From the NCBI GenBank assembly GCA_964355275.1, contig CAYHCB010000007.1, positions 2,759-51,097 of the forward strand: a stretch of 48,339 bases of DNA, given 5' to 3'. The stretch's first letter is position 1. Each line of letters begins with the position of its first letter. This stretch comes from an uncultured Gammaproteobacteria bacterium. GTDB taxonomy: Bacteria > Patescibacteriota > Patescibacteriia > Patescibacteriales > UBA12465. Positions 1 through 48,339 of the stretch are shown piece by piece. Below the pieces are notes generated by a model. The model was not told the DNA's origin and made no database searches. It worked only from the letters and a program-made list of their open reading frames with translations. The position numbers were made by a program, and so were the translations under genes.

Positions 1-57
1 GAACCCACAACCCCTTGGTCCGAAGCCAAGTGCTCTATCCAGTTGAGCTACGAGCGC
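1..57 (-). tRNA. tRNA-Arg(TCG), 3' end truncated by window edge
   Basis: Reverse complement GCGCTCGTAGCTCAACTGGATAGAGCA-CTTGG-CTTCGGA-CCAAG-GGGTTGTGGGTTC; anticodon TCG, T-arm starts GGTTC. Confidence 0.93.
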
Positions 58-89
58 AAGTGTACGACTTAAGTAGCCGTACTATTTAG

Positions 90-377
90 CTATCTTTTTC
101 CTTTTAGCGCTTGTTTTAAATTGTAGCCAGTTTTAAATTTAGCTACTTTAACTTCGGGAATTGTAATTCTTTCAGTTGGGTTTTGTGGGTTAACACCACC
201 TCTTGAGTATCTAACGCGGGATAAAAAGGTGCCGAAACCGGTAATGGTCACTTCGTGGCCGTTCTTTAATTCGGCAATGATTGTGTCAGTTAAGACGTTA
301 ATCATTTTCTCGGCTTGTTTTTTGTTGATACCTTCTACCTCTTTTGATAATTTTTCGATAATTTGCGCTTTGTTCAT
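90..377 (-). CDS. hup: HU family histone-like DNA-binding protein
   Basis: MNKAQII start, GFGTF, G-x-NPQ arm, KFKTG..LK motifs; 95 aa. Confidence 0.95.
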   Translation of the reverse strand: MNKAQIIEKLSKEVEGINKKQAEKMINVLTDTIIAELKNGHEVTITGFGTFLSRVRYSRGGVNPQNPTERITIPEVKVAKFKTGYNLKQALKGKR

Positions 378-406
378 AAATTTTTTCTTTTAATTTTTGC
401 TTTCTT

Positions 407-435
407 ATTATAATAAAAGGAATTTTTTATTTCAA
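407..435 (-). promoter_or_regulatory. sigma70-type promoter for HU
   Basis: Minus strand TTGAAA (435-430), 17-bp spacer, TATAAT (412-407). Confidence 0.65.
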
Positions 436-458
436 GTCCTAAGAAATATTAGACTTGA

Positions 459-1973
459 TTAACGAGCATACTCTGTTACCCGTAATTCACGGATAACATT
501 TACTTTAATCTCTCCAGGGTATTTTAACTCAGTTTCTATTTTTTTGGCAATATCTCTGGCTAAGTCATGAGCTCTTATGTCATCGGTCTCCTCAGCTTTA
601 ACGAAGACTCTTACTTCTCGTCCGGCTTGGATGGCGTAAGTTTTTTCAACACCTTCAAAAGATAAGGCAATTTTTTCTAACTCTTCAAGACGTTGAATAT
701 AATTTTCATAATTATCATTACGGGCGCCTGGACGAGCCGATGAAATAGCATCAGCTACTTTTACGATTACTGAAATAAGAGAAGCTGGTTTATCGTCGTG
801 ATGAGTAGCGATTGGATCAATAATTTCTTGTGGTAAATTAAATTTTTTGGCAATATCGCGACCGATTTCGGTATGATTACCCTGGACTTCGTGATCAACC
901 GCTTTACCAATATCATGAAGTAGGCCACCTTTTTTAGCCAAAGTGACGTCAGCCCCCAATTCTTCGGCTAAAATAGAAGATAAGTGAGCCACCTCGATAG
1001 AATGACGTAAGGCATTTTGACCATAGCTGGTACGATATTTTAATCTTCCTAAAATCTGAACTAATTTAGGATCAAATCCGGCCACACCAACCTCATACAT
1101 GGCTTCTTCACCGGCTTTTTTTATATCAATAGCAATTTCTTTTTTTGCGGCTTCAACGGCGTCTTCAATTTTAGTAGGGTGAATCCGCCCATCTTTTATT
1201 AAATAATCTAAAGTTTTTTTAGCAATGTGTCGACGAATCAAAGAAAAACCAGAAATAGTAATCGCATTTGGGGTGTCATCTACGATAATTTCGGTGCCAG
1301 TCATCTGTTCAATTGATTTAATATTTCTTCCTTCCCGTCCAATAATTCGTCCCTTCATTTCATCGCTTGGTAAGTCAACTGTAGTAGTCGTTAGTTCTAC
1401 TGTATAGTCAGATACCATTCTTTGCATCGCTAGAGCCATAATATCTTTCGCTTTGTCGGCTAATCTATCACCGCCCTCGTTTTCTAATTTTTGTAAACGA
1501 ACCGATAAATCATCAGCGCACTGTTCTTCAATTTTTTTCAGCAAGGTCTCTTTAGCTTCTTCTTTTGATAATTTAGCTAATTCTTCTAGTTTAGTCGATT
1601 GTTCTTCTTTGATAGCTTTAATTTTTTCTTTAATTTCTTGAACTTCAGTTACTTTGTCATAAAGTTTCTGTTGTTTGTCTTGTAAATCTAATAATTTTTG
1701 AGAAAAAGAATTTTCGCGTTGCTCGAGTCGTCCTTGTAAATCATTTATTTCTTTACGTCTTTGGGTTTCCTCTTTTTTTGATTCCTCAATTACAGCTAAA
1801 GCCTTATCCTGAGCACGAAGTAAAAGCTCTTTTTCTTTTAATTTAGCATCACCAACAATTTTTTCTGCTTTTTGTTCGGCGCTGTTAAGCTTTTGTCCAG
1901 CCGATTTTCTGTAAAGGTAAAATCCAATAAAAAAACCACCTACCAAAAAAACAACGTACAAAATATATTCCAT
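459..1973 (-). CDS. rny: Ribonuclease Y
   Basis: N-terminal TM helix, coiled coil, KH (MKGRIIGREGRNI), HD domain (LLHDIGKA), C-terminal YAIQAGREVRV. Start moved from the track's 2015 to ATG 1973 (MEYILY). Confidence 0.97.
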   Translation of the reverse strand: MEYILYVVFLVGGFFIGFYLYRKSAGQKLNSAEQKAEKIVGDAKLKEKELLLRAQDKALAVIEESKKEETQRRKEINDLQGRLEQRENSFSQKLLDLQDKQQKLYDKVTEVQEIKEKIKAIKEEQSTKLEELAKLSKEEAKETLLKKIEEQCADDLSVRLQKLENEGGDRLADKAKDIMALAMQRMVSDYTVELTTTTVDLPSDEMKGRIIGREGRNIKSIEQMTGTEIIVDDTPNAITISGFSLIRRHIAKKTLDYLIKDGRIHPTKIEDAVEAAKKEIAIDIKKAGEEAMYEVGVAGFDPKLVQILGRLKYRTSYGQNALRHSIEVAHLSSILAEELGADVTLAKKGGLLHDIGKAVDHEVQGNHTEIGRDIAKKFNLPQEIIDPIATHHDDKPASLISVIVKVADAISSARPGARNDNYENYIQRLEELEKIALSFEGVEKTYAIQAGREVRVFVKAEETDDIRAHDLARDIAKKIETELKYPGEIKVNVIRELRVTEYAR

Positions 1974-1984
1974 AATATTTGGGC

Positions 1985-2216
1985 TGTTTTTAGGAAATAG
2001 TGGCGAATCTGGCAAAAACTTTAATTAAAAGATAAAAAACACTTTTAGAGAATAAGTGCTGTTTATTTGCTCATTTTTTTAATATTTTTGTCAATTAAGA
2101 ACAAAAATCTGAGACTATTTTTTAATTTGAAACGGGAATTTAAGGCGTTCATTACGGTTTTAGTTTAAGCTTTAATGATAATCTGCCACAAACAGAATCT
2201 AATTTTCCTAAAAACA
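1985..2216 (-). ncRNA. Candidate structured RNA (6S-like, or rny 5' leader)
   Basis: Perfect 13-bp terminal inverted repeat (TGTTTTTAGGAAA 1985-1997 / TTTCCTAAAAACA 2204-2216), inner GTGGC/GCCAC pairing, internal hairpins, upstream promoter. Confidence 0.5.
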
Positions 2217-2245
2217 ATTAATTATTAATTAGATATTACGCTAAT

Positions 2246-2274
2246 ACTCTAGCATTTATTTATTTGACTGTAAA
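2246..2274 (-). promoter_or_regulatory. Promoter for the structured RNA/rny
   Basis: TTTACA (2274-2269), 17 bp, TG-C-TAGAGT (-10 at 2251-2246). Confidence 0.55.
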
Positions 2275-2384
2275 GATGGTTTTTGAATATTTTATGATGA
2301 TTATAAGTTGACTAAAACAAAAATATAAAGTAATATTTAAGCATCTTAAGCAATAAAAATAAGCATTTTTTGTAAAATACGCCT

Positions 2385-4364
2385 ATGAATATTACCGAGT
2401 TAGCCCGAGTTCTAAGAGTCAATCCGCAGGAGTTGCGTGATCTTTTGCCAAAAATAGGTTTTAATATTGGGCAAAAAGCTATTAAAGTTGATAATAACAC
2501 CGCCAAAAAGATTATAAAAAATTGGCCGGCTTTTAGACGCCAACTGGAAATTCAAAGAGCGGCCGCTTTTGCTAAGAAAAGGGAAGAAGATGCTATTCCT
2601 CATGAGAAAAAAGAAATAAAAATTCCAACTGTCATTACCGTTCGTGATTTTGCCGAAATTGCTCAAGTTCCTGTTAATAAGGTTTTAGTGGAACTTATGA
2701 AGAATGGTGTTTTTGCTTCTATTAATGAAAAAATTGATTTTGACACGGCTATAATTATTGGCGTTGAATTACATCTTGATATCAAGCCTTTAGAAGAAGG
2801 ACAGGAAACCGAGGAAAAAGAGGACCGAAAATTAGCAGAAATTTTAGAAAAAGAAGAAGCAGAGGATATGTATGATCGTCCTCCAGTAATTGTTATTATG
2901 GGTCACGTTGATCATGGTAAAACTAAATTACTTGACTCGATTCGGCGTACTGATGTTATGGCTGGTGAAGCTGGTGGAATTACCCAACATATTGGGGCTT
3001 ATCAGATTTTTAGAAAAAATAAAGTAATTACTTTTATCGATACTCCAGGGCATGAAGCCTTTACTGCCATGAGAAGTCGTGGCGCAAAAGTAGCTGATAT
3101 TGCTATTTTAGTGGTAGCGGCTGATGATGGCGTTAAACCACAAACGGTGGAAGCTTGTCGTATTATTGAAGCGGCTAAAATTCCTTTTTTAGTGGCCATT
3201 AATAAAGTTGATAAGCCAGATGCTAATATTGATAAAACTAAACAAGAACTATCTTCTATTTTAGGGATTACTCCTGAAGATTGGGGTGGTAAAACAATTT
3301 GTGTCCCAATATCTGCTAAGGAAGGCACTGGTATCGAAGAGTTATTAGATATGGTTTTACTAGTAGCTGATACGGAAAACGCTAATATGAAAGCTAATCC
3401 TAAAGCTGATGCTGCCGGAACAGTGGTGGAATCAAACATGGATAAAGGCGCTGGCCCAGTAGCGACTATTTTAGTGCAAAATGGCACTTTACGAGTTGGT
3501 GATCAACTTTGTTTTAACGAAGTTATCTACGGAAAAGTTAAATCTTTAAAAAATTATCGTGGTGAAAATATTATAGAAGCCCTACCATCTATGCCTGCTA
3601 AAATTTTAGGACTTAAAATTTCTCCAGCTGTTGGCGATATTTTAGAAGTTGGCGATGGACGAAAAGTAAAAAATAAAAAGATTCGAACAGCTTCTGAGGA
3701 AACGGTAAAATCTGCCATGACTATGGTTAGTAATGAAGGCGAAGGTAATATTCCTCAAATAAATTTAATTATTAAAGCTGATTTTTTAGGTTCCGCTGAA
3801 GCAATTGAGGAATCACTGATGAAGTTAAATACTGAAAAAGTAAAAGTAAAAATTTTAGCTAAAGGTTTAGGCAATATTACCGAAGGAGATATTAAGCGGG
3901 CCGAAGATTCAGGGGCCAAAATTGTTGGTTTTAATGTCCGTATTACTCCGGTTATTGAAAATTTGGTTCGTGAACGTGGAGTTGATGTTAAAACTTATTC
4001 AATCATTTATGATTTAATTAAATATATAAAAAGTGAAATGCAACAACTTATCAAAGCGGAAACTATTCGCGTTAATGAGGGGCGTATTAAAATTTTAGCA
4101 ATTTTTAGAACGGAGATTGATAAACAAATAGTCGGTGGTCGTGTTTTAGATGGTTATGCTAAACTAGATAGTTTGGTTGAAGTTAAACGTGATTCAGAAA
4201 TTGTGATAACCGGAAAATTAACTAGATTACAAAGTGGTAAACAAGATGTAAAAATTGTTGAAACTAACGAAGAGTGCGGTTTATTATTCGATGGTAAACC
4301 ATTAATTCAGGTTGGTGATATTTTACAAATTTATCACGAAGACAAGGTTATCGATAAATTATAA
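2385..4364 (+). CDS. infB: Translation initiation factor IF-2
   Basis: GHVDHGKT, GGITQHIGAY, DTPGHEAF, NKVD GTPase motifs; short N-terminal region. Confidence 0.98.
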   Translation: MNITELARVLRVNPQELRDLLPKIGFNIGQKAIKVDNNTAKKIIKNWPAFRRQLEIQRAAAFAKKREEDAIPHEKKEIKIPTVITVRDFAEIAQVPVNKVLVELMKNGVFASINEKIDFDTAIIIGVELHLDIKPLEEGQETEEKEDRKLAEILEKEEAEDMYDRPPVIVIMGHVDHGKTKLLDSIRRTDVMAGEAGGITQHIGAYQIFRKNKVITFIDTPGHEAFTAMRSRGAKVADIAILVVAADDGVKPQTVEACRIIEAAKIPFLVAINKVDKPDANIDKTKQELSSILGITPEDWGGKTICVPISAKEGTGIEELLDMVLLVADTENANMKANPKADAAGTVVESNMDKGAGPVATILVQNGTLRVGDQLCFNEVIYGKVKSLKNYRGENIIEALPSMPAKILGLKISPAVGDILEVGDGRKVKNKKIRTASEETVKSAMTMVSNEGEGNIPQINLIIKADFLGSAEAIEESLMKLNTEKVKVKILAKGLGNITEGDIKRAEDSGAKIVGFNVRITPVIENLVRERGVDVKTYSIIYDLIKYIKSEMQQLIKAETIRVNEGRIKILAIFRTEIDKQIVGGRVLDGYAKLDSLVEVKRDSEIVITGKLTRLQSGKQDVKIVETNEECGLLFDGKPLIQVGDILQIYHEDKVIDKL

Positions 4365-4368
4365 TATC

Positions 4369-4719
4369 ATGTCTAAAGTTGAACAAATAAATCAAGTTTT
4401 ACAGCAAGAAATAGCTAATGCTATTAATCGCGAAATCGGTATTCCTAATGCTTTGGTTACGGTTGTTTATGTGCGCACCGCTAGTGATTTACAGTGGGCA
4501 ACAATTGGTGTTTCCGTTTTACCGGATAATGTAGCTGGAACCGTTTTAGCTAAACTGAAAAGTTCTGCTGGTTTACTCTCAAGTATTTTAGCTAAAAAAA
4601 CACGACTGCGAAAAATTCCCAAACTTCGTTTTGAATTTGATCCAACCGAAAGAAAGGCTGCCGTTTTGGAAAATATTATTAATAATTTAGACAAAGAAGA
4701 CGACGAAGACGAAGAATAA
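4369..4719 (+). CDS. rbfA: Ribosome-binding factor A
   Basis: Directly after infB; DLQWATI and RKIPKLRFEFD motifs. Start at ATG 4369 (MSKVEQ). Confidence 0.9.
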   Translation: MSKVEQINQVLQQEIANAINREIGIPNALVTVVYVRTASDLQWATIGVSVLPDNVAGTVLAKLKSSAGLLSSILAKKTRLRKIPKLRFEFDPTERKAAVLENIINNLDKEDDEDEE

Positions 4720-4751
4720 AAAATAATTATCTGAAAATACTATCCTGATAT

Positions 4752-4778
4752 AGTCTAGGCATTGCCTAGACTTTTTTT
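4752..4778 (+). terminator. Intrinsic terminator after rbfA
   Basis: AGTCTAGGC-ATT-GCCTAGACT followed by a T run. Confidence 0.8.
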
Positions 4779-4824
4779 ATTATATAGCTTATAATTAGGG
4801 GTTAAATTAAAATTTTTTTAGTCT

Positions 4825-5838
4825 ATGGATTATAGTATTCGTTATCTACAAGCTTATCTAAAAATAAAAAATGCCAGCAGATTACTCATAGTTGGCCACA
4901 TAAATCCTGATGGCGACGCCCTATCTTCAGTGTGCGCTATTTTAGAACTAACTAAAATACTTAATATAAAAGCCGAGGCTTATTGCCAATCTAAAAAAGG
5001 AGACTCTTTTAATTATTTGCCACATGAAACTCAAATAATTTCTGATAAAAATAAAATATCGCCGCTAACATCTTATGATGTGGTGCTTGTTTTAGACTGT
5101 GGATCACTCTCTCGAACTAATTTATTTGAGGAAATAAATTTAGCACAAAATTTAGTTGATCGTCCATTTATTATTGAGATAGACCATCATCCTAAAATAG
5201 ATGATTTTGCTGATTTAGAAATAAGGCAACCAGAAAAAGCCGCTACCGCAGAAATCATTTATAATTTTTTGAAAGAAAATAAAATAAATTTTAATAAAAA
5301 TTTAGCAAATTGTATTTTAACGGGATTACTGACGGATACCGGAAATTTTCTTTATCCTAATTCTTCAAATCTTAATATTGCTATCGCCTCAGAGATGTTA
5401 AATTACGGCGCTCAATTTCCTAAAATTATAAACAACACTTTGCGAAATCAAAATTTATTATCAATGAAATTATGGGGCCTAACTTTAGATAATTTAACAA
5501 TTAATAATAAATATAATATTGCTTATTCGGTACTTACTAAAGAATCGCTAGATGACTTAACAAAATTAGGGACGCCAGAAGAAATAGAAAAATATTTAAA
5601 TTATGATGTCTATGGTGACTTGGCCGGTTTTTTAAGTAATTTGTCAGATGTTAGGGCGGTAATGCTTCTTAGGGAAGAAGAGGTTGGTAAAATAAAAGGT
5701 AGTCTGCGTACTTCTCGAGCCGATGTTGATATTTCCGCCCTTGCTAAACAACTTGGTGGTGGTGGCCATGCTAAAGCCTCTGGTTTTGTTTTATCTGGAC
5801 ACATTATTAAAACAGAAAACGGTTGGCAAATAATTTAA
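4825..5838 (+). CDS. nrnA: DHH-family bifunctional oligoribonuclease/PAP phosphatase
   Basis: HINPDGDA, LDC, IDHH, TDTGNF and GGGGHAKASG motifs; typical position after rbfA. Confidence 0.9.
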   Translation: MDYSIRYLQAYLKIKNASRLLIVGHINPDGDALSSVCAILELTKILNIKAEAYCQSKKGDSFNYLPHETQIISDKNKISPLTSYDVVLVLDCGSLSRTNLFEEINLAQNLVDRPFIIEIDHHPKIDDFADLEIRQPEKAATAEIIYNFLKENKINFNKNLANCILTGLLTDTGNFLYPNSSNLNIAIASEMLNYGAQFPKIINNTLRNQNLLSMKLWGLTLDNLTINNKYNIAYSVLTKESLDDLTKLGTPEEIEKYLNYDVYGDLAGFLSNLSDVRAVMLLREEEVGKIKGSLRTSRADVDISALAKQLGGGGHAKASGFVLSGHIIKTENGWQII

Positions 5839-5868
5839 AAAAGAGCCCGGTTTATTCGGGCTCTTTTT
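5837..5868. terminator. Bidirectional terminator between nrnA and trmD
   Basis: AAAAAGAGCCCG-loop-CGGGCTCTTTTT between convergent genes. Confidence 0.85.
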
Positions 5869-5872
5869 ATAA

Positions 5873-6541
5873 CTAAATATTTTTTTGATTTTCTTTTCGC
5901 CATTTAGCAATCTCTCCGTGATTACCGTTAGTTAGAACTTCAGGCACTTTATATTTTTTATCTTCAACTTCAAAAATTTCTGGTCTAGTATATTGTGGAT
6001 ATTCCAGCACCCCGACTTCGCTGTGGGATTCCTCTATAGAGCTCTCATTATTGCCTAAAGCGCCAGGGATAAGTCGAGTGATTGAGTCCATTATAACAAG
6101 GGCTGGCAATTCTCCACCAGTTAACACGTAATCACCAATTGATATTTCTTCGTCAATAAAATGTGAAATTCGCGCGTCTACGCCTTCAAAGCGACCACAA
6201 ATAAAAATTACCTCATCTAATTTGCTATATTTTTTAGCTAAAGATTGACTCCAACGTTTACCGCGAGCTGATAGTAATATTATTTTTCTTTTCTTGTCGT
6301 CAGTATCATTTTTTTCTTTAGCCGCTTGTAATGAATTATAAATAATATCTATCTTCATTAGCATTCCCGCTCCACCACCATAGGGAGTGTCGTCAACACT
6401 GCGATATTTATCACTCGCAAAATCTCTTAAATCATTAGCTTTAAAACTAATGATTTGATTATCTAAAGCGCGCTTTAAAATACCCTCATTTAAGTATGAG
6501 TCAAACATTTTTGGAAAAATTGAGATTACTTGGAATTTCAT
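5873..6541 (-). CDS. trmD: tRNA (guanine37-N1)-methyltransferase
   Basis: DDTPYGGGAGM, CGRFEGVDAR, SIGDYVLTGGE, YPQYTRP. Start at ATG 6541 (MKFQVI). Confidence 0.97.
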   Translation of the reverse strand: MKFQVISIFPKMFDSYLNEGILKRALDNQIISFKANDLRDFASDKYRSVDDTPYGGGAGMLMKIDIIYNSLQAAKEKNDTDDKKRKIILLSARGKRWSQSLAKKYSKLDEVIFICGRFEGVDARISHFIDEEISIGDYVLTGGELPALVIMDSITRLIPGALGNNESSIEESHSEVGVLEYPQYTRPEIFEVEDKKYKVPEVLTNGNHGEIAKWRKENQKNI

Positions 6542-6556
6542 ATAGGCATTATAGCA

Positions 6557-6587
6557 GAAAAGCCTCACTTTTTAAATGAGGCTTTTC
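6557..6587 (-). terminator. Terminator after khpA, adjoining the trmD promoter
   Basis: GAAAAGCCTCA...TGAGGCTTTTC inverted repeat. Confidence 0.7.
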
Positions 6588-6610
6588 TTTTTTGTGATGT
6601 AAATTTTTAT

Positions 6611-6949
6611 TTAGATATTTAAATCATCAATGGCTGAGGTATCAACATTCATATCCATGCTGTTGTCACTTGTAGCCATAGGTTTTTCGTGACGTTTTCC
6701 ACCTTCTGGATCATAGATCTTTAGGTTGACACGAGAGTTGTTCTTAGCACCTACGATTTTTAGTAAAGTTCTAATTGCTTGAGCAGTTTGCCCTTTTCTT
6801 CCAATGACATAGCCCATGTCAGCTGGATTAATCTTTAGAGTTAACAGAACTCCCATTTCATCTACCGTTCTTTCAACATTTACGTCCTCAGGGTTACTTA
6901 CGATTTGTTTAACAATCGTTTCTAAAAATTGCTTGTCTTGAGCTTCCAT
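6611..6949 (-). CDS. khpA: KH-domain RNA-binding protein KhpA
   Basis: DMGYVIGRKGQTAQAIRTLL; follows rpsP. Confidence 0.92.
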   Translation of the reverse strand: MEAQDKQFLETIVKQIVSNPEDVNVERTVDEMGVLLTLKINPADMGYVIGRKGQTAQAIRTLLKIVGAKNNSRVNLKIYDPEGGKRHEKPMATSDNSMDMNVDTSAIDDLNI

Positions 6950-7072
6950 ACTTTTATTTTTCCACCAAACGTATTAATGGCTAGCATTAGGTTTGACAGA
7001 AATATTGTTAATTATATTAACTTACCCAAGCGGGTAAGGTTTATGTTGTTATTGTAACAATTAATTACCAAG

Positions 7073-7492
7073 TTATGCAACTACCTCTGGGGCTGCTTCT
7101 GGAACAACCTCTTCGCTAACTACTTCTGGTGCTACAACTGGCTCCACAACTGGTGCTTCGGCGGCTTCGGCTTTTTTTCTTTTATCAGCTTTAGCTTTAA
7201 TTTGTCCCTGTTTTTTTTCACTAACAGTTCCTGGTTTTGAAGCTACAACTTTTTTACCTTCAATAATACCCTTGCTAATTAGCAGGTTGTTAACGGTTGG
7301 GGTCATTTGAGCGCCACGAGCTAACCAGTGGTTAATTCGTTCAGCTTTTACTTGCAAATCTTTATGATATTGGTTATAAGAACCAAGAATTTCTAAAGAA
7401 TTACCATAAGGATCACGTCCTTTTTCGGAAATAATAACGCGAAACACTTTTTTGTTTTTTTTACCAAGCTTAGATAATTTTATAGTTAACAT
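7073..7492 (-). CDS. rpsP: 30S ribosomal protein S16 with an Ala/Pro/Glu/Val-rich C-terminal extension
   Basis: MLTIKLSKLGKK..FRVII, EILGSYN, WLARGAQMT. Confidence 0.95.
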   Translation of the reverse strand: MLTIKLSKLGKKNKKVFRVIISEKGRDPYGNSLEILGSYNQYHKDLQVKAERINHWLARGAQMTPTVNNLLISKGIIEGKKVVASKPGTVSEKKQGQIKAKADKRKKAEAAEAPVVEPVVAPEVVSEEVVPEAAPEVVA

Positions 7493-7567
7493 AATCTTTG
7501 AAACGCATATCTGATCTGTCTATTTCAGATACTGTTTAATTGCTTAAAATGCTGATTTAATAACCAA

Positions 7568-7596
7568 ATTCTAACTTAAAGACTTTAAAAAGTCAA
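7568..7596 (-). promoter_or_regulatory. Promoter for rpsP
   Basis: TTGACT (7596-7591), 17 bp, TAGAAT (7573-7568). Confidence 0.7.
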
Positions 7597-7600
7597 TGGT

Positions 7601-9856
7601 TTAAATTCTTGGTCTAGGGGCACCAAAACTTCCCGGTCTTTTAACTGGTCCGCCTGGTCGACTACCACTGAAACCGGTGTTAGTAGATTTTCCTTTTTCG
7701 TCTTTCCACAAAGCTTCATTTTCGGCCAGACCTTTAAGAGTTAGATTAACGCGACCTTGATCATCTATCTCTTTTATTTTAACAGTAACCGTGTCTCCAA
7801 CGGAAACAAAATCGGCTGGTTTTTCAATCCGATAGGGAGCTAGCTCACTAACATGAGCCATGCCGTCTTGGTTAGAGTTTAAAGCGATAAAAGCTCCAAA
7901 ATCCATTAAACGAACAACCTTACCAGTAACTATTTCACCGACTTCAAAAACTTTTATAATCTCTTGAACTTTATCTACGGCTAATTGAACCATAACAACA
8001 TCGGTACCACAAATCATTACTAAGCCGTCATCTTCTATATCAATTGATACGCCAGTTTCTTCAATAATTTTATTAATAGTTTTTCCACCGGAACCGATAA
8101 TTGCCCCAATTTTTGTTGGGTCCACTTTAAAGCTAATAATTCTTGGCGCATATTTAGATAACTCTGGTCGCGCTGTTGGTACAGCTTCTTTTAAGACGGC
8201 TAAAATTTCATTCAAAGCTACGCGGCCTTGAACTAGAGTTTTACGAATTATCGCTTCATCCAAGCCAATAGTTTTAGTATCAAGTTGAATCGCAGTTAAA
8301 CCAGTATCGGTGCCAGTTATTTTAAAATCCATGCCACCGTCGCCATCTTCTAAGTCTTGTAAATCAGTAATCACCTCCCATTTACTCATGTCGCTAACCG
8401 AAGCTAACCCCATGGCAATACCAACTACATGTTTTTTAATTGGCACACCAGCATCCATTAAAGCTAAGGTTGAAGCACAGGTTGAAGCCATTGAAGATGA
8501 ACCATTTGAACCTAGCGTTTCACTAACGATACGAATAGCATAAGGAAATTCTTCTTTTGTTGGCAGTACTGGCATTAAAGCTTTTTCCGCAAGAGCTCCG
8601 TGTCCAATTTCACGACGACCAGTGCCTCGTAATGGAGAGACTTCACCAACGGAATATGGTGGAAAATTATAATGATGCATGTAACGCTTTTTACTTACTC
8701 CTTCAATTCCTTCAAGAGATTGTTCAAGCCCAGGAGCACCTAAAGTAACAATACCCATTACCTGAGTTTCACCTCGAGAAAAAAGGGAAGAACCGTGAAC
8801 TCTAGGAAGTAAGGCTACGTTAGCTGACAAGGGACGAATTTGATTTAGTTCGCGGCCATCAACACGATGTTTGTCTTCTAAAATAGCTCTAGTAATTTCA
8901 GTATCAATCATTTTTTCTACTAGTTTCTTACTTACATAAGACCGGCCATCTTTATCAATCCCTAAATCAAATAAATGTTTATCTAATTGTTCTTTAATAG
9001 CGGTAACCGCACCTTTTCGTTCAGTCTTGGTATAGTAAACTTTTTCAAATAAAATATTTGGAATATTTTCTTTAAGCCAAGCAATTCCCATTGGTAATAA
9101 TTCTTTTTTAGTAGCTTCTTTAGCGATTTCATCATCGCTCTTTAAAGAGTTTTTAGTTGACCTCTCTTTTGGTAAAACATTTAATTTTAGTTCTTCAAAT
9201 AAATTTAAAGCGCCTTCCATGGCTTTTTGTCCAGCGATGATAGCTTCAGCCATAACATCTTCTGGTGTTTCGTTGGCCCCAGCTTCAATCATAAGTACTC
9301 GATCACGAGTTCCGGCCACAATTAAATCTAAACTACTAAGAGCTTGTTGCTCGTAGTTTGGGTTAAAAATAAATTGTCCATCAATTAAGCCTACGCGAAT
9401 TCCTGAGATTGGACCACGCCAATCAATTCCGGAAATTGATAAAACAGCTGAGGCAGCCAGTAAGGAGACAACATCATAGTCATTTTCACCATCAACCGCT
9501 AATACTGAGATAATAAGTTGAACATCACGTTTATCTTCTTGGTCAAATAAGGGGCGAACTGATCGGTCAATCATTCTACCAGTTAAAACTGATTGATCGG
9601 TTGGTCTGCCTTCACGTTTTACCCACTGAGAACCTTTAATGATACCAGCGGCATAAAGTTTTTCCTCAAAATCTACCATTAGTGGAAAATAATCAACGCC
9701 ATCACGTTCTGTTTTAGCTTGAACAACGTTAGCCATTACTACTGTTTCGCCGTATTGGACGAGCACCGAAGCATCAGCTTGTAAAGCTAAAAGACCAGTT
9801 TTTACGCTAAGTTCTCGACCTAGCCATTGTGTTTTAAAGATTTTTTCTTGTAACAT
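7601..9856 (-). CDS. pnp: Polyribonucleotide nucleotidyltransferase (PNPase)
   Basis: Two RNase PH domains (FPLMVDFEEK, RREIGHGALAE, SNGSSSMAS, DMDFK-like), KH and S1 domains. Confidence 0.98.
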   Translation of the reverse strand: MLQEKIFKTQWLGRELSVKTGLLALQADASVLVQYGETVVMANVVQAKTERDGVDYFPLMVDFEEKLYAAGIIKGSQWVKREGRPTDQSVLTGRMIDRSVRPLFDQEDKRDVQLIISVLAVDGENDYDVVSLLAASAVLSISGIDWRGPISGIRVGLIDGQFIFNPNYEQQALSSLDLIVAGTRDRVLMIEAGANETPEDVMAEAIIAGQKAMEGALNLFEELKLNVLPKERSTKNSLKSDDEIAKEATKKELLPMGIAWLKENIPNILFEKVYYTKTERKGAVTAIKEQLDKHLFDLGIDKDGRSYVSKKLVEKMIDTEITRAILEDKHRVDGRELNQIRPLSANVALLPRVHGSSLFSRGETQVMGIVTLGAPGLEQSLEGIEGVSKKRYMHHYNFPPYSVGEVSPLRGTGRREIGHGALAEKALMPVLPTKEEFPYAIRIVSETLGSNGSSSMASTCASTLALMDAGVPIKKHVVGIAMGLASVSDMSKWEVITDLQDLEDGDGGMDFKITGTDTGLTAIQLDTKTIGLDEAIIRKTLVQGRVALNEILAVLKEAVPTARPELSKYAPRIISFKVDPTKIGAIIGSGGKTINKIIEETGVSIDIEDDGLVMICGTDVVMVQLAVDKVQEIIKVFEVGEIVTGKVVRLMDFGAFIALNSNQDGMAHVSELAPYRIEKPADFVSVGDTVTVKIKEIDDQGRVNLTLKGLAENEALWKDEKGKSTNTGFSGSRPGGPVKRPGSFGAPRPRI

Positions 9857-9947
9857 TTGTGTTTTGGTCTGACCAATAAATTACAGAACTGTAAATTTGT
9901 TACAGTGCTATCTATTTAAAGGCCAGAGCATTAATATATTAAAAATA

Positions 9948-9980
9948 AATAGCCACCCCTTGAAATAGGTGTGGCTAAAT
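9948..9980 (-). terminator. Hairpin/terminator after the NYN gene
   Basis: TAGCCAC...GTGGCTA stem; T-rich run follows on the minus strand. Confidence 0.55.
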
Positions 9981-9984
9981 AAGG

Positions 9985-10485
9985 TTATTTCCCAATTAAG
10001 AATTTTTTATCACTCGATAAATCGATGAAATCATCAGCTTCTTCAATTAGACGAGAAGAGCAAGTTTTGCGGAAGGCCATTATTTCTACTAAACAACCTT
10101 TATTGTTTTGTAGATAGGAAACGAGTGGCAAATAATCACCATCACCTGATACTAAAATAATTACATCCAGTTTATCGGCTAATTTTATAGCATCAATTGA
10201 TATTCCGACATCCCAGTCACCTTTTTTAGAGCCACCAGCAAAAGTTTGCAAACCCTTCATCTTAACTTCAAACCCTTGCTGACTTAACGCTTCAAAAAAG
10301 GACGTCTCTTCGTCGTTATCACTCTTTATAACATAAGCAGTGGCTCGGATAAGTTTCCGGGAGGCCACCGCTTGAGTAAGTATTTGTTGAAAATTGGTTC
10401 GACGATTATATAAATTCTTGGCAGAATGATACATATTAGATACATCCACCAAAACCCCCACCCTTTGTTCTTTGTGCTTTATCAT
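9985..10485 (-). CDS. NYN (LabA/DUF88, PIN-fold) domain protein
   Basis: VDVSNM, KGDWDVGISID, LVSGDGDY, SSRLIEEADDFIDL motifs. Confidence 0.9.
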   Translation of the reverse strand: MIKHKEQRVGVLVDVSNMYHSAKNLYNRRTNFQQILTQAVASRKLIRATAYVIKSDNDEETSFFEALSQQGFEVKMKGLQTFAGGSKKGDWDVGISIDAIKLADKLDVIILVSGDGDYLPLVSYLQNNKGCLVEIMAFRKTCSSRLIEEADDFIDLSSDKKFLIGK

Positions 10486-10517
10486 ATAAATAGTAAAACC
10501 GTATGTTTTATAATTGC

Positions 10518-10904
10518 CTATTCTTCAATAACCTCGTCAACCAAATCTTTTGGTTCCTCGATGGTATCTTCGCTGTCAACAGGAGCGTATTTCTTTTCTT
10601 TTAGTTTTGCTTCCTCTTCTTCGGCGATTAATTTATTGGCAATTTTTAATTTTAATTTTTCTGCTAATTCTCTGAATTGAACTTCGCTTTCTTTTTGTAG
10701 ATATTTAAGAAGTTTTCGTCTTTCTCCAACTTTCTTAAGTAAACCACGGCGAGAAGAAAAATCATGTTTATGTTGTTTTAAATGCTCCGTTAACTCTTTA
10801 ATTTCTTCAGTTAAAATAGCAATTTGAACCTGGGTAGAACCAGTGTCAGTGTCATGAACACGAAATTTTTTGATAATTTTCTCTTTGATTTTTTTATCTA
10901 ACAT
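10518..10904 (-). CDS. rpsO: 30S ribosomal protein S15 with an acidic C-terminal extension
   Basis: [38 protein letters not shown]. Confidence 0.97.
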
Positions 10905-10983
10905 TTTTTTTATTGGCTCTACCGAGAAGCGATGAGAGAGTTAACTCGACGTCGTATCCAAGAAAGAGTCTAGAATTAAAAGA

Positions 10984-11244
10984 TTATTTTAAAGTGTTAA
11001 TCTTCTTTTGTAAGCGAGATTTTTTACGAGCGGCGGTATTTTTTTTAATAACCCCTTTTTTGGCCGCCTTATCAATGGCTTTAATTGTTAAAGAGATCGC
11101 CTCTTTAGTCAATTTTTCGCCAGTAGCAATGACTTTTAAGCTGGTTTTCACCGCTTTTTTCATTACACTTGATACTTTTTTATTGTCGATATTACGTTTT
11201 ATATTTTTACGTAATTCTTTTTTAGCAGATTTCTTATTTGGCAT
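10984..11244 (-). CDS. rpsT: 30S ribosomal protein S20
   Basis: MPNKKSAKKELR, IDKAAKKGVIKKNTAARKKSRL. Confidence 0.97.
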   Translation of the reverse strand: MPNKKSAKKELRKNIKRNIDNKKVSSVMKKAVKTSLKVIATGEKLTKEAISLTIKAIDKAAKKGVIKKNTAARKKSRLQKKINTLK

Positions 11245-11282
11245 ACAGTGTTTTAAATAAAAATTCGTTAATTATTATTAAG

Positions 11283-11311
11283 ACTATAACATAAATTGAA
11301 ATAAAAATCAA
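11283..11311 (-). promoter_or_regulatory. Promoter for rpsT
   Basis: TTGATT, 17 bp, TG-T-TATAGT. Confidence 0.6.
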
Positions 11312-11352
11312 TGCCATAGCCTTTCTTTTATTGGCTTAAGTAACCAAAAATG

Positions 11353-11423
11353 TCGGGGTGCTGGGAATTGAACCCAGTCAACATGCTCCCAAAGCATGCG
11401 TACTACCGGTATACGACACCCCG
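11353..11423 (-). tRNA. tRNA-Pro(TGG)
   Basis: CGGGGTG acceptor stem, CATGC-TTTGGGA-GCATG anticodon arm, GGTTCAATTCC T-arm; no encoded CCA. Confidence 0.93.
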
Positions 11424-11437
11424 TTTAAATTTTTTTG

Positions 11438-11509
11438 TGCCCCGGGTCAGAATTGAACTGACGACACAAGGATTTTCAGTCCTTTGCTCTACCACTGAGC
11501 TACCGAGGC
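11438..11509 (-). tRNA. tRNA-Phe(GAA)
   Basis: AAGGA-CTGAAAA-TCCTT anticodon arm; full cloverleaf. Confidence 0.95.
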
Positions 11510-11531
11510 CACAAACTTTTAAAAAGTTTTG

Positions 11532-11604
11532 TTGCGGGGGTCGGATTCGAACCGACGACCTTCGGGTTATGGGCCCGACGAGCTGCCAACTGCTCTACCC
11601 CGCG
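11532..11604 (-). tRNA. Initiator tRNA-fMet(CAT)
   Basis: CGCGGGG start with C1:A72 mismatch, TCGGG-CCCATAA-CCCGA with three consecutive G-C pairs. Confidence 0.95.
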
Positions 11605-11631
11605 ATATCTAACTGTAAAAATGCAGTTATG

Positions 11632-11705
11632 TGGGCAATGGAGGACTCGAACCTCCGACCTCAACATTATCAGTGTTGCGCTCTAACCAACTGAGCTAAT
11701 TGCCC
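11632..11705 (-). tRNA. tRNA-Ile(GAT)
   Basis: CAACA-CTGATAA-TGTTG anticodon arm; GGGCAAT/ATTGCCC acceptor stem. Confidence 0.95.
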
Positions 11706-11770
11706 GTAATTTTAGCTAATTTATTTTTGAGTAAGATAAATAAAAATAGGGTTGGTCAAACTCTTTATAG

Positions 11771-11799
11771 AATATAACAAACTAAAAAGAAAAAGGCAA
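11771..11799 (-). promoter_or_regulatory. Promoter for the tRNA Ile-fMet-Phe-Pro cluster
   Basis: TTGCCT, 17 bp, TG-T-TATATT. Confidence 0.6.
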
Positions 11800-11849
11800 T
11801 AGTAAAAATAGCCAAAAAACCTATATTAAATAAGGTTGTAGTGAATATT

Positions 11850-12833
11850 TTATAGTTTAGCAAGAAATAAAGCTAGTTCTGCTTTAGTCTCGCCTTGGCC
11901 GGTCTTATTTTTAAAATCTAAAGAGATTAAATGGTTTAAGTGGTTTTTTAAGTCTGCTAAAATAAAACCCTTGGTCTGTGGTAGGTTTTTTTTAACCACA
12001 TAAGCATGAATTTTAAGTTCATCGGCTATTTGTGAAATACTAAAATTGGCTAAAACAGAACTTTTTATCTGTAATAAAATTTTAAATTGGCGAATCAGCA
12101 TCGCTAAAATATAATCTTCACTAACTCCGGCTAAATATTGCTCTTCTAGTAAGGTGATGGCGGTTTTCTTATTGCGAGCAGAAATGGCGTCAGTTAAGGC
12201 AAAAATATTTTCATCATAAATATTAGCTACTTGAGATTTGACGGTCTCATTAGTTATTTCCTTTCCATCTGAAATACTCATGGCTAATTTATGAAGTTCT
12301 GAAGATATTTGCCACAAGTCGGAGTTAGTTCGAGTGACAAGAGTTAAAATGGCCGCTGATTCAATTTTGCGGTTTAGTTTTGAAACTAATTCTTTAATAA
12401 AATCATTTAACTGTAAGCTAGATAGAGTTTTAAATTCTTGAACATACTGTTGCTTTAGTAAAAAGCTAAATAATTTTTGAGCCTCTTTTTTTAGTTTTCG
12501 ATTTTTATCATTTAAATTGCCATCGCGGAAAACAATTATATTATCGTCACTATTTTTAGTAGCACCTTCTCGTTTATTGAGAAATAAATTTAATTCACTA
12601 AATAGTTTATCATTTTTATTTTCTAAAATATCTTCAATCACAACCATTCTTTTTTTTACAAACAGGGATCCAGTATTTATTTTTTCACTAATTTCTTTGA
12701 GGTTAGTTATTTTTCCGTCTAGTACAATTAAGCTTTGTGAAGCGGCGTCTATTTCACTAACAAACTTATCTTTAAGTTCATTCAATTTTTGACGACTGCG
12801 ATAAGTATCGGCGCCGTAAATAAATATAATCAT
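11850..12833 (-). CDS. holA: DNA polymerase III subunit delta
   Basis: MIIFIYGADTY, TGSLF..KRMVVI, ELHKL, NIFALTDAI, LIRQFKILLQIK; 327 aa. Confidence 0.88.
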   Translation of the reverse strand: MIIFIYGADTYRSRQKLNELKDKFVSEIDAASQSLIVLDGKITNLKEISEKINTGSLFVKKRMVVIEDILENKNDKLFSELNLFLNKREGATKNSDDNIIVFRDGNLNDKNRKLKKEAQKLFSFLLKQQYVQEFKTLSSLQLNDFIKELVSKLNRKIESAAILTLVTRTNSDLWQISSELHKLAMSISDGKEITNETVKSQVANIYDENIFALTDAISARNKKTAITLLEEQYLAGVSEDYILAMLIRQFKILLQIKSSVLANFSISQIADELKIHAYVVKKNLPQTKGFILADLKNHLNHLISLDFKNKTGQGETKAELALFLAKL

Positions 12834-12835
12834 AA

Positions 12836-15505
12836 TTAACGGGCTAGTTTTTTAACAGCTTCTTTAAATAGATCACCCTTTTCTTCAAAATTCTTAAAAA
12901 TACTATAGCTAGGTGAGGCGGTGGAAAGCAAACAGACTTTGCCTGAGGAGGTATTTTTATAAGCAAACAAAACAGCTTCTGCCATTTCTCTAGTTTCTAA
13001 AAGTTGTGGTAACTTTTTTAAACCATAAATTTTAACTAAAGATTCTTTGATTCGTTTACCGCTATCAGGAAAGAGAACAATATTTTTAATTTTTATTTTT
13101 TTTAAAAATATAATTAATTTATCAAATTTATAGCCACGATCTTCGCCACCTAAAATTATTGTTTCTAAAGAATCTTGGACGCAACTAATAGCCGCCATTG
13201 TTGACTCTGGTGTGGTTGAAATGGCGTCATCGAAAAAAGTTATGCCCTGATATTTTCCAATATTTTCTAGTCTATGGGGAAGAGGCTTAAAAGTTTTTAG
13301 AGATTTTATAATAGTAGTCGTGGGAATTTTAAATAAGCTAACCGTTGTCATGGCGGCGGTTATATTTTTTAAATTATGATCGCCTAGTAAATTAATATCC
13401 TTATTATTTAATAATTGTTTTTTATTATAATAGATTGCTCCATTTTTTATTAAATATTTTTTATTATAATTTAAAGTTGAGGCCTTAGTTTTTTTGGCTA
13501 GATTTTTTATAAAAGAGAATTCATCATTATAAATAAAATAATCGCCTACTTTTTGTTTTAAGCTTATATTTGCTTTGGCATTTGCGTAATTTTTAAAACC
13601 ATTATGATAAGGTAAATGGTCGGGGAAGATGTTTATTAGGACCGCTATTTTTGGGCCTTTTTCTAGGGTAGATAATTGATAACTAGATAATTCATAAACA
13701 AAAATATCATCTTTTTTAGCTTTTTCTAAAAGTGGTAGGGGGTTGGTGCCAATATTTCCCACTAGATGAACTTTTTTGCCAGCGGTTTTTAAAATATGAT
13801 AAATTAAACTAGCAGTAGTGCTTTTTCCTTTTGTGCCACTAACGCCAATAATAGTCCCCGGGCAAGCATCAAAAAATATATTAGTTAAAGTTGTAACTGA
13901 AACGCCTGCGGATTTAGCCAGTTTAATTTCTTGAATTTGATCAGAAATACCGGGACTTTTTATTATTAAATTAAAGTTATCTAAATTTTTAAAACAATTT
14001 GGGCCTGATATTACCGTGGTGTTTATTTTTTCCTCTTTAGTTAAATTAATAGTTTTTTGATCAGCTAGCCACAAGTGAAGATTTGGATATTTTTCTCTTA
14101 AATGTTTAAAAATATAAGAACCCTCTTTACCGTAACCTAAAATTAACATTTTTTTAAAATTAGGAGGTAAATAATTATCTGAACTATCTTTTAAATTTTC
14201 TTCTATTAAATTTTCTGGATTTTTTATTTTGTAGGAAATCTTGTTTATAAAATAATTACCAATAAAGCTTTGTTGAAATTCTTTTTGTTTACCCGCTAGT
14301 ATTAATGCTGCGCGCACCTCTTCTTTAGTGCCGACACAATCAAAGGGTTTAAATTTTTTCTCACCCCAAAGTTCTTGAAATAAAGGTAACAGCTTTTTAT
14401 CATTAAATAAGTTTTTTTGGAAAATTTTTGTAACTTTATTTATCGGTAAATAAGCTGACAATAAACAAAAGGCAAAAGCACATTTAGGGCACTCGCCACA
14501 CCACCTTTTTTCATTTTTTTTGGTTATTAAAAAATTTCTGTTACAGCTAGAAAATTTAGGTAAATATTTAGGATAAGCGGTAAATTCTTTGACAATTTTT
14601 AATTCTGAATAAGGGCGGAGAAGGCTGAAAAAATTTAAGTCACCACTAATGTAGTTATTTATGTAGTCACTAATTAATTTTTCAAACTCGCCGCTCTTAC
14701 TATATTGATGATTAATATCTAGTCCTAAATAATTTACATTACCAAAGTTAGAGCTTTGTTCGTTGGCAAATACTAAAGTATTATAATTATTTAAAACAGC
14801 TCCTAGTAAGCTGACCCAGATATAAATATTAGAAATGGGGACGTGCCCATTATAAGCTCCTTCTGAATTTAATATAAAAAGAGTTGGGTCTATTTTTCTG
14901 TCGTAATAAAAATATGGCGCTCCTATTATTTCTGCGGTTTCTTTTTGAATTTTACTACTTCGTAAGCTAAACAAGCAAAATTCTTGATTTAGTTCTTTTA
15001 GTTTCTCGGCTGCCAAGCAGGAATCTTTGCCACCACCTAGCGGAGAGAGACATCTATTGCGCAGTTTAACTTTTGTTGGCGAAACCTTTATATTCTGATA
15101 TGGAAAATTTATTAAATTATGCCAGTTTATTTTGTTACGATAGAAAAATTCCCCTAAACCTTTGAGATAGAGATTGTTCCAAAAATTAGCCTGTTCTTTA
15201 TTTAAAAAACCACTTCTTATAATAATTTTTTTTGGGAGATAAGCCTTATAATATCCTACCCCTAGAGCCAGATGAAGATTAAATAAAATTTTGTCTAATA
15301 ATTCTTTGTTTATATTTTTCCAGTTTATTTTATTTTTTGATAAAATAATAATTTCCTTAAATTTTATTTTGTCATCAAAGGAATAATAAAAACTGATAGT
15401 TTTTTTCTTTTTATCTAATTTATAGGAATCAAAAACAAAACTAGAAAATTTATTTAAATTATCTACTTTTTTATTGTCTTTAATTTTAGCCGTATAAATA
15501 GACAT
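12836..15505 (-). CDS. Fusion of MurL-like UDP-MurNAc-L-Ala-L-Glu epimerase (aa ~1-450) and MurD/MurD2-like ligase (aa ~453-889)
   Basis: N-half: GGGKDS, YNGHVPIS, NEQSSN, NHQYSKS, FSSCN, WCGECPKC, KPFDCVG. C-half: LGYGKEG, KSPGI, GTKGKSTT, GNIG, ELSSYQL, PDHL, LPHRLE, DDAISTTPEST, SPSYSIFKNFEEKG. One uninterrupted frame. Confidence 0.85.
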   Translation of the reverse strand: MSIYTAKIKDNKKVDNLNKFSSFVFDSYKLDKKKKTISFYYSFDDKIKFKEIIILSKNKINWKNINKELLDKILFNLHLALGVGYYKAYLPKKIIIRSGFLNKEQANFWNNLYLKGLGEFFYRNKINWHNLINFPYQNIKVSPTKVKLRNRCLSPLGGGKDSCLAAEKLKELNQEFCLFSLRSSKIQKETAEIIGAPYFYYDRKIDPTLFILNSEGAYNGHVPISNIYIWVSLLGAVLNNYNTLVFANEQSSNFGNVNYLGLDINHQYSKSGEFEKLISDYINNYISGDLNFFSLLRPYSELKIVKEFTAYPKYLPKFSSCNRNFLITKKNEKRWCGECPKCAFAFCLLSAYLPINKVTKIFQKNLFNDKKLLPLFQELWGEKKFKPFDCVGTKEEVRAALILAGKQKEFQQSFIGNYFINKISYKIKNPENLIEENLKDSSDNYLPPNFKKMLILGYGKEGSYIFKHLREKYPNLHLWLADQKTINLTKEEKINTTVISGPNCFKNLDNFNLIIKSPGISDQIQEIKLAKSAGVSVTTLTNIFFDACPGTIIGVSGTKGKSTTASLIYHILKTAGKKVHLVGNIGTNPLPLLEKAKKDDIFVYELSSYQLSTLEKGPKIAVLINIFPDHLPYHNGFKNYANAKANISLKQKVGDYFIYNDEFSFIKNLAKKTKASTLNYNKKYLIKNGAIYYNKKQLLNNKDINLLGDHNLKNITAAMTTVSLFKIPTTTIIKSLKTFKPLPHRLENIGKYQGITFFDDAISTTPESTMAAISCVQDSLETIILGGEDRGYKFDKLIIFLKKIKIKNIVLFPDSGKRIKESLVKIYGLKKLPQLLETREMAEAVLFAYKNTSSGKVCLLSTASPSYSIFKNFEEKGDLFKEAVKKLAR

Positions 15506-15516
15506 ATTATCTTAGG

Positions 15517-18312
15517 TTATTTTAATTCACCCCAATTATCACCTATAGCTGATTCAACAATAATTGGTACTTTTAAAATAATAGCATTTTCCATTAACTT
15601 TTTAATTTCGGGTAACCAATTTTCAATCTTATCTTCTTTTATTTCAAAAATCAATTCATCATGAATTTGTAGAAGTAATCTAATTTCTTCCGGGTGATTT
15701 TTTATTTTATCAGCGATGTTTATCATAGCAATTTTAATAAGATCGGCGGCCGTTCCCTGAACTGGAGTGTTAGTGGCCATTCTTTCAGCACTACGACGAA
15801 TGACTACCGTGTTTGAGTTAATTTCTGGTAAATAACGTTTTCTGCCAAACATAGTTATTGCATAGCCTTTTTCTTTAGCTTGGGCAATTGAATTATCAAT
15901 CATTTTACGTATTTCTGGATAAGCAGCAAAATATTTAGCAATAAATTCTTGCGCCCTACTATAAGGTATGCCAGCATTTTGGGCTAAACCATGAGGGCCC
16001 TGGCCATACAATATTCCAAAATTAATTGCTTTAGCTTCATAACGCATTTTTTTACTTACCTCTGATAGTTCAACTTCATTAATTTCAGCAGCTGTCGCCG
16101 TGTGAATATCTTCTTTATCTTTAAAAGCTTTAATCATTTTTTTATCGCCAGATAAATGGGCTGCTAGTCTTAACTCAATTTGTGAATAATCTAAACTGAC
16201 TAATTTCCAATTTTTTTCGGCGATGAAAGCAGAGCGTATTTTTTTACCTTCTTCGGTGCGAGTTGGTATATTTTGTAAATTTGGTTCATTTGATGACAAG
16301 CGTCCGGTAGCGGCTACTGTTTGATTAAAACTGGTATGAATTCGGCCAGTTTTTTTATTAATTAAATTAGGTAGTGCCATCACGTAAGTGCTTTGTAGTT
16401 TATTTAATTCACGATAACTTTGAATTAAAGCAATTATTTCATGTTCACCTAATAATTTTTCAAGTTCATCGTCAGCAGTAGAAATTCCCGTTTTTGTTTT
16501 TTTAATATTTTTAGTACCGATTGCCAACTTATTAAATAGTATTGCTTGCAGTTGTTTTGGTGAATTAATATTAAACTCCTCTCCTGCTTGAGTGTAAATA
16601 TTTTTAGCTAAGTCCTTTAAGCGAGCGCCTAAGTCTTTTTCTATTTTTTTAAGATTTTTAGGATTTAAAATTATGCCATTTTCTTCCATATTAGCTAGTA
16701 CCGTAACTAGCGGTAGTTCAATAGTTGTCATCAGTTTATCTAAATTTTCTTCTTTTAATTTTTTACTTAGTATTTCACTAAGTAGCCAAGTACAATTAGC
16801 ATCCTCTCCGGCGTATTGTGCTATTTTTTCAGCGGCTACCTGGGAGAAAGAGATTTGAGTTTTACCTTTACCAATAATATCGGTAGTAGAGATTTTTTCC
16901 CAACCTAATTCTCTAAAAGAGACGGCATCTAAATTATGTTGACGGTTATCAGGGTTAAGTAAATAAGAACCGAGCATGGTATCAAAAAATAATCCCTTAA
17001 CAATCACACCTTGATTTTTTAAGACCCGCCAGTCAAATTTAGCATTATGGGCACATTTTTTTATTTCCTCATTTTCTAAAATACCTTTTAGTTCGCTCAG
17101 CCAAGGATGGGAAATGTCATCAGACTTTTGATAACTAAATAAATCAGCGACTTTTTTTGATTTACCCTGAGAAAGGTCTAAATAATAGGCAACATCTTTT
17201 TCCCAAGAAAAAGACATTCCTAAAAGTTCGGCATTAATTGGGTTAAGACCAGTAGTTTCTGTATCAAAAGCAAAAGCTTTAATAGTTTTTAATTTTTTTA
17301 AAAAAGAACTAAATTTATCCGGGGTATCAATTAACTGATATTGTTTTTCCTTCTCATTTCTGGAAAATTTGTCCTCATAACTTGCTTTAGTGGGCTCACT
17401 TTCTGCTTCGCTACCATTTTTTATATTTTGTAGTTTTCCAATTAATGATTTAAATTCTAGTTGAATAAATAGATCGGTTACTTTTTGCACATCAAAAGAG
17501 TTAAGTCGTAAATCCTCCCAATCTAAATCAAAAGTAACATCACGCTTAATAGTTGCCAGACTTTGGCTCATATAAGCATCATCTTTATAAGTCTTAAGTA
17601 ATTCACTAATTCGCGGCCTGATATGCTCATTATTTTTTGAAACAGCTAAATAGACCCCATCTAATGTTTTAAACTCTTGGAGTAATTCAGTCGCTGTTTT
17701 TTCGCCAATACCTTTAACGCCCGGAATATTGTCGCTAGGATCACCTCTTAGCGCCTTATAATCAATTATTTGATTAGGATTTAAGCCATATCGTTCTCTA
17801 ACTTTTTCCTCGGTGTAAGTAGTGCTGTCATTTAAGCCACGACTCATAGAGTAAACTTTAGTGCGCGGGCTAACTAATTGCAGGCTATCCATATCGCCGG
17901 TAACGATATAACTTTCAAAGTCTGTTTCCGCCTCCGCTCTTTTGGTAATTGTGCCAATTAAATCATCAGCCTCAAAGCCAGATATTTCAAAAATGGGAAT
18001 ATCTAAGGCCCTAGCCACCTCTTTTACTATTGGTACCTGTTCATAGAGCTCGTCCGGGGCGGCTGTTCTCGTTCCTTTATATTCAGCATATTCTTCATGG
18101 CGAAAAGTTGGCCCTTTTTTGTCTAAGGTTAAAGCTACATATTCTGGTCTAAATTCTAAAAAAGCTTTAAGTAAAAAAGAAGTAAAACCATAAACGGCAT
18201 TAACAATTAAGCCATCTTTAGTTGTAAGAGTTGTTGGTAAGGCGTGAAAGCTGCGGTGTATTAGCGCATGGCCATCTATTACCATTAACTTTGATTTATT
18301 TTTTATAGTCAT
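15517..18312 (-). CDS. polA: DNA polymerase I
   Basis: 5'-3' exonuclease (EADDLIGT, GDPSDNIPGV), 3'-5' exonuclease (FDTETTG), polymerase (DYSQIELR, KAINFGILYG, QIHDEL). Confidence 0.98.
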   Translation of the reverse strand: MTIKNKSKLMVIDGHALIHRSFHALPTTLTTKDGLIVNAVYGFTSFLLKAFLEFRPEYVALTLDKKGPTFRHEEYAEYKGTRTAAPDELYEQVPIVKEVARALDIPIFEISGFEADDLIGTITKRAEAETDFESYIVTGDMDSLQLVSPRTKVYSMSRGLNDSTTYTEEKVRERYGLNPNQIIDYKALRGDPSDNIPGVKGIGEKTATELLQEFKTLDGVYLAVSKNNEHIRPRISELLKTYKDDAYMSQSLATIKRDVTFDLDWEDLRLNSFDVQKVTDLFIQLEFKSLIGKLQNIKNGSEAESEPTKASYEDKFSRNEKEKQYQLIDTPDKFSSFLKKLKTIKAFAFDTETTGLNPINAELLGMSFSWEKDVAYYLDLSQGKSKKVADLFSYQKSDDISHPWLSELKGILENEEIKKCAHNAKFDWRVLKNQGVIVKGLFFDTMLGSYLLNPDNRQHNLDAVSFRELGWEKISTTDIIGKGKTQISFSQVAAEKIAQYAGEDANCTWLLSEILSKKLKEENLDKLMTTIELPLVTVLANMEENGIILNPKNLKKIEKDLGARLKDLAKNIYTQAGEEFNINSPKQLQAILFNKLAIGTKNIKKTKTGISTADDELEKLLGEHEIIALIQSYRELNKLQSTYVMALPNLINKKTGRIHTSFNQTVAATGRLSSNEPNLQNIPTRTEEGKKIRSAFIAEKNWKLVSLDYSQIELRLAAHLSGDKKMIKAFKDKEDIHTATAAEINEVELSEVSKKMRYEAKAINFGILYGQGPHGLAQNAGIPYSRAQEFIAKYFAAYPEIRKMIDNSIAQAKEKGYAITMFGRKRYLPEINSNTVVIRRSAERMATNTPVQGTAADLIKIAMINIADKIKNHPEEIRLLLQIHDELIFEIKEDKIENWLPEIKKLMENAIILKVPIIVESAIGDNWGELK

Positions 18313-18353
18313 AGGTACATTTTAACACATTTGAGTCTTTTTGCTATAAAAGA

Positions 18354-18377
18354 AAAAAACGCCGGATGTCGACGTTT
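18354..18377 (-). terminator. Terminator after the 26-codon ORF
   Basis: Minus strand AAACGTCG-ACATC-CGGCGTTT followed by a T run. Confidence 0.55.
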
Positions 18378-18397
18378 ATTCGAAAAGTGTTATTAAT

Positions 18398-18478
18398 TTA
18401 TCGAAATCTAAAGCTATCATCGGATATTTCTAGCCCACCTATTGGTTCTTCGTTAGAGATAGCACTCAGTAAATTCAT
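18398..18478 (-). pseudogene. 26-aa ORF MNLLSAISNEEPIGGLEISDDSFRFR, resembling the N-terminus of PilM/actin-like ATPases (remnant or small peptide)
   Basis: Hand-translated. GLEISD resembles the GLDISD-type phosphate-1 strand at the start of PilM-family proteins. TG-T-TATAAT promoter upstream (-10 at 18510-18505). Confidence 0.4.
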
Positions 18479-18591
18479 AAAAGAAAAAGGTAATTTATAT
18501 TTTTATTATAACATAAAATTTTAAGTGTTGCCAAAATTATTTAAGTCTCATTTATCTCTTTATTCTGGAGTTTTAAATTAAATTTATAATA

Positions 18592-18623
18592 AAAAATCAT
18601 CCAAATAAATTCGGATGATTTTT
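18592..18623 (-). terminator. Terminator after tRNA-Ala
   Basis: AAAAATCATCC...GGATGATTTTT inverted repeat. Confidence 0.75.
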
Positions 18624-18627
18624 ACTG

Positions 18628-18702
18628 TGGACCCCAAGGGATTCGAACCCTTGACCCTCTGCTTGCAAAGCAGATGCTCTAACCGGGCTGAGCTAGGGGC
18701 CC
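18628..18702 (-). tRNA. tRNA-Ala(TGC)
   Basis: TCTGC-TTTGCAA-GCAGA anticodon arm; G3:U70 identity pair. Confidence 0.95.
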
Positions 18703-18756
18703 TTTTTCTTTTAATTAAAAATAAACTTAATTAGTAAACTTTCTTCTTTCTTACCT

Positions 18757-18785
18757 ATAGTATCGGAATACTTAAAAGTGGTCAA
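18757..18785 (-). promoter_or_regulatory. Promoter for tRNA-Ala
   Basis: TTGACC, 17 bp, TACTAT. Confidence 0.65.
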
Positions 18786-18834
18786 CCCCTAATGTTTCTT
18801 GAAAAATAAATGGGCTAAAGGAAATATTTATTTA

Positions 18835-19089
18835 TTATTTGGGATTTGAATATTGAGTAAGCGGTGAAGCTAACCAACCAAAAAATAAATCGCCGCTACC
18901 GGTCATCATGATAATACCAACAGTTAGCACTAAAACACCGATTATTTTATAACCTAAACGTGATCCACCTTCAGAGCCAAGTTTGTCTTCAAACCAGCTT
19001 AAGCGACCAAAATTACCGATAAACCACTCAGTTTTTATTACTAGTAAAGAGCCCACTGCAGTTATTATAATTCCCAGGATGATTTGCAT
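18835..19089 (-). CDS. Small two-TM hypothetical membrane protein
   Basis: 84 aa, two hydrophobic helices flanking FGRLSWFEDKLGSEGGSRLGYK; co-oriented with the M23 gene. Confidence 0.75.
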   Translation of the reverse strand: MQIILGIIITAVGSLLVIKTEWFIGNFGRLSWFEDKLGSEGGSRLGYKIIGVLVLTVGIIMMTGSGDLFFGWLASPLTQYSNPK

Positions 19090-19108
19090 ATTTTTTTGTA
19101 TTTTTTTT

Positions 19109-20509
19109 TTATCTTATATAATTTAAAGGATTATATTTTACGCCATTTACTATTACCTCAAAGTGAATATGTGATCCAGTAGACCAACCGGTTGATCCCA
19201 TAGCCGCAATTTGCTCTCCTCTATCTACCTCTTCGCCAACTTTAACGTATAGTTTTGAGGCATGGGCATATCTTGTTTTTTTACCTCCTCCATGATTAAT
19301 CACTACGTTATTTCCGTAACCATTACTCCAACCGGCAAATTCAACGGTACCAGATTCGGCTGCATAAAGTGGCGTGCCTACTTTGTTGGCGATATCTAAG
19401 CCAGTATGACGCCAGGAATAATATTGGGAAATACGATGCCCCTCGGTTGGCCAAGTCATGCTAGTACTTGAATTAGGAGCCTTTTTAGGGTTAATTAATT
19501 TTTCAATTACTGCCACCGCATTACCCGATCGACTAGTGGTTGTGGTTTTAACTGCTACAGTATCGCTAATTTTTTTACCACCAGGGATAATAATAGTTTG
19601 TCCGATCTTTAAATCGCCAGCACTTTTAATATTATTATACTGGAAGATACTATTTTCTTCAACGCCAAACCTAAGAGCAATCCGACCGACCGTGTCGCCG
19701 CTTTTAATATTATAAACTGTTCCGCTAACAGGGAGTATAATTAATTTATCTCCCGGCCTAATTAAACTGAAAGCGGTTAAATTATTAGACCATAAAATAG
19801 TATTAACACTAATTTTAAATTTATTAGCCATTCCTGATACCGTGTCGCCACTGGCCACCGTGTAATATATTATTTCTGAACGATTGGCTGGTATAAATGA
19901 GTCGCCCGCCAAACCTTCTTCGTTTCCGTTAGGATAAAGAGGCATATCATTAACCAGCGCTTCATTATTATAAATTAAATTAGCTATCTCATCGCTAACT
20001 TGACTCACCCATGGTCGATTTTCAATATTGGCGTTTGTCTCAAGATATTTTTCATTTCTTGAAGCTAATATTTGACGCATGTTACCAAATTCTTCAATAA
20101 GTGCCCCCGTATCGCTTATAGAACTAAATTCATTTTTAACTAAATGGGACACAATTGTTTTATTGGCCGCTAAGGCGACGTTAGAAGAGTTTTTATTAAA
20201 ATTTAAAATATTGGAACCTATCATCGTAAAGGTTAAGCAAAAAACCAGCACATGTAAAATGCGCTGTCCGATGAGCTTATCCCAGGAGTCGTCTGTTAGA
20301 CCTAATTTTTTTAGTTTAAAAATTAAGTGGTATATCTTAATTAAGGGTTTAGTGAGAAAGAATTTGGATATTAAAAAAATTGGCCGTAAAACAGTAATTA
20401 TTAGGTTATATATTAACCTTTTGACTGTTATTAGAGATTTAACGGTAATTATTAACAGGTCAATAAAAAAATTCTTAAGTTTTGCAGAATTGCCTTTAAT
20501 ATGATTAAT
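19109..20509 (-). CDS. Membrane-anchored LysM x2 + M23 peptidase (probable ATT start at 20509 or 20500; track start GTG 20251)
   Basis: YTVASGDT and YNIKSGDT LysM repeats; HTGLDIA, YAHA and STGSHIHFEV M23 motifs. Frame stays open upstream to TAA at 20518-20516. Confidence 0.88.
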   Translation of the reverse strand: MNHIKGNSAKLKNFFIDLLIITVKSLITVKRLIYNLIITVLRPIFLISKFFLTKPLIKIYHLIFKLKKLGLTDDSWDKLIGQRILHVLVFCLTFTMIGSNILNFNKNSSNVALAANKTIVSHLVKNEFSSISDTGALIEEFGNMRQILASRNEKYLETNANIENRPWVSQVSDEIANLIYNNEALVNDMPLYPNGNEEGLAGDSFIPANRSEIIYYTVASGDTVSGMANKFKISVNTILWSNNLTAFSLIRPGDKLIILPVSGTVYNIKSGDTVGRIALRFGVEENSIFQYNNIKSAGDLKIGQTIIIPGGKKISDTVAVKTTTTSRSGNAVAVIEKLINPKKAPNSSTSMTWPTEGHRISQYYSWRHTGLDIANKVGTPLYAAESGTVEFAGWSNGYGNNVVINHGGGKKTRYAHASKLYVKVGEEVDRGEQIAAMGSTGWSTGSHIHFEVIVNGVKYNPLNYIR

Positions 20510-20525
20510 ATAGTATTATTAATTT

Positions 20526-20555
20526 ATAGTATCATCTTTGATGATTTTCCGTCAA
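20526..20555 (-). promoter_or_regulatory. Promoter for the LysM/M23 gene
   Basis: TTGACG (20555-20550), 18 bp, TG-A-TACTAT (20531-20526). Confidence 0.6.
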
Positions 20556-20593
20556 TTTACTAGATAATTTGTTAATAGTTAATATTTAATGAT

Positions 20594-22150
20594 ATGAATA
20601 ATCATAAAAAAAAGCAACCCCTAGTCCTTATTGTATTAGATGGTTGGGGGGTCTCTAAATCTTCTGGGGGTAATGCTATTAGTTGTGCTTCGCCACTTTT
20701 TTTTAATGAGTTAACCGCTAAATATCCTACTAGCGTTTTAAATGCCTCTGAGGAAAAAGTTGGTTTACCTCACGGTGTGTTTGGTAATAGTGAAGTTGGT
20801 CATCTTAATTTAGGCGCTGGTCGAGTTGTTTTTCAAGATATTCTGCGAATTAATAAAGCCATTAAAGATAAGTCATTTTTTAATAATAAGGAACTAAAAG
20901 CTGTAATCACACATCTTAAAAAAACCAAAGGAGCTCTTCATGTTATGGGTCTAGTTTCTGATGGAAGGGTGCATTCTTCGTTAGAACATTTATTTTCTCT
21001 TTTATCTTTTGCTAAAAAATATGGTTTAAAAGAAGTTTATATTCATGCTTTTCTAGATGGACGCGATACGCCTCGTAATAGTGGTCGTCGCTTTATCGCT
21101 TATTTAGAAAAAGAAATTATAAAACTTGGTCTTGGAAAAATAGCTACCGTTTCTGGTCGTTTTTATGCTATGGATAGAGATAGTCATTGGGAGCGCATAA
21201 ATAAAACCTATAATGCGATGGTTTACGGCCAAGGAGAAGTTTTTAATTCCGCTGACGAGGCAATAGGCGCTAGTTATCAGCAAGAAGTCTATGACGAGGA
21301 AATGTTACCAGTTGTAATAAAAAATACTAAAACAATTAAAAACGGTGATGCGCTTATATTTTTTAATTATCGAGCAGATCGAGCCAGGGAGATTACCAAA
21401 GCTTTTGTGGACAAAAAATTAAAAATAGAAAAATTTAAAAAATTTAAAGATTTATATTTCTTATCTTTTACGGAATATGAAAAAAATTTAGGATTAAAAG
21501 TGGCCTTTCCTTCGGAGCGACCAATTAATTGTTTGGGAGAGGTTATTTCTTATGCTGGACTCAAGCAACTTAGAATTGCCGAAACCGAAAAGTATGCCCA
21601 CGTTACTTATTTTTTTAACGGTGGCAACGAATTACCATTTAGTGGCGAAAATAGAACGCTTATTCCTTCTCCGCGGGTGGATAATTATGCAACTTATCCT
21701 CAAATGTCTGCTAAATTAATTTGTAATCAGCTTCTTGTTGAACTTAAAAAGGATATTTATGATTTTGTTTTAGTTAATTTTGCTAATGCTGATATGTTGG
21801 GTCATACCGGTAATATTCCGGCGGCTGTTTCTGGTATTAAGACTGTTGACGCTTGTCTTAAAAAAATAGTAAAAGAAGTCTTAAGATTAGATGGAACAGC
21901 AATTGTTACCGCGGATCATGGTAATGCTGACAGTATGTATAACTTTAAGGAAAAAGAGATTATAAAAGAACACACTTTAAGCTCGGTGCCATTTATTGTA
22001 GTGAAAAAAAGTTTAGCTTTTAAAAAGTCTAAGAAAGTAGCCCTTGATAAATTAATCCCTAGCGGTCGCTTAGCTGATGTGGCACCAACTATTATTAAAT
22101 TAATGAATCTTAAAAAACCAAAAGAAATGACAGGTAAAAGTCTTATCTAA
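20594..22150 (+). CDS. gpmI: 2,3-bisphosphoglycerate-independent phosphoglycerate mutase
   Basis: LDGWG, GNSEVGH, DGRDT, AETEKYAHVT, NADMLGHTG, TADHGN. Confidence 0.97.
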   Translation: MNNHKKKQPLVLIVLDGWGVSKSSGGNAISCASPLFFNELTAKYPTSVLNASEEKVGLPHGVFGNSEVGHLNLGAGRVVFQDILRINKAIKDKSFFNNKELKAVITHLKKTKGALHVMGLVSDGRVHSSLEHLFSLLSFAKKYGLKEVYIHAFLDGRDTPRNSGRRFIAYLEKEIIKLGLGKIATVSGRFYAMDRDSHWERINKTYNAMVYGQGEVFNSADEAIGASYQQEVYDEEMLPVVIKNTKTIKNGDALIFFNYRADRAREITKAFVDKKLKIEKFKKFKDLYFLSFTEYEKNLGLKVAFPSERPINCLGEVISYAGLKQLRIAETEKYAHVTYFFNGGNELPFSGENRTLIPSPRVDNYATYPQMSAKLICNQLLVELKKDIYDFVLVNFANADMLGHTGNIPAAVSGIKTVDACLKKIVKEVLRLDGTAIVTADHGNADSMYNFKEKEIIKEHTLSSVPFIVVKKSLAFKKSKKVALDKLIPSGRLADVAPTIIKLMNLKKPKEMTGKSLI

Positions 22151-22161
22151 TAATTAATCTT

Positions 22162-22410
22162 ATGAGCGTAGAAAATATTAATAATTTTTCTAAGAAAATT
22201 GAAAAAAATCCAGCAGAAATTCTGCTGGATGATTGCGATATTAGTATTAGAGCTTATCAAGCCCTAAAAAGTTTAGGAATTACCAGTATTCAAGAGTTAG
22301 CCAATTATAGAGAAGAGGAATTAATTACTAAGTTGCCAAATATAAACAACAGAACAATTAAAGAAGCTAAAGAGCTTTTAATTAGTTACAATTTAGATTT
22401 TAAAATATAA
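22162..22410 (+). CDS. Stand-alone RNA polymerase alpha C-terminal-domain-like protein
   Basis: LDDCDISIRAYQALKSLGITSIQELANYREEELITKLPNINNRTIKEAKELL aligns by eye to the alpha-CTD pattern (DDLELTVRS.NCLK...I..IGDL....E.ELL..PNLG.KS..EI...L). Confidence 0.75.
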   Translation: MSVENINNFSKKIEKNPAEILLDDCDISIRAYQALKSLGITSIQELANYREEELITKLPNINNRTIKEAKELLISYNLDFKI

Positions 22411-22418
22411 AAAATAAT

Positions 22419-23339
22419 TTAATTCTCTGGGACTATAACCTCAAATGGTTTAGTCGCTCCGTAAGATTTATAACCATCATCATTGCAAAATCTTATAATA
22501 TTTTTTTTGAAGTAGTCTGGTTTTGAATTTTGAATTAAACCAATTAAAAAATAACAAACACTCATTACCGCGCCATAATTACTGTTATCTGGTAGATTTA
22601 TTTCCCACCTGGTTTCCGGTTCGCCAAAATATAAATTCTTACCAAAGCTAATAACTAATTCTTTTTTATCGCGAACTACAAATTTAGCGTGACGAGCCTC
22701 TCCGAAACTGAAGGCCCGTAGAGAAACTTTAGGGCCAAATAATTCATGACGTTTTATATCTAGCATCGGCGCTAGATTGGCAAATTTGTCAGGCAAGATA
22801 AATGAGTAGGACTGATATTGTTTAAAACGTCGGGGTACTTTTAATTTTTTGATAAACTTTTTTATGAGTTCGGGGTTTTCCTCTGTAGCGCTTAAAATAA
22901 TTCCTAAATAAGTTGAAGTATTGTAAGTATATGGTTCGGCTAATTTGTGATAAGGATAAACCTTATCAGCTAATTTAGCCGCGCTCGAATTTGGAGAGCA
23001 GGTAAGTAAAATAGTTTTTAAACTAACTTTTTTGGCTAGCTCTATTTCCCAAATGGAATCTTTTTCTCCGGATGCCGAAATAATAATTGCTTCGGTAATT
23101 GTTTTATTTTTTATTAATTTTTCATAACTTTTTATTATTTCTTTAAAATCACTTTCACTAGCATAAATAGCTGAGCCACCACCAAAAACGATTTTTCCTG
23201 TGTGGTAAGCATTCCCACTCCCTACGATTAGGGGAAATTTAAATTGCTCTATAGCTAACTTTAGGGGGAGTGTTTTACTAAAAAAATCCAAAGCAGCCAG
23301 AACCGCCTGGTCCAATGATTTTAGCTTATATTTTGTCAT
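22419..23339 (-). CDS. Double SIS-domain phosphosugar-binding/isomerase-like protein (GlmS isomerase-domain-like)
   Basis: IVGSGNA, IISASGEK, LTCSPNSSAAKLAD, GEARHA; no glutaminase domain. Confidence 0.65.
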   Translation of the reverse strand: MTKYKLKSLDQAVLAALDFFSKTLPLKLAIEQFKFPLIVGSGNAYHTGKIVFGGGSAIYASESDFKEIIKSYEKLIKNKTITEAIIISASGEKDSIWEIELAKKVSLKTILLTCSPNSSAAKLADKVYPYHKLAEPYTYNTSTYLGIILSATEENPELIKKFIKKLKVPRRFKQYQSYSFILPDKFANLAPMLDIKRHELFGPKVSLRAFSFGEARHAKFVVRDKKELVISFGKNLYFGEPETRWEINLPDNSNYGAVMSVCYFLIGLIQNSKPDYFKKNIIRFCNDDGYKSYGATKPFEVIVPEN

Positions 23340-23386
23340 AATAGTTTGGTATAATTAATTATTTGCCCAATTTTATTGGTATTTTA

Positions 23387-23428
23387 ATTATAACTGATAT
23401 TGATTTATATTTCAATTTGCGATAAGCT
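23387..23428. promoter_or_regulatory. Overlapping divergent promoters (SIS gene / yebC)
   Basis: Minus: TTGAAA (23415-23410), 17 bp, TATAAT (23392-23387). Plus: TTGATT (23400-23405), 17 bp, TAAGCT (23423-23428). Confidence 0.5.
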
Positions 23429-23466
23429 AAAATCGAAATAATAAGTTAAATAATTTATTTAAATTT

Positions 23467-24189
23467 ATGTCTGGACACTCCAAATGGGCGACAACTCATC
23501 GTCAAAAAGAACTAGTGGATGCTAAGCGTGGCGCCATTTTTACTAAATTAGCTAATAATATTTCTATTGCTGCTCGAAAGGGCGGAGATCCAAATGCTAA
23601 CCCTTCTTTGCGAACCGCAGTTGATAAGGCCAGGGAAGCGAATATGCCTAAAGATAATGTTGAGCGAGCTATTAAAAAGGGAACTGGCGAATTAGGAGGA
23701 GCGCAGGTTGAGGAATTATATTATGAGGGTTTAGGTGCTTTTGGTTTGCAAGTAGTTGTTAAAAGTGTAACCGATAATAAAAACAGATCAGCTTCTACTA
23801 TTCGTCATACTTTTACTAAAAGCGGTGGCGCTTTTGGCGCGGTGATGTGGAATTTTTCCCAACAAGGCGTTTTTATGGTAACCCAGGAAGAACTAGATGC
23901 TAAAAAAATTAACTTTGAAGATTTAGAACTAGAATTAATTGATAATGGCGCGCAAGATATTAAGAAAGAAGCTGAGGGTTTAACAATATACTCAGCCTTA
24001 AATGATTTTCAGAAAATGACTGATTTTCTAGCAACTAAAAATATCAAAACAGAGTCAGGGGAAATTGAATATGTAGCCAAAGAAAAGATAGTCTTAAATG
24101 AAGAGGAAAAGGAAAAGACAGAAAAATTTATCAGTGAGTTAGAAGATAACGAGGATGTTAGTGATTATTATTTAAATACCGAGCTCTAA
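23467..24189 (+). CDS. yebC: YebC/PmpR family protein
   Basis: MSGHSKWA, NMPKDNVERAI, YEG, TDNKNRS; precedes ruvC. Confidence 0.95.
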   Translation: MSGHSKWATTHRQKELVDAKRGAIFTKLANNISIAARKGGDPNANPSLRTAVDKAREANMPKDNVERAIKKGTGELGGAQVEELYYEGLGAFGLQVVVKSVTDNKNRSASTIRHTFTKSGGAFGAVMWNFSQQGVFMVTQEELDAKKINFEDLELELIDNGAQDIKKEAEGLTIYSALNDFQKMTDFLATKNIKTESGEIEYVAKEKIVLNEEEKEKTEKFISELEDNEDVSDYYLNTEL

Positions 24190-24194
24190 ACAAT

Positions 24195-24683
24195 ATGGTA
24201 AGAATTATTTTGGGTATTGATCCAGGAATTGCTGACACCGGTTATGGTTTAATCTGTGATGATGGTGGAAAAATATCTTGCCTAGCTTATGGTTCAATAA
24301 AAACCAGTGCTAAGGATGAACTAATTAATAGACTGGATTCTTTGCATCGCGAGTTATCTTTGATTATTAAAAAATATAAACCAGAGGTTGCGGCGGTTGA
24401 AGAGTTATTTTTTTCAAAGAATGTGAAAACGGCTCTTACGGTCGGTCAAGCTAGAGGTGTTATTCTACTGGCTTTGTCGCAAAATAAATTAAAATTTTTA
24501 GAGTTTAAACCATCTCAGGTTAAACAAATGGTTACTTGTTATGGTGGAGCAAATAAAGAACAAGTGCAAAAAATGGTGCAAAGAATTCTTCATTTAAAAG
24601 AGATTCCCAAACCCGATGATGCCGCTGATGCTCTAGCTATTGCGATGTGCGCTCTTAATTCTAAGTTACTTTGTTTGAAATAA
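24195..24683 (+). CDS. ruvC: Holliday junction resolvase RuvC
   Basis: ILGIDPG, VEELFF, GQARGV, PDDAADALAIA. Confidence 0.97.
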   Translation: MVRIILGIDPGIADTGYGLICDDGGKISCLAYGSIKTSAKDELINRLDSLHRELSLIIKKYKPEVAAVEELFFSKNVKTALTVGQARGVILLALSQNKLKFLEFKPSQVKQMVTCYGGANKEQVQKMVQRILHLKEIPKPDDAADALAIAMCALNSKLLCLK

Positions 24684-24709
24684 TTTTTGCTTATCAATTT
24701 TTATAATTT

Positions 24710-25717
24710 ATGTTTAAATCGCATACGGCTGGTAAATTACCAGTTATCGCTGCAATTATTGGCAACGCAGTCGTTGGCTTAGCTAAGCTGGCTGGTTTTT
24801 TAATGACTGGATCAGGCGCAATGTTTTCTGAATCAATTCATAGTTTAGCGGATACTTTAAATCAATCATTATTACTTATTGGAGTAGAAAGATCACACCG
24901 GCAACCTAATTTAGAGCATCCCTATGGACACGGAAGAGAGCGTTATATTTGGGCCCTTATTTCCGCTTGTGGTATTTTCTTTATTGGTTGTGGAATAACC
25001 GTTTATCATGGTTTTGATGTTTTAATTCATGGAAATGAATTTAAGTTTAATTATTTTGCTATTGTCGTTTTGGTTATTTCTTTTATAATCGAAGGTTTTA
25101 CCTTGTGGCTTGCCTACCGTGAACTTCGTATTCGTTTTCCTAAAGCTAAATGGACAACTATTAATCGTGAAGCTGACCCCACTACTTTAGCAGTGGTTTA
25201 CGAAGATGGCTTAGCGGTTATTGGCGTTCTAATCGCTCTTTCTAGTTTAGCGCTCGCTTATTTTACTGGTCATCCTTATTGGGATGCTATTGGTTCTATT
25301 ATTATTGGTCTTTTACTGGGAGTAGTCGCAATAGTTTTGATTAACAAAAATAGACATTATTTAATTACTAAAGCTATTCCTTCTTCTATGGTAGAAGAAG
25401 TAAAAGATATATTAATGTCTGACCCAAGTATTGAAAAAATTTATGATTTTAAATCAGCCATTTTTGATGCTGATAAATATTTAATAAAATGTGACGTTGA
25501 ATTTAATGCCTCAGCATTAATGAAGGAACTTAATAAATATCACTTTTTGTCTAATGAATATGAGGAGGTTCAAGGTAATAAAGAAGAGTTTAATAAATTT
25601 TGTGTTGAATATTTAGACCGGGTGCCACGCTTGGTTGGTAAGAAAATTGATGAAATTGAAAAAAAGATAAAAGAACGTTTTCCGCAGATAGTTTTTATTG
25701 ATATCGAAATAAATTGA
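24710..25717 (+). CDS. Cation diffusion facilitator transporter (ZnT9-like)
   Basis: SESIHSLAD, HPYGHGR, ED in TM5, WDAIGSIIIG, C-terminal IDIE. Confidence 0.9.
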   Translation: MFKSHTAGKLPVIAAIIGNAVVGLAKLAGFLMTGSGAMFSESIHSLADTLNQSLLLIGVERSHRQPNLEHPYGHGRERYIWALISACGIFFIGCGITVYHGFDVLIHGNEFKFNYFAIVVLVISFIIEGFTLWLAYRELRIRFPKAKWTTINREADPTTLAVVYEDGLAVIGVLIALSSLALAYFTGHPYWDAIGSIIIGLLLGVVAIVLINKNRHYLITKAIPSSMVEEVKDILMSDPSIEKIYDFKSAIFDADKYLIKCDVEFNASALMKELNKYHFLSNEYEEVQGNKEEFNKFCVEYLDRVPRLVGKKIDEIEKKIKERFPQIVFIDIEIN

Positions 25718-25738
25718 TTTTTTGCTATAATACATAAT

Positions 25739-28312
25739 ATGAGTAAAAAGAAAAAAGATAACAACTTAGATTATTTATCTGTTCCTAAATTAAATTTAGA
25801 TGAAAGAGCCAAACATAGCCTCGGAATTGTGGCGGTACTTGCTTTTGGTTTAATCAGTCTACTTGGTCTTTTCAATCTATCTGGAGTAGTAGGAACATTC
25901 TTATCTAAATGGCTAACTTTAATTTTTGGTTTTGGAAAATGGCTCGTGCCTTTGATATTTTTATTTTGGGGGCTACTTCTAGTACAGAATAAAAAATATG
26001 CTATCAAGTTTAGTGATTATTTAGGCTTAGCTTTATTATTTATATCTTATCAAACATTATTTCATTTTTTTATTTCTCGAGCCGAATGGAAAGATACTGT
26101 TTTAATCGGTGTTGGCGGGGGCTATATTGGTTTATGGCTTAGCCAAATGTTTAACTATTTGTTTGGTTTTTGGGGTGGCGTTATAATTCTACTTTGTCTT
26201 TTTTTAGTATCACTGGTAATTGTTTTCAACACCTCTCTTTCAAAAATAATTGGTCAAGAAAGTTTTTTAGCTATTATTTTTAGACCCTTTTCTAAACTTT
26301 TTAGTATTGCTTTTTCGTCTACTGGAAAGTCAGTAGAAAATAGTAATCGCCATCAAGCTAAAGAATTTATTGATGAGGCTCGTGAAGAAATACTTGGCTC
26401 TTGGACTAAAAAAGAAGTGAACCCTATTCTTTCAGAAGATTCAATTAATTCAAGTAATGTTATTGAAGAGCCGACAGCCGCTGTTTTAAAACAGAATAGC
26501 CAAAAAGTTCAAGAAAAAATTAATTGGCCAAAAAGACAAATTAAAATTGATATTCCTGTTGAACTTTTAAATCATAAAGTTGGTCTAGCTGTCGGCGGCG
26601 ACACGTCTGCCAGTGCACTTCGCATTAAAAAAACTTTAGAAAATTTTGGGATTCCTGTTGAAATGGGAGAAACTAAAGTTGGTCCAACCGTTACTCAATA
26701 CACTTTTAAACCTGCTGAAGGTGTTAAGCTCTCTAAAATCACTACTCTTAGTAATGATTTATCCCTTGCTTTAGCAGCCCATCCAATCAGAATTGAAGCC
26801 CCAATTCCTGGTAAGTCTTTAGTTGGCATTGAAGTTCCTAATAAAATTAAAGCTATTGTGGGCTTACGAGAAATTTTAGAAGATAATGTTTTTAAGAATC
26901 GCAAACACAATTTAATGATTGCTCTAGGTAAAGATGTGTCTGGCACATCTTGGATTTATGATATTACTAAGATGCCTCATTTATTAGTTGCTGGTGCAAC
27001 TAATTCCGGAAAGTCTGTTTGTTTAAATACTATTATTATTAGTTTATTGTATCAAAATAATCCAGAAGATTTACGCTTTATAATGGTTGATCCTAAACGA
27101 GTAGAACTACCGGCTTATAACGGCATTCCTCATTTACTGGTTCCTGTTATTACTGATGTTTCTAAAACAATAAACGCTCTCAAGTGGTGTTTAAATGAAA
27201 TGAATAGTCGTTATGATATTTTAAATAAAAGTGGCAAGAAAAATATTCAAAGTTATAATGCTGAGGGTAAGGATAAATTACCTTATATAATTTTTGTCAT
27301 TGATGAATTAGCTGATTTTATGATGACGGCCGGCAAAGAAATGGAGGCCGCAATTATTCGTTTAGCACAAATGTCTCGTGCGGTCGGTATTCATTTAATA
27401 CTGGCCACCCAACGTCCTAGTGTTGATGTTATAACTGGCCTTATTAAGGCGAACATCCCCGCTCGTATTGCCTTTTCAGTAACTTCAATGGTTGATTCTA
27501 AAACTATTTTAGATATGAGTGGCGCAGAAAAACTACTTGGTCAAGGTGATATGTTACTATCTACAGCTGAGCTTTCTAAGCCAAAAAGAATTCAAGGGGC
27601 TTATGTTAGTGACGAAGAAATAAATGATGTGATAAATTATATAAAAGAAAAAAGTGGTGAACCGGAATATTTAGACGGGGTAACTGAACGTCAAAAAGTT
27701 GGTGGTGTTGCTGGTGTTGGAATGGACGGTAATCACGGTGATGAGGACGAATTAATGGAACAAGCTAAAGATATAATTATTGCCGCTGGTCGCGCCTCCA
27801 CTTCTTTATTGCAACGTCGTTTATCTATTGGTTATGGACGAGCTGCCAAAATTTTAGATATGCTTGAGGACGCTGGTTTTATTGGCCCCTCTAATGGTTC
27901 GAAGCCTCGTGAAGTTTTTGTCTCCAAAGAACAACATGAAAATAGTGGCGCTATTTCGGCTATGCCAGTTCATAGTCGCAGTGGTTCAGCGGCGCCAGAT
28001 TCATATTTAGAAGAAGGTAATGATGACACCTTACATTTTAGCGACAGTAAAGATGAGATAGAAGCGGAAGAGGAAGAAGTTGAAGAAGAGGAGGAAGAAG
28101 TAGAAGAAATTGTTAACGAAGATACTCCCGATTTTTTATTAGATGATGACGGTCCAGAAGATGAGGTGGCCACTGAGGATATAATACTGGAAAATATTAA
28201 AGAAGATTTAGATGAGTTAGAAGAATCTTCGGTAAGTGCTCTAACTGAAGAAGATAAACCTAAAAAACCACGACCAATTAATGAAGATGATGATATGTTT
28301 TTTGCTCGTTAG
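25739..28312 (+). CDS. ftsK: DNA translocase FtsK/SpoIIIE with a long acidic C-terminal tail
   Basis: N-terminal TM region, PHLLVAGATNSGKS, IDELAD, ATQRPSVDV, gamma domain STSLLQRRLSIGYGRAA. Confidence 0.96.
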   Translation: MSKKKKDNNLDYLSVPKLNLDERAKHSLGIVAVLAFGLISLLGLFNLSGVVGTFLSKWLTLIFGFGKWLVPLIFLFWGLLLVQNKKYAIKFSDYLGLALLFISYQTLFHFFISRAEWKDTVLIGVGGGYIGLWLSQMFNYLFGFWGGVIILLCLFLVSLVIVFNTSLSKIIGQESFLAIIFRPFSKLFSIAFSSTGKSVENSNRHQAKEFIDEAREEILGSWTKKEVNPILSEDSINSSNVIEEPTAAVLKQNSQKVQEKINWPKRQIKIDIPVELLNHKVGLAVGGDTSASALRIKKTLENFGIPVEMGETKVGPTVTQYTFKPAEGVKLSKITTLSNDLSLALAAHPIRIEAPIPGKSLVGIEVPNKIKAIVGLREILEDNVFKNRKHNLMIALGKDVSGTSWIYDITKMPHLLVAGATNSGKSVCLNTIIISLLYQNNPEDLRFIMVDPKRVELPAYNGIPHLLVPVITDVSKTINALKWCLNEMNSRYDILNKSGKKNIQSYNAEGKDKLPYIIFVIDELADFMMTAGKEMEAAIIRLAQMSRAVGIHLILATQRPSVDVITGLIKANIPARIAFSVTSMVDSKTILDMSGAEKLLGQGDMLLSTAELSKPKRIQGAYVSDEEINDVINYIKEKSGEPEYLDGVTERQKVGGVAGVGMDGNHGDEDELMEQAKDIIIAAGRASTSLLQRRLSIGYGRAAKILDMLEDAGFIGPSNGSKPREVFVSKEQHENSGAISAMPVHSRSGSAAPDSYLEEGNDDTLHFSDSKDEIEAEEEEVEEEEEEVEEIVNEDTPDFLLDDDGPEDEVATEDIILENIKEDLDELEESSVSALTEEDKPKKPRPINEDDDMFFAR
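28061..28110 (+). repeat. Low-complexity GAA/GAG-rich tract encoding EAEEEEVEEEEEEVEE
   Basis: Visible purine-rich codon repeat in the ftsK tail. Confidence 0.7.
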
Positions 28313-28342
28313 TTATTTTTAAATAGATTTATATAGAAAATT

Positions 28343-28369
28343 AAAACTCAGACCAAAATCTGAGTTTTT
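28343..28369 (+). terminator. Intrinsic terminator after ftsK
   Basis: AAAACTCAGA-loop-TCTGAGTTTTT. Confidence 0.8.
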
Positions 28370-28460
28370 GTTTGTTAAAGTGTTTTTCCTTATCCTTTAG
28401 CGAAAAATTTCCTTAATTTCGGTATTCCTAAAAACACTGCTATAATTATTTTATAAATAT

Positions 28461-29897
28461 ATGATTTCATTTATAAAAAAGTTAATTCCGAAAGAGCTAT
28501 TTAAAAAAATTAGACCAATTTATCACTACGTAGTAGCAGCGCTGGCTGCTTTTTGGTATCGCTATCCTAGTAAAAAGTTAATAGTAATTGGTGTAACTGG
28601 AACAACCGGCAAAACTTCCTCTGTTTATTTTATTGCTAAAGTTTTAGAATCGGCTGGTTATAACGTTGGCTATACTTCGACAGCAATGTTTGATGACGGT
28701 AAGCGCGAGTGGTTAAATGACAAGAAAATGACGATGCCTGGTCGTTTTTTTGTGCAGAAAATTTTACGTCGCATGGTTAAAAATCGTTGCCAATATGCCA
28801 TCGTGGAAACTACTTCTGAAGGGATTGTTCAATTTCGTCATAAATTTATAAATTATGATATTTTAGTTTTTACCGGTTTATATCCTGAACATTTAGAAAG
28901 TCACGGTGGTTTTGAGAAATATAAACAAGCCAAAGGTCTTTTATTTGCTCACTTAAAAAGTTGTTCCGCTAAATATGTAAATGATCAAAAAGTAGTTTGT
29001 CATCCACAGACAGCGCTTAAAAAGTTAGATTATACTAGAGTTAAAAAAATAGTAGTCATAAATGGTGATGACGAAAATTCTCCATATTTTTTAAGTTTTT
29101 GGAGTGAAGAGCAATTAATCTATACAACTAATACTGGGTTTAATAGTAACGTTTTCATGGAAAACGGTGGAGAAGATAAAATCTTAAAAGATAGTCATGT
29201 TTATAATTTTAGCGAAGTAATGGCTTCTGCCTCGGGAACTTCATTTAAATTTCAGGATCAGATAATAAATTTAAAACTTCTTGGCGATTTCAATGCTATT
29301 AATGCTATGAACGCCGCCTTAGTTGGACTGAGCCAAGGCCTGTCTTTAGATCGAGTAAAAACAGGTTTAGAAAGTGTAACTTGTTTATCTGGAAAAATGG
29401 AAAGAATAGACTTGGGCCAAGAGTTTCAAATAATCGTTGATTATTCTTTTGAACCAAGAGCGATGAAAAAAATGTATGAGACCGTTCAACTAATTCCTCA
29501 TAATAAAATTATTCATTTACTAGGTTCTTGTGGCGGCGGAAGAGACCACGACAGGCGACCTATTTTAGGAGAACTTGCCGGAGAAAAGGCTGATTATGTA
29601 ATTATTACTAATGAGGATCCCTATGACGAGGATCCGCAACTCATTATTGACCAAGTGGCCGCTGGCGCTAGCGTAGCCGGCAAGAAGTTAAATAATAATT
29701 TATTTGAAATATCTGATAGGCGGGAAGCAATTGCTAAGGCGCTAAGTTTAGCTGAAGTTGGCGATTTAGTTTTAATTACAGGAAAAGGAGCGGAACAATA
29801 CATCTGTTTAGCTAATGGTAAAAAAGTCCCTTGGGATGACAGGCGTGTTGTTAGAGAAGAACTAGCTAAAATAAAAGAAACAGAATCTGTATTATAG
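28461..29897 (+). CDS. murE: UDP-MurNAc-tripeptide synthetase (MurE family)
   Basis: IGVTGTTGKT, ETTSEG, EHLESHG, GGGRD, TGKGAE, WDDR. Confidence 0.88.
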   Translation: MISFIKKLIPKELFKKIRPIYHYVVAALAAFWYRYPSKKLIVIGVTGTTGKTSSVYFIAKVLESAGYNVGYTSTAMFDDGKREWLNDKKMTMPGRFFVQKILRRMVKNRCQYAIVETTSEGIVQFRHKFINYDILVFTGLYPEHLESHGGFEKYKQAKGLLFAHLKSCSAKYVNDQKVVCHPQTALKKLDYTRVKKIVVINGDDENSPYFLSFWSEEQLIYTTNTGFNSNVFMENGGEDKILKDSHVYNFSEVMASASGTSFKFQDQIINLKLLGDFNAINAMNAALVGLSQGLSLDRVKTGLESVTCLSGKMERIDLGQEFQIIVDYSFEPRAMKKMYETVQLIPHNKIIHLLGSCGGGRDHDRRPILGELAGEKADYVIITNEDPYDEDPQLIIDQVAAGASVAGKKLNNNLFEISDRREAIAKALSLAEVGDLVLITGKGAEQYICLANGKKVPWDDRRVVREELAKIKETESVL

Positions 29898-29911
29898 AGT
29901 TATTAGATAAC

Positions 29912-29920
29912 TGTGGATAA
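29912..29920 (-). promoter_or_regulatory. Perfect DnaA-box 9-mer (TTATCCACA)
   Basis: TGTGGATAA on the plus strand, 30 bp upstream of the rpoB -35. Confidence 0.5.
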
Positions 29921-29949
29921 GTTGTGATCAACAACACATTTTAACGCGG

Positions 29950-29978
29950 TTGACAAAAGAAAACTTCTGTAATATAAT
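29950..29978 (+). promoter_or_regulatory. Consensus sigma70 promoter for rpoBC
   Basis: TTGACA (29950-29955), 17 bp, TATAAT (29973-29978): perfect consensus. Confidence 0.9.
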
Positions 29979-30166
29979 AAAGGATACAATTTAAAGATTA
30001 CAAAATACTAGATATAATACTAGATACAAACGGGAGAAAAGGTGTAAAAACAAAAAATACCAAATCCGTTTTTTTTGTTGTTTATACTGAAAAAATAGTT
30101 AATTCAATAACTTTTTTGTACCAGTGATTTACTCCTTTGCAAGTTAATTGAATAGCGTCTTATAAG

Positions 30167-30195
30167 CTTAAATCCTTGGGGTTTAGGGTTTTTTT
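30167..30195 (+). terminator. Terminator-like hairpin in the rpoB leader (possible attenuator)
   Basis: CTTAAATCC-TTG-GGGTTTAGG then G and T7, ending ~28 nt before the rpoB ATG. Confidence 0.5.
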
Positions 30196-30222
30196 GTTAA
30201 ATAAAATTTATTTGGAAATATT

Positions 30223-33200
30223 ATGCCTAAGACACACACTGTTGACAAAAAAATTGTTGCGCGTAAATTTTTTAAAGACCATCAAGAAGTCATGCCTATG
30301 CCTGAACTTATTGAGATCCAAAAGGATTCTTATAAGTGGTTTTTAGATGAAGGTTTAGCGGAACTTTTTGACGAAATAAATCCGATTACCGATTTTATCG
30401 GTCGTGATTTAGAACTTTATTTTGAGGATTATTATTTAGATGAACCAAAATTTAGTGAAACCGAAAGTCGTGCTAAGAATATTACTTATGAGGCCCCACT
30501 TCGTGTAAAAACTAGATTACTTAATAAAAAAACCGGTCAATCAGTCAATCAAGAAGTTTATCTTGGTGATTTTCCGGTAATGACCGATAAAGGTACTTTT
30601 ATTGTTAACGGCATCGAACGTGTCGTTGTGTCTCAACTTATTCGTTCCGCTGGTGTAATGTTTACTGCGGAATTTACTAAAGGAAAGAAGTGTTACGGTG
30701 CTAAAATTATTCCTAATCGTGGTGCTTGGTTAGAAATTGAAACTGATTCTAATAAAGTAATTTGGGTACGTATTGATCGAAAAAGAAAAGTGGCAATCAC
30801 TTCTTTACTTCGAGCTTTTGGCTATGAAACAGATGAGGAAATAATTAATCTTTTTAAAGATATAGATTTGGTTAAAAATCCAGAAGAAAAAACTTTTATT
30901 GAAGCTACTATTGAAAAAGATGCTGCTAAAACTGAAGCTGAAGGTTTACAAGAAGTTTATCGTCGTATCCGTCCAGGGGATTTAGCCTCGGTTGAAAATG
31001 CTCGTCAACTTATTCATTCCATGTTTTTTCGTTTTGACCGTTATGATTTTGGTCGTGTCGGTCGTTATAAATTAAATCGTCGCTTTAGTTTAGACTTAGC
31101 TAACAAGAAAGAAAATAGAGTTTTACGAAAAGAAGATTTATTTTTAATTATTCGTGAAGTTATTCGTTTAAATATCACTAAGGAACCAGAAGATGATATT
31201 GATCACTTAGGTAATCGTCGTGTTAGAGCGATTGGTGGTTTAATCCAAACTCGTTTTAGAGTCGGTTTATCTCGTATGGAGCGTATTATTAAGGATAGAA
31301 TGTCTACTACTGAAATTACGACCTTAACCTCCACTAAATTAATTAATGCTCGTCCAGTGATTGGGGTAATAAAAGAATTCTTTATGTCTTCTCAGTTATC
31401 TCAGTTTATGGATCAAACCAATCCACTAGCCGAACTTGAACATAAACGAAGACTTTCAGCCATGGGTCCTGGTGGATTAACGAGAGAACGAGCTGGTTTT
31501 GATGTTCGTGATGTGCACTCTACTCATTATGGACGTATTTGTCCGATTGCGACTCCGGAAGGTCCAAATATTGGTTTAGTTGGCCATTTAGCTACTTTTG
31601 CTAAATTAAATAGTTATGGTTTTTTAGAAACGCCATATCGAAAAGTAATTCACTCTAAAACTGGTAGTCATGTAACTTCCGATATTGTTTATATTGATGC
31701 TTTTGAAGAAGAGAAATTTACAACCGCCGATTCTACTATTCCAACTGATGAAAACGGTTTAATTTTAGTACATAAATTTGAGGTTAGAAAACACGGTCAG
31801 CCAAGCGTTGAAGAAACCGGTAAAATTGATTTTGTTGGTGTTGCCGCTAATCAGATTATTTCTGTGGCTACCTCTTTGATTCCTTTCATGGAACACAATG
31901 ATGGACAGCGCTCACTGATGGGTACAAACATGCAACGTCAAGCAGTTCCACTTATTACTAGTGAGTCTCCTATCGTTGGCACTGGAGTTGAGGCTCGAGC
32001 CGCACGTGACAGTGGACATGTTATTATTTCCACTGAAGATGGATTAGTCACTAGAGCTGATGGTTTAGAAATTGATATTGAAAATAAAAAAGGGCAAGTA
32101 ACTAAATATCCACTTAATAAATTTTTACGTTCCAATTCTTCAACTTGTATCAATCAACATCCGATTGTAAATATAGGTGAAAAAGTTTCTGCTGGCCAAA
32201 TTATGTCAGACGGCCCAGCCATTGATAATGGAGAATTATCTTTAGGTCGCAATGTTTTAGTAGCTTTTATGACCTGGGAAGGGTTTAACTATGAAGATGC
32301 GGTTATTATTTCTGAACGATTAGTTAGAGAAGATGTTTTTTCTTCCATTCATATTGAAAATTATACAATTGATGTTCGTGACACTAAACTTGGTTCAGAA
32401 GTTATAACTAATGATATTCCAAATATTAGTGAAGAGAAATTAAATAATTTAGATGAAGACGGCATCATTCGTATTGGGGCTGAAGTTTCCAGTGGTGATA
32501 TCTTGGTTGGTAAAATTACTCCAAAAGGAGAAACTACTTTATCGGCTGAAGAAAAACTATTGCGAGCTATTTTTGGTGAAAAAGCTAAGGATGTTCGTGA
32601 TTCTTCGCTTTATTTAGAACACGGGGAACACGGAAAAGTTGTTGATGTTAAAGTTTTTTCTCGAGAAGAAGGCGACAAGTTGTCCGCTGGAGTTTTAAAA
32701 TCCATTCAAGTTTCGGTGGCTAATTTACGAAAGATTCAGGTCGGTGACAAAATGTCTGGTCGTCATGGTAACAAAGGAGTTATTTCTAAAGTTGTCCCTG
32801 ATGAAGATATGCCTTATATGGAAGACGGAACACCAATTGATATTATTTTATCACCACTTGGTATTATCTCTCGTATGAACTTAGGTCAGTTACTTGAAAC
32901 TCATTTAGGTTTTGCGGCTCATAAACTTGGTTATAAAGTAGCCACCCCAGCCTTAAATGGTGTTTCTGAGGAACAAATTAAAGAAGAATTACGTCGCGCC
33001 GGTTTACCAGAAGATGGTAAAGTTACTCTTTATGATGGAAAAACTGGTGTTGCTTATGATCATACTATTACTGTTGGTTATAAATATGTTTTGAAATTAA
33101 ATCACATGGTTGAGGATAAGATCCATCAACGTTCTATTGGTCCATACTCACTTATAACTCAGCAACCTTTAGGTGGTAAAGCTCAGTTTGGTGGACAGCG

Positions 33201-33597
33201 TTTTGGTGAAATGGAAGTATGGGCGCTGGAAGGTTACGGTGCAGCGCATACTTTACAAGAAATGTTGACCATTAAATCTGATGACGTTCCTGGTCGCAGT
33301 AAGGCTTATGAAAGTATTATAAAAGGTGAACCAATTGAAAAATTGAATGTTCCAGAATCTTTTAATGTTTTAATTAGAGAACTTAAAGGCTTAGGTTTAA
33401 ATGTTGAATTACTCAGTAAAGGCGGCGTGGCTGCTAATGAGGTTATTTCTTCAGAAGACGAACTTATTGCTGAGGCTGATGCTAAAGCTTTAGCTAAGGG
33501 CGACAAGAAGGAAGATAATTATGAGCTAGAAATGCCAGAGATTATTCCTGAAATTGGTCATGATGAAGAAGTGGTGGAGAAGGTTGATGAGGAATAA
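30223..33597 (+). CDS. rpoB: RNA polymerase beta subunit
   Basis: SQLSQFMDQ, TPEGPNIG, GDKMSGRHGNKG, GGQRFGEME; acidic C-terminal tail. Confidence 0.99.
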   Translation: MPKTHTVDKKIVARKFFKDHQEVMPMPELIEIQKDSYKWFLDEGLAELFDEINPITDFIGRDLELYFEDYYLDEPKFSETESRAKNITYEAPLRVKTRLLNKKTGQSVNQEVYLGDFPVMTDKGTFIVNGIERVVVSQLIRSAGVMFTAEFTKGKKCYGAKIIPNRGAWLEIETDSNKVIWVRIDRKRKVAITSLLRAFGYETDEEIINLFKDIDLVKNPEEKTFIEATIEKDAAKTEAEGLQEVYRRIRPGDLASVENARQLIHSMFFRFDRYDFGRVGRYKLNRRFSLDLANKKENRVLRKEDLFLIIREVIRLNITKEPEDDIDHLGNRRVRAIGGLIQTRFRVGLSRMERIIKDRMSTTEITTLTSTKLINARPVIGVIKEFFMSSQLSQFMDQTNPLAELEHKRRLSAMGPGGLTRERAGFDVRDVHSTHYGRICPIATPEGPNIGLVGHLATFAKLNSYGFLETPYRKVIHSKTGSHVTSDIVYIDAFEEEKFTTADSTIPTDENGLILVHKFEVRKHGQPSVEETGKIDFVGVAANQIISVATSLIPFMEHNDGQRSLMGTNMQRQAVPLITSESPIVGTGVEARAARDSGHVIISTEDGLVTRADGLEIDIENKKGQVTKYPLNKFLRSNSSTCINQHPIVNIGEKVSAGQIMSDGPAIDNGELSLGRNVLVAFMTWEGFNYEDAVIISERLVREDVFSSIHIENYTIDVRDTKLGSEVITNDIPNISEEKLNNLDEDGIIRIGAEVSSGDILVGKITPKGETTLSAEEKLLRAIFGEKAKDVRDSSLYLEHGEHGKVVDVKVFSREEGDKLSAGVLKSIQVSVANLRKIQVGDKMSGRHGNKGVISKVVPDEDMPYMEDGTPIDIILSPLGIISRMNLGQLLETHLGFAAHKLGYKVATPALNGVSEEQIKEELRRAGLPEDGKVTLYDGKTGVAYDHTITVGYKYVLKLNHMVEDKIHQRSIGPYSLITQQPLGGKAQFGGQRFGEMEVWALEGYGAAHTLQEMLTIKSDDVPGRSKAYESIIKGEPIEKLNVPESFNVLIRELKGLGLNVELLSKGGVAANEVISSEDELIAEADAKALAKGDKKEDNYELEMPEIIPEIGHDEEVVEKVDEE

Positions 33598-33648
33598 ATA
33601 ATTCAAGTTTGAGCTAAAATAAAAAATTCGAATTAAAATTGTGAATAT

Positions 33649-36600
33649 ATGCTAAACCCTATTAAAACCAGTGATTTTGATGCCATTCGTTTAAAGCTGG
33701 CCTCTCCAGACGAAATTTCTAATTGGTCTCATGGAGAAGTTACCAAGCCTGAAACGATTAATTATCGTACACAAAAACCAGAAAGAGATGGTTTATTTTG
33801 TGAAAAGATTTTTGGTCCAACCAAAGACTGGGAGTGTGCTTGTGGAAAATATAAAAAAATTCGTTACAAAGGAATTGTTTGTGATAAATGCGGAGTAGAA
33901 GTTACTCGCAGTGTTGTGCGTCGTGAACGCATGGGACATATTAATCTGCAAATTGCTTGTACCCATATTTGGTTTTTACGTGGCATTTCCTCAAAAATTG
34001 GTTTATTACTTAATTTAGGAATTCAATCACTTGAAAAAGTTATTTATTTTGCCAGTTTTATTATTACCGCTGTTGATGAAGATTTAAAGGAAGCAACTAT
34101 TGAACAAATTAAACAAGAATATAAATCAAAAAAGAAAAGTATTGAAAATGATTACCACCGAGATTTAAAAAATAAAGCCGAAAATGACGCTAAGGGTGCC
34201 GACGAAAAAGCACTAACTAAAGAGCGTAATGAAAAATTAGAAAGATTGGATGAAGATTTTTCGACAACTGCTAAAGAGCTTAAAGATCTTAAACCACTAC
34301 TTATTATTTCTGAACACCAATATCAAAATTTAAGTTTGAAGTTTGGTCATATTTTTGAGGCCGGTATCGGAGCTGAAGCAATTCGTGATTTACTTATTAA
34401 AATAGATTTAGATAAGAGCATTGTAAAATTAACAGAAAAGTTAAGCGGTGCAGTTGATTCTAAAAAAGAAAAATTAGTAAAACGTTTAAAACTACTTAAG
34501 AGTTTAGCTAATAATCATATTCGTCCAGAGTGGATGATTATGACGGTTCTTCCTGTTGTTCCTCCAGATCTTCGACCAATGGTAGCGTTAGACGGTGGTC
34601 GTTTTGCTGCTTCTGATTTAAATGATTTATATCGCCGAGTTATTAATCGTAACAATAGATTAAAACAATTAACCGATCTTAATGCTCCTGAAGTTATTTG
34701 TCGTAATGAAAAACGCATGCTTCAAGAAGCCGTTGATGCTTTGATTGATAACTCCGCTCGTCATTCTAAAACTGTAACAGCATCTACTGGACAAAAAAGA
34801 CAACTTAAATCTTTAGCTGATGCTTTAAAGGGTAAGCAGGGTCGTTTCCGTCAAAATTTATTAGGCAAACGGGTTGATTATTCTGGTCGTTCCGTTATTG
34901 TGGTTAACCCACGTTTGAATCTTGATCAATGTGGTTTACCTAAAATTATGGCACTGGAGTTATTTAAACCATTTATTATTTCCCAATTAATTAAGAGAGA
35001 AATTGTTCATAATGTCAGAAGCGCTTCTCGTTATATGGAAGCCGGTCATGATGAAGTTTGGGATATTTTAGAAGAGACGGTTCGTGATGCTTATGTTTTA
35101 CTTAATCGCGCCCCAACTTTACATCGTTTAGGTATTCAAGCTTTTAGACCAATTTTAATTGAAGGTAAGGCTATCCAAATACATCCTTTAGTTTGTACTG
35201 CTTTTAACGCTGACTTTGATGGTGATCAAATGGCCGTCCACGTACCACTTACTACTGAAGCACGACGTGAAGCAAAAGAACTAATGCTGTCTTCCCACAA
35301 TTTACTTAAACCGGCTACCGGGGAACCAATTGTTGCCCCTTCTCAGGATATTGTTTGGGGTACTTATTATATGACCTCAGAAGATAAATCTTTAGTTAAT
35401 AAAGAAACTAAAGATTTACATCATTTTTATGGCGTTGATGAGGCCCGTTTAGCTTATGATAACGGCTTTATTAATCTACACGAACCAATTGTTGTTAGAA
35501 TAAATAGCGAAAGAGTTAGAACTACTGTTGGCCGTTTAATTTTTAATTTAATTCTGCCAGAAAAATTACGCTTTATTAATGAAGTGGTTGGTAAAAGTAA
35601 AATTAAAGATTTAATTAAAGAATGTTTACGTTTATATAGCGAAGAGGAAACAGTTCACTTTATTGATGATTTAAAAAATAAGAGTTTTGCTTTTATTACT
35701 AAATCTGGTTTATCTTGGGGCTTTGGCGATTTGCCTGATCTAAAGGAGAAAGATTTATTAATTTCTGAAGCAACCGCAAAAGTTGAAGTTATTCAGGATC
35801 AATATGAAGAAGGTTTATTAACTGATAGTGAACGTTATTCTAAAGTTATTGAAGAGTGGACTAAGACTAAAGATAAGATTGCGGAAATTTGTAAAAAAGG
35901 ACTAGTGGATATCCTACCAGTGTTTTCTATGATTGATTCTGGGGCTCGTGGTTCTTGGGCTCAACCTGTTCAGATTTTAGGTATGAAAGGACTCGTTACT
36001 TCTCCATCTGGAGCAATTATTGAATTACCAGTTAAAGGAAACTTTAAAGAAGGTTTCGGTGTTTTAGAATATTTTATTTCTACTCACGGTGTACGTAAAG
36101 GTTTATCTGATACCGCTCTTCGTACCGCTAATGCTGGTTACTTAACTCGTCGTTTAGTTGATGTTTCTCAAGATGTAATTGTTGTTGAAGAAGATTGTGG
36201 TGATACAGTTGGTATGGTTATTACTCGCGCAGAAACAGAAAAAACTGGCGATGATTTCTTTAAGAAAATAGCCGGACGATTCTTAGCTGGCGAACTTAAA
36301 GATGAAAAAGGTAAGGTGATTGCTAAGGTTGGTGATTTATTAAGTGAAGAATTAGTTAAAGAAGCTAAACTTAAAAATGTTAGTGAAGTAAAAATCCGTA
36401 CAGTTTTAAGTTGCCATTTACATAAAGGTATTTGTGCTAAATGTTATGGTTACGATTTAGCTTATAACAAACCAGTTAAACTTGGCTCAACTGTTGGTAT
36501 TATTGCCGCTCAAAGTATTGGTGAGCCAGGCACACAGTTAACAATGAGAACCTTCCATACTGGTGGTGTTGCCGGTCATGATGATATTACTCAAGGTTTA

Positions 36601-37569
36601 CCACGTGTTGAAGAGATTTTTGAAAGTCGTACTCCTAAAAAGAAAGCTTTAATTTCCGATGTTGCAGGTTCTATTAAATTAGAATATGCCCAAAAAATAA
36701 TTAAAGATCAAGACGGTAAAGAAATTTCCGTTAACAATCCACAATCTAAAATTTTAAGTATTTCTTACCAAGGTAAGGATAGTGATAAATATTATTTTTC
36801 CGAAAAAGTTAATGAGATGAAACTAGCTTCTGGTGCTACTGCTAAAGATAAGAAAAAATTAGAAGTAAAAGTTACCGTTAAGGAAGGCGATAACGTTAAA
36901 ACTGGTATGGAGTTATTTAAGGTAGGTGGTGAAATTGTTAAAGCTAAAACTGACGGAGTCGCTTCGGTTTCTGAAAAATATGTTAGCGTTGCTAAAGATG
37001 TCAAAAAAATAAAAGAACATCAAATATTAAAAGGCACGATGTTACTTGTTAAAGATGGTGATGAGATTGAAAAGGGTACTCAGTTAACCGAAGGCAGTCT
37101 AGATTTAAGAGAATTATATAAACTTAAAGGACGACTGGAGACACAGAAATATATTATTAGAGAAATTCAGTATGTTTATTCTTCTCAGGGTCAACCTTTA
37201 AATGATAAGCACGTGGAGATTATTGCTCGACAAATGTTCTCTAGATATTTAGTTAAAGATTCTGGCGATACTAATTTATTATCTGGTGAAACTATTGAAG
37301 AAGAGGTGTTTTTCCAGGCTAATAAAGATTCAAAAAATTTAGCAAAAGCTGATAGATTGCTAATGGGTATTACTAAAGCATCTCTTACTACTGATAGTTT
37401 CTTGTCCGCCGCTTCCTTCCAGGAAACCCCAAGAGTACTTATTGAAGCCGCCGTTAATGGTAAAATTGATTATCTCGAGGGTCTAAAAGAAAATGTTATT
37501 ATTGGTTGCCTTATTCCAGCCGGAACTGGTTACAAAGGTAAGAAAGCACGAGAGATTTACACAAGATAA
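33649..37569 (+). CDS. rpoC: RNA polymerase beta' subunit
   Basis: Zn-binding [44 protein letters not shown]. Confidence 0.99.
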
Positions 37570-37588
37570 AGATACTTTAAATATGTTT

Positions 37589-37620
37589 CAAAAACCGACT
37601 TAAATGAGTCGGTTTTTGTT
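37589..37620 (+). terminator. Intrinsic terminator after rpoC
   Basis: CAAAAACCGACTT-AAAT-GAGTCGGTTTTTG. Confidence 0.85.
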
Positions 37621-37654
37621 TGTTATTTCTCCAAAAATGTCTTACAATAAGAGT

Positions 37655-39154
37655 ATGCTTTTAAGAAAAATTCGTTTATTTTTATTAATTTTTTGGCTTA
37701 TTTTAGCCGGACTTATCGTCTGGTTTAAAGTTGTGCCTTTAGGCTCGGTGACTTATTCTATAAACTATCCAGCTAAATTTAAATTATTAGGTGGTAAAGG
37801 GTTTATTGGTAAGTTTACTCCAAATAATCGAGTTGAGATTACGTCTGGCGAGGCAGCTAAAATAATTGGTGATCCAGTTTATTTTTCTGTTTTTACTCCA
37901 AGAACATTTTCGGAGGCCAAAATAACGATTTCTTACCAAAATAATCTTTCCAGTACTACGCCTATTATTGAGGCTGGAGTTTTAGTAGATAATATAGTTT
38001 GGCGCTATAAATTAGCTCCGGTAGAAAATAATATTCTGGAAAATGAATTTAAAAATTGGAACGAACTTCGTTCTGGCGATATTTTATTACTTCAAAAAAA
38101 TAAGAACTTTTCTAGTGTGGAAGAATTTTTAAATACTTTAAAAAATGAACCAAAAAGTATTTGTCAGTCAGAAGATTTTAAATCTTGCTTAGTTTTGTAT
38201 AACGAGAGCAGTTTGAATTCTAGTCTACCAGAAAATTATTTAATAGGCGCTGCTAGTAGTTTTAAAAAAATAGAAATTCCTTTACAAGGAGCCCATCAAT
38301 TTTATTTTATTAAAACAAGTGGTCAGGAGTCTATTTTTGATCTAGATTTTACTGATTTAAACCTCAATAAAGACAATGATGAAATTATTATAAATATTTA
38401 TCAGGGTGATAGTAAAATTTATTCAAAAGTAATAAAGGATAATTCTGGTGGCGAGGTTAAGGGCTTAGTTAGAAATTTTTCTGAGTATTTTTCTTTACCA
38501 ACAAATGATCAAGTCGTCGGTTTATGTAAATTAGAAATTAAAGCTAATGACGATATTGTAATAAAAAATATAAATAGAGCTCCTTCAGCTTTAAATGCTA
38601 TTGGTAGATTACGCCCGGTAGCTAGTGGTCAAAAATCTTTATCTTTTTGGACTGATAGTTCCTTTATTTTACTTACAACTAACAATCCCGCTAGTCGTCA
38701 GATAGTTAATTTCGGAGGTAATAATTTTTCACTCGCCAATGCTTATGAGCAATTTGAATTCTCAAGTAGTGCTATTGGCTTAAAGGAGGTGCGGCTGCAA
38801 CTAGATGATGTTATTTTAGAAAATGATGGCGTTTTTTCATTTACAGCTGATGACTTTTTAAATCCAGAATTTAAACATTTAGATAGGCATTTTGTTTTAG
38901 ATAATAAAAATGAATATATTTTAGCAGTTTATAAGTCACCGGAAAATATCTCAAATAACTTTAAAAAAGCAACCATATCACTTAATACAAAAGAAGCTTA
39001 TCGTGAAAATGGAAAATATAGTTTTATGATATCTATCCCCGGATTATCGTTAGCCGATAGTGGAAATATATTAATTAAAGAGATGAAAATAGAGTTTTTA
39101 GGTAGGACTTTTTGGGATAAAATAAAAGAAAAAATATTTACTTATGCTAATTAA
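37655..39154 (+). CDS. Hypothetical membrane-anchored extracellular protein (beta-strand-rich)
   Basis: Likely start ATG 37655 (MLLRKIRL), as the track's start lies inside the rpoC terminator. Single N-terminal TM, then a soluble region rich in aromatic residues and Ser/Asn. Confidence 0.75.
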   Translation: MLLRKIRLFLLIFWLILAGLIVWFKVVPLGSVTYSINYPAKFKLLGGKGFIGKFTPNNRVEITSGEAAKIIGDPVYFSVFTPRTFSEAKITISYQNNLSSTTPIIEAGVLVDNIVWRYKLAPVENNILENEFKNWNELRSGDILLLQKNKNFSSVEEFLNTLKNEPKSICQSEDFKSCLVLYNESSLNSSLPENYLIGAASSFKKIEIPLQGAHQFYFIKTSGQESIFDLDFTDLNLNKDNDEIIINIYQGDSKIYSKVIKDNSGGEVKGLVRNFSEYFSLPTNDQVVGLCKLEIKANDDIVIKNINRAPSALNAIGRLRPVASGQKSLSFWTDSSFILLTTNNPASRQIVNFGGNNFSLANAYEQFEFSSSAIGLKEVRLQLDDVILENDGVFSFTADDFLNPEFKHLDRHFVLDNKNEYILAVYKSPENISNNFKKATISLNTKEAYRENGKYSFMISIPGLSLADSGNILIKEMKIEFLGRTFWDKIKEKIFTYAN

Positions 39155-39314
39155 AATTAAAAAAAATATTTTTAGAGAATTTTTCTATTTTTTAACAGCT
39201 ACACTGCTTCTTTTAATTTTGGCAGAAATTATTTGGCCAAGTAGTATTTTAGTTTATTTAAATATTAATTATGTTGTCACTTTGTGGGCATTTTTTTGGC
39301 TTTTATTAATTTAA
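39144..39314 (+). CDS. 56-aa two-TM membrane protein missed by the ORF track
   Basis: MLIKIKKNIFREFFYFLTATLLLLILAEIIWPSSILVYLNINYVVTLWAFFWLLLI*; overlaps the upstream stop and ends 1 bp before the next ATG. Confidence 0.7.
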   Translation: MLIKIKKNIFREFFYFLTATLLLLILAEIIWPSSILVYLNINYVVTLWAFFWLLLI

Positions 39315-39315
39315 T

Positions 39316-40029
39316 ATGTATAAAAATAAAAAAATTATTGCCGTTTTACCAGCCTATAATGCCGCTTTAACTTTAAAGAAGACGGTCGCTGATATTCCAG
39401 ATATTTTTGATGAAATAATTTTAGTAGATGATGCTAGTTCAGATGACACTGCCCGTATAGCTAAAGATTTAGGACTTAGTGTTATTGTTCATAGTTATAA
39501 TAAAGGTTACGGTGGAAATCAGAAAACCTGTTACTTAGCTGCTTTAAAAAGTGGCGCAGATGCCGTTGTGATGATTCATCCTGACTATCAATATGATCCT
39601 AAATTAGCTCGTTATTTTGCGGAATATATAATAGATGGTTATTTTGATGTTGTTTTAGGAAATAGAATAAGATCAAGAAAAGAAGCGCTAGCTGGCGGTA
39701 TGCCAGCTTATAAGTATTTATTTAACAGACTCTTAACTTTATTTGAAAATATAATTAGTGGTCAGAATTTAGGTGAATGGCATAGTGGGATGCGCGCTTA
39801 TTCTAAGGAAGCGTTAGAAAAAGTTAATTGGCAAAGTAATTCTAATGATTTTGTTTTCGATAGCCAGATGCTTTTTAAAATGATAGGTCATGGTTTTAGA
39901 ATCGGTGAGGTGCCAGTTCCTGCTCTTTATTTTAAAGAGGCGTCTTCTATTAATCTTAAGAGAAGTTTAAAATATGGAGCCGGGACTATTTGGTGCGGTC
40001 TCAAATATCTATTTGGTGTTTGGCGTTAA
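39316..40029 (+). CDS. GT2 glycosyltransferase, polyprenol-phosphate sugar synthase (DPM/DPG-like)
   Basis: LPAYNA, VDDASSDDT, NKGYGGNQK, HPDYQYDP, SGMRAYS, FVFDSQM; 237 aa, no clear TM. Confidence 0.85.
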   Translation: MYKNKKIIAVLPAYNAALTLKKTVADIPDIFDEIILVDDASSDDTARIAKDLGLSVIVHSYNKGYGGNQKTCYLAALKSGADAVVMIHPDYQYDPKLARYFAEYIIDGYFDVVLGNRIRSRKEALAGGMPAYKYLFNRLLTLFENIISGQNLGEWHSGMRAYSKEALEKVNWQSNSNDFVFDSQMLFKMIGHGFRIGEVPVPALYFKEASSINLKRSLKYGAGTIWCGLKYLFGVWR

Positions 40030-40037
40030 AATAAATT

Positions 40038-41603
40038 ATGAAACTCAGCCCTTTATTTAAAAAAATATTACCTTATTTAATACTAAGTGTCTTTGGTTTT
40101 TTACTGTATTATCAAACGATGTCTTTTTCTTTTGTTTATTTAGATGATAATAGGCTTATTTTAGATAATCAAGAAATATTAAGGGAGTCCAGTTTTATTA
40201 AAATTTTTACTTCCGATGTTTTCTTTTCTAATATAGATAGTAGTTTTTATTATCGCCCATTACTTAATATTTCCTTTTTATTAGATATTATAATAGGTAA
40301 AACAGCCCCTTTTATTTTTCATTTTTCTAATTTAATTTTACATCTTTTGTCGGTTAGTTTATTATTTTATATTTTTAAAAAACATTTTTTTTCTGAAAAA
40401 ATTTCCCTTTTTCTATCTTTTGTTTTTTTAACTCATCCCGCCTTAGCTCAAGCGGTTGCTTGGATACCCGGTAGAAATGATTTATTACTTACTATTTTTG
40501 TTCTTATTTCTTTTTCTTTATTTTTAGATTTTCTTAAAAATAATAAGCTTAGTTATTTATGGTGGCACTTTATTTTTCTACTTTTTGCCTTGTTTACTAA
40601 AGAAACTGCAGTTTTTTTACCAATAATTTGTGTTTTTTATTATTATTTATTTGATGAAAAATCGCAGAATGATTACCGGAAAGATAATTATTTAATAATT
40701 GGTGCTGGCTGGATCACTTCTTTTATTATTTGGTTTTTATTTAGAAAAGTTTCTCTGTCAGCGGAGATGTCTTTAGATGGTTTGTTTATATCAGGCATTC
40801 AAAATTTTTCAGCGGCTGTAATTTATTTAGGTAAAGTTATTCTACCTGTTAATTTATCTGTTTATCCAATAATTAAAGACTCAACTTATTTTTTTGGTAT
40901 TTTAAGTGCTATATTTATTTTTACTGGTATTTATTTTAGTCAAAAATTAAATTGGCGACGTTTAGCGTTTGGCTTTTTATGGTTTATTATTTTTTTGTTA
41001 CCAAGTTTTTTAAATCCTGACCCCAGTTCTACTTCTAGTTTTTTTGAACACCGCCTGTATTTACCAATTATAGGTTTATTTATTTGTATTGCTGAAATTT
41101 ATCCTCTTAAAGATGTAAAATGGCAAACTAAAAAATCAGTAATAATTGCAGTAAGTATTATTGTTATTTTTTCTGGTTTAACATTTTTTCACTCGCGTCA
41201 TTTTTCTGATCGTTTAACTTTTTGGGTGGAAGCGGTTAAAAATTCCCCTAGTTCGGCTTTCGCTCATAATAATTTAGGGGCGATGTATTATTTAGACAAT
41301 AATTTAGAAGGGGCTAAAACTCATTATTTAGAAGCTCTTAAGATTGATTCTCAGCAAAGATTATCTAATAATAATTTAGGGCTTATTGCGATGAATCAAG
41401 GAAAAGTTGAAGAAGCTGAGGTCTATTATAAAAAAGAATTAGAATTTAACCCCTATTATGATAATGCTTGGTCTAATTTAGGCATCCTTTATTTTAAAGA
41501 AAAGCGCTTCGAGGAGGCCGCTAATGCTTTTAAAACAGCTTATCAAATTAACCCTAATAATCAGACAGCTTATAGTAATTTGCTTATTTTAAACGCTAAC
41601 TGA
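40038..41603 (+). CDS. GT-C fold multi-TM glycosyltransferase with C-terminal TPRs (TMTC-like)
   Basis: FVYLDD loop, YYRPL, FHFSNLILH, HP, WIPGRNDLL, KETA, EHRLYLP, about 10-11 TM, then NNLG TPR repeats. Confidence 0.8.
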   Translation: MKLSPLFKKILPYLILSVFGFLLYYQTMSFSFVYLDDNRLILDNQEILRESSFIKIFTSDVFFSNIDSSFYYRPLLNISFLLDIIIGKTAPFIFHFSNLILHLLSVSLLFYIFKKHFFSEKISLFLSFVFLTHPALAQAVAWIPGRNDLLLTIFVLISFSLFLDFLKNNKLSYLWWHFIFLLFALFTKETAVFLPIICVFYYYLFDEKSQNDYRKDNYLIIGAGWITSFIIWFLFRKVSLSAEMSLDGLFISGIQNFSAAVIYLGKVILPVNLSVYPIIKDSTYFFGILSAIFIFTGIYFSQKLNWRRLAFGFLWFIIFLLPSFLNPDPSSTSSFFEHRLYLPIIGLFICIAEIYPLKDVKWQTKKSVIIAVSIIVIFSGLTFFHSRHFSDRLTFWVEAVKNSPSSAFAHNNLGAMYYLDNNLEGAKTHYLEALKIDSQQRLSNNNLGLIAMNQGKVEEAEVYYKKELEFNPYYDNAWSNLGILYFKEKRFEEAANAFKTAYQINPNNQTAYSNLLILNAN

Positions 41604-41617
41604 TAGAATACTAAAGT

Positions 41618-43249
41618 ATGTGGAGAAAAATATTTAGTCAAAAGGTTAATGGTATTGCTGTAGCCGCTATCTTGGTGGCTGCCTCTTCGCTTGCCTCTCG
41701 TGTTTTAGGGGTATTTAGAGATAGAATCTTGGCTAGTCAATTTGGCGCGGGGCCACAACTAGATATTTATTATGCCGCTTTTCGGGTGCCAGATTTATTA
41801 TTTAATTTGGTTGTTTTAGGGGCTTTGTCGGCTGGCTTTATTCCGATTTTTAGTGGCTTAGTTAAAAATTTTAAAGATCCTAAAAAAACCGAAGACAACG
41901 CTCAGGCCTGGCAATTAGCGGTTAATGTTATTAACTTATTATCTTTATTTTTATTAGCTCTTTCTTTAGTTGGTATTTTATTTGCTCCACTTTTAGTTCG
42001 CCTTATTACTCCTGGTTTTTCACCGGAATCACAAGCGACAACCGCCGCTTTAACCCGTATCATGTTTTTATCCCCTTTGTTCCTTGGGGTTTCTGGAGTT
42101 TTAGGCGGTATGCTTCAGTCGTTTAGAAGATTTTTTATTTATTCTTTGGCCCCAATTTTTTATAATTTAGGTATTATTGTTGGAGCGCTATGGTTTTCTG
42201 GTTGGTGGGGTATTTCTGGTCTTGCTTGGGGAGTTGTTCTGGGGGCCTGCCTACACATGTTAATTCAACTACCAGCTGTCTATGCTTTAGGTTTTAAATA
42301 TTCTTTTAAAATAAACTTTCGTGATTTTGCTACCAGAAGAATCGGTCGTTTAATGATTCCTCGAACTCTTAGTTTAGCAATAACGCAAGTTGATTTGCTC
42401 GTGACAACCATTATTGCCTCGGGGTTAGCTGCCGGGTCTCTAACAATTTTTAATTTAGCTAATAATTTACAATCGTTTCCTATTGGAATTTTTGGGGTAT
42501 CTTTTGCTATCGCGGCTTTTCCTACTTTATCACAATATGCCCATGATAAAGAAAAATTAGAAGCTAGCTTTTCTTCAACTATTCGTCAGATTTTTTTCTT
42601 TGTGATTCCAGCGACAGTTTTTTTAATTACTTTAAGGGCTCAAATTATTCGGGTCGTTTTAGGTGCGGGGGCTTTTACTTGGCAGGACACAATTTTAACA
42701 ATGAATACTTTAGCATTTTTTTCTATTAGTTTATTTGCTCAAGCATCTATTCCTCTTTTAGTTAGAGTTTTTTATGCCCGTCATGATTCTAAAACCCCTT
42801 TTTATATAGGTATGTTTATTGTCGCAACGGATGTTGTTTTGTGTATTTTGTTATCTAAAAAAATGGGAGTAATGGGGCTGGCCTTAGCCTACTCTATTTC
42901 CAGTATTTTAAATTTTTTATTACTTTGGACCTGGCTTCATTTTAAAGTTGGCAGCTTAGGAATTGCCAAAATTGCTCAGTCAGCCATTAAATTTTCCTTG
43001 TCGGCTGTTGGTGCGGGCATCGCTATTCAGCTTATGAAAATAGCTGTGTTACCATTTATTGATATGACTAGATTTTCCGGAGTGCTAATTCAGTTACTGG
43101 CCTCGGCTGTGGCTGGTGGACTGGTGTATTTATTTTTATGTTATTTATTTGGTAGTGAAGAATTAACTACCTTTATAAACTCAATTAGTCGTCGCCGGAA
43201 GGCCAAAATAACCAACTTAGATGATTCTAGCGAAGCCAGAGGAGACTAA
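41618..43249 (+). CDS. murJ: Lipid II flippase MurJ
   Basis: SRVLGVFRD, AFRVPDLL, GALSAGFIP, RVFYARHDSKTP. Confidence 0.93.
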   Translation: MWRKIFSQKVNGIAVAAILVAASSLASRVLGVFRDRILASQFGAGPQLDIYYAAFRVPDLLFNLVVLGALSAGFIPIFSGLVKNFKDPKKTEDNAQAWQLAVNVINLLSLFLLALSLVGILFAPLLVRLITPGFSPESQATTAALTRIMFLSPLFLGVSGVLGGMLQSFRRFFIYSLAPIFYNLGIIVGALWFSGWWGISGLAWGVVLGACLHMLIQLPAVYALGFKYSFKINFRDFATRRIGRLMIPRTLSLAITQVDLLVTTIIASGLAAGSLTIFNLANNLQSFPIGIFGVSFAIAAFPTLSQYAHDKEKLEASFSSTIRQIFFFVIPATVFLITLRAQIIRVVLGAGAFTWQDTILTMNTLAFFSISLFAQASIPLLVRVFYARHDSKTPFYIGMFIVATDVVLCILLSKKMGVMGLALAYSISSILNFLLLWTWLHFKVGSLGIAKIAQSAIKFSLSAVGAGIAIQLMKIAVLPFIDMTRFSGVLIQLLASAVAGGLVYLFLCYLFGSEELTTFINSISRRRKAKITNLDDSSEARGD

Positions 43250-43257
43250 TTATTTAA

Positions 43258-43286
43258 TTGACCACCACTTTAAAATCAAGTAAGAT
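43258..43286 (+). promoter_or_regulatory. Leaderless-type promoter for lepA
   Basis: TTGACC, 17 bp, TAAGAT, 7 nt, ATG (43294). Confidence 0.7.
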
Positions 43287-43293
43287 AAAAACG

Positions 43294-45117
43294 ATGAATA
43301 ATTTAGATAAAATTAGAAATTTTTGTGTAATTGCGCATATTGATCATGGTAAATCTACTCTAGCTGACCGTATGTTAGAAATCACTGGAACCGTTGATAA
43401 GCGTAACATGAAAGATCAGATCTTAGATGGCATGGACATTGAACGTGAGCGGGGAATTACTATTAAGTTGCAACCAGTAACCATGAGTTATAAAGGGTAT
43501 CAACTTAATTTAATTGACACCCCAGGTCACGTTGATTTTTCTTATGAAGTCTCTCGGTCTCTGGCTGCTGTTGAAACAGCCGTTTTACTGGTTGATTGCA
43601 CTCAAGGCATCCAAGCACAAACCTTGGCTAATTTATATTTGGCCTTAGAACAAGATTTAACTATTATTCCGGTGGTTAATAAAATTGATTTACCAGCCGC
43701 TGATGTTGCTAAAACAAAAAGAGAAATTATTAAACTATTAGGCTGTAAAGAAGAAGAGATAATTTGTAGTTCCGGAAAAACTGGCGCTGGTGTGGCGGAG
43801 GTTTTACAAGCAGTAATTGATTATGGCCATGGACCTAAATCTTTATCAGGTGAAGAAAAACAAGATTACCCAAGGGCTCTTATTTTTGACTCAAAATATG
43901 ATGAGTATAAAGGCGTCGTTGCCTATGTTCGGGTTTTTGACGGTCACATTAAAAAGGGTGATAAAGTAAAATTAATGGCTACCGGAGTTACTAGCGAAGT
44001 TTTAGATATTGGAGTATTTAAACCAGATTATTTTTCAACCGGTGAACTTAAAAGCGGTGAGATTGGTTATATCGTTACTGGCTTTAAACAAGTAGGCGAT
44101 TGTCGTGTTGGTGATACTATGACAGCAAATATTGGGGTTGCTAATTCAGTGAACATAAAACCGCTAGCTGGATATAAAGAGGTTAAACCAATGGTCTTTG
44201 CCGGAATTTTTCCTAGTGAAGGCGATAATTTACAAAACTTGCGTGATGCCATGGAGCGTTTAAAACTTAATGATGCTGCCTTAGCTTACGAGCCGGAGCA
44301 ATCTGATGCTATTGGTGTCGGTTTTCGTTGTGGTTTTTTAGGATTGCTCCATTTAGAAATTTTTCAAGAACGTTTACGTCGCGAGTATAACTTAGATTTA
44401 ATTGTTACTGTTCCAAGTGTAGCTTATAAAGTTTTCAAAAAAGATGGTGAAGAAATGATTGTACGCACTCCACAACGTTTGCCTGATCCTAACGCTATTT
44501 TATCAATTGAAGAGCCAATTGTGACTTTAGATATTATTACGCCTAAAGTTTATTTGGGTAGTATTATGAAGGTAACTCAAGATAAACGTGGTAATTATAA
44601 AAATACTGAATATATTTCTGTTGACGGCGATGAGGCTCGAGTAATTTTACATTATGATATTCCCATGGCCGCTATTTTAACCGATTATTATGATAAGATA
44701 AAAAGTGTTTCCGCTGGTTATGCTTCGATTAATTATGAATTTTTAGAATATCGTCCAGCTGATGTAGTAAAGATGGACATCATGGTAGCCGAGGAGTCAG
44801 TTGAGTCGCTAGCTACTATTGTTTATCGCGATGACGCTACAAGACAAGGACGTGAGGTGGTTGAAATTTTAAAAAATACTATTCCTCGTCAAATGTTTGT
44901 TATTAAATTACAAGCAGCTATTGGTGGTAAAGTTGTAGCGGCAGAAAGAATTAGTGCTATGCGTAAAGATGTTACCGCTAAACTTTATGGCGGTGACGTT
45001 AGTCGAAAGAATAAGTTACTTGATAAGCAAAAAAAAGGGAAAAAGAAAATGATGGCGATGGGGCGTGGTAGAGTTGATATTCCGCCCGATACTTTTATTA
45101 AAATTTTAAAAAGATAA
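43294..45117 (+). CDS. lepA: Elongation factor 4
   Basis: IRNFCVIAHIDHGKSTLADR, DTPGHVDF, GFLGLLH, KLYGGD. Start at ATG 43294. Confidence 0.98.
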   Translation: MNNLDKIRNFCVIAHIDHGKSTLADRMLEITGTVDKRNMKDQILDGMDIERERGITIKLQPVTMSYKGYQLNLIDTPGHVDFSYEVSRSLAAVETAVLLVDCTQGIQAQTLANLYLALEQDLTIIPVVNKIDLPAADVAKTKREIIKLLGCKEEEIICSSGKTGAGVAEVLQAVIDYGHGPKSLSGEEKQDYPRALIFDSKYDEYKGVVAYVRVFDGHIKKGDKVKLMATGVTSEVLDIGVFKPDYFSTGELKSGEIGYIVTGFKQVGDCRVGDTMTANIGVANSVNIKPLAGYKEVKPMVFAGIFPSEGDNLQNLRDAMERLKLNDAALAYEPEQSDAIGVGFRCGFLGLLHLEIFQERLRREYNLDLIVTVPSVAYKVFKKDGEEMIVRTPQRLPDPNAILSIEEPIVTLDIITPKVYLGSIMKVTQDKRGNYKNTEYISVDGDEARVILHYDIPMAAILTDYYDKIKSVSAGYASINYEFLEYRPADVVKMDIMVAEESVESLATIVYRDDATRQGREVVEILKNTIPRQMFVIKLQAAIGGKVVAAERISAMRKDVTAKLYGGDVSRKNKLLDKQKKGKKKMMAMGRGRVDIPPDTFIKILKR

Positions 45118-45122
45118 AAATT

Positions 45123-45221
45123 ATGAAAAGAAAAAAACTAATAAAGATTTTTTGGATTATTATTTCTTCAATTGTTATTATTTCGATGATGGCCTTATCT
45201 CTTGGTTCTGTTTTATTTTAA
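45123..45221 (+). CDS. 32-aa single-TM small protein missed by the ORF track
   Basis: MKRKKLIKIFWIIISSIVIISMMALSLGSVLF*; basic N-terminus plus hydrophobic helix, 5 bp after the lepA stop. Confidence 0.65.
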   Translation: MKRKKLIKIFWIIISSIVIISMMALSLGSVLF

Positions 45222-45249
45222 TTAAATATCCCTTTTAACATATCCTCTT

Positions 45250-47076
45250 ATGAAGCAATGGCAATTATACCCCGTCGCTCCGGTCGACTTTTTAAATAGT
45301 CGCTCAGATTTGTCTCCACTTATTGTGCAACTTTTATATAATCGTGGATTACAAGAAGTTTCAGCGCTTGAAGCTTTTTTACATGATATTTTACCTATTG
45401 ATAAAACTTTAGATATTGTTGGTGTGTCTGATTTACGTTTTTATGATCCTTTTTTATTTAAAAATATGGCCGCGGCCGTAGATTTAATAATTTTAAATAT
45501 TAAAGCTGGTAATAAAATTATTGTTTATGGTGATTATGATGCCGATGGTGTCACTGCTTCAGTGGTTTTGCTAGAAACACTTAAGGCGTTACAGGCTAAG
45601 GTTGAAGTTTATTTACCAGATAGAGTAACCGAGGGCTATGGTTTAAATTGTGCCGCCATTGATCAAATTACGGATCAAGGCGCTTCTTTAGTAATTACCG
45701 TTGATAATGGGATTAGAAATAAAGAAGAGGTAGTTTATGCTAAAAGCCGTGGTTTAGAAATTATAATAACTGATCATCATATTTTGCCCGAGTTAACAGC
45801 TGACTTACCGCCATGTCTTATTATTAATCCGTCGGATAAAAATGATTTTTATCCTTGGCCTTATTTAGCTGGAGTAGGCGTATCTTTTAAATTAGCTAGC
45901 GCGATAATTCATAAATCTAATTTACCTTTAAATCAAAAACGATTGATTATGGAGAAAGCTTTAGATTTAGTAGCCGTTGGTACTATTGCTGATATGGTGA
46001 GTTTATTGGGTGAAAATAGATTACTAGTTAAACGAGGATTACAACTTTTAAATCAAGGTAAACGACAAGGGTTAAATGAATTAGTAAAAATTTCTAAAGG
46101 CAACAACAACAAAAAATTAGAAGCTTGGAATGTTGGTTGGCAGATAGGACCACGTCTTAATGCAGCTAGTCGTTTAGGACATGCCAACAGCGCCTTTGCG
46201 TTACTTACAGCGGAAACAGAAACTGATGCCGCTGAACTTGCCGCTGAGCTTAACTCGCGTAATTTAGAACGACAGAAAATTACGGAAGAAATTATTTCTC
46301 AGGTAGAATTACAAATTGATCCTAAAAATGTCCCCCCGATTATTATTGGTTTAGCTGAAGAGGGGCAAGTTTGGAATGAGGGCGTCATTGGTCTTGTGGC
46401 TGGTAAAATTTGTGAAAAATATTACCGCCCAACTTTAATTATTAGCAGAATTATTGAAAATGCTGAGCTTGATCCAGTGACCAATCAAATGATTCCTACT
46501 AAAATATCATTTAAGGCTTCGGGGCGCTCGATTGAAGATTTAAATTTAATCGCTAGTATTTCTGAGGCTTCAGAATTTTTAGATAAATACGGAGGGCACC
46601 CAATGGCTTGTGGATTCTCGGTTGAAAGCGAAGAACGTTTAGAACAATTTAAAACAAAAATTAAAGCTATCGCCGCTGAAAAATTACAAGGGAAGGAGCT
46701 ATCTCCTCGTCTGCGTATAGAGGCGGAACTTAAAATAGAAAATGTTAATTTGGATTTGGCGGAAGAGATTTCTACTTTAGCTCCTTTTGGACAAAATAAT
46801 TCTCAACCTAAATTTGTTAGTTATGGTTTACGAGTGGATGAAATAATGACCATCGGTTTTGATAGCCAACATATAAAATTTCGTTTATCACCAAGTGATC
46901 GTGCTTTTGCTAAGGGTATTTGGGCAATTTCTTTTGGTTCAGCTGAGGAGTATAAAGCCGTTTGCGTTGGTGATTTAGTGGACGCTGTTTATTATTTAGA
47001 TATAAATGATTTTAATGGTCGCCGCGAAGCGCAACTTCGTTTAGTTGATTTGCGACCAGCCGTCTTAAATGATTAA
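45250..47076 (+). CDS. recJ: ssDNA-specific exonuclease RecJ
   Basis: GDYDADG, EGYGL, TVDNG, TDHH, PRLNAASRL, GGHPMACG, APFGQNN. Confidence 0.96.
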   Translation: MKQWQLYPVAPVDFLNSRSDLSPLIVQLLYNRGLQEVSALEAFLHDILPIDKTLDIVGVSDLRFYDPFLFKNMAAAVDLIILNIKAGNKIIVYGDYDADGVTASVVLLETLKALQAKVEVYLPDRVTEGYGLNCAAIDQITDQGASLVITVDNGIRNKEEVVYAKSRGLEIIITDHHILPELTADLPPCLIINPSDKNDFYPWPYLAGVGVSFKLASAIIHKSNLPLNQKRLIMEKALDLVAVGTIADMVSLLGENRLLVKRGLQLLNQGKRQGLNELVKISKGNNNKKLEAWNVGWQIGPRLNAASRLGHANSAFALLTAETETDAAELAAELNSRNLERQKITEEIISQVELQIDPKNVPPIIIGLAEEGQVWNEGVIGLVAGKICEKYYRPTLIISRIIENAELDPVTNQMIPTKISFKASGRSIEDLNLIASISEASEFLDKYGGHPMACGFSVESEERLEQFKTKIKAIAAEKLQGKELSPRLRIEAELKIENVNLDLAEEISTLAPFGQNNSQPKFVSYGLRVDEIMTIGFDSQHIKFRLSPSDRAFAKGIWAISFGSAEEYKAVCVGDLVDAVYYLDINDFNGRREAQLRLVDLRPAVLND

Positions 47077-47082
47077 AATAAT

Positions 47083-47496
47083 ATGAAAAAAATAATTATT
47101 TATAGTGATGGTGGCGCGCGCGGTAATCCTGGCCCAGCGGGAATCGGTGCAGTTTTAAGTAATGATAAAAATGAGGTAGTAGCTGAAATTTCTAAGTATC
47201 TAGGAGAAACAACTAATAACCAAGCAGAATATCAAGCTTTAATTGCCGCTCTAGAAAAAGCTAAAGAGCTAAAGGCTGATGAACTGGAATGTTATCTAGA
47301 TAGTGAATTAGTAGTTAAACAGCTTAACCGCGAGTATAAAGTTAAAAATTCGGAACTAGCTACTTTATTTTTAAAAGTTCATAATTTATCTTTATCATTT
47401 AAAAAAATAAAATTTATTCATATTCGTCGCGAACAAAATAAGGAGGCTGACTTATTAGCTAACGTCGCCATGGATAAGGGGATGAGTATAATATAA
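47083..47496 (+). CDS. rnhA: Ribonuclease HI family protein
   Basis: DGGARGNPG, TNNQAEY, DSELVV, REQNKEAD. Confidence 0.93.
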   Translation: MKKIIIYSDGGARGNPGPAGIGAVLSNDKNEVVAEISKYLGETTNNQAEYQALIAALEKAKELKADELECYLDSELVVKQLNREYKVKNSELATLFLKVHNLSLSFKKIKFIHIRREQNKEADLLANVAMDKGMSII

Positions 47497-47506
47497 TTAT
47501 TTGGCA

Positions 47507-47545
47507 ATAAAAAAATACCTTAATTAAAAATAAGGTATTTTTTAT
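47507..47545. terminator. Bidirectional terminator between rnhA and the pilin gene
   Basis: AAAAAATACCTTA-loop-TAAGGTATTTTTT. Confidence 0.8.
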
Positions 47546-47551
47546 ATCTAA

Positions 47552-48339
47552 TTATTGAATATGTAAATGTCCGCCAGTGGTATATTTTGTCTGGGTACCA
47601 TTACAGGCTACGTATTCATTTAATACTTTTATGCCCTGAGACTCTAAAGAGCTAATTAGGTTTTCTACGTCTTTGCAGGTGTAATTAGCCTTAGTAATAG
47701 TTATGTCAGCACACATTCCGTTATAATGACATTTTGATTGATGAACAGCTGTGGGTGGGTATGATTCACTAATATAAATATTTTTATTACCGGCATAAAC
47801 TTTTAGTAGTTTTCCGGCTAGGACACTATTCAAAATTCCTTGCTCTCTTTTATCATAGGGAATTGGTTTAATTGATGAACAACCACTACATTCTTTACTG
47901 CCTTCAACATTACCTTCATCTGAAGCTGGTTCGATATCAGAAACATATGACAGCATTAAAGTTTTTTGTTTTGTTAAATCAGGATTTATAAAGCTAAGTA
48001 GTAAGCTCATCGCAATCATAATTAGTAGACCAACTATACTACCAAAAATCATTTCTTTGGCTTTTGTTATTTTTCCACTATCACCACCAGAAGCGATCCA
48101 CAAAAAACCAGCGGCCATTAAGATAAGAACGGCTATAATTCCGACTATTGTTAATCCGTAGCTGTAAATAGCAAAAGTGTATTCCGATATCCAGGATATT
48201 CCGCAGGTAACTTGGCTTTCGATAATCGTACATCGCGGCTCGCTTAATTCATCAAGTCCCGGTATTTTTACCTGAAATTTTAGAATATTAAATTTAGGTT
48301 CTATTATCTCATTTGGTACTGGGGCTTTACTGCAACACA
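47552..48339 (-). CDS. CPR-type (VirB2/TrbC-like) pilin with a C-terminal Hedgehog/M15-like Zn-peptidase-fold domain; 5' end outside the window
   Basis: Frame is open to the window edge: ...QVKIPG...WISEYTFAIYSYGLTIVGIIAVLILMAAGFLWIASGGDSGKITKAKEMIFGSIVGLLIM...INPDL, then SKCHYNGMCAD (H-x6-D) and GGHLHI (HxH). Confidence 0.75.
   Translation of the reverse strand, partial: CCSKAPVPNEIIEPKFNILKFQVKIPGLDELSEPRCTIIESQVTCGISWISEYTFAIYSYGLTIVGIIAVLILMAAGFLWIASGGDSGKITKAKEMIFGSIVGLLIMIAMSLLLSFINPDLTKQKTLMLSYVSDIEPASDEGNVEGSKECSGCSSIKPIPYDKREQGILNSVLAGKLLKVYAGNKNIYISESYPPTAVHQSKCHYNGMCADITITKANYTCKDVENLISSLESQGIKVLNEYVACNGTQTKYTTGGHLHIQ

Follow-up and report, generated by a model that had tools for sequence, protein, structure and literature searches.

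A single polypeptide with MurL- and MurD2-type halves, predicted to supply peptidoglycan D-glutamate without a racemase, in a Patescibacteria-type bacterium

An 889-residue protein encoded in the window (the whole stretch of DNA analyzed, 48,339 nucleotides) very probably unites two enzymes that act in succession on the racemase-independent route to peptidoglycan D-glutamate. By analogy with the characterized enzymes of Xanthomonas, Micromonospora and Salinispora, its C-terminal MurD2-type ligase would join L-glutamate to UDP-MurNAc-L-Ala, converting ATP to ADP. Its N-terminal MurL-type epimerase, whose core resembles QueC and other PP-loop ATP pyrophosphatases, would then flip the added L-Glu to the D-form in a one-way, AMP-forming step. 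The organism might thereby use scavenged L-Glu for its wall. A racemase-independent D-Glu supply through a MurL-MurD fusion was proposed in the first-pass annotation of this DNA, and that proposal is essentially right: profile matches and phylogenetic trees agree with it, and no glutamate racemase or class-IV aminotransferase was found in the 93.9%-complete genome.

The MurL/MurD2 pathway has been described as limited to relatively few genera and proposed as a narrow-spectrum drug target (PMC8788868). Against this few-genera view in reviews, we found a MurL relative in at least 597 species-level genomes. The pathway itself is known; no earlier description of its fused form, which is common in such bacteria, seems to exist. 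Our literature search found no paper on MurL in Patescibacteria-type bacteria or on the fusion; the supplementary distribution tables of the original 2017 paper might list fusions.

The fused gene and its junction

The open reading frame comprises 889 codons and a stop codon, without an internal stop, and lies between polA and holA:

12836..15505, minus strand: murL::murD, whole open reading frame, with two full-length family matches
15517..18312, minus strand: polA, upstream neighbor across an 11-nt gap (DNA polymerase I match, 1086 bits)
11850..12833, minus strand: holA, downstream neighbor across a 2-nt gap (DNA polymerase III delta match, 192 bits)
14147..15451, minus strand: MurL-type epimerase half (NF041275 match; AlphaFold pLDDT 94.4, pTM 0.92; modeled QueC-like PP-loop fold)
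14135..14167, minus strand: fusion junction PPNF-KK-MLILG, residues 447-457, from sequence alignment and the full-length model
12848..14152, minus strand: MurD-type ligase half, residues 452-886 (TIGR01087, model positions 1-441)

The coordinates and open frame claimed earlier for this 889-residue protein were borne out, as was its tight coupling to the two neighbors, whose identities and gaps we recovered. A promoter and terminator scan of positions 11600-18700 gave 35 promoter-like sites against 28.4 ± 5.7 expected, a result from which the operon structure is not readable.

At the junction, the C-terminal P..F motif of MurL is followed, with no linker, by the strand that opens the MurD N-domain. 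The junction is ordered in the full-length model (pLDDT 91.3, pTM 0.83), with pLDDT of 86 and 94 in the flanking 10-residue blocks. In unfused sister loci, murL and murD overlap by 4 nt or stand 4 nt apart, so a small error could join them. It is nevertheless extremely unlikely that the single frame is an assembly or sequencing artefact made from two adjacent genes. Three genomes of the fused clade share a distinct, shortened junction (P..F, two residues, then an ILGxG strand), and near-identical DNA is present in sequencing runs of several studies. Fused homologues form at least 120 protein clusters; the best 120 are all single proteins, of 813-952 aa, and among the best 80 independent species loci with MurL, 20 carry the fused form. 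The claim of a single polypeptide therefore stands, with the frame open through a junction that is conserved in many fused homologues from independent assemblies.

The first-pass annotation started the ligase half at an in-frame Met at about 14149. The codon is there (Met453, ATG, 14149-14147), but it has not been retained as a start: Thr and Ile occupy this position in the two closest fused relatives. We rejected Met453 as a conserved internal start on these substitutions and because no GGAGG-like motif precedes it.

When the two halves were predicted as separate chains, the complex score was 0.45, and the best of three controls scored 0.00. Among solved complexes 58 of 80 attain this mark, as do 2 of 110 mismatched pairs; with a score of 0.60 or under, it is attained by only 7 of the 80 solved complexes but by both passing mismatches. 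Since custom alignments were used, these calibration counts hold only roughly. The runs agreed in at least 50% of contacts, with partner pLDDT of at least 84. These predictions weakly suggest that the MurL and ligase halves could bind each other as separate chains. The linker-free fusion, together with independent fusions in both orders, argues that the halves would work as a physical unit, and one may pass the L-Glu intermediate straight to the other. The fused protein allows such channeling to be tested directly.

The MurL half

The N-terminal half had been assigned to MurL, and the profile search agrees: residues 19-453 match the NCBIfam MurL model NF041275 at positions 6-442 of 447 (E 6.4e-108, 361 bits), a MurL-like match over the full length. 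The curated equivalog cut-off of 700 bits is not reached, in a model built and named for Xanthomonadales; it is also reached in 0 of 41 relatives' genomes. Identity to the Xanthomonadales MurL loci L095-L097 is 34-36%. No family matched this half in the Pfam set searched, which lacks PF26298, and a sequence search of the PDB returned no matches at E values up to 1, leaving MurL with no solved relative found by sequence. The fused protein, as a natural single-chain version of a two-enzyme system, would be convenient for structural work on MurL.

All motifs named in the first-pass annotation are present: GGGKDS at residue 157, NGHVP at 219, NHQYSKS at 265, SSCN at 319, WCGECPKC at 335 and KPFDCVG at 386. 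Three of these regions are relevant to the predicted chemistry:

15020..15037, minus strand: PP-loop-type motif GGGKDS, residues 157-162, invariant in 34 of 34 aligned MurL sequences
14480..14551, minus strand: Cys cluster of SSCN (C321) and WCGECPKC (C336, C339, C342), with four Cys invariant in the 34 MurL sequences and the fused set
14330..14350, minus strand: KPFDCVG motif with invariant C390, conserved in the MurL alignment and in fused proteins

Conservation was read from an alignment of 34 MurL sequences, unnamed representatives with the 889-residue protein as the first row. Its 38 invariant columns are all present in our protein. They include GGGKDS, G220, H221, P223, E249, N265, H266, Q267, S269 and K270, and further along the chain S320-C321-N322, C336, C339, K341, C342 and C390. 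In 42 fused proteins, GGGKDS is invariant at five of its six positions, with D161 nearly invariant. The PP-loop consensus is of the SGGxDS type, and in the MurL half Gly replaces its first Ser. The C-x14-C-x2-C-x2-C spacing of the cysteines presumably resembles the QueC zinc site. C390 is a candidate acid/base residue, judging from the sequence.

Structure modeling gives the MurL half the fold of a QueC-like PP-loop ATPase. The best PDB match of the model in Foldseek is QueC (3bl5_A, probability 1.00, E 1.5e-4, TM 0.62 on the target), with further matches to QatC, TtuA, Cap9, MnmA, TrmU and argininosuccinate synthase. QueC itself forms amides and nitriles. That it is the closest solved fold, and that the profile score lies below the MurL equivalog cut-off, would suit an N-half that is no epimerase and whose adenylation serves some other stem-peptide reaction, for example amidation or modification of the Glu α-carboxylate. 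We consider this highly improbable, since the match extends over the full MurL model, the same invariant residues recur across the MurL alignment and the N-half is 34-36% identical to the Xanthomonadales MurL loci. Moreover, amidation would leave the organism without D-Glu, as neither MurI nor Dat was found. For an epimerase, the QueC-like PP-loop fold agrees with the conversion of ATP to AMP that has been reported for MurL (PMC8788868).

The ligase half and the replacement of murD-murI

The C-terminal half was described on first pass as a complete MurD-type ligase, and its TIGR01087 score of 315 bits exceeds the cut-off of 212. A genome-wide search places the match at the same site. The Pfam N-terminal, middle and C-terminal domains of a three-domain Mur ligase are all matched, the closest PDB relatives are MurD structures, and K561, N584, E605, H630 and K644 are conserved.

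In a tree of ligases, this half groups with MurL-linked ligases, including the MurD2 orthologues of Dyella, Rhodanobacter and Frateuria, and not with the canonical MurD of congeners, which is set apart by a branch with support of 97. An AU test on 32 of the 102 rows, with the tested group named after the tree was seen, rejects a clade of the ligase half and its congeners (p 2.2e-53). The comparison with MurD2 thus places the ligase half in the MurL-linked clade, as the earlier assignment implied. Trees of both halves place the 889-residue protein beside the same two fused relatives, with support of 98 and 99, and show the same unfused sister sequences. The fusion has had at least three origins, and fusions in the reverse order, MurD–MurL, occur as well.

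Three positions were compared with the specificity residues of MurD2:

13136..13138, minus strand: Arg790 codon, aligned with E. coli MurD Lys348 and MurD2 Arg358
12911..12913, minus strand: Pro865 codon, aligned with E. coli Ala414 and MurD2 Pro433
13619..13621, minus strand: Asp629 codon, a canonical-type residue, aligned with E. coli Asp182 and MurD2 Glu197

Arg occupies the R358 position in 71 of 72 MurL-linked ligases and in none of 29 others; all 28 MurI-partnered ligases have Lys. Arg790, Pro865 and Ile762 match the MurL-linked ligases and not the MurI-partnered ones. Tyr867, at MurD2 position 435, is aromatic and MurD2-like, MurD2 itself having Phe. The Dyella, Rhodanobacter and Frateuria orthologues have E, R, P and F exactly as reported for MurD2 (PMC8788868). 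Glu197 is one of two residues shown to set the L-Glu specificity of MurD2, and E197D alone altered stereospecificity (PMC8788868). In our ligase half this Glu is absent. Asp at this position is also found in 8 other MurL-linked ligases, and the position varies between Asp and Glu in both MurL-linked and MurI-partnered ligases of the group, so it is not discriminating here. The ligase half probably uses L-Glu, by analogy with the Xanthomonas, Micromonospora and Salinispora enzymes.

Members of this group presumably obtain many metabolites from hosts. The ligase half might accordingly still prefer D-Glu taken from the host or environment, with the MurL half serving salvage or proofreading of L-Glu mis-incorporation and not as the main D-Glu source. 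The canonical-type Asp629 would fit this, as would one genome (G027) in which MurL occurs alongside a canonical-type MurD (Lys, Ala), a pairing which indicates that the Arg/Pro signature is not strictly required for co-occurrence with MurL. We nonetheless regard a D-Glu-preferring ligase as unlikely, given the three MurL-linked-type residues, the position of the ligase half in the MurL-linked clade and the near-perfect mutual exclusion of MurI and MurL described below. An L-Glu-adding ligase followed by epimerization remains our preferred explanation.

The genomic locus of the fused gene is conserved. The order is polA-murD-murI-holA in all three congeners examined and polA-murL::murD-holA here. 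Identity to the congeners is 59-76% for polA and 46-60% for holA, and only 35-36% between the ligase half and their MurD. The murD-murI pair has been replaced by the fused gene at this locus. Such a swap at one locus within a genus is a clean non-orthologous replacement of an essential step. Among 41 relatives, 3 have MurL only, 36 MurI only, 2 neither and none both; MurI scored above cut-off in one of the best 80 other MurL-holding genomes (G052). This exclusion fits replacement better than an add-on.

The best 80 of the MurL-holding genomes belong mostly to many Patescibacteria lineages. murD is fused or nearby in 75 of these loci and directly adjacent or fused in 73; among the other five, three loci end no more than about 70 nt beyond murL, and a fourth truncates murL itself. 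As a tentative possibility, one that we would not favor on present data, the MurD2/MurL route could be a widespread mobile Patescibacteria cassette that swaps with murD-murI at one slot, even within a genus, and was fused at least three times by selection, also in reverse order.

The first-pass annotation was unsure whether such fusions were catalogued. They are abundant in sequence databases under the name MurD only. These public names hide the epimerase half, and annotation pipelines would consequently report no D-Glu source.

The genome is 872 kb and 93.9% complete. Profile searches of it returned no matches for TIGR00067 (MurI), PF01177 (Asp/Glu racemase family) or PF01063 (class-IV aminotransferases), in line with the supposed absence of murI and dat. 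The murI slot of the congeners is contiguous in this genome and holds no murI. MurC was not found either, though 10 of 10 congeners have one, which indicates that the assembly has gaps and that absence of murI and dat elsewhere in the genome is not proven. Loss of MurC as a part of the MurL system was considered and rejected: MurC is present in the MurL-holders G018 and G041-G043, and G027 has a MurC fragment at the end of a contig. From the rest of the pathway, MurA, MurE, MurF, MraY and a PBP were identified. The gene for the ligase that acts next, and that requires the D-Glu product, lies in the window:

28461..29897, plus strand: murE (TIGR01085, 312 bits, above cut-off)

Comparison with known systems

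The two steps are known from MurL (XOO_1319) and MurD2 (XOO_1320) of Xanthomonas oryzae, whose orthologues have been assayed in Micromonospora and Salinispora (PMC8788868, PMC5808125). The pathway came to light through the rescue of a D-Glu auxotroph (PMC8788868). Our protein shares with that system the same two activities (here predicted), the order murL then murD, a genome without detected MurI and Dat, and Arg and Pro at the R358 and P433 positions of MurD2. Unlike the X. oryzae pair, it is one polypeptide with no linker, and Asp replaces Glu197. The MurL half is about 34-36% and the ligase half 27-30% identical to the Xanthomonadales orthologues, and the host is a small-genome Patescibacteria-type organism outside the taxa listed in reviews. 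In contrast, the canonical MurD and MurI of congeners, at the same locus, make free D-Glu and then ligate it, and MurI-partnered ligases have Lys, Ala and Phe where Arg790, Pro865 and Ile762 are found here.

The MurL half resembles QueC, QatC, Cap9 and TtuA in its PP-loop motif and C-x2-C-x2-C cysteine cluster. QueC activates a carboxylate with ATP and releases AMP. The same is reported for MurL (PMC8788868). However, identity to QueC-like enzymes in structural alignments is only 11-16%, and QueC covers only the central domain of the MurL half (TM 0.30 on the query length). Relative to QueC, MurL has additional domains at both termini and a different substrate and outcome.

Consecutive or linked pathway steps are also combined in one protein in the MurE/MurF (NF008896), MurC/Ddl (NF011171) and MurF/Alr (NF008897) fusions, all of which appeared as partial matches in the profile search of the 889-residue protein. 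Their partners differ from those described here, and in none of them is a ligase paired with an epimerase for that ligase's product.

The fused gene and its two halves

The murL::murD gene is intact, and every motif quoted in the first-pass annotation is present in the minus-strand translation of its 889-aa ORF.

12836..15505, minus strand: murL::murD open reading frame, 889 codons, uninterrupted
Minus strand, residues of the fused protein: GGGKDS at 157, NGHVP at 219, NHQYSKS at 265, SSCN at 319, WCGECPKC at 335, KPFDCVG at 386
14149-14147, minus strand: ATG of the in-frame Met, residue 453

Its neighbours, earlier named polA and holA, were identified by profile matches as DNA polymerase I (upstream, 11 nt off, 1086 bits) and the DNA polymerase III delta subunit (downstream, 2 nt off, 192 bits). 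Just downstream of holA, four tRNA genes lie clustered (Pro-TGG, Phe-GAA, Met-CAT, Ile-GAT; 11352-11705, minus strand); the 114-aa ORF that spans them on the plus strand (11350..11694) is spurious. The window also encodes ribosomal protein S15 (10518-10904, minus strand), which matches its model only at residues 4-87 of 128 and carries an acidic, Lys/Glu-rich C-terminal extension of ~40 residues without a model match; the congeners (genomes of the same genus) encode S15 forms of 128-144 aa too. A 166-aa NYN-domain protein (9985-10485, minus strand), which matches TIGR00288 weakly, shares 83-93% identity with its congener copies, the highest or near-highest value among the compared genes of this stretch in each of three congeners.

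The C-half is a MurD-type ligase, as proposed: residues 452-886 match the murD model (TIGR01087) with 315 bits, exceeding the cut-off of 212, and a PDB sequence search returns MurD structures. The N-half does match the MurL equivalog model (NF041275), but its 361 bits fall under the 700-bit cut-off of that model, which is named for Xanthomonadales. A Pfam scan of the fused protein gives just the three Mur-ligase domains. Precomputed protein-database labels, PF26298.1 and PF26299.1, cover the N-half of this protein and of its relatives. The PDB sequence search found no solved structure for the N-half. Its AlphaFold model (34-sequence alignment) is confident (pLDDT 94.4, pTM 0.92) and best matches QueC (3bl5; prob 1.00, E 1.5e-4, TM 0.62 on target). 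QatC, TtuA, Cap9, MnmA, TrmU and argininosuccinate synthase follow. All are PP-loop ATP pyrophosphatases, so the earlier description of this half as "PP-loop-like" was right. C321, C336, C339 and C342 of the MurL half are invariant, and we take their spacing to resemble that of QueC.

According to two pathway reviews, MurL requires a single ATP, yields AMP, acts only in the L-to-D direction and has no "known conserved domains"; their proposal is that the Glu alpha-carboxylate becomes adenylated (PMC8788868, PMC5808125). The carboxylate-adenylating PP-loop fold predicted for the MurL half fits this proposal. Inversion could proceed via an invariant thiol, for example C390, or alternatively by way of an oxazolone that the activated N-acyl amino acid would form.

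Replacement of the murD-murI pair

The locus itself points to a replaced D-Glu route. In all three congeners examined (G001, G005 and G007), the gene order is polA – murD (420-428 aa) – murI (301-346 aa) – holA. In the window's genome the locus is contiguous and reads polA – murL::murD – holA. Identity to the congeners is 59-76% for polA and 46-60% for holA but just 35-36% between the ligase half and their MurD, so a foreign cassette has taken the place of the murD-murI pair at this site.

This locus evidence is stronger than the genome-wide absence of other D-Glu sources. Profile searches of the 872-kb assembly (23 contigs, 93.9% complete) with TIGR00067 for glutamate racemase, PF01177 for the Asp/Glu racemase family and PF01063 for class-IV aminotransferases gave no match, in line with the absence of murI and dat expected earlier. 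The fused gene is its sole MurD. MurA, MurE (within the window), MurF, MraY and a penicillin-binding protein were found; MurC (TIGR01082) was not. Since MurC is present in 10/10 congeners and in four other MurL-holders (G018, G041-G043), with a contig-end fragment in a fifth, its absence is probably an assembly gap, and the other absences are therefore not proven. The genome also encodes a FolC-type Mur-ligase-family protein (G000:C1:144978-146192, minus strand; 283 bits, over cut-off), found in congeners G001 and G005 too and not found in G018 or G027.

MurL and MurI exclude one another almost throughout, although the counts are descriptive and not a statistical test because the sampled genomes are akin to one another: of 41 genomes in the relatives sample, three hold only MurL (the window's genome, G018 with a fused gene and G027 with separate genes), 36 hold only MurI (35 over cut-off), two hold neither and none holds both. 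All ten congeners have MurI and lack MurL. The two genomes in which neither was found, both of the same order, are G033 (99% complete, 5 contigs), whose MurD match contains one TAG, and G036 (88% complete), with no MurD match. Among 80 other MurL-holding species genomes fetched, one (G052, the source of locus L058) has MurI over cut-off, at 175 bits and alongside a fused murL::murD; in a further ten the matches are weak, at 19-45 bits. In G052 the contig with the fused gene is 2.9 kb long, and the double presence may reflect either contamination or true redundancy. MurI activity has reportedly been demonstrated experimentally in Candidatus Saccharimonas aalborgensis, in a 2024 study cited by PMC11974145.

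Inheritance, junction and ligase specificity

The ligase tree (100 rows; IQ-TREE quick mode, LG+G4, SH-aLRT support) places the window protein with the fused proteins of L047 (a Falkowbacteria record) and G018 (support 98). The unfused, MurL-adjacent ligases of loci L048 and L049 are their sisters (99), and all five sit within a 34-row Patescibacteria MurL-linked set (87). The five congener ligases in the tree fall apart from this set, in a 27-row canonical clade (98). Forcing the window ligase together with those congeners was 273 log-likelihood units worse (AU p 2.2e-53) on a chosen 32-row subset, with the group named after the tree was seen. The MurL tree (83 rows) gives the same nearest relatives (99), so both halves were inherited together. 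Both trees need at least three changes between the fused and unfused states.

Only two residues separate the P..F motif at the MurL C-terminus from the opening strand of the MurD N-domain in the fused clade of three (PPNF-KK-MLILGYG, PENF-RK-TIIIGG, PYNF-QK-ILVLGFG). In the unfused sisters MurL carries an additional tail and MurD a leader, and the two genes either share 4 nt or lie 4 nt apart. The in-frame Met noted at ~14149 is there, as residue 453; it is not conserved, which rules it out as a retained start codon. A full-length model (42 fused sequences; pLDDT 91.3, pTM 0.83) has no disordered linker, with block-mean pLDDT of 86 and 94 either side of the junction. This order reflects the model's own confidence and does not bear out channelling.

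Near the Glu site, four positions hold different residues in E. coli MurD and in MurD2 (D182/E197, K348/R358, A414/P433 and L416/F435), and the double change E197D/R358K turns MurD2 to D-Glu (PMC8788868). We aligned 102 ligases: 20 fused, 52 adjoining murL, 28 from MurI-holding relatives, that of G033 and E. coli MurD, excluding ORFs cut by a contig end, along with three that were short and partial. Orthologues from Dyella, Rhodanobacter and Frateuria show E, R, P and F, as the review has for MurD2, which validates the residue mapping. Position 348 is Arg in 20/20 fused and 51/52 murL-adjacent ligases and Lys in all 28 MurI-partnered ligases, G033 and E. coli. Pro stands at position 414 in 20/20 fused and 46/52 murL-adjacent ligases, and Ala in 27/28 MurI-partnered ones. 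In this alignment, an Arg/Pro signature separates MurL-linked from MurI-linked ligases.

The window ligase half has Arg790, Pro865, Tyr867 and Ile762, and Asp629 at the 182/197 position. Asp occurs there in 9/72 MurL-linked and 4/28 MurI-partnered ligases; the position varies between D and E in both groups and is therefore non-discriminating in this lineage. Asp629 remains the chief sequence-level doubt on strict L-Glu use by the ligase half.

In G027, of the same order, the locus runs polA – murL – murD, with murL and murD as separate genes (L046, G027:C98, 4394-5716 and 5713-7125, a 4-nt overlap). Its MurL groups with the L048 and L049 cassette (95). The MurD beside it belongs to the canonical type native to the lineage (Lys, Ala and Phe at the signature sites) and falls within the canonical clade, and MurI was not found in this 92%-complete genome. 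G027 may represent a natural intermediate, with MurL acting with a canonical-type ligase.

Distribution of the fusion and the known pathway

The fusion is widespread, not unique. A pattern scan of species genomes found a MurL relative encoded in at least 597 stretches. Among the best 80 loci, 20 are fused murL::murD, 54 carry a same-strand murD after murL within the flank (in 52 the genes adjoin directly or overlap, in two they are 0.5-1.3 kb apart) and one has murD then murL. Five have no murD in the stored flank; three of these end at most ~70 nt past murL, and one more cuts murL itself. The best 120 protein-database clusters at 90% identity are all 813-952 aa, 42-72% identical, with 96-100% coverage. 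The N-half matches 2617 cluster representatives; the best 150 comprise 21 MurL-then-MurD proteins (two truncated), two MurD-then-MurL and 127 stand-alone. The two reverse-order fusions, P0246 (835 aa) and P0256 (878 aa), were confirmed to carry MurD N-terminally and MurL C-terminally; their architecture is independent evidence of selection to join both enzymes physically. The fused records come from Patescibacteria lineages and, except for one "hypothetical protein", are named MurD; the fusion is thus abundant yet hidden behind that name.

None of the literature searched treats MurL in these bacteria, a MurL-MurD fusion or the MurL fold, and earlier mention is possible in the original 2017/2019 papers or supplements. 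The words "fused" and "fusion" occur in neither review; the taxa named there are Gamma- and Alphaproteobacteria and rare actinobacteria, and orthologues of low similarity are given for a fungus, for cyanobacteria and for an amoeba (PMC8788868, PMC5808125). The observation in the first-pass annotation of a single-polypeptide fusion is confirmed, and its interpretation as a racemase-independent D-Glu supply is supported. The chief additions are the in-place murD-murI swap within one genus and the repeated fusion in both orders, together with the QueC-like PP-loop fold of MurL and the Arg/Pro ligase signature. The value of the fusion lies in annotation and enzymology and not in a new principle: it is a single-chain form of the known two-enzyme pathway, in bacteria for which the literature searched holds no earlier report.
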